Assembly: GCA_964368965.1 (NCBI GenBank)
Contig: CAYJDR010000021.1
Location: 9,094 to 39,731, forward strand
Source: an uncultured Deferribacteraceae bacterium
Lineage (GTDB): Bacteria > Chrysiogenota > Deferribacteres > Deferribacterales > Mucispirillaceae
Length of the DNA stretch: 30,638 bases
Direction of reading: 5' to 3'
The notes under the pieces were generated by a model, which saw only the letters and a list, made by a program, of their open reading frames with translations, was not told the origin of the DNA and did no database searches. Both the position numbers and the translations under genes were made by a program. This document shows, in pieces, positions 1 to 30,638 of this stretch. Each line of letters starts with the position of its first letter. Within the stretch, counting starts at the first letter, position 1.

Positions 1-254
1 GGCTTAGCAAGCTTATCGCCTTCATGGCAATTCAAGCAAGTTACATATCCGCCATGTATGGAATTGTGCGGATTCCATAAGCCTAAGTGAGCAGTACGTT
101 CAGCATTTTCTGCTGGTGTTCCATGGCAATCAATACACTCTTGATATGTTTTAAACTCTGAGTGATCGATCGAATCATCATCTTGTGCAACAGCACTAAC
201 AGAACCAATTATAGCCATTGTTAAAACAAACATCATAATATATAATTTTTTCAT
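1..254 (-). CDS. secreted c-type cytochrome (N-terminal 84 codons; 3' end runs off the window edge)
   Basis: Manual translation of the minus strand from the ATG at 254 gives MKKLYIMMFVLTMAIIGSVSAVAQDDDSIDHSEFKTYQECIDCHGTPAENAERTAHLGLWNPHNSIHGGYVTCLNCHEGDKLAK. This has a Sec signal peptide and two CxxCH haem-binding motifs (CIDCH, CLNCH). The start lies 2 nt after the flavoprotein stop, with a GGAG ribosome-binding site inside the upstream gene. It is absent from the ORF track because it is truncated by the edge. Confidence 0.75.
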   Translation of the reverse strand, partial: MKKLYIMMFVLTMAIIGSVSAVAQDDDSIDHSEFKTYQECIDCHGTPAENAERTAHLGLWNPHNSIHGGYVTCLNCHEGDKLAK

Positions 255-255
255 A

Positions 256-1965
256 TTAAACTCCTTTTATAGCATGTAATGCCGATAAATAACCGAATGT
301 GATTGCACGCCCGATAGAAGTGCCAGGGATATGCCTTGGATAGTTTCCAGAGAAGAAGCCACCAGAAGCATTACCTGATGCAAATAGGCCTTCAATTACT
401 TCGCCTTTTGTGTCAAGCACTCGGCAATCTTTATCAATAATTAAACCACCAGTAGTTGCAAGGATAACACTATTACAAATCATTGCATAATATTTCTTAC
501 CTGTGAACGGTTTAACAACTGACATATCACGGTTAAAGTCTTTATCAAGATTAGCTTTTTTGTATGCGTTAAAGTCTTTGATTGTTTTATCTAAAGTTTT
601 AGATGGCATACCCATAGCTTTTGCAAGCGCTGTTGGCGATTTAGCTTCAAATAACCAGCCTTTCTTTTTCAACACTTCAAAGCCAATTTCAGCTTTATCA
701 ACTGCTGCTTGGTTTGGTCCAATCATTGTTTCATCAAATATGAACCAACTTTTTGAGCCATATATAGCTTGATTGTTTGTAGCGTTAGATAGCGCTTGGA
801 ATGGAACATCTTCCCTAACGATACGCTCACCTTTATCATTTACAATTATGAACAAGTTCATCGCCCTTAGTGTACGCACTTCTGGATAATGGAATGACTC
901 TGGGTGTCCAAAAGTAAAGTTCATTACAGGGTGCGGAGTTGGGTCCATAGATGCGCCGATTTTTAAGCCCATCATGTGTCCATCACCAGTTGTTCCCCAA
1001 GATGGGTTCCACCATGATGATGAAGCATAATCTTCTGGCCTAACGTAAGCTTTTAACATATCAGGGTTTGCATCATAACCACCAGTTGACAACAACACAC
1101 CTTTAGATGCATTCACTTGGATATACCTATCGCCTTGTTTAGCAATAACGCCTGTAACACGGCCAGATTTATTTCTAATTAACTGTACAGCAGGCGTATC
1201 AGTATGGATTTTAAGATTAGGATATGATTTTGCAACCGCAGTTAAATCTCTTACTACATATATGCCTAAGTTACCACTTCTGAACCTGATGTCAGCAGGG
1301 ATACCTGGCGTTTCATAAAAGCATAATTCAGCATCAATAACTGGCATGCCATTTTTTGGCCCTGGCTTCATTGGTAGTGGAGTCAAGATAAAGCCTTTCT
1401 CGCCTTTATCTAGTTGAGTTTGTAAAAAGTCAATAGCTTCGCCTGAACGATTAACATAAGTTCTTGGAACATCAGGAGATATACGCCAGTTAGCAGAACG
1501 ATATATTTCGTCAAGCAATAATGCTCTATCTGTTTTAATGCCACGTTTCTTTTGGATTGCAGAATCTACTGAACCAACTGCTTCAAAGCAGCCACGCCCA
1601 ACAGACATTTTCTCAAGCACGATAACATCTGCACCTAATGAAGCACCTTTCAACGCCGCAGTAATGCCAGAGATACCAGCACCTACAACTAAGAAATCAC
1701 AATTCATAGTCGACTTAATTTCGCTTTTTGCAATTGTGCGATTTTCAAAACCAATAGGACCCGTAGGGCCAGGAACATCAGCAGACCTAACGTAAATGCT
1801 GTTAGCATCACCTAAAACTGCTTCATAAACTGATTCATCAGCAGCCGCTTTTGCTTCAGCAACTTGAGGCATACCAACAACCGACGCAGCACCAGCCATA
1901 ACGCCTGCCACACCAGCAGACTTTAGAAAGCCACGTCTTGATAAATTTGTTTCAGAATTTTTCAT
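256..1965 (-). CDS. Tat-exported FAD-dependent oxidoreductase, FAD_binding_2 family (fumarate reductase / 3-ketosteroid dehydrogenase-like flavoprotein)
   Basis: The 573-aa ORF has a twin-arginine signal (NLSRRGFLKSAGVAGVMAGAASVVGMPQVAEA), a Rossmann motif (DFLVVGAGISGITAALKG…VIVLEK) and a C-terminal FAD-family tail (GLFASGNASGGFFSGNYP…GRAITFGY). The ORF-track start at 1977 sits inside ATGGAGGAGAATATG, so the second ATG (1965) preceded by GGAGGAG is the likelier start. Confidence 0.8.
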   Translation of the reverse strand: MKNSETNLSRRGFLKSAGVAGVMAGAASVVGMPQVAEAKAAADESVYEAVLGDANSIYVRSADVPGPTGPIGFENRTIAKSEIKSTMNCDFLVVGAGISGITAALKGASLGADVIVLEKMSVGRGCFEAVGSVDSAIQKKRGIKTDRALLLDEIYRSANWRISPDVPRTYVNRSGEAIDFLQTQLDKGEKGFILTPLPMKPGPKNGMPVIDAELCFYETPGIPADIRFRSGNLGIYVVRDLTAVAKSYPNLKIHTDTPAVQLIRNKSGRVTGVIAKQGDRYIQVNASKGVLLSTGGYDANPDMLKAYVRPEDYASSSWWNPSWGTTGDGHMMGLKIGASMDPTPHPVMNFTFGHPESFHYPEVRTLRAMNLFIIVNDKGERIVREDVPFQALSNATNNQAIYGSKSWFIFDETMIGPNQAAVDKAEIGFEVLKKKGWLFEAKSPTALAKAMGMPSKTLDKTIKDFNAYKKANLDKDFNRDMSVVKPFTGKKYYAMICNSVILATTGGLIIDKDCRVLDTKGEVIEGLFASGNASGGFFSGNYPRHIPGTSIGRAITFGYLSALHAIKGV

Positions 1966-2100
1966 ATTCTCCTCCATATAAAGATTAGAAAATTTACTAC
2001 CTGCATAGATAATTGCATATTATTTTCCATAAAAAAGTATACAGAGTTACATTTTTAATATTTTTTTTATACTAAACTATTTAACATATTAATTTTATTG

Positions 2101-2128
2101 TTGCTTTTATGATTGTAATATCTATAAT
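2101..2128 (+). promoter_or_regulatory. candidate sigma70-type promoter for the Crp-family gene (TTGCTT-N16-TATAAT)
   Basis: A hexamer pair with a perfect -10 lies in the AT-rich 259-nt divergent intergenic region, about 105 nt upstream of the ATG at 2237. This rests on pattern recognition only. Confidence 0.3.
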
Positions 2129-2236
2129 AGTCCTGATATAGCAAGAGTATAAAGCGATTTTGAAATTTATAACATACTTATATTATTACAACATTTTAAT
2201 GTAAACTGATGTAGCAACGAAAGGAAGGAGGAGCTA

Positions 2237-2944
2237 ATGCGTCAAGTTTTTAATGTAATACCATATTTTTCACCAACAGAAAGCGAACGCATTATTAGCA
2301 TCTATAAAAAGTATGGCACAATTAGAAAGGTTAAAAAAGGTAATGTATTGAAAGAAGGTGGCGAATCAAACAAACTTTTTCTCGTAAAAAGTGGGTTATG
2401 CGTCTATTCTGTAAACTACTTGCTTGAAAAGCCACGAGCATTGTGCTTTATCTTACCTGGTTGCACCATTGGCGATATAACGTGCCTAACAAACGAAACA
2501 GTAAACGTAACAAGCATAGCCTTACGTGATTCTGAAGTATATGTAGTGCCACCTGACACACTATACAGGCACATGCGTGAAAATTTTGATTTAACAATGG
2601 AAGCTGTACGCAAAGCAATACATAAGGAAGAATGCTGCCTAGAAAGCATGTTGGCAAACTTCACACTAGAACATGAAGAGCGATTAAAAGTATTCTATAA
2701 AGCGATGTTGCACGCATTAAATGTCGAATTAAACACTGATTGGGTAAAAATACCACTCAAATTATCTAACGAGGAAATAGGCATACTCACTCACGCAACA
2801 CGTGTCACTATAAATAGGATACACTTAAAATGGCAACAAAATAACTTATTTAGAAAGTCAGATGATGGCAGATATATAAACATAAAATTGCTAGACAATA
2901 TTTATGACTGGAAGGACTACACACAATTTACTGGTGAGAAGTAA
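2237..2944 (+). CDS. Crp/Fnr-family transcriptional regulator (cNMP-binding domain plus C-terminal HTH)
   Basis: The 235-aa ORF has a strong ribosome-binding site (AAGGAAGGAGGAGCTA-ATG). The C-terminal helix-turn-helix NEEIGILTHATRVTINRIHLK is typical of the Crp family. There is no N-terminal Cys cluster, so it is not an FNR-type Fe-S sensor. Confidence 0.8.
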   Translation: MRQVFNVIPYFSPTESERIISIYKKYGTIRKVKKGNVLKEGGESNKLFLVKSGLCVYSVNYLLEKPRALCFILPGCTIGDITCLTNETVNVTSIALRDSEVYVVPPDTLYRHMRENFDLTMEAVRKAIHKEECCLESMLANFTLEHEERLKVFYKAMLHALNVELNTDWVKIPLKLSNEEIGILTHATRVTINRIHLKWQQNNLFRKSDDGRYINIKLLDNIYDWKDYTQFTGEK

Positions 2945-2972
2945 TAATTGAAATGAAGCATAAATGGCTCAT

Positions 2973-3011
2973 AAAAAAAGCTAGGCAGTTAATTACCTAG
3001 CTAGATTTTTT
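2973..3011. terminator. bidirectional rho-independent terminator between the Crp-family gene (+) and the YHS gene (-)
   Basis: The sequence is an A-run, then AGCTAGG, a 10-nt loop, CCTAGCT, then a T-run (AGATTTTTT). Both convergent transcripts have a U-run after the hairpin. Confidence 0.5.
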
Positions 3012-3282
3012 ATCCATTTTTATGTTGGTCAATAAATTTGTTTTTGCAATCTTCACTACAGAAGTAGTAAACATCGTTGTAAAGTTTAACTTTGTGGTCT
3101 GTGTCTTCATCAACAAACGATTTACAAATTGGGTCTTGCTTCATCTCTAAAGCTTTTTGAGCTTTCTCTTCTTCTTTACGTTTTTGTTCTGCTTCTTTCT
3201 TTTTTGCATCTGCCTTCTTATAGAACGCATACACCGCAAATATCACAAGCGCTAAAATAAGAAGCTTTGGTAAACTAAACAT
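3010..3282 (-). CDS. small membrane-anchored YHS-domain protein (putative metal-binding)
   Basis: The 90-aa ORF has an N-terminal transmembrane helix (LPKLLILALVIFAVYAFY), a K/E-rich linker, and a C-terminus DPICKSFVDEDTDHKVKLYNDVYYFCSEDCKNKF that matches the YHS/TRASH-type pattern (CxxxV…YYFCSxxCxxxF). It has a GAGGGGG ribosome-binding site. Confidence 0.6.
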   Translation of the reverse strand: MFSLPKLLILALVIFAVYAFYKKADAKKKEAEQKRKEEEKAQKALEMKQDPICKSFVDEDTDHKVKLYNDVYYFCSEDCKNKFIDQHKNG

Positions 3283-3304
3283 TCACTACCCCCTCAACTA
3301 ACCT

Positions 3305-3943
3305 TTACTTACCTTTTTTCTCTGGTATAATATTTATTTGTTTCAGTGCGCCAACGCCAGTTGATATAGTTGTAACCTCAGGCACAGAACGCAGTGCGAT
3401 ATGTACTGATTTACGCATAGATGCTGGCATAGCAGGCAACTTAGCAGGTTTCCCTGTAGTTTTTACTTGCTCTGCTAGTTTTAACGCTTTTTCGATATTG
3501 TCATCAATAGCTTTTTCTTTATAGCCATCAACATCAACGATAACTTCCATCTTAGATGTGTTATCAATATCTAACATTTTTTCAACTAAATATTGCATTG
3601 CATCAATAGTTTGGCCTGATTTACCAACTAACAAATCACGCTCACTAGTTGTGTGAATATTCAACACAATCCTCTCGCCTTTTTGCTCCATGTCAACGTG
3701 AGTATCTGGGAAGCCTGCTTTTTCAAGCATTTCTGATAAGATAACTCTTGCACGGCGTTTTTTGTGCTCGACTTCGTTATACATTATCTTAACTTTTGCA
3801 TTACGTTTACCGAAACCAAGCATACCTTTGCTGCCACTTTCAATAACTTCATGCTCGATATAATCACGTGAGATACCTTGCTGCCTTGAAAAAAGAGCAA
3901 TTACCTCTTCTACTGACGGTCCTTCTACTTCAAAAATTCTCAT
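3305..3943 (-). CDS. jag: Jag/KhpB RNA-binding protein (Jag_N, KH and R3H domains)
   Basis: The 212-aa ORF lies immediately downstream of yidC with a 9-nt gap. Its KH-like core (VILSEMLEKAGF…ERIVLNIHT) and R3H-like tail match the conserved yidC-jag arrangement. Confidence 0.85.
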   Translation of the reverse strand: MRIFEVEGPSVEEVIALFSRQQGISRDYIEHEVIESGSKGMLGFGKRNAKVKIMYNEVEHKKRRARVILSEMLEKAGFPDTHVDMEQKGERIVLNIHTTSERDLLVGKSGQTIDAMQYLVEKMLDIDNTSKMEVIVDVDGYKEKAIDDNIEKALKLAEQVKTTGKPAKLPAMPASMRKSVHIALRSVPEVTTISTGVGALKQINIIPEKKGK

Positions 3944-3952
3944 ATATACACC

Positions 3953-5485
3953 TTAGCTCGCACGTTTATTAATAACATACTGCTGAATAATAGTTAACAC
4001 GTTGTTTGTTAGCCAGTAAATAACTAACCCTGATGGGAAGTTTAGGAACAAGAACGTAAACACCACCGGCATGATAAGGAAAATCTTTTGCTGCATTGGG
4101 TCAGCCGTTGTAGGTGTCATTTTTTGCTGAACGAACATTGTAATACCCATGATGATCGGCGTAATGTAGTACGGATCTTTCATAGATAAGTCAACAATCC
4201 AGCCGAAGAATGGCGCGCCTTTCAACTCGATAGCAAGTAACAACGCTTTATATAACGCGAAGAAAATCGGTATCTGAATTACTAATGGTAAGCAACCACT
4301 TAGTGGGTTAACTTTATGTTCTTTATATAGTTCCATTGTTGCTTGGTTCATTTTCTGTGGGTTATCTTTAAACTTTTCTTTAATTTTTTGCATCTCTGGT
4401 TGCAATTTAGACATAGCCTTCATTGATGTCATACCTTTTAATGTTAAAGGTAGTGTAACAATCTTAACGATAACAGTAAGCATAATGATAGCGATACCGT
4501 AGTTATTGAATATGCCGTTGAAGTATATCATAATTTGCAACATCGGGATAGCTAGGAAATAGAACCAACCGAAGTCGATAGCTGTTTGCAAGCCCATGCC
4601 GAATGAACGCACGAGGTTATATTCTTTTGGTCCGATGTATGTGTACATTTCTGTTTCTGCTCTGTCACCAGGGTTTACAGTTAGAGATAGGTTTGCGCTA
4701 GCAACTTCACCGTATTGTGCAGGTGAGATTTTACCCATTTCAAAAGATGGCGATGCTGCTGCAAATAAGAAGTACTTAGAAGTGTAGCCAACCCATGATG
4801 GTGCAGCTAGTGTTTCAGTATCTTCGTCTGTAGCGTCAACTCTGTATGTTTTATCGCTGTTGCTTATCATTGCGCCTTCGAAGATATAGTTGCTTTCTTC
4901 AAAGTCTTTACCAATGCCAGCACCAACACGCACTTCTACAGGTACAGTTAAAGTAGTTTCGCCCGCGTTTGATGTAATAACTTTCGTCTTAACCAAATAT
5001 GAGCCGTTTTCAAGCGTATATTCTTTAGTAACAACAAGCGAACCTTGTGCAGCTGTGTAGCTAACGATAGTTGCGTTGTCTGTTTTTTGTACGTTTAGTG
5101 TGTAACCAGTAGCAATAGGCGTAGATAACGTGTAATAGTTATAGTCCATGCCTTTGTTGAATGTAACTGGGTCGCCTGCTACGTCGTCCCAACCTAGGAT
5201 AGATGCGCTTTTGATATCGCCTGTTGCGTTATCGAAAGTGATGTCTAAAACATCAGATTTTATTGAAATCGGCTCGTTAACAGTTGATGCAACGAGTGAG
5301 TTGTTTGTAGTTGAAGTTTCTACAGGTGTTGTTACTGTAGTAGTAGTTGATGTATTATCAACTGATTGGGCAGCAAGTTGTTGCTGATGCTCAGGATCCA
5401 TTGGTGGAGTAGGCGTCATGAAGAACTGCCACCCTAACAATATACCCATACTTAATACAACTGCTAATAATGTCCTTTTATCCAT
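3953..5485 (-). CDS. yidC: membrane protein insertase YidC (long form with large periplasmic P1 domain, diderm type)
   Basis: The 510-aa ORF has an N-terminal transmembrane helix, a roughly 270-aa periplasmic domain, and a C-terminal 5-TM 60-kDa insertase core (…PLSGCLPLVIQIPIFFALY…). Confidence 0.9.
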   Translation of the reverse strand: MDKRTLLAVVLSMGILLGWQFFMTPTPPMDPEHQQQLAAQSVDNTSTTTTVTTPVETSTTNNSLVASTVNEPISIKSDVLDITFDNATGDIKSASILGWDDVAGDPVTFNKGMDYNYYTLSTPIATGYTLNVQKTDNATIVSYTAAQGSLVVTKEYTLENGSYLVKTKVITSNAGETTLTVPVEVRVGAGIGKDFEESNYIFEGAMISNSDKTYRVDATDEDTETLAAPSWVGYTSKYFLFAAASPSFEMGKISPAQYGEVASANLSLTVNPGDRAETEMYTYIGPKEYNLVRSFGMGLQTAIDFGWFYFLAIPMLQIMIYFNGIFNNYGIAIIMLTVIVKIVTLPLTLKGMTSMKAMSKLQPEMQKIKEKFKDNPQKMNQATMELYKEHKVNPLSGCLPLVIQIPIFFALYKALLLAIELKGAPFFGWIVDLSMKDPYYITPIIMGITMFVQQKMTPTTADPMQQKIFLIMPVVFTFLFLNFPSGLVIYWLTNNVLTIIQQYVINKRAS

Positions 5486-5519
5486 TCTAAAGTTTCCTTG
5501 TTATTTGTTTATAGCGAAA

Positions 5520-5774
5520 CTATTTGACAGGGTCGTAACCGCCACGAGAAAATGGGTGGCACCTGAGTAAACGCCAAATAGTTAAGAATGTGCCTTTGAA
5601 AAAGCCTTTTTTGCTATATGCTTCAATAGCATACGAAGAACAGCTGGGATAAAACCTACAATTATTGCCTAAATAAGGCGAAATACAAAGTTTATAAATT
5701 TTTATCAATCCTATCGCGATTGACTTTGGCTGTAATCTTTGTAAATAGATGGATAATTTCTGCTTGAATTTCAT
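5520..5774 (-). CDS. yidD: membrane protein insertion efficiency factor YidD
   Basis: The conserved core [57 protein letters not shown] matches YidD. The start is ambiguous (GTG 5786, ATG 5774, TTG 5708), and every candidate overlaps the rnpA 3' end. Confidence 0.75.
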
Positions 5775-6096
5775 TAAAACTAGCACCTATTGCTGTAGGC
5801 TTCGCCCTTATTATAAGCTGTGTCCCAGCGGGTAATACACTTCTATTGAGTCGATATATTTCCCTAAGCCTTCGCTTGAGTTTGTTGCGTTTGACAGCAA
5901 GCTTACTAACTTTCTTGCTGACAGTAAACGCACACTTCAAGCCGCTCTCACCCTGCATAAAATGCACGATGAACAATTCACCCGACAACCGTTTCCCCGC
6001 GTAAACTGTTGAAAATTCTTGCGAAAATCTCAACCTTTCAGAACGGGGAAAAGTGTTGGATATATTAAACTGCGAGACGTTTACGGCCTTTTGCAC
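5692..6096 (-). CDS. rnpA: ribonuclease P protein component
   Basis: The motifs FPRSERLRF…[23 protein letters not shown] are characteristic of RnpA. The ORF-track start at 6096 is a GTG that overlaps rpmH by 32 nt, and there is no canonical start after the rpmH stop, so the true start is uncertain. Confidence 0.8.
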
Positions 6097-6205
6097 GTCT
6101 TCTTCTGATTATAGCTCTGCCAGAACTAGTAGCCATTCTTGCACGAAAGCCTTGTTTGCGTGCTTTTTTAATTTTTGTAGCTTTTGCCAGTGTCAACTGC
6201 GCCAT
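6065..6205 (-). CDS. rpmH: 50S ribosomal protein L34
   Basis: Manual translation (not in the ORF track, 46 aa) gives [46 protein letters not shown]. The L34 core GFRARMAT…[10 protein letters not shown] is canonical. A GGAGG ribosome-binding site (CACGGAGGAATAC-ATG) precedes it. Confidence 0.85.
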
Positions 6206-6239
6206 GTATTCCTCCGTGTTGAACTACTTGTGAACAACA

Positions 6240-6268
6240 ATAATATTAATTTGCTTTTGATTTGTCAA
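6240..6268 (-). promoter_or_regulatory. candidate sigma70 promoter for rpmH-rnpA-yidD-yidC-jag (TTGACA-N17-TATTAT on the minus strand)
   Basis: A perfect -35 hexamer (complement of 6263..6268) and a 5/6 -10 hexamer (complement of 6240..6245) are separated by a 17-nt spacer, about 30 nt upstream of the rpmH ATG. Confidence 0.45.
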
Positions 6269-6285
6269 TCTTTTTATCAAATAAT

Positions 6286-8742
6286 TTAATATTTCTCATA
6301 CGAAAATGTTTGTTTATAACATTTTACACGTGAAAAATCTTTATTCTCTAGGTCTTTCTTGTCTATCATGAAGTATAGAGCACCACCGTCACCCCATGCC
6401 ATTGCGCAACCTTCAAGTGATGGAACTTGCATAAGCAAGTACATATCTTCGCTTGTTTCCATATCATAGTCGATATAATCAGCATAGCCGAACATCTTGA
6501 AGCGTGGCTCAAAAGTTGAGATATCAATGTATGAATCAATTATGCTTTCATCGTCACCTAAGAAGCCGAATTTATTATCGTCCTCTTCGTAGTTTGGTAG
6601 GCTAACAGATGCATCAAGCCTGATAGCACATGGGAAGTATTCAATCGTATCTTCCATGTCATCGCTTGGCACTCTTACTAGTTTCGTAACATCTTCGTTA
6701 TAAATTACTTGGCTTTCGCCTGTTTCATCGTCGTAGAAGAAGCTTAGCATACCATTTTTCGGCAAGAAGCCTTTAACGTCATATTGTGCTGCTTCAGCAA
6801 GGTTGATTTGTGTGATAAAGTTCATGTAAACGTCGTCGCTTGCTTTTGGCCATTGCGCTTCGCTTGCTAGGTCAGGGCTACCACCTGCTTTTGATATAGC
6901 ACCAAGTGAGTCATCGCTCAACACTTCGTATGCTTCTGCATATATTTCTGAGCGTTGTAACGTTTTTAGCTGATCAGCGTATTTGCTAAGCCCACACTCA
7001 GGCAATATCAATTCATAATCTTCAGCTGTAACTTTAACACTACCGTCCCTCGCCTCAACATATACGCCTAAACGGTTGCTTGGTAGGTAAACCAGTGTAG
7101 CGCTATCAACTTCATCGTTGAATACGGCTTCGATAGTCATGCCATATAGTTTTTCTAAAACTTCGCTACCAACATCTAACCTTGTGATGTCATTAACACC
7201 GTATGCTGTTGGGCTACCTAAAACAAATACGCCTTTATCATCCATAGCAAGTTCAACAACGATAGATGTGTAAGGTTTACCACCAGTGTTCAATTCTTCT
7301 TCAAACATTGATGCTAAGTCTTCCAATTTTTCGCTATTGTCATCTAATGATAGGTCATAATATTCATCGAACTCTTTGATTTCATAAGTGATATCTTCCG
7401 CAGTAATTTCACTTGCGCCATCAGCTGGAGTGAACACAAACAAGAACGTATCCCATGCGCCAGCGATTGACGTTGTAATATCGCCTACTAAGTTTAGTTG
7501 GTCAATTAATTTATCTGCGTATTTATCATCAAGGTGTTGTACTGCAAAGTTGCCACCGTCTGATGTGTATAAATCTAGCGTGTAGCTTTCACCTTCGTCG
7601 ATAAGCCTGATAACACCCATATAGTGTTTGTGCTTAGTTTCGATACACTCCATTAAAGCTGTTGCAAGTATCGGTAAATTTTCAACCATATCTTTTTCGC
7701 CAGCTAGTTCATCGTTCGCTGGTGTAAATTCATCATCTTCTTCATCAGGTGATACGATATTATATACTTTGCTTTCTGCTTTATCTTTTTTATCATGTCC
7801 ACCACAACCACAGCCTTCGCCTTCATCGTGGTTATGTTCGCCACAACATTCGTGGTCGTCATCGTCGTGCCCATGTCCACCGCAACAGCCATCATGGCCG
7901 TGCTCATGCTCATCTTCATCAGCGTATAGTGGATAGAAAGTTGCACTATATCTACCATCGTAGAAACAAGTAACAGTGAACGCCTCTATATCGTGGCGCA
8001 TGTCAGATGCTGTTAGAAACTCTTCGATAGCTAGCGCTAAATCCATATTTTCTTCCATAGATTTATCAACAGTTTCTTCTGTGCCGTCTTTAGTAGTTGT
8101 GTACATTGTTGTGTTGCCAGTGAATAGGCCGTTTTCTACTTCAAACGTAACGTTGCGAACATTTTGCTCGCCTTTTAATATAACTGCTTTTGCGATATTT
8201 CTAAGTGATTCGAACATAGACTTATCTGACTTAGGGTTCTCGATAGTCACTTCTTTCGGTGCACGGTTAAACATGCGTGCTAAGTTTGCAAACTCACCGA
8301 ACACATGGTCTGGCTCGCCATTTGAAAGCCCAAGTATAGCGTATGATTCGACATCATCAGTTAAAACTGTGCCGTAAAATAGTGTTGGTTCTTCTTCAAG
8401 TTCAACCATTCCGCAAATTTCAAGTGCCAACATATCATCAGAGATGAAGTGGCGTGCTGCAAAGAACTCAACATCGCTACCCTCAGCACCTAAGAAGTCT
8501 TCAAGCAATAGCTCAAGCGTCTCGCCAACTGTGTCTTTAGCGTCGTTAAGTTTGCCGATACCAGCCATGAAATTAATACCTTCATCACTCCAAGAATGGA
8601 TAGACATGTTATTATATTTCGCTACGTCTTCAACGCCTGAGATAGCTACTTCAGGTTGTGCACCTTGTTCCGCTATTACATCGCCTGTTTCTTTAAATGC
8701 TTGTTTGATAGCATTAGTCCATGTGTTCATAAATTGCTCCAT
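6286..8742 (-). CDS. large acidic hypothetical cytosolic protein: N-terminal repeated modules, His/Cys/Asp-rich tract, C-terminal DUF1963 (YwqG-like) domain
   Basis: The 818-aa ORF has no signal peptide or transmembrane segment and is very rich in D/E. The C-terminal roughly 205 aa carry DUF1963 hallmarks: SKAGGSPDLASEAQWP…FITQINL…LPKNGMLSFFYD…LLMQV…AWGDGGALYFMIDKKDLENKDFSRVKCYKQ. Its start is 2 nt after the fabI stop. The alternative start M5 (8730) has a GGAG ribosome-binding site. Confidence 0.75.
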   Translation of the reverse strand: MEQFMNTWTNAIKQAFKETGDVIAEQGAQPEVAISGVEDVAKYNNMSIHSWSDEGINFMAGIGKLNDAKDTVGETLELLLEDFLGAEGSDVEFFAARHFISDDMLALEICGMVELEEEPTLFYGTVLTDDVESYAILGLSNGEPDHVFGEFANLARMFNRAPKEVTIENPKSDKSMFESLRNIAKAVILKGEQNVRNVTFEVENGLFTGNTTMYTTTKDGTEETVDKSMEENMDLALAIEEFLTASDMRHDIEAFTVTCFYDGRYSATFYPLYADEDEHEHGHDGCCGGHGHDDDDHECCGEHNHDEGEGCGCGGHDKKDKAESKVYNIVSPDEEDDEFTPANDELAGEKDMVENLPILATALMECIETKHKHYMGVIRLIDEGESYTLDLYTSDGGNFAVQHLDDKYADKLIDQLNLVGDITTSIAGAWDTFLFVFTPADGASEITAEDITYEIKEFDEYYDLSLDDNSEKLEDLASMFEEELNTGGKPYTSIVVELAMDDKGVFVLGSPTAYGVNDITRLDVGSEVLEKLYGMTIEAVFNDEVDSATLVYLPSNRLGVYVEARDGSVKVTAEDYELILPECGLSKYADQLKTLQRSEIYAEAYEVLSDDSLGAISKAGGSPDLASEAQWPKASDDVYMNFITQINLAEAAQYDVKGFLPKNGMLSFFYDDETGESQVIYNEDVTKLVRVPSDDMEDTIEYFPCAIRLDASVSLPNYEEDDNKFGFLGDDESIIDSYIDISTFEPRFKMFGYADYIDYDMETSEDMYLLMQVPSLEGCAMAWGDGGALYFMIDKKDLENKDFSRVKCYKQTFSYEKY

Positions 8743-8744
8743 TT

Positions 8745-9512
8745 TTATACAGATGTTGCGTGGTAACCACTGTCAACATAGATAACTTCTCCAGAAATAC
8801 TTCTTGATAACGAGCTAGCAAGGAATACCGCTAAGTCGCCACACTCTTCGATTTCAACAAGTCTACCAAGTGGTGCACGTTCTGAAAAAAGTGGTAACAA
8901 TTTTCTAAAACCTGCAACGCCAGCAGCAGACAATGTCTTGATAGGACCAGCAGAGATTGCATTAATCCTGTGCCCATTTTGCCCTAACTCAACTGATAAA
9001 TATCTAACTGATGCTTCAAGTGCAGCTTTTGCAACACCCATAACATTATAGTTAGGTACAACTTTTTCTGAGCCGTAATATGTTAGTGTGATAACAGATG
9101 ACTCTTCGTTGAATAAATGTTCAAACGCTTTAGTAACAGCAACTAACGTGTATGCGCTAATATCAAGTGCTGATTTAAAATCGTCTCTAGTTGTTTCAAT
9201 AAATCTATTGCTAAGTGCATCTTGCGAAGCGAAAGCAACAGCGTGAACAAGGATATCTAATTTGCCGTGTTCTGCTTCCCAATCTTTTGCTAATTGAGCT
9301 ATTTCTTCATCATTTGCTAAGTCGCAAACTTTACAAAATTTTGCACCAACTTCTTCTGCGATTGGAAAAACCATTTTCTCTAATCGTGGCATAGCGTAAG
9401 ACAAACCTACTTCTGCACCATGTGCTTTTAATTGCTTCGCAATACCGTAAGCAATACTTTTGTTATTAGCTACACCGAATATCAGTGCTTTTTTACCGTC
9501 AAGTAATCCCAT
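8745..9512 (-). CDS. fabI: enoyl-[acyl-carrier-protein] reductase (NADH) FabI
   Basis: The 255-aa ORF begins MGLLDGKKALIFGVANNKSIAYGIAKQL… and carries SDR-family Y…K catalytic residues, which is typical of FabI. Confidence 0.9.
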   Translation of the reverse strand: MGLLDGKKALIFGVANNKSIAYGIAKQLKAHGAEVGLSYAMPRLEKMVFPIAEEVGAKFCKVCDLANDEEIAQLAKDWEAEHGKLDILVHAVAFASQDALSNRFIETTRDDFKSALDISAYTLVAVTKAFEHLFNEESSVITLTYYGSEKVVPNYNVMGVAKAALEASVRYLSVELGQNGHRINAISAGPIKTLSAAGVAGFRKLLPLFSERAPLGRLVEIEECGDLAVFLASSLSRSISGEVIYVDSGYHATSV

Positions 9513-9527
9513 TCTCTAGCTCCTTAA

Positions 9528-10871
9528 TTATTTTATCATTCTTTTTACTAATGTTTCTATACTATCAATATTTACTAGCTTTAACACATCTGACTTTTCA
9601 TTTTTTGATGGCACGTAAAAAGTCTTTACACTAAATCTAGACGCTTCAATAGCCCTAGAAGTTACAGCTGGCACTGCACGAACTTCGCCAGTCAACCCTA
9701 TTTCACCAGCAAACGCAACGTTATAAGGCACAGCGATATCTTTCAATGATGATATCAACGCTGCGCAAACGGCTAAATCCGCCGCTGGTTCAAACACTTT
9801 CAACCCACCTGCTACATTTAAGTAAACATCGGCACCAGATAAGTTTAGCCCACCCTTTTTCTCGAGTATTGCAATAAGCATAGTTAATCGGTTATTGTCA
9901 AACCCTGTCGCGTTCCTCTTAGGAAACTGGAAAAAAGTTGGCGTAACTAATGCTTGTATCTCAACTAAAAACGGCCTTGCACCCTCAAGCACAGCTGTTA
10001 AAACTTTACCAGCCGCTTCAGGTGCATCGGTATCTATAAATGCTTTATTGCCTGCCTCAACAAGCCCTACTGACGACATTTCAAATATGCCAATTTCATC
10101 AGTTGAGCCAAAGCGGTTTTTTACTGAACGCAAAATGCGAACACCACGAGAATAATCACCCTCGAAGTATAAAACAGTATCAACTAAATGCTCTAACACT
10201 TTTGGGCCAGCAATATTGCCATCTTTTGTCACTTGCCCTACAATAAATATAGCAATTCCTTTGCTTTTTGCAAGCTCAACTAATCTATATGTAACGTGCC
10301 TAACTTGTGAAACTGTGCCGCTGCTAGCTTCTATCTCGTCGGATACGATAGTTTGTATCGAGTCGATTACAATGTATGCATATTCGCCGTTGCTAGATGC
10401 ATGTATAACATCATCTAGCGAAGTAGATGCAAGTAATGTCATGCCTTTTGTATCAAGCTTTAATCTATCTGCACGAAGCTTTATCTGCCCTGGAGATTCC
10501 TCGCCAGATACATATAAAACATGTTGCTCACGCTTAGTTAATATACCAGCAACCTGTAGCATAACAGTTGATTTACCAATGCCTGGCTCACCGCCAATAA
10601 GCACAACTGAACCTTTTACAATGCCACCACCAAGCACATTATCAAGCTCATTTATACCTGTTGAAAAGCGAGTTGTTTCAAGCCCTTCAACTTGTGATAA
10701 TTCCACTACTGATGTTGTAGGCGATACATTAAGCTTTGCCTTAGAGCTAGATTTTTGAACGAGTTGTTCTGTAAACGTGTTCCACTCATTGCAATCAGGG
10801 CATTTCCCTAACCATTTTGCAGAAACACTACCACAGTTGCTACACACGTAAGTTGTTTTAATCTTCGCCAT
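9528..10871 (-). CDS. radA: DNA repair protein RadA/Sms
   Basis: The ORF has an N-terminal zinc ribbon (CSNCGSVSAKWLGKCPDCNEWNT), a RecA-like Walker A (GGEPGIGKST), a KNRFG motif and a C-terminal Lon-like domain. Confidence 0.9.
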   Translation of the reverse strand: MAKIKTTYVCSNCGSVSAKWLGKCPDCNEWNTFTEQLVQKSSSKAKLNVSPTTSVVELSQVEGLETTRFSTGINELDNVLGGGIVKGSVVLIGGEPGIGKSTVMLQVAGILTKREQHVLYVSGEESPGQIKLRADRLKLDTKGMTLLASTSLDDVIHASSNGEYAYIVIDSIQTIVSDEIEASSGTVSQVRHVTYRLVELAKSKGIAIFIVGQVTKDGNIAGPKVLEHLVDTVLYFEGDYSRGVRILRSVKNRFGSTDEIGIFEMSSVGLVEAGNKAFIDTDAPEAAGKVLTAVLEGARPFLVEIQALVTPTFFQFPKRNATGFDNNRLTMLIAILEKKGGLNLSGADVYLNVAGGLKVFEPAADLAVCAALISSLKDIAVPYNVAFAGEIGLTGEVRAVPAVTSRAIEASRFSVKTFYVPSKNEKSDVLKLVNIDSIETLVKRMIK

Positions 10872-10875
10872 ATCT

Positions 10876-11916
10876 CTACTCTAAAAACGATTCAACAGTT
10901 TTTGCACTGCCGTCGTACGCTTTGTTTAAGTGCTCATAAGCCATAGCCGTTGCGACTCTGCCTCGAGGTGTCTTTTGTATATATCCTTTAAATATCAAGA
11001 ACGGTTCAATAACGTCCTCGATAGTGTCTTTCTCTTCACTTGTTGCGGCCGATAGAGTTTCAACACCTACTGGCCCGCCGTTGTATCTATCAATAATAAC
11101 GCTTAATAAGCGCCTATCACCATCATCAAGCCCAGCTTTGTCAATACCTAAACGCTCTAAGCCATAGTTTACGACATCTAGCGAAATGATGTTGTTGTTA
11201 TCAACTTGTGCAAAGTCACGCATACGGCGTAAAATACGGTGTGCGATACGCGGTGTACCACGGCTACAGCGTGCAAGCTCAAGCGCTGCCTCTTTCTCTA
11301 TGCGAGTTGTTAAAAGCGTTGCACCACGCATAATTATGCTTGCAAGCTCTTTATCTGTATAGAACTCTAAACGCTCTAAAAGTCCAAATCTGTCACGAAG
11401 TGGCGACGTTAAAAGCCCTGCCCTAGTTGTTGCACCAACCAATGTAAAGCGTGGCAAATCCATACGCATACTGCGTGCAACCGGCCCTTGCCCTATTATT
11501 AAATCAAGCTTGAAGTCCTCCATTGCTGGATATAAAATCTCCTCAACACTTGAGTGAAGCCTGTGAATTTCATCAATAAACAATACTTCGTTAGGTGATA
11601 AGTTTGTAAGCAATGCTGCTAAATCGCCAGATTTTTCGATAGTTGGTCCGCTTGTCGTCTTTATGCTGACGTTTAATTCATTAGCTATAATGTATGCAAG
11701 CGTAGTTTTACCCAAGCCAGGAGGCCCGTAAAACAAGCAATGGTCAAGACTTTCGCCACGTTCCTTTGCGGCTTTGATATATATTTTTAAGTTGCTGATG
11801 AGTTTTGCTTGCCCAGTGTATTCATCAAAAGTTGAGGGACGCAGTGCAGCATTGCCAAAATCATCTGATGTAACCTCAGCATGTATTATATCGTTATCAT
11901 CATCATTATCGAACAT
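10876..11916 (-). CDS. ruvB: Holliday junction branch-migration helicase RuvB
   Basis: The ORF has an AAA+ Walker A (GPPGLGKTT) and Walker B (LFIDEIHRL), plus a RuvB C-terminal winged-helix domain. A 4-nt gap separates it from radA. Confidence 0.92.
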
Positions 11917-11917
11917 C

Positions 11918-12496
11918 TTATTTTTTACCTGTTAGTTTTTGTAGGGCTTGTTTGATAGCGTCATCAAAACTTGCGTCGCTATCAACGCCATCAAGTGCTT
12001 TTCTGCAATCTTGCGGTTTGAAGCCTAAGTTTACTAATGCGCTGATTACGTCTTGCATTGAGTCGCCACTATCTGAAGAAACACCTAGTTGAACAGAATC
12101 AACTTTGTCTTTCAAATCAACAACGATACGTTCAGCAGTCTTCTTGCCAACACCAGGGATAGATGATAGTAACTCATAATCAGATGATGCGATAGCGTGT
12201 TTAAGCTCTTTCTGCCCAATGCCACCGAGTATCTTTATAGCTAATTTTGCACCGATACTGTTGACAGAGATTAAAAGTAGAAACATTTTCTTTTCATCGA
12301 GGGTGCTAAAGCCGTATAAACTGATATCGTCTTCACGAACAGCCATATGTGTAAAGATGCTATCTTCGCTACCTTCTGGCTTTGAGCTAGAGTATGTGCT
12401 AAGCGAGATATTCACGACATATGCAACACCAGCAACCTCTATAACGATATACGCTGGTTGTTTCTCAATTATTTTGCCTGTAAGCTTATATATCAA
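11918..12496 (-). CDS. ruvA: Holliday junction DNA helicase RuvA
   Basis: From the TTG at 12496 the protein begins (M)[25 protein letters not shown]…, which aligns with the canonical RuvA N-terminus (MIGRLRGIIIEK…). The HhH motifs ([21 protein letters not shown]) are present. The longest ORF (ATG 12541) would add a 15-aa extension that overlaps ruvC by 49 nt. Confidence 0.85.
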
Positions 12497-12981
12497 TACT
12501 TTATCCTCGTTGTTTCCGAATTTGCGACACATATCGCACATGCAAGCGCGTCTGTAACATCAAGTGGCACGCCACCTTTCACAATAATGTTTAAGTGTAG
12601 CTCCACAAGTTTTTTCACTTGCTCTTTTTCTGCCCTGCCATAGCCTGTAACGGCTTTCTTAATCTGCAACGCTGTAAACTCTCTCACAGGTACATCGTGC
12701 GCAATCAATGCCCCGATCAAGCTTCCACGAGCTTGCCCAAGCAACAACGCACTCTTTACGTTTACCGAGTGGAAAACGTCTTCAATGCCTGCAACATCTG
12801 GCTTAAACTGGATGATGACTTTTGCAAGCCCAGATATAAGGCTACCTATGCGAACAGGTAGCTCATCTTTTGGGTTGGATTTAAGCAGTGCGTGCCCAAG
12901 ATACTCTATCTTGTTGTTTTCAACACGCACAACGCCAACACCTGTTTTGTTTAAACCAGGGTCAATCCCTAAAACTATCAT
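12493..12981 (-). CDS. ruvC: crossover junction endodeoxyribonuclease RuvC
   Basis: The N-terminus MIVLGIDPGLNKTGVGVV… has the RuvC catalytic Asp motif. The stop is TGA at 12495..12493, which shows that TGA is a stop codon in this genome. Confidence 0.9.
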   Translation of the reverse strand: MIVLGIDPGLNKTGVGVVRVENNKIEYLGHALLKSNPKDELPVRIGSLISGLAKVIIQFKPDVAGIEDVFHSVNVKSALLLGQARGSLIGALIAHDVPVREFTALQIKKAVTGYGRAEKEQVKKLVELHLNIIVKGGVPLDVTDALACAICVANSETTRIKY

Positions 12982-13727
12982 TAATCTAATTCGTCAAAAA
13001 CAGAATCGTCCATTTTATAGTTGCCGAAAACTTCTTGAACGTCGTCAAGGTCTTCAAGTGCATCAACAATGTTGATAATCTTTTTAGCGCTCTCATTATC
13101 AACATCAACAGTCATGCGAGGTTTCATTGCCACTTCTGCATATGGTGTTTCAAACCCTTTAGCTGTGATAGCATCTTTAACAGCCATAAAGTCAGATGGC
13201 TCTGTAGTGATGATGTAAACATCGCCATCAGCAACAACATCTTCTGCACCAGCTTCAAGTGCGATATCCATGATTTCATCTTCAGAACATGCAGACGATG
13301 GAACTTCTATCAAGCCTTTGTTATCAAATTGCCATGATACTGCGCCAGCTTCTGCCATGCTTCCGCCACGCTTTGAAACTGCTGTACGAACATCTGTAAT
13401 AGTTCTGTTTCTGTTATCTGTAAGTGCTTTTATAAGTATGCCTACGCCACCTGGTGCGTATGCTTCGTACATGATCTCTTCAAATATATTGTCGTTGCCT
13501 TCGCCAGTACCTTTTTTGATAGCTCTATCAACGTTATCTTTAGGCATGTTTGCTGCCCTTGCTTTATCTAACGCCAAGCGAAGCCTTGAGTTACCAGATG
13601 GGTCACCGCCACCTAGCTTTGCAGCAACGATAATCTCACGTGCAACTTTTGTAAATACTTTCCCTCTTTTAGCATCTTGAGCGCCTTTTCTGTGTTTAAT
13701 ATTCGCCCATTTACTATGTCCAGCCAT
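12981..13727 (-). CDS. yebC: YebC/PmpR family DNA-binding transcriptional regulator
   Basis: The N-terminus MAGHSKWANIKHRKGAQDAKRGKVFTKVAREI is the canonical YebC signature. Its stop overlaps the ruvC start (TAATG). Confidence 0.9.
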   Translation of the reverse strand: MAGHSKWANIKHRKGAQDAKRGKVFTKVAREIIVAAKLGGGDPSGNSRLRLALDKARAANMPKDNVDRAIKKGTGEGNDNIFEEIMYEAYAPGGVGILIKALTDNRNRTITDVRTAVSKRGGSMAEAGAVSWQFDNKGLIEVPSSACSEDEIMDIALEAGAEDVVADGDVYIITTEPSDFMAVKDAITAKGFETPYAEVAMKPRMTVDVDNESAKKIINIVDALEDLDDVQEVFGNYKMDDSVFDELD

Positions 13728-13755
13728 AGATCCTCCAAATTAAAATACAATCTTG

Positions 13756-13786
13756 GTATATTGCACCATTTTTAATGATTTTTCAA
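13756..13786 (-). promoter_or_regulatory. candidate promoter for the yebC-ruvCAB-radA-fabI operon (TTGAAA-N17/18-TGcAATATA on the minus strand)
   Basis: A -35-like TTGAAA (complement of 13781..13786) and an extended -10-like element lie about 30 nt upstream of the GGAGGA ribosome-binding site. The -10 match is weak. Confidence 0.3.
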
Positions 13787-13813
13787 GTAGTAAACTTTAA
13801 AAATAGATACAAA

Positions 13814-15145
13814 TTAATTTTCGTTATTTTTCAATAAGATAGCGCTTTCTGTTAAAATTATCTTTGCGATATGTTGCTTAGAGCATTTGCCAGACTCAGC
13901 TTGAGAGCCATCTCTAAAATATAGTGTAACGTCGTTATCGTCTGAACTGAACCCTATATCAGTTCTTGATACATCGTTTGCAACAATGATATCAGCATTT
14001 TTTGCATCTAGCTTCTTTAGTGCGTTTAGTTCAACATCGTTAGTTTCTGCGGCAAAGCCTACAACGACTTGACCAGCACGTTTATTTTCGCCCACAGATT
14101 TTAAAATATCTTGCGTTTTCACAAGTGATAGCGTCATATCATCATCACTTTTCTTTATCTTAACATCGCTAACGTTCGCTGGCGTATAATCTGCAACGGC
14201 TGCCGACATAATTATAATATCATAGTTTTTTGCATGCTTAGTAACTGCATTAAACATCGACTCAGCAGTTTCAACCGATACAATATCAACATCTGGCGCA
14301 TTCACTTCTGTAACACCAGACACAAGCAACACATCAGCACCCATTTGCTTTGCTTGCTCAGCTATTGCGTAGCCCATTTTGCCACTAGATTTATTTGTGA
14401 TGTAGCGAACGGGGTCGATATACTCACGCGTTGCTCCAGCAGTAACAAGTATCTTAACGCCTGTTAAAATGCCTTTATCAGCATTATCTGCAAGTCCGTC
14501 AAGCACTTCTTCATCAGCTACGCTGCCGTCAAAATATTCCTCTATAGATAAGTTATTAAACTCCGACACCATATCGTTAGCATAATCTGCAACATCTTCG
14601 TTTGCGATAGGTACAGGTAATTTATTTTCAAGGTTAGATAAAAACTCAACAATCTCTTCAGGCTCAGCCATGCGCCCTTTGCCTGTAACACCACACGCAA
14701 GTTCGCCGTCAGCAGGCTCAACAATATATCTGCCCCATGATTTCAACTTCAATATGTTTGCCATAGTTGCAGGGTTTTCATACATGTTTGTATTCATCGC
14801 TGGTGCAATGATTATTGGGCAAGATACAGCAAGAAGCGTTGTAGAAACGATTTCATCAGCTATTCCACTTGCCATCTTAGCGATTATATTTGCTGTAGCT
14901 GGTGCGACTATGCAATAGTCTGCCCATGAGGCATAGTCGATATGACCGATAGCGCTAGGTGCGCTACCGTTTGTCATAACTTGGTTACTTGATAAAGCTT
15001 CTAAGGTGAGTGCACCTATAAATTTTTCTGCATCGCTAGTCATCATAACTTTGACTTCATGCCCATCTTTTACAAGTAGGCGCACTAGTGATGCTGATTT
15101 ATAGGCGGCTATCCCACCTGATATCCCTAATAAAATTTTGCTCAT
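13814..15145 (-). CDS. coaBC: bifunctional phosphopantothenoylcysteine decarboxylase / phosphopantothenate-cysteine ligase CoaBC
   Basis: The N-terminal flavoprotein domain (ILLGISGGIAAYKSASLVRLL) and the C-terminal CoaB domain (ITAGATREYIDPVRYITNKSSGKMG) are both present. At 443 aa it has an acidic linker of roughly 35 aa that E. coli Dfp lacks. Confidence 0.9.
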   Translation of the reverse strand: MSKILLGISGGIAAYKSASLVRLLVKDGHEVKVMMTSDAEKFIGALTLEALSSNQVMTNGSAPSAIGHIDYASWADYCIVAPATANIIAKMASGIADEIVSTTLLAVSCPIIIAPAMNTNMYENPATMANILKLKSWGRYIVEPADGELACGVTGKGRMAEPEEIVEFLSNLENKLPVPIANEDVADYANDMVSEFNNLSIEEYFDGSVADEEVLDGLADNADKGILTGVKILVTAGATREYIDPVRYITNKSSGKMGYAIAEQAKQMGADVLLVSGVTEVNAPDVDIVSVETAESMFNAVTKHAKNYDIIIMSAAVADYTPANVSDVKIKKSDDDMTLSLVKTQDILKSVGENKRAGQVVVGFAAETNDVELNALKKLDAKNADIIVANDVSRTDIGFSSDDNDVTLYFRDGSQAESGKCSKQHIAKIILTESAILLKNNEN

Positions 15146-15918
15146 TACTTTAAGTTCTTCGTTATCGTATTTATTAAATCAAGTGGCAGAGGAATAATCA
15201 TGCTTGAGTTTTGCTTAGATGAAACATCTGTAAGTGTTTGCAAGTATCTAAGTTGTAGCGTGATTGGGTTTTGTGCCATGATTTCAGAAGCTTCAGCAAG
15301 TTTAGTTGATGCTTCAAATTCACCTTCTGCATGGATGATTTTAGCGCGTCTTTCTCTTTCCGCTTCAGCTTGGCGACTCATTGCTTTTTGCATCTCTGCT
15401 GGTAAGTCGATGTGTTTTATCTCAACTGATGAAATCTTAACGCCCCAAGGATCTGTTTGTGTGTCAATAATCGTTTGCATTTCTTTATTGATTTTATCAC
15501 GGTTCGATAATAAGTCATCAAGTTCAAACTGGCCGATAACACTACGCAATGTAGTTTGCGAAATTTGGCTAGTTGCATAGTAAACATCTTCAACAGTTAA
15601 TATTGCTTTGTCAGGCGCAATAATTCTGAAATAAACAACAGCGTTAACCTTCACAGATACGTTATCACGAGTGATGATATCTTGCGGTGGTACATCCATA
15701 ACGATAGTACGCATGTTAACACGTGCCATTGTTTCGATAAATGGGATAAGGATAGTTAAACCAGGGCCTCTAACACCAACATAGCGACCTAGTCTGAATA
15801 CAACCGCCCTTTCAAACTCTTGCAACACTTTGACAGATGATGCAAGTATAACTAATGCGAATACAACTAATACGCCTAAAGCACCTATAGTTCCATAAGC
15901 TTCATACATGATATACAC
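15145..15918 (-). CDS. SPFH/band-7 (stomatin-like) membrane protein
   Basis: An N-terminal transmembrane helix is followed by an SPFH core ([32 protein letters not shown]…) and a coiled-coil tail. Its stop overlaps the coaBC start (TAATG). Confidence 0.8.
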
Positions 15919-15937
15919 TCCAATAATTTAGTTTAGC

Positions 15938-15966
15938 TTGAAAAATCAAACCACTTCAACTATACT
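15938..15966 (+). promoter_or_regulatory. candidate sigma70 promoter for yicC (TTGAAA-N17-TATACT)
   Basis: The hexamers have the optimal 17-nt spacing and lie about 45 nt upstream of the ATG at 16011. Confidence 0.4.
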
Positions 15967-16010
15967 AGAGTTAAATTAAATTTTCAATAATAATAAATTA
16001 GGAATATTAA

Positions 16011-16883
16011 ATGATTAAAAGCATGACCGGTTACGGCAAAATCACTAACTCTTATGAAAAATTTGACGTAACAGTTGAATTAAAAAGCGTAAACAGCAAA
16101 TATCTTGACCCTTCTTTCAGAATGTCTAAGTCATTGAATGCACTAGAGATACCTATTAGAAATATGCTACAAGAATTGCTTGTTAGGGGCAAAGTTGATG
16201 TTCGCATTGAACTCAACATGAACATCTCGCAAAAAATGCCTGTATTAAACGATGAACTACTTGTAGGCTACAAAGCAATATTAGATGAAATAGTATCAAA
16301 AACAGGCATTAACGACGAAGTTAAACTTGAACATATCCTACGTGCACCAGAACTTATCGAATATCGCTCTAACGACGACATTGAAGAAGAGCTACACAAA
16401 TGAGTTATGGAAACGATGAAAGAATGTATCGAGAAACTTGATGAAATGCGCATTGCTGAAGGCATTGCTATGGGTAACGACGTTAAAGCTAACCTTGCAA
16501 CACTTAAAGAAAATGTCGTGAAGATATCTAACGCACGTATCGACGTTTTCGCATTTTGGCATGAAAAATTTACGAAGCGCCTAACTGACTTAGGTGTAGT
16601 TGATATCAACGAAGAACGAATTGTGCATGAAGCTACTGTCTACGGTGAAAAAGCTGATATTTCAGAAGAGCTCACTAGGCTAGATAGCCATACTGACCAA
16701 TTTGAAAGCATCATATCTAAAGAGTTCCCTATTGGCAAAAAGCTCGATTTCCTAAGCCAAGAGATACACCGTGAACTTAACACAATCGCATCGAAAAGCT
16801 CACGTGTTGAGATTATCTCTACTGTTGTAGAGTCTAAAGCTATTGCTGATAGGATACGTGAGCAAATCCAAAACGTGATTTAA
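16011..16883 (+). pseudogene. yicC: YicC-family protein interrupted by a single in-frame TGA at 16401..16403 (ORF-track pieces 16011..16403 and 16407..16883 share one frame)
   Basis: The two ORFs together (130 + 1 + 158 aa) reconstitute a full-length YicC of about 289 aa (MIKSMTGYGK… through …ADRIREQIQNVI). There is no frameshift, only the TGA, and ATG 16407 follows 3 nt later without a ribosome-binding site. It could be a pseudogene, a split gene or a sequencing error. Confidence 0.55.
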
Positions 16884-17362
16884 TTAGGCACATTTACAAT
16901 AACTTTATTAGTTCTATCAATCATTTCAGCAGCTGGTGAGTAACCCTTGTCAGCTGCTTTTTCTAACAACTTATATGCCTCTACCCTATCTTGTGCTACA
17001 CCGATACCATCGTAATACATTAATGCTAGCACCTGATACGCTGGCAAGAAATTTAACTCCGTAGCCTTTTTCAAATACGCTGCAGCTTGCTCAACATCTA
17101 GCGGCACGCCTTCACCGTATAAATACATATAGCCTATATTGTATGTCGCATTTGGGTGTTGCTTTTTTGCGGCCTTTTCAAACCATTCGTAAGCTTTTGC
17201 TTTATCAACTTCAACATCAATACCATTTAAATACCTTGCACCTATGCGATATTCTGCACCTGAGTTGCCAAGCTTTGCAAGCTCTAAATCTTTATCTAAG
17301 TCTGACTCTGCAAACGCATTGCATGACATAAGCAACATTATTGTTATTATTAACTTTTTCAT
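16880..17362 (-). CDS. Sel1-repeat (TPR-like) secreted protein / possible lipoprotein
   Basis: The signal peptide is MKKLIITIMLLMSCNAFA. Three or four Sel1 repeats are visible (AEYRIGARYLNGIDVEVDKAKAYEWFEKAA; ATYNIGYMYLYGEGVPLDVEQAAAYLKKA; AYQVLALMYYDGIGVAQDRVEAYKLLEKAA). Confidence 0.8.
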   Translation of the reverse strand: MKKLIITIMLLMSCNAFAESDLDKDLELAKLGNSGAEYRIGARYLNGIDVEVDKAKAYEWFEKAAKKQHPNATYNIGYMYLYGEGVPLDVEQAAAYLKKATELNFLPAYQVLALMYYDGIGVAQDRVEAYKLLEKAADKGYSPAAEMIDRTNKVIVNVPN

Positions 17363-17364
17363 GG

Positions 17365-18453
17365 CTACTTCTCAGGCACTAGTTTTATAATAGTTGCTTC
17401 TGCATCTGCACCAAACCTCATAGGTGGCCCAAAAGTGCCAATACCTTTCGTAACATACACTAGCGTATCGTTATAATTGTACAGCCCTTTCAAGTATTCA
17501 AACTGTATGCTAGCAAGTAGCGTGGCTGGGAAAATCTGTCCACCATGAGTATGCCCGTTCAATATCAAATCTGCACCAGCGTCAACCATATATGGAATAC
17601 CCACAGGTTTATGCGCAGCAATAACTATCGGTTCATCTTTATTCAATTTAATAGTTGGCAAAACGCTTTTCATAGTTTCAGTTTTAGCTGATGAGTGACT
17701 GTCAACTGTGTGTTCATCAGGATTGATGTAGTCAAGCCCTAGTATTTGCACGCCTTTAATATCTATCACTTCATTTTCTAGAACGATTATACCATACTCA
17801 TTAAATAGTGCCCTTATTTCATCCATGCCGACATATACATCATGGTTGCCCACTGTGAAATACATTGGAACTGTAGTTTCCTTAAATGGTGCTAAGTTTT
17901 CATGCGTTAGTGCAACTTTTGAGTCAAAAAAATCACCGTTAAATATCACTACATCTGGCTGAATTTCGTTTATATCAGCCACAACTTTCATTGAACGCTC
18001 AACACCAGCAAACGCACCAAGGTGCACATCAGGAGCGTGGTAGATAACAACAGGTTCGGTTACGCCCTCTATTGCTAGTTCAATTTCATAGTTTTTGTAA
18101 TGCTTTGCGTTAACAGTCGCATAGCCAGCCACAACCAACGATAAAAACAATATACCAACCACAGCAGACCTAGATGAAAGCGGCAACAACCTGCCTATAA
18201 CAAAGTAGATGAATGTAAACATCAGCAAGAACGCTAAGTAACCAACCCAGTACATACTGACTTTATAGAAAAAATCGAGCGCACTACCACCATATTTAGA
18301 TGCTAAAATCATCAACACCATGCAACCCATTGTAAAAGTTACAAACCCTATCACATAATAGCGCCTTCTTTTGACGCCGTACCACCCTGCTAATTTATAT
18401 GGCACAAATACTATCAATGATATGATTAGCGCCATTCTTAGTATTTCATACAT
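17365..18453 (-). CDS. polytopic membrane-anchored calcineurin-like metallophosphoesterase
   Basis: Several N-terminal transmembrane helices precede MPP motifs (HAPDVH…GDFFD…GNHD…NGHTHGGQ). A 2-nt gap to the Sel1 gene indicates an operon. Confidence 0.8.
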   Translation of the reverse strand: MYEILRMALIISLIVFVPYKLAGWYGVKRRRYYVIGFVTFTMGCMVLMILASKYGGSALDFFYKVSMYWVGYLAFLLMFTFIYFVIGRLLPLSSRSAVVGILFLSLVVAGYATVNAKHYKNYEIELAIEGVTEPVVIYHAPDVHLGAFAGVERSMKVVADINEIQPDVVIFNGDFFDSKVALTHENLAPFKETTVPMYFTVGNHDVYVGMDEIRALFNEYGIIVLENEVIDIKGVQILGLDYINPDEHTVDSHSSAKTETMKSVLPTIKLNKDEPIVIAAHKPVGIPYMVDAGADLILNGHTHGGQIFPATLLASIQFEYLKGLYNYNDTLVYVTKGIGTFGPPMRFGADAEATIIKLVPEK

Positions 18454-18567
18454 GCAAACACCTCTGTTATCTCTTAGTTATTTTAATACCATGCCAGACA
18501 AGTTATGTCAAAATAAGTTTATAATGTAAAATTATATATTTTTTCGTTGAACATTATCAATAATTTG

Positions 18568-18596
18568 TATACAAAACATTTTTTTTTAGTTATAAT
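18568..18596 (+). promoter_or_regulatory. candidate sigma70 promoter for the hybrid histidine kinase (TATACA-N17-TATAAT)
   Basis: A perfect -10 hexamer lies in the 258-nt AT-rich divergent intergenic region, about 115 nt upstream of the ATG at 18712. An alternative candidate is TTGAAC 18547..18552. Confidence 0.3.
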
Positions 18597-18711
18597 TAAA
18601 GAGTTGAACTTTAATTCATATTAAGGCTAGACTTATTTGTGAAAAGAACTATATTATATAACTATTAAGAGTGTTTTATATGAACTGAGCACTCCGTTAC
18701 AAGAGGTACAC

Positions 18712-21492
18712 ATGGATCTGTTAAATAGTAGTGCACGCAATTTGCTTAATATTTATGAAGAAGTTTATGATTTAAACCTAAGCAAAGGTACATACGAAGT
18801 TGTTTACTATACTGAAAACCAATATATTATGGTCGAAATTTCTGGCCTGATATCTACAGCTGTACAATATTTGATAAATAACCTTGTTTATCCTGATGAC
18901 AGAGCACCTTTTGCTCAATTTTTAGATCCAGCCGAGATGTTTAAAACGTTTGAAGAAAGCACTCGCTCGCCTAGTATTGACCTACGTCGTTTAAGGCAAG
19001 ATAATACATACTCTTGGATTCAAGTTTTAGCAGCTCAACATATAGATGAAGATGGCGACCACCATATAGTACTTGGTGTAATTGATATCCACGATCGCAA
19101 AACTCGCGAGGAACGCGAATACAACAACTACTTCAAAACACTGCAAGCACTTGGCAAAACTTATGTCAATATCTCTGAAATAAATTTAACTCAAAATACG
19201 ATACGTATTATAAAAGAAGATTTATATAAAGAGTTTGAAAGCAAAACCTACTGTATTGAAGAATTTCTTGGAGTGCAGATGAAACCACTTATTCATCCGC
19301 TTGATACTCCTATTATTGAAACTGTAGTTCAACAGCTTCCTACAATTTATGAAAACAATGCTGAACGCACTTTCGAAGCGCGTATATTGCTAACTAACAA
19401 TAGCTATCAGTGGCGCGAGTTCCACATAATCGCACCTGTTAGAGATGTAACAGATCTTGACAGCGACAAACGCTTACTCCTCACACTTAGAAACATTAGT
19501 GAAAGAAAACTTACAAAATCTCTTGTTGATAAATTTATCTACAACAACGTTGAGTTTATTGCGTTCCTTAACCTCGAAAGCTCAACATACTTTATATATG
19601 ATGAAAACATTGATGACCCTAGACCAGTACCACTATCAAACGAAGTTGAGCTTTTAGTTCGCAAATGTGTTAAAAAAGATATGGCTTACGTCAGGGAACA
19701 ACTCAAGGTTGATAACTTACGTGAAAAACTTATCGAAAATGACAACTACACATTTTACTGCGATATGATATCTAATATTGGCGCATTAAAGAAGAAATTT
19801 ATGTTCACTAAACCTGATGCGCATAATGATTTAGTGCTCTTCACTATCACTGATATCACAAACATACATAAGCAAGAACAAGAAAAAAATAACATGCTCG
19901 TACAAGCACTTAAAGAAACAGAAGTTGCAAACAGAGCTAAAACCGACTTTATCTCTCGCATGTCGCACGATATCAGGACCCCTATGAACGGCGTTATCGG
20001 CATGACATCAGTTGCACTTAACGCCATTGGCGATGATGAAAAAATTAAAGACTGTCTGCAAAAAATCAACACGTCATCTCAATTCCTACTGACGCTTATC
20101 AATGATATATTAGATATGTCTAAAATTGAAAGCGGCATGATGACAATGAATAATGCACACTTTAATTTTAGAGAGTTTACAAACAGCATCAATACATTAA
20201 TTTCATCATTTGCAGCTAGCAGAAATGTAAACTTTGAGCTTGAAGTTGATGATTTACTCTACGACTACGACTACGTTGGCGATTCGCTTCGCCTAAACCA
20301 AGTTTTAATGAACTTACTATCAAACGCTATCAAGTTCACAAACACAAACGGCCTAGTTAGTTTAAAAGTTACAACACATCACAAAACTAGTGAGTTCACA
20401 TCAATATTGTTCACAATCACTGATACTGGCTGTGGCATGTCTAAAGAGTTTATGGCAAAAATGTATGACCCATTTGAGCAAGAAGAAAACGACAAAGCAC
20501 GTAACCAAGTCGGCAGTGGCTTAGGGCTTGCTATTGTAAATAACTTAACTAAACTTATGGGCGGTACTATCGAAGTTGAAAGTGAAATCGGCAAAGGTAG
20601 CACATTTTACGTGCAAGTGCCACTAGATATAGCTGAATGTGACAACACTCTTACATCTAGCACACTATTCGATAACGACTTAAAGATACTAATCATCGAT
20701 GATGACCCTGTCACATGCGAACATGCACAGCTATTGCTTGAAAAAATCAGCCCTAAGATTAAAACTGATGCAGCACATAATATTAATGACGCACTTGAGT
20801 TACTTCACGGCGCACATGGGTTTGATAAAATAATACTTGATTGGCGCATACCTAGGTCCAAGCTTTCAACAAACATTGAGCAGCTCACTAGGATGTCTAA
20901 ACTTGACACTAGCTCTATAATCATGATGACTGCGTACGATATCTCAACATTGAAAAGAGAAGCAAAATCTGCTGGCATAAAAGTGTTTATCCCAAAGCCA
21001 CTTACACAAGAAGCACTGCGCATAGCTATCAGCAAACAAAGTGCAGAAAAAAGTATCAAGCAGATACAAATGAAACCTGCTAGCAATTCTACATATGAAG
21101 GCAAACGCATACTACTTGTAGATGATAACAACATCAACCTTGAGGTTGCAAACTCGTTACTCACTAGCCGTAAAGTTTCTGTTGTATTGGCTAGAAACGG
21201 GCAAGAAGCAGTCGACATCTTTACAAATGCAGAGCCAGGCTTCTTTGATGCTATCTTCATGGATATCAGAATGCCTATCATGGACGGCCTTACAGCAACA
21301 AAAGCAATACGCAATCTCGACAGACGCGACGCTAAATCAATCACAGTAGTTGGTGTATCGGCAGATGCTTTCCAGCAAGATATCAACACTGCGCTACAAG
21401 TCGGCATGAACCACTACTTGATTAAGCCAATCGTTATTGACCAACTCAATGAGTTGTTAGCAACGCTTTTCCCATCTGACGAACTTATATAA
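18712..21492 (+). CDS. cytoplasmic hybrid sensor histidine kinase (PAS-like N-terminal region, HisKA, HATPase_c, two receiver domains)
   Basis: The 926-aa ORF has no predicted transmembrane helix. The H-box is FISRMSHDIRTPMNGVIGM and the G-boxes are DTGCGM and GSGLGL. REC1 is KILIIDDDPV…ILDWRIP and REC2 is RILLVDDNNINLEV…IFMDIRMPIMDG. Confidence 0.9.
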   Translation: MDLLNSSARNLLNIYEEVYDLNLSKGTYEVVYYTENQYIMVEISGLISTAVQYLINNLVYPDDRAPFAQFLDPAEMFKTFEESTRSPSIDLRRLRQDNTYSWIQVLAAQHIDEDGDHHIVLGVIDIHDRKTREEREYNNYFKTLQALGKTYVNISEINLTQNTIRIIKEDLYKEFESKTYCIEEFLGVQMKPLIHPLDTPIIETVVQQLPTIYENNAERTFEARILLTNNSYQWREFHIIAPVRDVTDLDSDKRLLLTLRNISERKLTKSLVDKFIYNNVEFIAFLNLESSTYFIYDENIDDPRPVPLSNEVELLVRKCVKKDMAYVREQLKVDNLREKLIENDNYTFYCDMISNIGALKKKFMFTKPDAHNDLVLFTITDITNIHKQEQEKNNMLVQALKETEVANRAKTDFISRMSHDIRTPMNGVIGMTSVALNAIGDDEKIKDCLQKINTSSQFLLTLINDILDMSKIESGMMTMNNAHFNFREFTNSINTLISSFAASRNVNFELEVDDLLYDYDYVGDSLRLNQVLMNLLSNAIKFTNTNGLVSLKVTTHHKTSEFTSILFTITDTGCGMSKEFMAKMYDPFEQEENDKARNQVGSGLGLAIVNNLTKLMGGTIEVESEIGKGSTFYVQVPLDIAECDNTLTSSTLFDNDLKILIIDDDPVTCEHAQLLLEKISPKIKTDAAHNINDALELLHGAHGFDKIILDWRIPRSKLSTNIEQLTRMSKLDTSSIIMMTAYDISTLKREAKSAGIKVFIPKPLTQEALRIAISKQSAEKSIKQIQMKPASNSTYEGKRILLVDDNNINLEVANSLLTSRKVSVVLARNGQEAVDIFTNAEPGFFDAIFMDIRMPIMDGLTATKAIRNLDRRDAKSITVVGVSADAFQQDINTALQVGMNHYLIKPIVIDQLNELLATLFPSDELI

Positions 21493-21497
21493 CATCG

Positions 21498-21534
21498 AAA
21501 AAAGGCAGGGCTAAAACCCTGCCTTAACTTTTTT
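21498..21534. terminator. bidirectional rho-independent terminator downstream of the hybrid histidine kinase
   Basis: The sequence is AAAAAA, GGCAGGG, CTAAAA, CCCTGCC, then TTAACTTTTTT. The hairpin is flanked by A- and T-runs. Confidence 0.6.
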
Positions 21535-21563
21535 AACCTACAACTAAAATATCAACACGTCAC

Positions 21564-21599
21564 AAAAAAAAGGGCGATAACTATAAAAGTCATCACCCT
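21564..21599 (-). terminator. rho-independent terminator for MCP-1 (minus strand)
   Basis: On the minus strand the RNA folds as AGGGUGAU…AUCGCCCU (8 bp with one G·U pair) followed by U8. It lies about 25 nt after the MCP-1 stop. Confidence 0.45.
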
Positions 21600-21622
21600 A
21601 AATATGTTTGATTTTAATCTTA

Positions 21623-22610
21623 CTATACTTTAAACGAAGCGACTAACGCCTTTAAGTTCTCAGTACGTACTTGCAAGTGTGAAACCGTTGCTGCAACTTG
21701 GCTAATTGCAGAGTTGCTTTCCTCAATACCTGTAGCGATTGTTTGAGTATTTTCAGACACCATTTGTATAGTGTTAAACTGCTCTGTATTTTTGCCAGAT
21801 AGCACTTCTGTATCTCCATAAACAGTTGACACGCTTGAAACAACTTCTTCAAAGCCTGCTGCTGTTTGCTTAATACTTTCAACACCTTCATCAATATATT
21901 CACCTGATTTCAACATTTCGTTTGAAGCAGCATCTGAGTCTGTTTGCAATGTTGAAATAATGGCCTCAATCTCACTTGTAGCTTTTTGCGTACGCTCTGC
22001 AAGCTTACGAACCTCGTCAGCAACTACTGCAAACCCTCTGCCAGCCTCACCTGCGCGTGCAGCCTCGATAGCAGCATTTAATGCAAGTAGGTTTGTTTGG
22101 TCTGCGATATCGTTAATAACAGTTAAAATCTCACCAATATGGCCAGAACTTTCAGATAATCTTGATATCTTCTCAGATAGCGATACTGATTGTTCGCTGA
22201 TTTTCGCAATGCTCTCTTGCACTGACACAAGCTGAGCTTGCCCTTCGCTAGTTGACGAATTTGTAGAGTTTAATATGCTTAAGTTTTTATCAAAAGCAAC
22301 TTTTGATTCGCTAGCAGTTTCGCTAATGAAGCCCATGCTAGATACAATCTCACCAACTTGGTGCGTTTGCCCTTCGAAAGTTATTGCGAGTTCTTCCATA
22401 GTTGCAGCAAGCTCATTATTGCTTGATGCCACTTCTTCAGCAGATGCTTTCACTTCAATAATTATGTTTTGTACGTTTGATACAAACTCGTTAAAGTGTG
22501 TTGCTAGCTCTTCAAGTTCATCATGGCTTGTCGTAGAGATACGCCTTGTTAAGTCGCCATCACCTTGAGTAAAGTCTTTAGTGACATTAATAAACCTTCT
22601 AAGTGGCGTT
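21623..22610 (-). repeat. conserved HAMP plus signalling-domain module of MCP paralog 1 (copy 1 of 3)
   Basis: Stretches of near-identical nucleotides are shared with the other two copies, for example TCTGCCAGCCTCACC…GCAGC…ATAGCAGC/GGCGTTTAATGCAAG…GTTTGTTTGGTCTGC. Confidence 0.7.
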
Positions 22611-23635
22611 ACAACAGTCTTCAACATGATAAACACAATCAATACGCCAATAGCAACTGCAATTAACGACATAACTGAGGCCGCAACTGTAGTAAACTTT
22701 AGCCTATCAGCTGTAGCTGTAGTATATTGAGCAACTGTAGATAATAATACGTCAGAAACTTTACCTAACTTTTCTATCATATCATAGTAGATAGTTCTGT
22801 TTTTATTTTTGATATCTGCATATTGTTTGCTGATGTCAATAAGATTAATAGTGGCAGCCATTAGTGCTTTATTAGCATCCTCAGCCACATCAACAACCTG
22901 CCTAACAGAGTCTACTTTGATAATAGCTCTAAGGTCATTTAATTGTGTAGCAACTAACTCAAGTGTTTCATAAACAGCTTCAGGTGTAGCAACTTTGAAA
23001 GTTTTATAGTCTAAATAGTTAATAGCAACAACAGCCACAGAAGATTTAACTTTATCAACAGCTTCTAATGCTTGTGCTAAGCGAATGATATTTGCGACAT
23101 CTTCGTTTGCGATAGCATCTTTTTGGAATTGGTTCGCTATGTCATAAAGTTTATTGGTGGTTTCTATCATTACTACATAGTTTTCTTTAAAAACACCGTC
23201 TAGCCTAATCATTTCGTCAACGATGCCTATTAAGTCTTCATGTGTTTTAATATAACTTTCTGCGGCGTCATAAGTAGCATCCATATCGTTAGCTAGCGTA
23301 CTAATTAATACTTCATCACGGTTTTCAGCAAGCAACTCACGCAGTGCAGCTATGTCAGCATATGACTGTTTTAAAAATCTTTCAGATCCTTCTTTCCTGC
23401 TTTGTTCTGAACTGATTGTGTAGTTTAAAATATTAATGCTTGTTAAAAGGTTAGAACTGTCAAGCTTCTTTTCAGCATTAATAAAAGGCGTATAGACATG
23501 AGTGGAAGCCTCTGCCTCTTTTGATGAAACTGTTGAAAGCGAATAAATTATCACCCCTTGGATAACCCCTAAGATTACCAGTGATATAACCGCAATCACT
23601 ATTTTTTTCGTAATAGTAAATCTTATCCCAAACAT
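21623..23635 (-). CDS. methyl-accepting chemotaxis protein, paralog 1
   Basis: The architecture is TM1, a roughly 270-aa helical periplasmic ligand-binding domain, TM2, HAMP ([23 protein letters not shown]), then an MCP signalling domain ([34 protein letters not shown]). The start was moved to the ATG at 23635, which is preceded by GGAGGGA; the longest ORF starts at 23662. Confidence 0.9.
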
Positions 23636-23724
23636 ATTTCCCTCCATATTAAAAGTAACCATACATATATACGCATATCGTACACCTATTTTTCAATAAA
23701 ATAAAGATAATTTTATATAAGAGT

Positions 23725-23758
23725 TAAAAAAAATGGTAGCTAACTATCAGCTACCATT
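23725..23758 (-). terminator. rho-independent terminator for MCP-2
   Basis: A 10-bp perfect stem (AATGGTAGCT / AGCTACCATT) with a 7-nt loop is followed by a U8 run on the minus-strand transcript. Confidence 0.55.
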
Positions 23759-23781
23759 CATATTTATAAGTTTGAATTGTT

Positions 23782-24770
23782 TTAAACCTTGAATGAGGCA
23801 ACCAATGCTTTCAAGTTTTCTGTGCGCATTTGTAAGTGTGATACAGTTTTAGCCACTTCACTAACTGCTATATTGCTCTCCTCAATACCTGTAACGATTG
23901 TTTGGGTGCTAGTAGACACAGCTTGTATGATATTGAATTGCTCTGTATTCTTTTCAGACAATAGTTCAGTATCTTGGTAGATTGACTGCACAGTTGATAC
24001 AACATCTTCAAAGCCAGATGCTGTTTGCCCAATGCTATCTACACCTTCGTTAATATACTCACCAGATTTCAACATTTCGCTAGATGCGGCTTCGGAATCG
24101 GTTTGTAATGTAGAGATAATGTTTTCAATTTCGCTTGTAGCTTTTTGTGTGCGTTCTGCAAGTTTGCGCACTTCATCTGCAACTACTGCAAACCCTCTGC
24201 CAGCCTCACCAGCACGTGCAGCTTCAATAGCGGCGTTTAATGCAAGCAAGTTTGTTTGGTCTGCAATGTCATTAATAACGGTTAAGATATCACCGATATG
24301 TTCAGAGCTTTTTGACACCCTTGATATCGTTTGTGATAACGATGTAGATTGCTCACTAATCTTAACAACGTTACCTTGCACTGCAACAAGCTGTGCTTGG
24401 CCTTCACTAGTGGAAGCAGTTGTTTCGTTTAATATTGCTAGGTTGTTATCAAATGCTACTTTTGATTCCTCTGCACTTTTGCTAATTAAAGACATGCTGG
24501 TAACAATTTCGCTGACTTCAGCAGTTTGGCCATCAAATGTAACTGCTAACTCTTCCATAGTTGCAGCTAGCTCGTTGTTGCTTGTAGCGACTTCTTCCGC
24601 AGCTATTTTAACTTCAGTAATGATATTCTGAACATTTTCAACAAATGCATTGAAGTATGTGGAAAGCTCTTCCAATTCATCACGGCTAGTTGTTGTGATG
24701 CGCCTAGTTAAATCACCGTCACCTTCTGTGAAATCTTTAGTGATATTGATAAACCTTCTAAGTGGCGCTG
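23782..24770 (-). repeat. conserved HAMP plus signalling-domain module of MCP paralog 2 (copy 2 of 3)
   Basis: It shares the same conserved nucleotide stretches and is closest to copy 3. Confidence 0.7.
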
Positions 24771-25794
24771 TAACTGTTTTCATAATAACAAGTACAACAA
24801 TAATGCCTATTGCAACAGCAATAATTGCCATGATATATGATGCAGTAGTCGTTAAATCTAACCTTTCAACCGTTGCAGCAGCATATTCTTCACTTCTAGT
24901 GTTTAGTGTTTTGATAACGCCATCTAAATGTTTGCTCATTTCTGCAAAAGCGTTTCTATTTTGTACTTTTAAGCCATCATATTCCACTTTGATATCTGCA
25001 AGGATAGCCGCAGTTTCTATTAAAGTATTGCCTGCTTTTTCAGCTGTCTCAATCATCTGAAAAGTAGTTGGTTGTTTAACAACTTTTTTAAGTGTAGCTA
25101 GTGCTGCTAAAACTTCCTTAGTGTTATCTGTAATAAATTTGAAGTCACTTGAAGTGAAAGTTTTAATAGTAAGGTAACCATAAACAACATCTTCAATAGC
25201 AGCTGTTAAGTGGTAGTTAGCTTCAATTGCTTTAGCGATACGGTTAGTATTTTCGACATCGCCATCTGCTATCGCTTTGTTCATATATCTGAACGCGTCT
25301 CCAGTGAGAGTCGAGATATTTTCGCGCGCTACATTTAATGCTTCGAGAAATTTTTCCTCTTGTGTTACAGACTCAGACGTAAGATCTAACAGCCTTGTTG
25401 TAGAAGCTAGGAATGCATCAATGCCTTTGTTTGTAGCTTCAAACTCATCGAGCAGCGATTGAATTAGTGGATCATCACCATTTTCATCAACCATATTTTT
25501 AACTAACGCTTTAGTGCTATTAGCTTGCGCTAAAAATGCTTTTGCGCGCTCAGATCTAGCATTATCACCATCAATTGAAAAGTTAACAACATTGAGGTTT
25601 GCTAACAATATCGAGTTTTTAACAGAGTTTTCTGCAAAGTTCAATGGATAGTATATCTCGTTAGAAGCTTTTGCTTCATTCGTAGACTTTTTTGCTAGTA
25701 TCGAAATTATTGCACCTTGCGCAATATATAGCATGATAAGTATAACTATACCTGCAACTATTTTCTTAGTAATTGTAAACCTAAATCCGTTCAT
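23782..25794 (-). CDS. methyl-accepting chemotaxis protein, paralog 2
   Basis: It has the same architecture as paralog 1. A GGAGG ribosome-binding site sits 7 nt upstream of the ATG. The C-terminal roughly 330 aa are about 93% identical to paralog 3. Confidence 0.9.
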
Positions 25795-25908
25795 TCTTAA
25801 TCGCCTCCAAAAGCAATCATTTAGATATTTAATTTTATTAAGGTATTACAATACTACTAAGTTTAAAAAAAATAAAGAAAAATTTCTTTAATGTTTTATT
25901 TTTCACGC

Positions 25909-25940
25909 AAAAAAGGTGGCAAACGTTTGCCACCTTTAGA
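25909..25940. terminator. bidirectional rho-independent terminator for MCP-3 (20-nt perfect palindrome GGTGGCAAACGTTTGCCACC at 25915..25934)
   Basis: The palindrome is flanked by AAAAAA on one side and TTT on the other, and it lies 30 nt after the MCP-3 stop. Confidence 0.6.
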
Positions 25941-25963
25941 TAATATTTTATTAATTAATTATA

Positions 25964-26950
25964 TCAAACTTTAAATGAAGCGACAAGTGCCTTTAAGTTT
26001 TCAGTACGCATTTGTAGGTGCGATACAGTTTGAGCAACTTGGCTAACAGCGATATTGCTTTCCTCAATACCCGTAACGATTGTTTGAGTACTGCTTGAAA
26101 CAGTTTGTATAATATTGAACTGCTCTGTATTCTTTTCAGACAATAGCTCAGTATCTTGATAGATTGACTGCACTGTTGCAACAACTTCTTCAAATCCAGC
26201 AGCAGTTTGCCCGATACTATCTACACCCTCATTAATATATTCGCCAGATTTTAGCATCTCATTTGATGCTGCTTCAGAATCTGTTTGTAATGTAGATATA
26301 ATGTTTTCAATTTCACTTGTTGCTTTTTGCGTACGCTCTGCCAGTTTGCGCACCTCATCTGCAACCACTGCAAACCCTCTGCCAGCCTCACCAGCACGAG
26401 CAGCTTCGATAGCGGCGTTTAATGCAAGCAAGTTTGTTTGGTCTGCTATATCATTAATAACTGTTAAAATATCGCCGATATGTTCAGAGCTTTTCGACAC
26501 CCTTGATATCGTTTGTGATAACGATGTAGATTGCTCACTAATTTTAACAACATTACCTTGCACCGCAATAAGTTGTGCTTGGCCTTCGCTTGTGGAAGTT
26601 GTTGTTTCATTTAATATATCTAAGTTGTTACAGAAAGCTGTTTTTGACTCTTCAGCGCTTTCACTAATTATAGACATGCTTGTCATAATCTCGCCAACTT
26701 GGTGCGTTTGGTCATCAAATGTAACAGCTAGCTCTTCCATTGTTGCAGCTAATTCATTGTTGCTTGTTGCAACTTCTTCTGCAGCGGCTTTAACTTCAAT
26801 AATGATGTTTTGAACATTTGCCACAAATGCATTAAAGTATCTTGCAAGTTCTTCTAACTCGTCATGGCTAGTAGTTGTAATGCGCCTTGTTAAGTCGCCA
26901 TCGCCCTCTGTAAAATCTTTAGTTGTGCTGATAAAGTTTCTAAGTGGTTG
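25964..26950 (-). repeat. conserved HAMP plus signalling-domain module of MCP paralog 3 (copy 3 of 3)
   Basis: It shares the same conserved nucleotide stretches and is closest to copy 2. Confidence 0.7.
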
Positions 26951-27979
26951 CACAATCGCCCTACGCACAACAAACATACTCACGATACCTACTAAAAGTG
27001 TCGATAGCACAAGTATAAATGATGTAAGTGTAGTGAACTGTAGCCTTGATGAAGTGGCTTCTGAATATGTTGCAACTCTATTATTCATCGCTGCTGAAAT
27101 TTTATCTAGTTCTGCTTTCATTTTGTAGTAGATATCTCTATTTTCAGCTTTTATATCATTATATGATGCCATGATTTTATCTAACTCTGTTGCTGTTGAT
27201 ATAAGGTTTTTACTTGCTTCATCTGCTGCTTTTATAAACACTTGAACATCACTACGCTTAACTTGAACCTTCAAATTATTTACAGCTTCTGTTACAAGTG
27301 CAATAGATTTCACAACTTCGTCCATGTCATATTTGCTGAGGTTTTTTGCATCAAAAAACTGCTTTGTAACCATAGCAACTGCCGACTTTAACTCCTCGCT
27401 GAGTTGAAGTGCATTTATAGTGTTTGACATTGCTGTAACATCGCCAGAATCTGCGATAATGTCTGCCCTCTTGGTAGATTCACTATGTATGGTGCTTGCG
27501 CTTGTATCCATAATATTCAACTTTTCAATAAACTCGCTCTCCAGTGTCAACATGTCATCAATTATTGTAAATAAGTCATCATGTGTTCCGATATATAAGC
27601 CTGCCTGCGTATATGCCGCTTCCATTGTTGATGATAATTCATTAATTAGGTCGTTACTGTCACGGTGCTCGGCTAATAACTCTTGAAGCACAACTAAATC
27701 ATCTTTTGAACTTTGTTGGAATGTTGCCGCACCACTTTTACGGGTTGGGTCAGCTGTGATAAGGTAGTTAACCAAGTTGATGTTGGTCAACAATAGTGAA
27801 GTATTAAGAGCAACTTCTGCATTTACAAATGGCACGTACACATCATTTGATGCGGTTGCCTCACGTGATGACACTGTTGATAATGAGTAATTAATAACCC
27901 CTTGCACAACACCTATCATCAGTAGCACGACAGTGATAATTGCAACCTTTTTAGCAATTGTAAGTCTGAATATGTTCAT
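25964..27979 (-). CDS. methyl-accepting chemotaxis protein, paralog 3
   Basis: It has the same architecture as the other two paralogs and a GGAGGA ribosome-binding site. Its N-terminal sensor domain diverges from paralogs 1 and 2, while the C-terminal signalling module is near-identical. Confidence 0.9.
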
Positions 27980-28067
27980 AAGTTCCTCCGCTCACTTGGC
28001 AGCTATTACCTTAATCGATAAAACAACATACCATAGACATTTTGCTGGCACTCACAAACATATGCAT

Positions 28068-28108
28068 AAAAAAAAGTGCCAACAGTATTAATATTGGCAC
28101 TTTTATTC
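28068..28108. terminator. bidirectional rho-independent terminator downstream of the lysA-like gene
   Basis: The sequence is A8, GTGCCAA, a 12-nt loop, TTGGCAC, then TTTTATT. Confidence 0.55.
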
Positions 28109-28129
28109 AAATATTCAAGTGTTTATTCG

Positions 28130-29371
28130 TTAAAATTTTAATGTAGCGAACAAGTCTTGCAACGTTTCTGCCCTTCTTATCATTTCCAGAGTGCCATCAG
28201 TTTTATATAAGAACTCGGCAGAACGTAATTTACCATTATAGTTAAAGCCCATAGCGTGACCGTGTGCACCAGTATCGTGTAATACGATAATATCGCCCAT
28301 GTCAATCTTTGGAAGCATTCTATCTACTGCGAATTTGTCGTTGTTTTCACATAATGAGCCAACGATATCATACTTAACATTAGCTTCAGCGCCTTCTTTG
28401 CCAACAACTGTAATATGGTGATATGCACCGTATAATGCTGGGCGCATTAAGTTCGCCATGCAAGCATCTAAACCTATGTAATTTTTATAAGTTTGTTTGT
28501 AATGGATAGCTTTTGTAACTAAGTAGCCATAAGGTCCAGTAATTGCGCGCCCAAGTTCAAAAAATACTTTCGGCTTGTGGTTAGATGATGCAAAAGCACT
28601 ATCATACACTGTTTTTACCTTCTCAGATAGAACAGCCCACTCAATTTTATCTTGTTCTGGACGGTATGGTATACCAACGCCACCACCTAAGTTAATGAAC
28701 TCCATCTCGATATTTAGTTCACTAGAAATTTCACTTGCTAGTTCAAATAGTATTTTTGCAGTCTCTGCGAAGTAGTCTGGGTTGAGCTCGTTAGACGCAA
28801 CCATAGTGTGCATGCCAAAGCGTTTAACGCCTTTTTGCATAACGATTTTATAAGCTTCTTTAATTTGTTCCGTAGTTAAGCCATATTTTGCTTCTTCAGG
28901 TGTTCCGATGATGTCATTGCCACCTTTTAATGGCCCTGGGTTATACCTAAAGCAAACAAGCTCAGGTAGTGCGCCAACGTTTTTTTCGTAGTATTCGATA
29001 TGTGTAATATCGTCAAAGTTCATGATAGCGCCAAGTTCAGCAGCTTTTTTAAACTCGTTTGCTGGTGTTTCGTTAGATGTGAACATAATCATCTCGCCGC
29101 GAATTCCAGCTTGCTCTGCTAAATATAACTCTGCAATAGAGCTACAATCTGCGCCAAAGCCTTGCTCTGCTAGCACTCTCATGATGCTAGGGTTAGGAAG
29201 CGCTTTAACTGCGAAATACTCTCTGAAACCGTCTGCCCATGAAAAAGCCGACAAGAACTCTTTCGCGTTAGCAACTATAGCTGCCTCATCGTAGATGTGG
29301 AATGGTGTAGGATATTTTGCAACAGCGTCTTCTAAAAACTGTTTATCAAATGGTAACTTCTTTTCAATCAT
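28130..29371 (-). CDS. lysA: diaminopimelate decarboxylase-like fold-III PLP-dependent decarboxylase
   Basis: Characteristic motifs are YPTPFHIYDE, AVKALPNPSIMRVLAEQGFGADCSS, FELGRAITGPYGY and GSLCENND…DTGAHGHAMGFNYNG. The ORF-track start at 29386 is a TTG embedded in a GAGGG ribosome-binding site, so the ATG at 29371 is the likelier start. Confidence 0.75.
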   Translation of the reverse strand: MIEKKLPFDKQFLEDAVAKYPTPFHIYDEAAIVANAKEFLSAFSWADGFREYFAVKALPNPSIMRVLAEQGFGADCSSIAELYLAEQAGIRGEMIMFTSNETPANEFKKAAELGAIMNFDDITHIEYYEKNVGALPELVCFRYNPGPLKGGNDIIGTPEEAKYGLTTEQIKEAYKIVMQKGVKRFGMHTMVASNELNPDYFAETAKILFELASEISSELNIEMEFINLGGGVGIPYRPEQDKIEWAVLSEKVKTVYDSAFASSNHKPKVFFELGRAITGPYGYLVTKAIHYKQTYKNYIGLDACMANLMRPALYGAYHHITVVGKEGAEANVKYDIVGSLCENNDKFAVDRMLPKIDMGDIIVLHDTGAHGHAMGFNYNGKLRSAEFLYKTDGTLEMIRRAETLQDLFATLKF

Positions 29372-29455
29372 TACAACTGCCCTCAATTTAATTTATCACG
29401 CATAATAATGTATGATAATAATAATTGCAAGCATGTTTATGCTCACACGTTAAAA

Positions 29456-30538
29456 TTATCTTACTTTTTCACGTTGGTATACAATATAAACACTTAAGAA
29501 ACTAAACACTATAATCGGTAAAAAGTTTGCAAGAAACGGCGTAAGTGTGCCTGTTTGCCCAAGTGAAAGCGTAACCGACTGCAACACCCAATAAACAACA
29601 CCTAGCACAAGCATCATCGACGCATTCTTCACTAGCGAATAGTTACGAGAAAAATTCACAGCTATCGGGAATGTGCACATCAGCAACACTATTACAGATA
29701 TCGCGTTTGCAAACTTTTGGAAAAACAACATATCATATTTGCTGACATTGAGCCCTCTTGTCTCCATAATGCTAGATATTGCACTAAGTTGTGCAGGAGA
29801 TAGTGAGCGTATATCTGTGATTGCTACACGCACAAGGTCGTCCCATAGTGCATTTTGTATATATTCGCTCTCAATATGTGTTACAACAGGTGGGTTTACA
29901 GTAACCTCTGCAACTTGTTTGTTAGTTATCAACCACTTGTCGCCCTCACGTTTTGCATGGTCGATAGATGTGATTGTAGAAACAGTGCTATTATCATCAA
30001 GGAAATATTCTGTAATGCCGATAACCTCAGCGCTAAACATATCTACGACTTTAATATTTACAATGCCTGTATCGTTATCAATAAGCCAAAGGTTGTCGTA
30101 TTGGGAATATTTCACGTATGGCTCTTTCTTTATTTCAGCGAGCATTTGTTCACGGCCGATACGTGCTTCTGGGATTATCTTGTATTCCCACCATAACATA
30201 AACACAGCAACCGATGCCCCAGCAATTAGAAACGGCACCATGAGTGACCGCAACTTGCCACCAAGCGTAACATATGCTAACATTTCGTTACTGCGCATCA
30301 ATAATAATATGACAATGATAGTCGTAACTGATGATGATATTGGCATAGCAAGGTTATGGCTAAGCGCAACCGAATAAGCTTGAAGCTCTAGGAACTGAAA
30401 TATTGTGTATGAATGTTCGCGCAACCCTTTAGAGTCACCCAGTACAGACGTAATCATTGACATTAGCGATACAAATAAATCAACTAATATCAGATACTTA
30501 ACAAACATTTTCAAGATATATATATGAAACTTATGCAT
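29456..30538 (-). CDS. LPS export ABC transporter permease, LptF/LptG (YjgP/YjgQ) family
   Basis: The 360-aa ORF has an N-terminal 3-TM block, a periplasmic beta-jellyroll region and a C-terminal 3-TM block. The partner permease is presumably beyond the window edge. Confidence 0.8.
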   Translation of the reverse strand: MHKFHIYILKMFVKYLILVDLFVSLMSMITSVLGDSKGLREHSYTIFQFLELQAYSVALSHNLAMPISSSVTTIIVILLLMRSNEMLAYVTLGGKLRSLMVPFLIAGASVAVFMLWWEYKIIPEARIGREQMLAEIKKEPYVKYSQYDNLWLIDNDTGIVNIKVVDMFSAEVIGITEYFLDDNSTVSTITSIDHAKREGDKWLITNKQVAEVTVNPPVVTHIESEYIQNALWDDLVRVAITDIRSLSPAQLSAISSIMETRGLNVSKYDMLFFQKFANAISVIVLLMCTFPIAVNFSRNYSLVKNASMMLVLGVVYWVLQSVTLSLGQTGTLTPFLANFLPIIVFSFLSVYIVYQREKVR

Positions 30539-30638
30539 TTACTTTCCTTCATTTATCCACCATACAGCTATAGACAATCAAAAACTTTTGCTATACAATA
30601 TGGATATTACTAAACACTATAACAAATTAATATTATAG

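Follow-up and report, generated by a model that had tools for sequence, protein, structure and literature searches.

A fast-evolving acidic multidomain protein of Deferribacterota encoded next to fabI, and its possible role as a protein-binding chaperone or adaptor

The stretch of DNA analysed here (the window, 30,638 nucleotides from an uncultured Deferribacteraceae bacterium) contains a reading frame that runs over 818 codons without interruption, directly behind fabI (Table 1). Further upstream lie radA, ruvB, ruvA, ruvC and yebC; fabI, radA and yebC were identified by Pfam, and the three ruv genes by synteny with locus L001. On the other side the frame is followed by the cluster rpmH-rnpA-yidD-yidC-jag, in which rnpA, yidD, yidC and jag were identified by Pfam, while Ribosomal_L34 is annotated at the place of rpmH in loci L030-L034 and L040. 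No promoter or terminator match was found at the junction between fabI and the ORF. By the predicted promoter behind it, the ORF is marked as the final gene of the upstream unit, which is headed by fabI. As a separate observation, we found no support for a SECIS-like hairpin behind the in-frame TGA of yicC (z = -1.2).

Table 1. Position of the ORF, the segments of its product and the adjoining features in the window (residue numbers refer to the 814-aa protein)
Feature	Position	Strand	Remarks
fabI (enoyl-ACP reductase), directly upstream, only invariant neighbour	8745..9512	-	Pfam adh_short_C2, E=3.6e-81
Whole ORF from first ATG	6286..8742	-	818 aa; stop codon at 6286-8
Likely start: GGAG Shine-Dalgarno (8737-8740), 6-nt spacer, ATG (8728-8730)	8728..8740	-	814-aa product
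N-terminal helix and D1, residues 1-160	8251..8730	-	Mog1/PsbP/Eag(DUF1795)-like alpha-beta sandwich
D2, residues 161-269	7924..8250	-	helix, three strands, helix, two strands; distant relative of D4
Disordered His/Cys/Asp/Glu-rich linker, residues 270-342, presumed metal-binding	7705..7923	-	
D3-D4 unit, residues 343-565	7036..7704	-	DUF600/EsaG/BH3703-like (Imm36) fold
Two-helix connector between D4 and TYPP, residues 566-592; contains second peptide of the sequence-only reading, VTAEDYELILPE	6955..7035	-	
C-terminal TYPP (DUF1963/YwqG) domain; GGSP motif and conserved Q of LLMQVPS	6289..6954	-	
Near-consensus sigma-70-type promoter (TTGACA, 17 nt, TATTAT), between ORF stop and rpmH	6240..6268	-	11/12 matches
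rpmH (ribosomal protein L34, 46 aa)	6065..6205	-	first of downstream rpmH-rnpA-yidD-yidC-jag cluster

A sequence-only reading of this DNA had described an ORF of 818 aa that begins 2 nt past the fabI stop. This is true when counting from the first ATG, and the frame is genuine. The true start, however, is probably the second ATG at 8730, since the GGAG at 8737-8740 falls within the first ATGGAGCAATTTATG, the identical protein deposited at NCBI (P0001) is annotated from this ATG with 814 aa, and M-x-x-W forms the N-terminus of most homologues. The gap to fabI then amounts to 14 nt, which is still tight. The product (91 kDa, five modules) has a pI of 4.11 (174 D+E vs. 58 K+R) and a net charge of about -115, with a pI of 4.05-4.63 in each of its segments, and no hydrophobic stretch was found at its N-terminus. 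These values agree with its earlier description as a large, acidic, cytosolic multidomain protein. The acidity is kept throughout the family (pI 4.1-4.7 across homologues).

In the AF2 model (pLDDT of 78 overall and 89 for D3-D4) the protein is built, in order, from a Mog1/PsbP/Eag-like domain (D1), D2, a disordered His/Cys/Asp linker, a DUF600/EsaG-like unit (D3-D4), a two-helix connector and a TYPP (YwqG/DUF1963) domain. D1 is the site of most residues that are invariant among homologues. It is modelled as an alpha-beta-alpha sandwich of the Mog1/PsbP/Eag type, a fold that we assigned by elimination, using a separate model of D3-D4 beside the PDB matches of the full model. The protein gave no Pfam match to DUF1795, PsbP or Mog1 at E up to 1, nor did any homologue match them, and comparison of the D1 profile with PDB sequences gave nothing significant. 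D2 ends in the family motif F-T-V-T-x-F-x-D-G-R-Y-x-x-T-F-Y-P. The modelled D3-D4 unit adopts a BH3703-like fold; EsaG, which is the antitoxin to the nuclease EsaD, ranks first among its structural matches, with BH3703/DUF600 next. By sequence, PF04634 (DUF600/YezG-like) matched a single family member, below the cutoff (15.0 vs. 21.7 bits, E=0.029), and the D3-D4 profile found nothing significant among PDB sequences. The likeness to Mog1/PsbP and DUF600 is therefore one of structure (5-13% identity), with no significant sequence-family match. A search of NCBIfam with the protein returned no matches either, in line with the earlier remark that the N-terminal 600 aa or so belong to no family recognisable by sequence (Pfam, NCBIfam). 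No nucleic-acid-related domain was detected in the protein or its homologues.

The assignment of the C-terminal 200 aa or so to DUF1963 was borne out by PF09234 (E=1e-32, 114.7 bits vs. a cutoff of 23), which matches residues 617-808 over profile positions 1-212 of 216. The model of this domain shows the two-repeat all-beta fold of YwqG (1PV5). Both the GGxP motif (SKAGGSPD) and the conserved Gln of the second repeat (LLMQVPS, aligned with MLLQIDS of 1PV5) are present, and both stretches are kept in family members that bear the domain.

Internal repetition had been reported as two related modules of about 90 aa with near-identical end peptides, and in this form we found no support for it. Comparison of the modules as single sequences is marginal (33 of 1000 shuffles match the score; BLAST E=0.025). 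The two peptides are placed by the model in a strand within D3 and in a helix after D4, respectively, and their resemblance is not kept in homologues. Profile comparison instead points to D2 and D4 as a distantly related repeat (hhalign of residues 161-269 against 463-565, probability 84%, E=7.5e-6). None of the hhalign comparisons of D3 with D4, D2 with D3 and D1 with D3 was significant.

The His/Cys/Asp-rich tract, also noticed in the sequence-only reading, is present and conserved. Its pLDDT of about 30 (AF2) indicates disorder. Linker sequences of the family are not alignable; 10 of 11 members show a 5-14-fold enrichment of His and Cys taken together, P0010 being the sole exception. The tract measures 22-77 residues in proteins of 540-810 residues. 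Its motif HDDDHECCGGHGH recurs in the C-terminal tails of SlyD-type FKBP proteins from many genomes, and its CCGGHGH- and GCGC-type motifs are found identically in SlyD-type FKBPs of Vibrio, Tolumonas, Psychromonas and others. SlyD-type tails are binding sites for nickel used in enzyme maturation (PMC11198818, PMC7055735). Similar His/Cys tails also occur on many unrelated proteins: a contig scan with the low-complexity pattern DDDHECC recovered one true relative and 27 unrelated tails of this kind.

An exhaustive search of 1.84 billion proteins yielded 11 cluster representatives of the family. All traceable ones come from Deferribacterota, and the named members belong to Mucispirillum and Deferribacteraceae; among them is a "hypothetical protein" (WP_023274961.1) of the mouse-gut model organism Mucispirillum schaedleri. 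A word-index search with the full-length protein returned two proteins only, whereas searches with residues 5-270 and 330-612 returned nothing and missed even the identical protein. Scanning metagenomes added three Mucispirillum-type loci and nothing else. Literature on the function of bacterial YwqG proteins and on the Mucispirillum accession yielded no functional data. We conclude that the protein is lineage-specific (Deferribacterota), fast-evolving, strongly acidic and cytosolic. Its identity to distant relatives is 23-33%, compared to 50-76% for the products of neighbouring genes, and residue conservation is highest in D1-D2 and not in the His/Cys tract. PF09234 matches 7 of the 11 members. 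Since the Mucispirillum members lack the TYPP domain, this distribution indicates that the core function does not depend on it.

The position of the gene is much more stable than its sequence. fabI lies directly upstream in all 12 loci, and rpmH-rnpA lies downstream in 10 of 11. At 23-33% identity the position is still kept, and the gene is a stable member of this locus and not a recent insertion. The repair genes behave differently from fabI: radA precedes fabI in only 6 of the 12 loci (the window and five others), and yebC-ruvCAB follows further upstream in the four radA-fabI loci whose contigs extend that far. In the remaining loci fabI is preceded by hsdR, by an OMP gene and RtcB, or by defence-type genes. 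The suggested link to Holliday-junction and repair genes is thus not a conserved one. In relatives, a YHS-domain gene and folE2 (GCHY-1) are found repeatedly at a distance of a few genes on the downstream side; the window has a YHS-like ORF at 3010-3282 that scores under the Pfam cutoff. No toxin genes were found in the 30.6-kb window or in the 11 related loci, and no T6SS effector lies beside the gene, which neighbours fabI and rpmH-rnpA-yidC in the window and in relatives. PADLOC gave no matches.

Constant fabI and inconstant repair genes give the protein the look of a chaperone or adaptor instead of a repair factor. Its recognisable modules belong to fold classes whose characterised members clamp exposed or unfolded segments of other proteins: Eag chaperones hold the transmembrane helices of effectors (PMC7773334), EsaG grips and deforms a nuclease domain (PMC9616950), and in eukaryotes the TYPP proteins PDCD2 and Tsr4 serve ribosomal protein uS5 as dedicated chaperones (PMC4275035, PMC7736825, PMC6648895). 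Therefore, we tentatively propose, as a possibility that we favour without counting it as probable, that the protein acts as a chaperone or adaptor that binds other proteins multivalently and carries a putative metal-binding linker, and that it is not dedicated to DNA repair. Given its negative surface, basic clients would be favoured. In the manner of a SlyD tail, the flexible linker would take up transition metals (Ni, Zn or Co), and the metal may be delivered onward or may regulate the two halves of the protein. Client, partner and metal are all putative, and we infer the function from fold analogy only. The constant pairing with fabI is left unaccounted for by this model. The earlier statement that DUF1963 has no established function holds for the bacterial members, for which no client is known, but not for their eukaryotic TYPP kin.

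The same folds could also describe a domesticated polyimmunity-type fusion (PsbP/Mog1-like, Imm36/DUF600-like and TYPP) that would neutralise a toxin; a nuclease, either coming from competitors or encoded elsewhere in the genome, would be the most plausible one. The EsaG match of D3-D4, followed by BH3703/DUF600, and the weak YezG-like Pfam match fit this idea, as do the immunity proteins Tsi3 and TplEi among the D1-type matches. Additionally, DUF600 corresponds to Imm36, which is mainly tied to Tox-NucA and fused to other immunity domains, and Imm-SuFu is fused to PsbP/MOG1 (PMC3482391). Evolution much faster than that of the neighbours would likewise suit an immunity protein. We nevertheless consider this reading unlikely, because the gene occupies a single fixed site by housekeeping genes, a pattern broadly consistent with vertical inheritance in the lineage, is not arranged in tandem arrays and adjoins no toxin, T6SS or T7SS gene in the 12 loci. 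The YezG-like score stays below the cutoff (15 vs. 21.7 bits), PADLOC found no matches, and immunity proteins are not characterised by a conserved metal-binding linker.

It is similarly improbable that the primary task of the protein is to buffer or store metal or to act as a metallochaperone, like proteins of the SlyD, HypB or Hpn type, its folded modules only docking onto a target metalloenzyme or the machinery that matures it. The His/Cys/Asp composition is kept in 10 of 11 members, the linker is motif-identical to SlyD tails, the overall acidity suits cation binding, and the recurring YHS-domain gene and folE2 (GCHY-1) of the relatives would fit as well, the YHS-like ORF of the window being below the Pfam cutoff. 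However, the tract makes up only 22-77 of 540-810 residues, conservation peaks outside of it in D1-D2, and P0010 has lost the enrichment. Genes for hydrogenase, urease or metal transport are not adjacent. Since similar tails are common to many unrelated proteins, the tail may be an add-on.

A partner or regulator of FabI or of fatty-acid synthesis would explain why, irrespective of other changes, the gene comes right after a fabI on its own strand in 12 of 12 loci, and the tight junction in the window (2-14 nt, no promoter match) is in agreement with this. Dependence on the fabI promoter alone can explain the pairing, though, and some Mucispirillum-type loci have a wider gap of about 490-750 nt. 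A domain related to lipids or ACP was not detected. Conservation is seen for FabI (60-76% identity) but not for the present protein, which gives no hint of a co-evolving complex, and we regard such a partnership as very unlikely. We give just as little credence to the idea that this is a bacterial chaperone dedicated to very basic proteins, ribosomal or RNA-binding, with a TYPP domain that would work on them as those of PDCD2 and Tsr4 work on uS5. To our knowledge, dedicated ribosomal-protein chaperones have been described only in eukaryotes. Candidate basic clients would be L34 and the RNase P protein, whose genes come next downstream in 10 of 11 loci; uS5 chaperone activity is known only for eukaryotic TYPP members (PMC7736825, PMC6648895), and Burroughs and Aravind found no evidence of a ribosome-related role for bacterial TYPP proteins (PMC4275035).

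Finally, a role as an acidic DNA mimic (the speculation of the sequence-only reading) or as an accessory factor acting with RuvABC and RadA in recombination and repair is highly improbable: the gene follows radA-fabI in the window and five other loci, its product is extremely acidic and an EsaG-like fold is that of a nuclease inhibitor, but radA/ruv are not upstream in 6 of 12 loci in which the gene and fabI remain paired, no nucleic-acid-related domain was detected, no DNA-binding partner or pathway accompanies the gene consistently, and known DNA mimics are small proteins, unlike this one of 91 kDa and five modules.

The tempting but unsupported tie to Holliday-junction repair is thereby removed. 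An unannotated protein family confined to Deferribacterota, including a Mucispirillum schaedleri member, is now defined, with folds assigned to all parts of the protein. With a fixed genomic position, a putative metal-binding linker and two further putative client-binding modules, the chaperone or adaptor proposed here offers a tractable entry to what bacterial TYPP domains bind.

Compared with SlyD tails, the linker is alike in composition, motifs (HDDDHECCGGHGH, GCGC), disorder and attachment to a chaperone-like protein (PMC11198818); it differs in being internal and not C-terminal and in the lack of an FKBP or IF domain, and its metal binding is putative. In contrast to EsaG, YezG and BH3703 (DUF600, Imm36), the Pfam score is under the cutoff, no nuclease toxin gene is adjacent, and the gene is present once, in a housekeeping locus, instead of in polyimmunity arrays. 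D1 shares 5-13% identity, and no Pfam match, with Eag/DUF1795 proteins (EagT6, SciW, PA0094) and with Mog1/PsbP/DcrB. Eag chaperones are dimeric proteins of about 145 aa, whereas here we find a large fusion whose gene is not beside a prePAAR or Rhs effector. YwqG itself stands alone with about 260 aa, while here its domain closes a protein of 814 aa and is wholly absent from the Mucispirillum orthologues. Within the TYPP superfamily (TSR4, YwqG, PDCD2L, PDCD2), eukaryotic members chaperone uS5, and no clients are known for bacterial ones. The architecture, which the sequence-only reading did not know to be described, is not wholly new, as TYPP fusions to PsbP/Mog1 have already been published (PMC4275035). 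The present TYPP domain matches the Pfam DUF1963 model covering the YwqG family. Unlike in the TYPP "family four" of that work, the N-terminal domain has no detectable PsbP or DUF1795 sequence similarity, and D2, the metal linker and the DUF600-like unit intervene. Both share a Mog1/PsbP-type domain ahead of a TYPP domain (PMC4275035), and Burroughs and Aravind (2014) read the N-terminal PsbP/Mog1 fusions of "family four" as an interaction or chaperone-like assembly (PMC4275035).

The first ATG of the ORF downstream of fabI (X ORF) lies 2 nt past the fabI stop, as had been read from the sequence. Since ATGGAGCAATTTATG includes a GGAG 6 nt ahead of the second ATG (8730), the identical deposited protein P0001 (814 aa) begins there and M-x-x-W is the N-terminus of most homologues, 8730 is probably the true start, which would set the gap between fabI and X ORF at 14 nt. 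Residues are numbered on the 814-aa protein unless 818-aa numbering is stated. The product (X protein) is strongly acidic in all segments (pI 4.1, net charge about -115), and no signal peptide or membrane segment was found in it, in agreement with the sequence-only reading of an acidic, cytosolic protein.

Coordinates of the X ORF, its neighbors (window positions) and the segments of its product (residues)
Feature	Position	Strand	Description
X ORF	6286-8742	-	818 codons from first ATG, no interruption; stop codon 6286-6288
fabI	8745-9512	-	directly upstream of X ORF
rpmH	6065-6205	-	downstream of X ORF
D1	1-160		Mog1/PsbP/Eag-like domain
D2	161-269		helix, three strands, helix, two strands; C-terminal end is DGRYxxTFYP
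Linker	270-342		His/Cys/Asp tract; predicted disordered, pLDDT ~30
D3-D4	343-565		DUF600/EsaG-like unit
Connector	566-592		two helices between D4 and TYPP domain

Further upstream on the same strand follow radA, ruvB, ruvA, ruvC, yebC, coaBC and a Band-7 gene; downstream, rpmH is followed by rnpA, yidD, yidC, jag and a small YHS-like ORF. We compared 12 loci (the window and the relatives' loci L001, L030-L036 and L038-L040). The proposed synteny held for fabI, which is directly upstream on the same strand in all 12, but not for radA, which precedes fabI in only six (with yebC-ruvCAB where the contig extends far enough), so the proposed link to a repair operon is not supported. The other six have hsdR, an OMP gene and RtcB, or defense-type genes ahead of fabI. 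The rpmH-rnpA pair lies downstream in 10 of the 11 loci with a visible downstream side; L039 has methylmalonyl-CoA mutase instead of rpmH. No promoter-like or terminator-like site was found at the fabI-X junction in the window, and a near-consensus sigma-70-type promoter (6240-6268, minus strand; TTGACA, 17 nt, TATTAT; 11/12 matches) lies between the X stop and rpmH, directly upstream of the latter, dividing the rpmH-rnpA-yidD-yidC-jag cluster from the fabI-X unit. Therefore, X ORF is the last gene of a fabI-containing unit, outside the rpmH operon and not tied to the repair genes.

The mechanical ORFs of ruvA (11918-12541, minus strand; 207 aa, 49-nt overlap with ruvC) and rnpA (5692-6096, minus strand; 134 aa, GTG start overlapping rpmH) exceed their homologs in length (192 aa and 112-133 aa, respectively), and their true starts are probably further downstream. 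The YHS-like ORF (3010-3282, minus strand) fell short of the Pfam cutoff (26.9 vs. 30.3 bits). A YHS ORF follows jag in most relatives (L030-L034, L040), with a TPR gene and folE2 (GCHY-1) next in several; the window has only the YHS-like ORF of this set, adjoined by genes for a Crp-family regulator and an FAD-binding oxidoreductase. Elsewhere in the window, yicC (16011-16883, plus strand) contains one in-frame TGA (16401-16403), which is TGC (Cys) in the Deferribacteraceae relative L001 (1707-2579, minus strand); the remainder aligns full-length without frameshift. Possible explanations are a Sec/Cys pair, a point mutation and a sequencing error; no convincing SECIS-like hairpin was found in the RNA downstream of the TGA (z = -1.2). 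On the minus strand, three ORFs in tandem, each of about 670 aa (21623-23662, 23782-25794 and 25964-27979), which we take to resemble methyl-accepting chemotaxis proteins, have near-identical C-terminal and divergent N-terminal halves, suggesting recent duplication or gene conversion.

An exhaustive HMMER search of 1.84 billion representative proteins with residues 1-612 (818-aa numbering; E<=1e-3) recovered a family of only 11 proteins. Its named members come from Mucispirillum schaedleri (WP_023274961.1, "hypothetical protein"), from Mucispirillum sp. and from an uncultured Deferribacteraceae MAG. Six have 767-812 aa and the TYPP domain, three (about 545 aa) stop right after D4 without it, and one is a fragment. 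The last, P0007 (443 aa), joins D1, D2, the linker and the start of D3 to a biotin-lipoyl domain; since L039 has a biotin-carrier gene (7071-7595) two genes downstream on the opposite strand, it may be a rearrangement or an artefact such as an assembly chimera. Acidity is kept across the family (pI 4.1-4.7). X protein diverges far faster than the products of its neighbors: 52% identity to L001 versus 76-90% for fabI, radA and ruvB, and 23-33% to more distant relatives versus 60-64% for fabI, about 70% for radA, about 75% for ruvB, 55-64% for yidC and 50-55% for jag.

The related modules ending in near-identical peptides proposed earlier are not supported in that form. In the predicted model, the two peptides, ASEITAEDITYEIKEF (residue 439) and SVKVTAEDYELILPEC (residue 564), fall in different contexts, one within a D3 strand and the other within the helix that follows D4; no conservation of their resemblance was found in homologs, and the single-sequence repeat similarity is marginal (score reached by 33/1000 shuffles). 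Profile-profile comparison instead supports a repeat between D2 and D4 (probability 84%, E=7.5e-6, 92 columns), with D3 vs. D4, D2 vs. D3 and D1 vs. D3 not significant. The DGRYxxTFYP motif is the best conserved of the family. Because the structure search with D3-D4 found no Mog1/PsbP match, these matches were assigned to D1, possibly together with D2.

The linker is enriched 5- to 14-fold in His and Cys in 10 of the 11 members, and its sequences are not alignable between members. In the genome scan, the HDDDHECCGGHGH and GCGC motifs also turned up in tails at the C-terminus of SlyD-type FKBPs (Vibrio, Tolumonas, Psychromonas, Aliagarivorans, Ruminobacter, Oceanispirochaeta), and they occur in tails of unrelated proteins as well; in SlyD, the tail serves enzyme maturation by binding nickel (PMC11198818, PMC7055735). 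Among the scan matches (L003-L029; e.g., L007 2125-2763, L009 9461-10126 and L025 9569-10186), HDDDHECCGGHGH tails recur on SlyD-type FKBPs, which come from many Gammaproteobacteria and one spirochaete. Unrelated carriers are a Collinsella NAD-dependent dehydrogenase-like protein and small proteins of Akkermansia and Clostridium.

The three recognizable modules belong to fold classes whose characterized members bind other proteins. [quoted passage not shown] Taken with the SlyD-like linker and the strong, conserved acidity, these folds best support, tentatively, a reading of X protein as a possible chaperone or adaptor that would bind proteins multivalently and have a putative metal-binding hinge. 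A domesticated polyimmunity-type inhibitor of a toxin or nuclease would fit the folds and the rapid evolution, but its constant place among housekeeping genes and the lack of any toxin gene leave this unlikely, and we consider a primary role as metal store or metallochaperone equally doubtful. Less probable still are a FabI partner and a dedicated bacterial chaperone for the adjacently encoded basic ribosomal or RNA-binding proteins (L34, RnpA). The DNA mimic or repair factor first suggested is very improbable, as adjacency to radA/ruv is not conserved.

According to the prediction of Burroughs and Aravind, TYPP proteins of bacteria act in protein-protein interactions or in a chaperone-like manner; fusions of TYPP to PsbP/Mog1 domains were already in their catalogue (PMC4275035). 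The claim of an undescribed architecture thus holds for the five-part arrangement and not for the fusion as such. The C-terminal domain family, the TYPP-PsbP/Mog1 fusions and the remaining folds are known; new are this particular arrangement of five parts, an unannotated N-terminal family (about 560 aa) that is confined to Deferribacterota, and its invariant coupling to fabI.

Follow-up and report, generated by a model that had tools for sequence, protein, structure and literature searches.

We asked what a histidine-, cysteine- and acid-rich segment might do in the middle of a large protein that is otherwise poor in His and Cys. The segment, DEHEHGHDGCCGGHGHDDDDHECCGEHNHDEGEGCGCGGHD, lies in an 818-aa ORF on the minus strand of a 30,638-nucleotide stretch of DNA from an uncultured Deferribacteraceae bacterium (hereafter, the window). 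The coordinates of the features are collected in Table 1. The 41-residue tract was present in the 818-aa protein as a sequence-only reading of the window had described it, and the end given there was right, whereas the start is at 7792 and not at 7793, because 41 codons need 123 nt.

Table 1. Positions of the host gene, its predicted regions and the tract in the window.
Feature	Position	Strand	Residues and description
Host gene	6286..8742	(-)	818-aa ORF; acidic (pI 4.1) cytoplasmic multidomain protein
N-terminal folded region	7924..8610	(-)	about 45-273; alpha+beta; AF2 prediction; ends in DGRYxxTFYP motif
Disordered interdomain linker	7705..7923	(-)	274-346; tract plus acidic tail; AF2 prediction
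His/Cys/Asp/Glu/Gly tract	7792..7914	(-)	277-317; HxHxH triad, two CCGxHxH units, terminal CGCGGH unit
Tract, first half DEHEHGHDGCCGGHGHD	7864..7914	(-)	277-293; matches the family-wide His-rich segment by position
Tract, second half DDDHECCGEHNHDEGEGCGCGGHD	7792..7863	(-)	294-317; expansion limited to the window protein and P0002
Middle folded region	6925..7704	(-)	about 347-606; alpha+beta; AF2 prediction; holds second repeat copy (about 471-562)
DUF1963/TYPP domain (YwqG family)	6319..6894	(-)	617-808; C-terminal
Antisense His/Arg-rich ORF	7749..7973	(+)	74 aa; by-product of sense codons, not a gene

The tract consists of 11 Gly, 9 His, 8 Asp, 6 Glu, 6 Cys and 1 Asn, while the remaining 777 residues of the protein contain only 7 His and 7 Cys. 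Relative to the rest of the protein, the binomial probability of at least 9 His in 41 residues was 1.1e-10, and that of at least 6 Cys was 1.8e-6. Among the six-frame ORFs of at least 100 aa in the window, it was the densest 41-mer for His plus Cys (15, versus 9 or fewer elsewhere), and the runner-up segments were all in non-coding frames. The Cys residues form three groups, namely G-CC (C286/287), E-CC (C299/300) and CGC (C311/313), so spaced that only CC and CxC occur and neither CxxC nor CxxH is found. There is no HH dipeptide; all nine His are isolated and occur in HxH patterns with Gly or acidic spacers. Direct repeats were searched for in the DNA of the tract and none was found, and thus there is no sign of recent slippage.

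We next characterized the host protein. Judged from the alignment of orthologs, its true start is probably M5 (nt 8730), which would give 814 aa; the NCBI protein P0001, identical to the host, begins at this residue. In a Pfam scan of the 818-aa protein, DUF1963 was the only domain found, with no FKBP_C and no IF domain, and an NCBIfam scan gave no match. The DUF1963 (PF09234) match at the C-terminus, which had also been recognized from the sequence alone, was strong (E = 1e-32, 114.7 bits vs cutoff 23, 212/216 model positions), and the domain has the fold of Bacillus subtilis YwqG (PDB 1pv5). The GGxP motif and conserved Gln of TYPP domains (PMC4275035) were both found: G620-G621-S-P623 occurs unchanged in the window protein and in P0002, and AQINL (Q645) and LLxQxxS (Q772), whose Gln are candidate pocket residues, are kept in 7/7 TYPP-bearing members. 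DUF1963 was matched in 7/12 family members and is absent from the Mucispirillum orthologs.

The regions upstream of this domain were matched to Mog1/PsbP/SciW/EsaG-like folds by tools that do not give the matching query region, and they show the alpha+beta sandwich of the Mog1/PsbP/DUF1795 (Eag/SciW) type, as in Mog1, PsbP, SciW and DcrB. A weak YezG-like Pfam match (residues 428-500, E = 0.029) was below the cutoff. An internal repeat was detected between residues 178-269, i.e., the second half of the N-terminal region, and residues 471-562 (hhalign probability 73%, E = 3e-5). The tract had been placed between the repeated modules and DUF1963; this did not hold, since one repeat copy is present on either side of it. 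The tract separates two Mog1/PsbP-like regions, and DUF1963 lies 300 residues downstream.

In the AF2 model used here, which was built from an alignment of only 12 sequences, pLDDT was below 50 (mean about 29) at residues 274-324 and 326-346, and 80-95 in the flanks; an earlier run with a 3-sequence alignment (pLDDT 35) was superseded by this one. The model predicts that residues 274-346 are a flexible, disordered linker between the Mog1/PsbP-like domains. At its N-terminal border, G263 and Y265 of the DGRYxxTFYP motif are invariant, and D262, R264, T268 and P271 near-invariant, in the family alignment. In the acidic tail that follows the tract, the short motifs KVYNI and DEFxPANDELA are kept in P0002.

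An exhaustive HMMER search recovered a family of 11 clusters, all from Deferribacterota, and for the roughly 600-residue N-terminal portion no sequence relatives were found beyond these 11 clusters. In Deferribacterota, the host gene invariably has fabI on one side and rpmH on the other. Fusions of PsbP/Mog1 and TYPP domains were noted earlier for "family four" of the bacterial TYPP proteins (PMC4275035), and the host resembles the TYPP superfamily (DUF1963/YwqG; eukaryotic TSR4/PDCD2) in its YwqG-family C-terminal domain and its Mog1/PsbP-like N-terminal fold. However, a His/Cys linker is undescribed in that superfamily, for which only sporadic in-domain CxxC pairs and the MYND insert of PDCD2 are mentioned (PMC4275035).

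In 10/11 clusters of the family, a His-rich segment, mostly with Cys, is located at the same spot after DGRYxxTFYP, and its consensus is about HxHDxxCxHxHxH, with the residue pairing being approximate in such low-complexity sequence. The first half of the tract corresponds to this segment, while the second half is aligned with gaps in every family member except the window protein and P0002. Linker length varies from 21 to 77 residues and the Cys count from 0 to 6, the majority of members having 0-2 linker Cys yet many His. The His/Cys core is stable inside 90% clusters. Note that the P0010 linker has 1 His and 0 Cys, and the P0008 linker has His but no Cys, so that these residues are not indispensable to the family. 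The alignment of orthologs accordingly gave a conserved core together with a variable length, from almost nothing in P0010 to 41 residues.

The closest comparison is P0002, an ortholog with 53% overall identity. Within the tract, 27/41 residues, 6/6 Cys and 7/9 His are identical; the 27/41 identity is only about 1.6 sd above the 53% background. All six Cys are retained despite synonymous codon turnover, but the spacing of the Cys groups differs by small indels, which are concentrated in the tract region. Because P0002 is the only other sequence with the elaborated tract, the argument from its conservation is a single pairwise comparison. Orthologs lacking the tract entirely, the case that the sequence-only reading had named as refuting its proposal, did not turn up, given the retained Cys of P0002 and the His-rich segment at this position in 10/11 clusters. 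These alignments suggest that the tract arose in situ by growth of a shorter ancestral His-rich linker.

Among known sequences, the tract comes closest to the metal-binding tail at the C-terminus of SlyD, an FKBP-type PPIase/chaperone of E. coli with gammaproteobacterial and spirochete homologs. The E. coli SlyD (b3349) tail and the tract share the exact 11-mer HDGCCGGHGHD, in each the six Cys are arranged as CC...CC...CxC, and both are written in an alphabet of His, Cys, Asp, Glu and Gly. Identity was up to 76% (32/42 residues), reached with an Aeromonadaceae SlyD tail (L027). With the tract as query, neither BLASTP against E. coli SlyD nor phmmer against PDB sequences gave a match, because filters for low complexity and compositional bias discard hits of this kind; Smith-Waterman alignment with a shuffle control was used in their place. 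The order-specific match between tract and SlyD scored above all 2000 composition-preserving shuffles. Both segments are disordered, the tract by prediction, and attached to chaperone-like domains. On the other hand, the host of the SlyD tail is an FKBP PPIase with an inserted IF chaperone domain, whereas the host of the tract has neither, and the SlyD tail is a C-terminal extension, whereas the tract is internal, with about 270 folded residues before it and about 500 after it. Recent horizontal acquisition from slyD was also considered and rejected: only 7/32 identical residues share the codon with the best SlyD match, which excludes a recent DNA transfer, and the site is already His-rich elsewhere in the family.

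The SlyD tail is unstructured, and its multiple nickel sites differ in geometry and in coordination number (PMC7055735). SlyD takes up several Ni(II)/Zn(II) ions and supports [NiFe]-hydrogenase maturation via HypB (PMC7055735, PMC10653786), and it has also been linked to Fe-S biogenesis (PMC10653786). The tract had previously been likened to Helicobacter Hpn, the HspA C-terminus and the HypB N-terminal stretch, whose His-rich sequences are implicated in Ni/Zn binding (PMC7055735; HspA: PMC10653786 reference 43). These too are His-rich sequences of low complexity, and some of them contain Cys pairs. The transition-metal-type look of the tract was well seen; as nearest relatives, however, they give way to the SlyD tail with its shared 11-mer and Cys order. 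Specifically, when compared by sequence pattern, Hpn and HypB have poly-His runs, whereas the tract has no consecutive His.

Tracts with the exact pattern DDDHECC were found at 27 loci. Among their hosts, SlyD-type FKBPs, which match FKBP_C, were the joint-largest class (10/27 loci). At 25/27 loci the tract ends at the C-terminus or within 2 residues of it; the exceptions are L011, where it ends 14 residues before the C-terminus, and L008, where it is near the N-terminus. At least five other protein families carry the repeat unit of the tract as well. Tails of the DDDHECCGGHGH type were found on NAD_binding_2 dehydrogenase-like proteins of Collinsella and Oscillibacter, Nitro_FeMo-Co-like proteins of Formivibrio, YlbF-like proteins of Akkermansia, and uncharacterized proteins of Clostridium and Niameybacter. 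They share with the tract the repeated unit (D/E)HECCGGHGH(D/E)n (45-70% identity over 20-57 query residues), but their host families are unrelated and their tracts are all terminal or near-terminal. Searching the literature for these motif strings turned up no papers.

Considering these observations together, we favor, with moderate confidence, the reading of the tract as a disordered linker with binding sites for several Ni/Zn ions, inside a Deferribacterota-specific chaperone/adaptor-like protein. The family architecture comprises Mog1/PsbP-like protein-binding modules, usually followed by the TYPP (DUF1963/YwqG) domain, a predicted peptide binder, and the tract would have expanded within one Deferribacteraceae clade from the shorter His-rich interdomain linker ancestral to the family. 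The ligands would be His imidazoles, the Cys thiolates of the CC/CC/CxC groups and neighboring carboxylates. In the reduced cytoplasmic state, the linker would most likely bind, reversibly, roughly 3-5 Ni(II)/Zn(II), possibly also Co or Cu(I), at one HxHxH and three Cys2-His(1-2) sites with micromolar to sub-micromolar affinity. It may then act as a local metal reservoir or relay for the protein, serving its host much as the SlyD tail serves its chaperone domain; alternatively, metal could set the relative position of the two halves of the protein. A metal-sensing or storage loop, as first suggested from the sequence, is likewise a putative role.

A different use of metal, in which a fixed number of Zn(II) or an Fe-S cluster on the six Cys folds the linker up as a compact knot and thereby fixes the N- and C-terminal halves in a defined geometry, is in our view unlikely, although several observations agree with it. 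The window protein and P0002 have exactly six invariant Cys in three pairs, the short family core could make a single site, and low pLDDT is compatible with such a knot, AF2 being blind to metal-dependent folding. In addition, the Formivibrio tails are carried by Nitro_FeMo-Co-like proteins adjoining IscA-like genes, and SlyD itself is tied to Fe-S biogenesis (PMC10653786). However, the tract lacks the CxxC and CxxH spacings by which zinc ribbons, zinc knuckles and Fe-S motifs are usually recognized, and it is moreover predicted to be disordered by a method that models no metals; the vicinal CC and Gly-rich spacers match the unstructured multi-site tail of SlyD (PMC7055735); and a fixed site sits poorly with indels between the Cys groups and a Cys count that varies across the family. 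Still less would we expect selection for acidic, Gly-rich disorder only, with His and Cys tolerated as by-products of local expansion. The variable linker length, the concentration of indels there and the nearly His/Cys-free P0010 linker agree with such a spacer, as does the gene context, which also speaks against the metal-binding reading: a search of the 30-kb window for an operon of metal homeostasis (nik, hyp, ure, znu), be it for nickel, zinc, hydrogenase or urease, found none, the neighborhood is of the housekeeping type (ruvCAB, radA, fabI, rpmH, rnpA, yidC, jag), and a small YHS-domain ORF, six genes downstream, is the sole metal-related gene in the window. Against it, these proteins have few His and Cys outside the linker, where both nevertheless recur in 10/11 clusters, the six Cys have persisted at 53% overall identity through synonymous turnover, the core is stable inside clusters without repeats in the DNA, and a by-product would hardly match the SlyD tail better than every shuffle of the same composition.

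Reversible disulfides between the vicinal Cys, altering linker conformation under oxidative stress, would make the tract a redox sensor. Three closely spaced Cys pairs are available for this, and the lineage is anaerobic to microaerophilic with prominent oxidative-stress systems (PMC5285517). We nevertheless regard it as very unlikely, because Cys so strictly interleaved with HxH motifs and acidic residues are the mark of metal ligands and not of thiol switches, most family members have few or no Cys but many His, and the nearest sequence relatives are metal-binding tails. Finally, that the antisense ORF over the tract is a true functional element is hardly conceivable. Its 74-codon frame is open and His/Arg-rich, and the equivalent frame is also open across the tract of the ortholog; however, it lies wholly within a gene that is conserved over its full length, syntenic and confidently folded, its openness follows from the sense codons (GAY/CAY/TGY/GGN/GAR), which give no antisense stops, and its coding is without independent support. 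Its earlier description as a mirror image of the tract is thus reasonable.

In SlyD-type metallochaperones, it is the His/Cys-rich tail that holds nickel and hands it over. The likeness of the tract to such a tail in an unrelated host, its apparent build-up from a simpler His-rich linker and the occurrence of the repeat unit elsewhere suggest that this sequence solution arises time and again and can be joined to a variety of client-binding scaffolds. SlyD co-purifies on Ni/Co affinity resins (IMAC), and proteins with such tracts are expected to behave in the same way. A bolder and doubtful extension of the metal-binding linker reading is that the protein encoded between fabI and rpmH is an unrecognized Deferribacterota-specific metallochaperone, in which Mog1/PsbP-like and TYPP domains replace FKBP/IF and a SlyD-type linker delivers or buffers Ni/Zn. 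If so, candidate clients would be [NiFe]-hydrogenase maturation factors or, alternatively, basic, possibly zinc-binding ribosomal proteins; the latter are proposed because the eukaryotic TYPP proteins Tsr4/PDCD2 chaperone uS5 and because the adjacency to rpmH is conserved. The near-identical (D/E)HECCGGHGH cassettes, carried by no fewer than six unrelated protein families, would then represent a recurrent metallochaperone add-on of independent evolutionary origin. For Deferribacterota, where the family extends to the cultivable Mucispirillum schaedleri of the mouse gut (ortholog WP_023274961.1), the putative metal-binding linker offers a first functional handle on an uncharacterized, lineage-wide gene.

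The His/Cys/Asp-rich tract (DEHEHGHDGCCGGHGHDDDDHECCGEHNHDEGEGCGCGGHD) that the sequence-only reading reported in the 818-aa protein (minus-strand ORF 6286..8742) was confirmed by direct reading of the translation, although it starts at 7792 and not at 7793, which was one base short. Among its 41 residues are 9 His and 6 Cys, compared with 7 of each in the remaining 777 (binomial P = 1.1e-10 for His and 1.8e-6 for Cys). The His and Cys of the tract together number 15, whereas no 41-residue stretch of another window ORF of 100 aa or more, whatever its frame, has above 9. No DNA direct repeats were found within the tract, and no two of its His residues are adjacent.

We next compared the tract with sequences of other proteins. 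A genome scan with the peptide pattern DDDHECC returned 27 further loci from unrelated bacteria, whose best matching segments are 36-80% identical to the tract. As judged by Pfam on representative ORFs together with sequence inspection, their hosts were SlyD-type FKBP proteins (10 loci; Vibrio, Tolumonas, Aeromonadaceae, Psychromonas, Aliagarivorans, Ruminobacter and Oceanispirochaeta), NAD_binding_2 proteins resembling 3-hydroxyisobutyrate dehydrogenase (11 loci; 10 in Collinsella, 1 in Oscillibacter), Nitro_FeMo-Co-like small proteins (2 loci; Formivibrio, the one scanned falling slightly under the Pfam cutoff), YlbF-like proteins (2 loci; Akkermansia) and proteins without a Pfam match (2 loci; Clostridium and Niameybacter). 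The tract is at the C-terminus or within 2 residues of it in 25 of these loci, 14 residues short of it in L011 and near the N-terminus in L008, whereas that of the window protein is internal. In the non-SlyD families, the (D/E)HECCGGHGH(D/E)n repeat tails are nearly identical to one another; a literature search for the tail motif strings found nothing. L013 has two closely spaced genes for tailed Nitro_FeMo-Co-like proteins, at a distance of ~500 nt from an IscA/HesB-like gene.

The E. coli K-12 SlyD tail, taken from the annotated genome, shares with the tract the exact 11-mer HDGCCGGHGHD and the same six-Cys arrangement, CC...CC...CxC. Since low-complexity matches of this kind are discarded by BLASTP and phmmer, the likeness rests on explicit alignment with shuffle controls: the local alignment score was 123, against 67 +/- 10 (maximum 110) for 2000 composition-preserving shuffles. 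The best match was an Aeromonadaceae SlyD tail (L027), with 32 of 42 aligned residues identical. Only 7 of these 32 residues have the same codon, indicating that the likeness is at the peptide level and ruling out recent gene transfer from slyD. The SlyD tail was shown experimentally to be unstructured and to bind as many as seven Ni(II), with affinities from sub-micromolar to micromolar, as well as Zn and Co; SlyD needs it to play its part in the maturation of [NiFe]-hydrogenase (PMC7055735 section 3.3; PMC10653786). Thus, the resemblance to metal-binding segments proposed earlier holds, but SlyD is a closer analogue than those then named (Hpn, the HspA C-terminus and HypB N-termini); poly-His runs of the Hpn and HypB type are less apt as a comparison, since the tract lacks adjacent His.

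Pfam recognized only DUF1963 (residues 617-808) in the host protein, and an NCBIfam scan of it gave no match. In the AF2 model (12-sequence family alignment; mean pLDDT 77), confidence is high for the folds of residues ~45-273 and 347-815; the stretch between them (274-346), including the tract, has pLDDT ~29 and is predicted to be a disordered linker. Fold matches of the host protein were SciW, a T6SS chaperone (11.4), DcrB (11.2), PA0094 (10.9), Mog1 (10.3), EsaG (9.4), BH3703 (DUF600; 9.1) and PsbP (9.1). The repeated modules of the sequence-only reading were partly recovered, as a ~90-residue duplication (helix, three strands, helix, two strands; hhalign probability 73%, E = 3e-5). However, the two copies flank the tract, which thus does not lie between the modules and DUF1963, as had been supposed, and is not adjacent to DUF1963. 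DUF1963 belongs to the TYPP superfamily, for which chaperone-like binding of extended peptides is predicted and fusions to PsbP/Mog1 domains are known (PMC4275035); in eukaryotes, its members Tsr4 and PDCD2 serve ribosomal protein uS5 as dedicated chaperones (PMC7736825, PMC6648895). The linker motifs 3' of the tract, which have looser counterparts (DYFPE..) in Mucispirillum, could dock on a folded domain, e.g., the TYPP peptide channel, as short linear motifs.

Coordinates of the features described (L-numbers, other genomic loci)
Feature	Residues	Position	Remark
Tract	277-317	window 7792..7914 (-)	
First half of tract	277-293		
Second half of tract	294-317		
HxHxH triad	H279/281/283		tract unit
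Two CCGxHxH units	286-292, 299-305		acidic spacers between
CGCGGH unit	311-316		end of tract
Linker 3' of tract, with motifs KVYNI, DEFxPANDELA	318-346	window 7705..7791 (-)	disordered; motifs conserved with P0002
Duplicated module	~178-269, ~471-562	window 7936..8211, 7057..7332 (-)	
Sigma-70-like promoter		window 6240..6268 (-)	near-consensus; TTGACA, 17-nt spacer, TATTAT; 11/12 matches
rpmH		window 6065..6205	
Small YHS-domain-type protein		window 3010..3282 (-); L031:11825-12091, L032:9758-10015, L033:10556-10813	85-90 aa; 3' of jag
Mucispirillum ortholog		L032:5001-6641	M. schaedleri WP_023274961.1; relatives P0009, P0010, P0012; 542-546 aa
Example tail-bearing ORFs		L003:5083-6162, L006:1718-2290, L013:5551-6105 and 3264-3770, L026:5536-6102, L008:5881-6375, L012:4618-6138	
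Chemotaxis proteins		window 21623..27979 (-)	three; 670-679 aa
Hybrid histidine kinase/response regulator		window 18712..21492 (+)	

When 5.8 billion proteins were searched by word index, only the window protein itself and a single relative came up: P0002, which is 52% identical and belongs to a MAG of an uncultured Deferribacteraceae bacterium. With residues 1-616 as the query, an exhaustive HMMER scan across 1.84 billion cluster representatives gave 11 clusters in all (22-53% identity); the named ones among their members are hypothetical proteins of Mucispirillum schaedleri. At all loci inspected, fabI and rpmH flank the gene, and the window gene order matches the orthologous loci, (yebC-ruvCAB-radA)-fabI-X-rpmH-rnpA-yidC-jag, where X is the 818-aa gene or its ortholog; this placement and the family-wide search indicate that these are positional orthologs and that the gene is an old one specific to the lineage. 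The Mucispirillum orthologs end ahead of the TYPP domain and retain the His-rich linker, and rpmH follows directly with no separate DUF1963 gene 3' of the ortholog, suggesting that this branch either lost TYPP or can do without it. In P0007 (443 aa, on a 2.8-kb ENA contig), a biotinyl/lipoyl-type domain (PF00364, E = 2.7e-15) replaces the usual middle region after the N-terminal domain and His-rich linker; this arrangement could be real, as an alternative fusion, or an artefact of chimeric assembly.

Conservation of the linker bears on how the tract is to be read. An acidic stretch directly follows the invariant DGRYxxTFYP motif in all family members and is His-rich in 10 of the 11 clusters (consensus ~HxHDxxCxHxHxH), so that the outcome named earlier as evidence against it, orthologs altogether without the tract, was not seen. 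P0004 has 9 His in its 40-residue linker versus 6 in its other 740 residues, the linker of P0010 has almost no His or Cys, and linker Cys number 0-4 in the more distant members. The family-wide alignment thus marks the first half of the tract as a family feature and the second as an elaboration of the window/P0002 clade. The His/Cys core is essentially invariant inside 90%-identity clusters. At close range, where conservation is one pairwise comparison with the sole close ortholog P0002, 6/6 Cys and 7/9 His are identical, as are 27/41 tract residues (66%), versus 53% over the whole protein and 43% in residues 318-616. Synonymous codon differences at the identical tract residues (11/27, 41%) are similar to the gene-wide 49%, indicating that the DNA diverged here as elsewhere while the peptide was maintained; a spacer that is simply acidic and flexible, its His and Cys incidental, is accordingly rather improbable. 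A discrete structural Zn or Fe-S site ordering the linker is an unlikely alternative that shares the conserved Cys; indels of 1-3 residues lie between the Cys groups of the two proteins. The same Cys could serve a thiol redox switch, which we consider very improbable. The protein is very acidic (pI 4.1) and its N-terminus is not signal-peptide-like by inspection, so that it is most likely cytoplasmic with reduced thiols. The antisense ORF 7749..7973 exists, and the equivalent frame of P0002 is open across the tract, but this openness follows from the sense codon set; it is a mirror image, as proposed earlier, and almost certainly not a real gene.

The longest ORF starts at ATG 8742 (MEQFMNTW...), 2 nt 3' of fabI. 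However, the identical NCBI protein P0001 starts at the MNTW/MxxW position, as do several orthologs. M5 at 8730 (-) is thus the probable true start; the product would then be 814 aa long and the gap to fabI 14 nt. The gene is likely the last of a ruv-radA-fabI unit, and the strong promoter-like site between its stop codon and rpmH suggests that rpmH-rnpA-yidD-yidC-jag probably has its own promoter. No metal-operon context was found within the window beyond the small YHS-domain ORF (assigned by synteny and inspection rather than a Pfam run), which ends DPICKSF...YYFCSEDCKNKF and has an apparent N-terminal hydrophobic helix. Six genes from the tract-bearing gene, it is possibly a weak metal-related context. 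It is followed by a Crp-like regulator and a FAD_binding_2 protein in the window, and by GTP cyclohydrolase FolE2 (PF02649) and then a TPR protein in the other loci. Elsewhere in the window, three tandem paralogous methyl-accepting chemotaxis proteins (HAMP + MCPsignal) adjoin a hybrid histidine kinase/response regulator.

Conservation and the specific likeness to SlyD tails strengthen the metal-binding reading of the tract, which is plausible. Its four units would offer about four potential sites, with Cys2His(1-2) or His3 ligands plus carboxylates, and by analogy with SlyD may reversibly bind several Ni or Zn ions. [NiFe]-hydrogenases are in use among Deferribacterota (PMC5285517), making nickel a plausible putative metal, although the present data are equally compatible with zinc. 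For clients bound by the Mog1/PsbP-like and TYPP domains, the tract could store metal locally or pass it on; alternatively, metal binding may set the arrangement of the protein's two halves. What is new is that a putative metal-binding segment of the SlyD type is here the internal linker of a new, lineage-specific chaperone-like protein.

Follow-up and report, generated by a model that had tools for sequence, protein, structure and literature searches.

We found that the yicC gene of an uncultured Deferribacteraceae bacterium is cut in two by a single in-frame TGA in a 30,638-nucleotide stretch of contig sequence (hereafter, the window), one base away from the cysteine codon that the closest ortholog carries at the same place. 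The window is read by the standard code, no recoding signals accompany the stop, and the gene shows no further decay. The split, as read in the sequence, is real and far beyond chance, and is of an ordinary kind, that of the interrupted gene. We give about an even chance to a real and very recent nonsense mutation of a TGY codon to TGA, which would make this a young loss-of-function or strongly hypomorphic allele of yicC; in this reading we infer both that the organism truly has this base and that the function has been lost. As it stands the finding matters little, since it concerns a single-base lesion in a dispensable and well-characterised gene family on one draft contig. Its main bearing is on annotation, in which the two open reading frames should be flagged as one disrupted yicC and not as two proteins.

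Layout of the interrupted gene

The two open reading frames, 16011..16403 (130 aa) and 16407..16883 (158 aa), lie in one common frame. Read directly on the + strand, their junction is ...CAC AAA TGA GTT ATG GAA..., with the TGA at 16401-16403 and an ATG at 16407-16409 (Table 1). Joined, they give 290 codons, made up of 130 codons, the TGA position, a valine and a further 158 codons. This reading aligns with orthologs with zero gaps, and 290 aa is the length of nearly all of its closest homologs, which belong to the Mucispirillum group of the Deferribacterota. In the protein search, homologs of at least 49% identity were almost all single proteins of 285-295 aa; the window gene, by contrast, does not encode a single uninterrupted polypeptide of about 290 aa, because its codon 131 is TGA. 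The open reading frame coordinates and the gap-free alignment bear out two claims of the first-pass annotation, that the pieces share a frame without indels and that an ATG follows 3 nt after the TGA. Its reconstruction of a YicC of about 289 aa with one extra residue was right about normal length but not about the count, which is 290 codons when the TGA position is included.

Both domains of the family were recognised in the pieces. The N piece alone matched PF03755 (YicC-like_N) with an E value of 2.6e-32, and the C piece matched PF08340 (YicC-like_C/DUF1732) with an E value of 5.2e-36 over profile positions 9-119 of 120. Once the pieces were joined, the PF03755 match grew from profile position 126 to position 154 of 156, so that it covered positions 1-154 and crossed the stop. 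Because the N-domain match runs across the stop, this is one gene cut in two, and a chance juxtaposition is ruled out. The joined reading also matched E. coli YicC (8hvj, 8ver and 8ves) over residues 1-289 (E 2.5e-33). The YicC/YloC endoribonucleases (E. coli YicC and B. subtilis YloC; PF03755 plus PF08340, TIGR00255) form hexamers and cleave RNA in a metal-dependent way. The joined reading is like them in having both domains in order and colinear, with the catalytic glutamate cluster and the RNA-binding arginine residues conserved. It differs in that the TGA at codon 131 blocks the single polypeptide that is found in every characterised member and close relative.

The architecture of E. coli YicC allows the break to be placed in the protein. 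In that enzyme, an N-terminal beta region (residues 1-70) is followed by a hexamerising cap helix (82-112) set between two flexible hinge loops (71-81 and 113-125), a stalk (126-213) and the catalytic DUF1732 domain (214-287), and in the crystal structure the N-terminal beta-sheet packs against the stalk (PMC11417398). Codon 131 of the window gene aligns with about Glu129 of E. coli YicC. In the AlphaFold model of the closest ortholog (protein P0001, pLDDT 89), the last strand of the N domain spans residues 116-120 and a long helix spans residues 122-175, so that the cut comes some 9 residues after the stalk helix begins and only about 10 after the N-terminal alpha/beta domain ends. The cut therefore lies inside the stalk helix and inside the Pfam N-domain model, not in a loop and not at a clean domain boundary.

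Alanine substitutions that abolish the activity of E. coli YicC are known at M5, N28, R30, E216, E217, F244, R251, E252, R280 and E281 (PMC11417398). All of these required positions are represented in the window gene, as M5, N28, K30, E219, E220, F247, R254, E255, R283 and E284. The catalytic residues E216/E217/R251/E252/R280/E281 correspond to E219/E220/R254/E255/R283/E284; position 30, an arginine in E. coli, is a lysine in the window gene, as it is in most Deferribacterota relatives. In E. coli numbering, M5, N28 and R30 fall on the N side of the break, and E216, E217, F244, R251, E252, R280 and E281 fall on the C side. With essential residues on both sides, neither fragment is predicted to be able to act as an RNase alone, and activity would need either readthrough or non-covalent assembly.

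Table 1 Coordinates of the interrupted yicC gene, its candidate signals and the other genes of the window
Feature	Position	Strand	Basis
yicC codons 1-130: N-terminal alpha/beta domain, hinge, cap helix and start of the stalk helix (~9 residues)	16011..16400	+	Pfam; gap-free alignment; AlphaFold model of ortholog; map in PMC11417398
In-frame TGA, codon 131; TGC (Cys) in the closest ortholog	16401..16403	+	Sequence; DNA alignment with L001; variable column
GTT, codon 132 (Val), 3-nt spacer from stop to ATG; Val also in ortholog P0001	16404..16406	+	Sequence; alignment
yicC codons 133-290 and TAA: remainder of stalk and catalytic DUF1732; possible reinitiation ORF from Met133	16407..16883	+	Pfam; counterparts of catalytic residues
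Promoter-like site TTGAAA-17-TATACT upstream of yicC	15938..15966	+	Consensus scan, 10/12 matches
Candidate terminator-like hairpin with T-run, 45 nt past the yicC stop	16928..16958	+	Consensus scan; 13-bp stem, 6 GC pairs
FAD oxidoreductase; Crp-like regulator; jag-yidC-yidD-rnpA-rpmH; DUF1963 protein; FabI-like reductase			
radA, ruvB, ruvA, ruvC, yebC, coaBC, band-7 protein; Sel1-repeat protein; metallophosphoesterase			
Hybrid histidine kinase, three MCPs, Orn/DAP decarboxylase, LptF/G			

Genetic code and possible recoding of the UGA

The genetic code of the window is standard. Its 24 open reading frames end in TAA (18), TAG (3) or TGA (3), and the tryptophan codon TGG is used 43 times in its genes. 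The ruvC gene (12493..12981) has exactly the same length as its ortholog, 162 aa, and its TGA stop lies within an ATGA overlap with ruvA, and another gene that ends in TGA lies at 25964..27979. No in-frame TGA or other interruption was found in the 22 other genes of the window, and all of the other genes have full-length domain matches. Reassignment of TGA under table 4 or 25 was rejected on the 43 TGG codons, the ruvC stop and the 22 intact genes. The first-pass annotation had excluded codes 4 and 25, taking TGA as a true stop from ruvC and noting that no other gene in the window was broken; the end of ruvC, the usage of stop and tryptophan codons and the intact neighbours agree with it on each count.

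A UGA can also be read as sense by programmed recoding, whether as selenocysteine, as cysteine through a UCA-anticodon tRNA or by efficient readthrough, and any of these would give a full-length 290-aa protein. We consider this very improbable for yicC, even though the closest ortholog has a cysteine at the UGA position, the classic selenocysteine/cysteine pairing, and conservation persists downstream of the UGA. Position 131 is not conserved and is absent from the residues known to matter, and TGA is a true stop in ruvC. The RNA that follows offers no SECIS element either. Folding of the 70 nt past the UGA gave a minimum free energy of -11.6 kcal/mol (z = -0.45), which is no significant structure. 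The best hairpin of SECIS geometry, taken as an apical loop 16-37 nt past the UGA with a G in the loop, which are reportedly the criteria of the bSECISearch literature, reached -2.3 kcal/mol, compared with -14.9 kcal/mol for the E. coli fdhF control. An Rfam scan of the sequence after the UGA returned noise only (E > 1), and selenocysteine was rejected at this site on RNA structure and Rfam. The earlier impression that no SECIS-like hairpin follows the stop thus holds up under folding and Rfam. A search for selenocysteine genes, which the first-pass annotation had proposed for the whole genome, was made over the 30.6-kb window and found no selA, selB, selC or selD and no tRNA gene, and a literature search on selenocysteine in Mucispirillum returned nutrition papers only.

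The yicC gene therefore resembles bacterial selenoprotein genes in having an in-frame UGA aligned with a cysteine of its nearest homolog, but differs from them in that it has no SECIS, in that the position is neither conserved nor functional, and in that no selenocysteine machinery is present in the window. Because the position is non-conserved and non-catalytic and no SECIS follows it, the cysteine of the closest ortholog is best explained as the residue whose codon mutated into the stop and not as one half of a selenocysteine/cysteine pair.

Origin and consequences of the stop

The closest relative of the window gene encodes the 290-aa protein P0001 (72% identical), and its locus, L001 (contig CAYJIW010000042.1, assembly GCA_964370335.1), shares with the window the order ruvB-ruvA-ruvC-yebC-coaBC-band7, yicC, histidine kinase. 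In the DNA alignment, L001 has TGC (Cys) opposite the TGA of the window and CGT (Arg) opposite the ATG at 16407, so that one C-to-A transversion accounts for the stop. The premature TGA is a single mutational step from the orthologous codon, as expected of a recent nonsense pseudogene. The earlier suggestion to look for TGG or TGT in orthologs was followed, and the answer was neither of these: the closest ortholog has TGC, at a position that is not conserved. Among 23 aligned homologs, column 131 varied widely (C, K, I, M, N, A, L, T, E, F, V, Q and others), and cysteine occurred in the closest ortholog only, the other 22 carrying different residues; with such a column, no special residue is expected or required there. 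Two intact homologs, P0006 and P0008, also have methionine at position 133, so there is no need to see the ATG at 16407 as a response to the stop. In the genes of the window, 5.4% of codon positions have an ATG within two codons, and 24% have an ATG, GTG or TTG within five. A start codon adjoining the TGA is thus only mildly unusual.

The rest of the gene carries no sign of age. We found no further stops or indels in it, and all family-invariant residues were kept in both halves. In a relative-rate test with more distant relatives as the outgroup, 19 substitutions were specific to the window lineage and 15 to L001 (chi2 0.47). No relaxed selection on yicC, in the form of extra lesions or an accelerated branch, was found, a result that only a very young lesion can accommodate. 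Relative to L001, the N half has a dN/dS of 0.15 and the C half one of 0.04. With synonymous sites saturated (pS 0.65-0.75), these values reflect long-term constraint only and cannot date the lesion. Because there are no indels, second stops or excess divergence, the lesion is very recent when set against the 28% by which the protein has diverged from L001. This lack of decay is expected equally of a recent mutation, of an error and of a functional split.

The split yicC is known from one contig of a single assembly. Both pieces form singleton clusters in the protein collection (P0121, 130 aa, and P0123, 158 aa) that come from one 39,731-bp NCBI contig, and the split is not conserved in related genomes. 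Neither of the pieces, nor either of two neighbouring proteins, had an exact match in the contig index. A scan of the genome collection with the motif DFLSQEIH found, among the matches listed, only relatives at ≤39% identity, and a metagenome scan with lineage-specific peptides found no relative. Thus, no relative closer than L001 was seen in the metagenome scan or among the genome-scan matches listed, and no split yicC was seen in relatives in the protein search, in the metagenome scan or among those same genome-scan matches. An in-frame yicC stop was found in 1 of 81 other fetched loci, L021, from a Tissierellia MAG (JAAYEL010000109.1), in which a TAA (L021:1576-1578) replaces the nearly invariant Trp183, at a different site from the stop in the window. 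That stop is either an independent lesion or a MAG error, and it indicates that sporadic yicC lesions, or MAG errors, do occur. A literature search on YicC pseudogenes returned nothing relevant.

The explanations that the first-pass annotation had left, namely a recent nonsense mutation, a split gene with reinitiation and a sequencing error, are the same three that still stand. In the reading that we prefer, one recent C-to-A transversion would have changed the non-conserved cysteine codon 131 (TGC or TGT) of an otherwise intact yicC to TGA. Ribosomes would stop after 130 residues at a TGA that is a normal stop, and full-length YicC would be made only through rare natural readthrough. The N piece would hold the beta-sheet, the hexamerising cap and the RNA-binding residues, and the C piece would hold the stalk and the catalytic glutamates; the allele would be an incipient pseudogene of a dispensable gene. 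Such an allele resembles young bacterial pseudogenes with a single nonsense mutation, in that a single base separates the stop from the ortholog codon, the gene is dispensable and otherwise undamaged, and L021 offers a comparable sporadic lesion, but it differs in that a start codon adjoins the stop and the downstream half could still be translated. This ATG, 3 nt past the stop (about 5% by chance), counts against loss of function, as do the naturally coupled gene pairs of the window, whose Shine-Dalgarno sequences are just as weak. The C piece may well be translated despite the TGA, and the ortholog model makes fragment complementation conceivable at a cut about 10 residues past the alpha/beta domain.

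If both of these things happened, termination at the UGA would be followed by reinitiation at the AUG at 16407, and the 130-aa and 158-aa products would form an active hexamer non-covalently. Termination-reinitiation is established in bacteria, and by analogy with coupled genes it is mechanistically plausible 3 nt past the yicC stop. The stop and restart codons (UGA-GUU-AUG) lie within a few nucleotides of each other, and a consensus scan of the + strand of yicC found no internal promoter-like site before 16407, so both pieces would be on one mRNA. The anti-Shine-Dalgarno match at this AUG is weak (-2.2 kcal/mol), yet the coupled genes of the window have equally weak or absent ones (coaBC -1.5, ruvC +0.1 and ruvB -3.8 kcal/mol); their junctions are TAATG (band7/coaBC and yebC/ruvC), ATGA (ruvC/ruvA) and stop plus 1 nt (ruvA/ruvB). 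The yicC junction is like that of translationally coupled ATGA/TAATG pairs in that stop and start share an mRNA, lie 3 nt apart and lack a strong Shine-Dalgarno sequence; however, such pairs encode conserved, separately folding proteins, whereas the yicC junction falls within a helix of one protein and is known from a single assembly. The cut comes just past the last N-domain strand (116-120), beside the region of the flexible E. coli hinge 113-125, and packing of the beta-sheet against the stalk, as in the crystal structure, would provide an interface. The cut nevertheless lies within a helix and within the Pfam N-domain model, not in a loop. Every invariant residue is kept in both halves, but this is equally expected of a very recent pseudogene. 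No split was seen in relatives: the close homologs are single proteins of 285-295 aa and the pieces are singletons. The ATG, with its chance of about 5% and a Met133 in intact P0006 and P0008, need not be an adaptation. We regard a working two-piece YicC as unlikely, and as only a mildly novel possibility. If it were true, it would be a natural fragment-complementation variant of a clamshell RNase, cut at the hinge-to-stalk junction; a functional pair would mean that the clamshell tolerates chain breakage there and would be a natural case in which a nonsense allele is rescued by termination-reinitiation, a result of modest interest to those who study RNase structures. Somewhat unlikely, in our estimate, is the third explanation, in which codon 131 is TGC or TGT in the organism and its yicC is intact; the A at 16403 would then be a sequencing, assembly or consensus error, or else a minority variant taken up into the consensus of a draft or metagenome-assembled contig. 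Only one base is altered in a gene that is otherwise perfect (invariant residues kept, no indels, balanced rates), both pieces are singletons from one NCBI contig without independent confirmation, and the change is of the C-to-A type that oxidative damage typically leaves as an artefact in short-read libraries. On the other hand, the 22 other genes, over about 30 kb, are free of frameshifts and stops, so the assembly appears accurate, and consensus substitution errors are rare compared with real nonsense polymorphisms.

Gene neighbourhood

The window has a G+C content of 38%, and yicC appears to be monocistronic within it. Promoter-like sites in the yicC region are no more numerous than in shuffled sequences, so the site listed in Table 1 is weak evidence of a promoter. 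The terminator-like hairpin is the only one of its kind and sits in the 3' end of the convergent Sel1-repeat gene. The TAA stop of yicC (+) and the TAA stop of this convergent gene (-) overlap in the palindrome TTAA at 16880-16883. The stretch 16880-18453, which separates yicC from the hybrid histidine kinase, is taken up by two genes, one for the Sel1-repeat protein of 160 aa and one for a membrane metallophosphoesterase of 362 aa. L001 is otherwise syntenic but has the kinase immediately after yicC.

Several other genes of the window have features of their own. CoaBC (13814-15145, -) is 443 aa long, compared with 402 aa in L001, and its extra 41 residues form a single gap between the flavoprotein and DFP domains, an acidic linker-like stretch. 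An 818-aa protein with a C-terminal DUF1963 domain (6286-8742, -) contains a His/Cys/Asp-rich stretch, HEHGHDGCCGGHGHDDDDHECCGEHNHDEGEGCGCGGHD, whose composition suggests metal binding. Three tandem paralogous methyl-accepting chemotaxis proteins of 679, 670 and 671 aa (21623-27979, -) have zero tryptophan codons and zero or one cysteine each, and one of their genes ends in TGA.

Some of the listed start codons are probably misplaced. The region 3305-6205 (-) holds the classic rpmH-rnpA-yidD-yidC-jag cluster, in which the longest open reading frames of rpmH, rnpA and yidD share 30-95 nt with one another; translation of rnpA and yidD thus probably begins downstream of the listed starts. The longest ruvA open reading frame (11918-12541, -) encodes 207 aa and overlaps ruvC by 49 nt. 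Starting from the ATG at 12496, ruvA would encode 192 aa, which is the length of its ortholog, and would form an ATGA overlap with the ruvC stop; this ATG is likely to be the true start.
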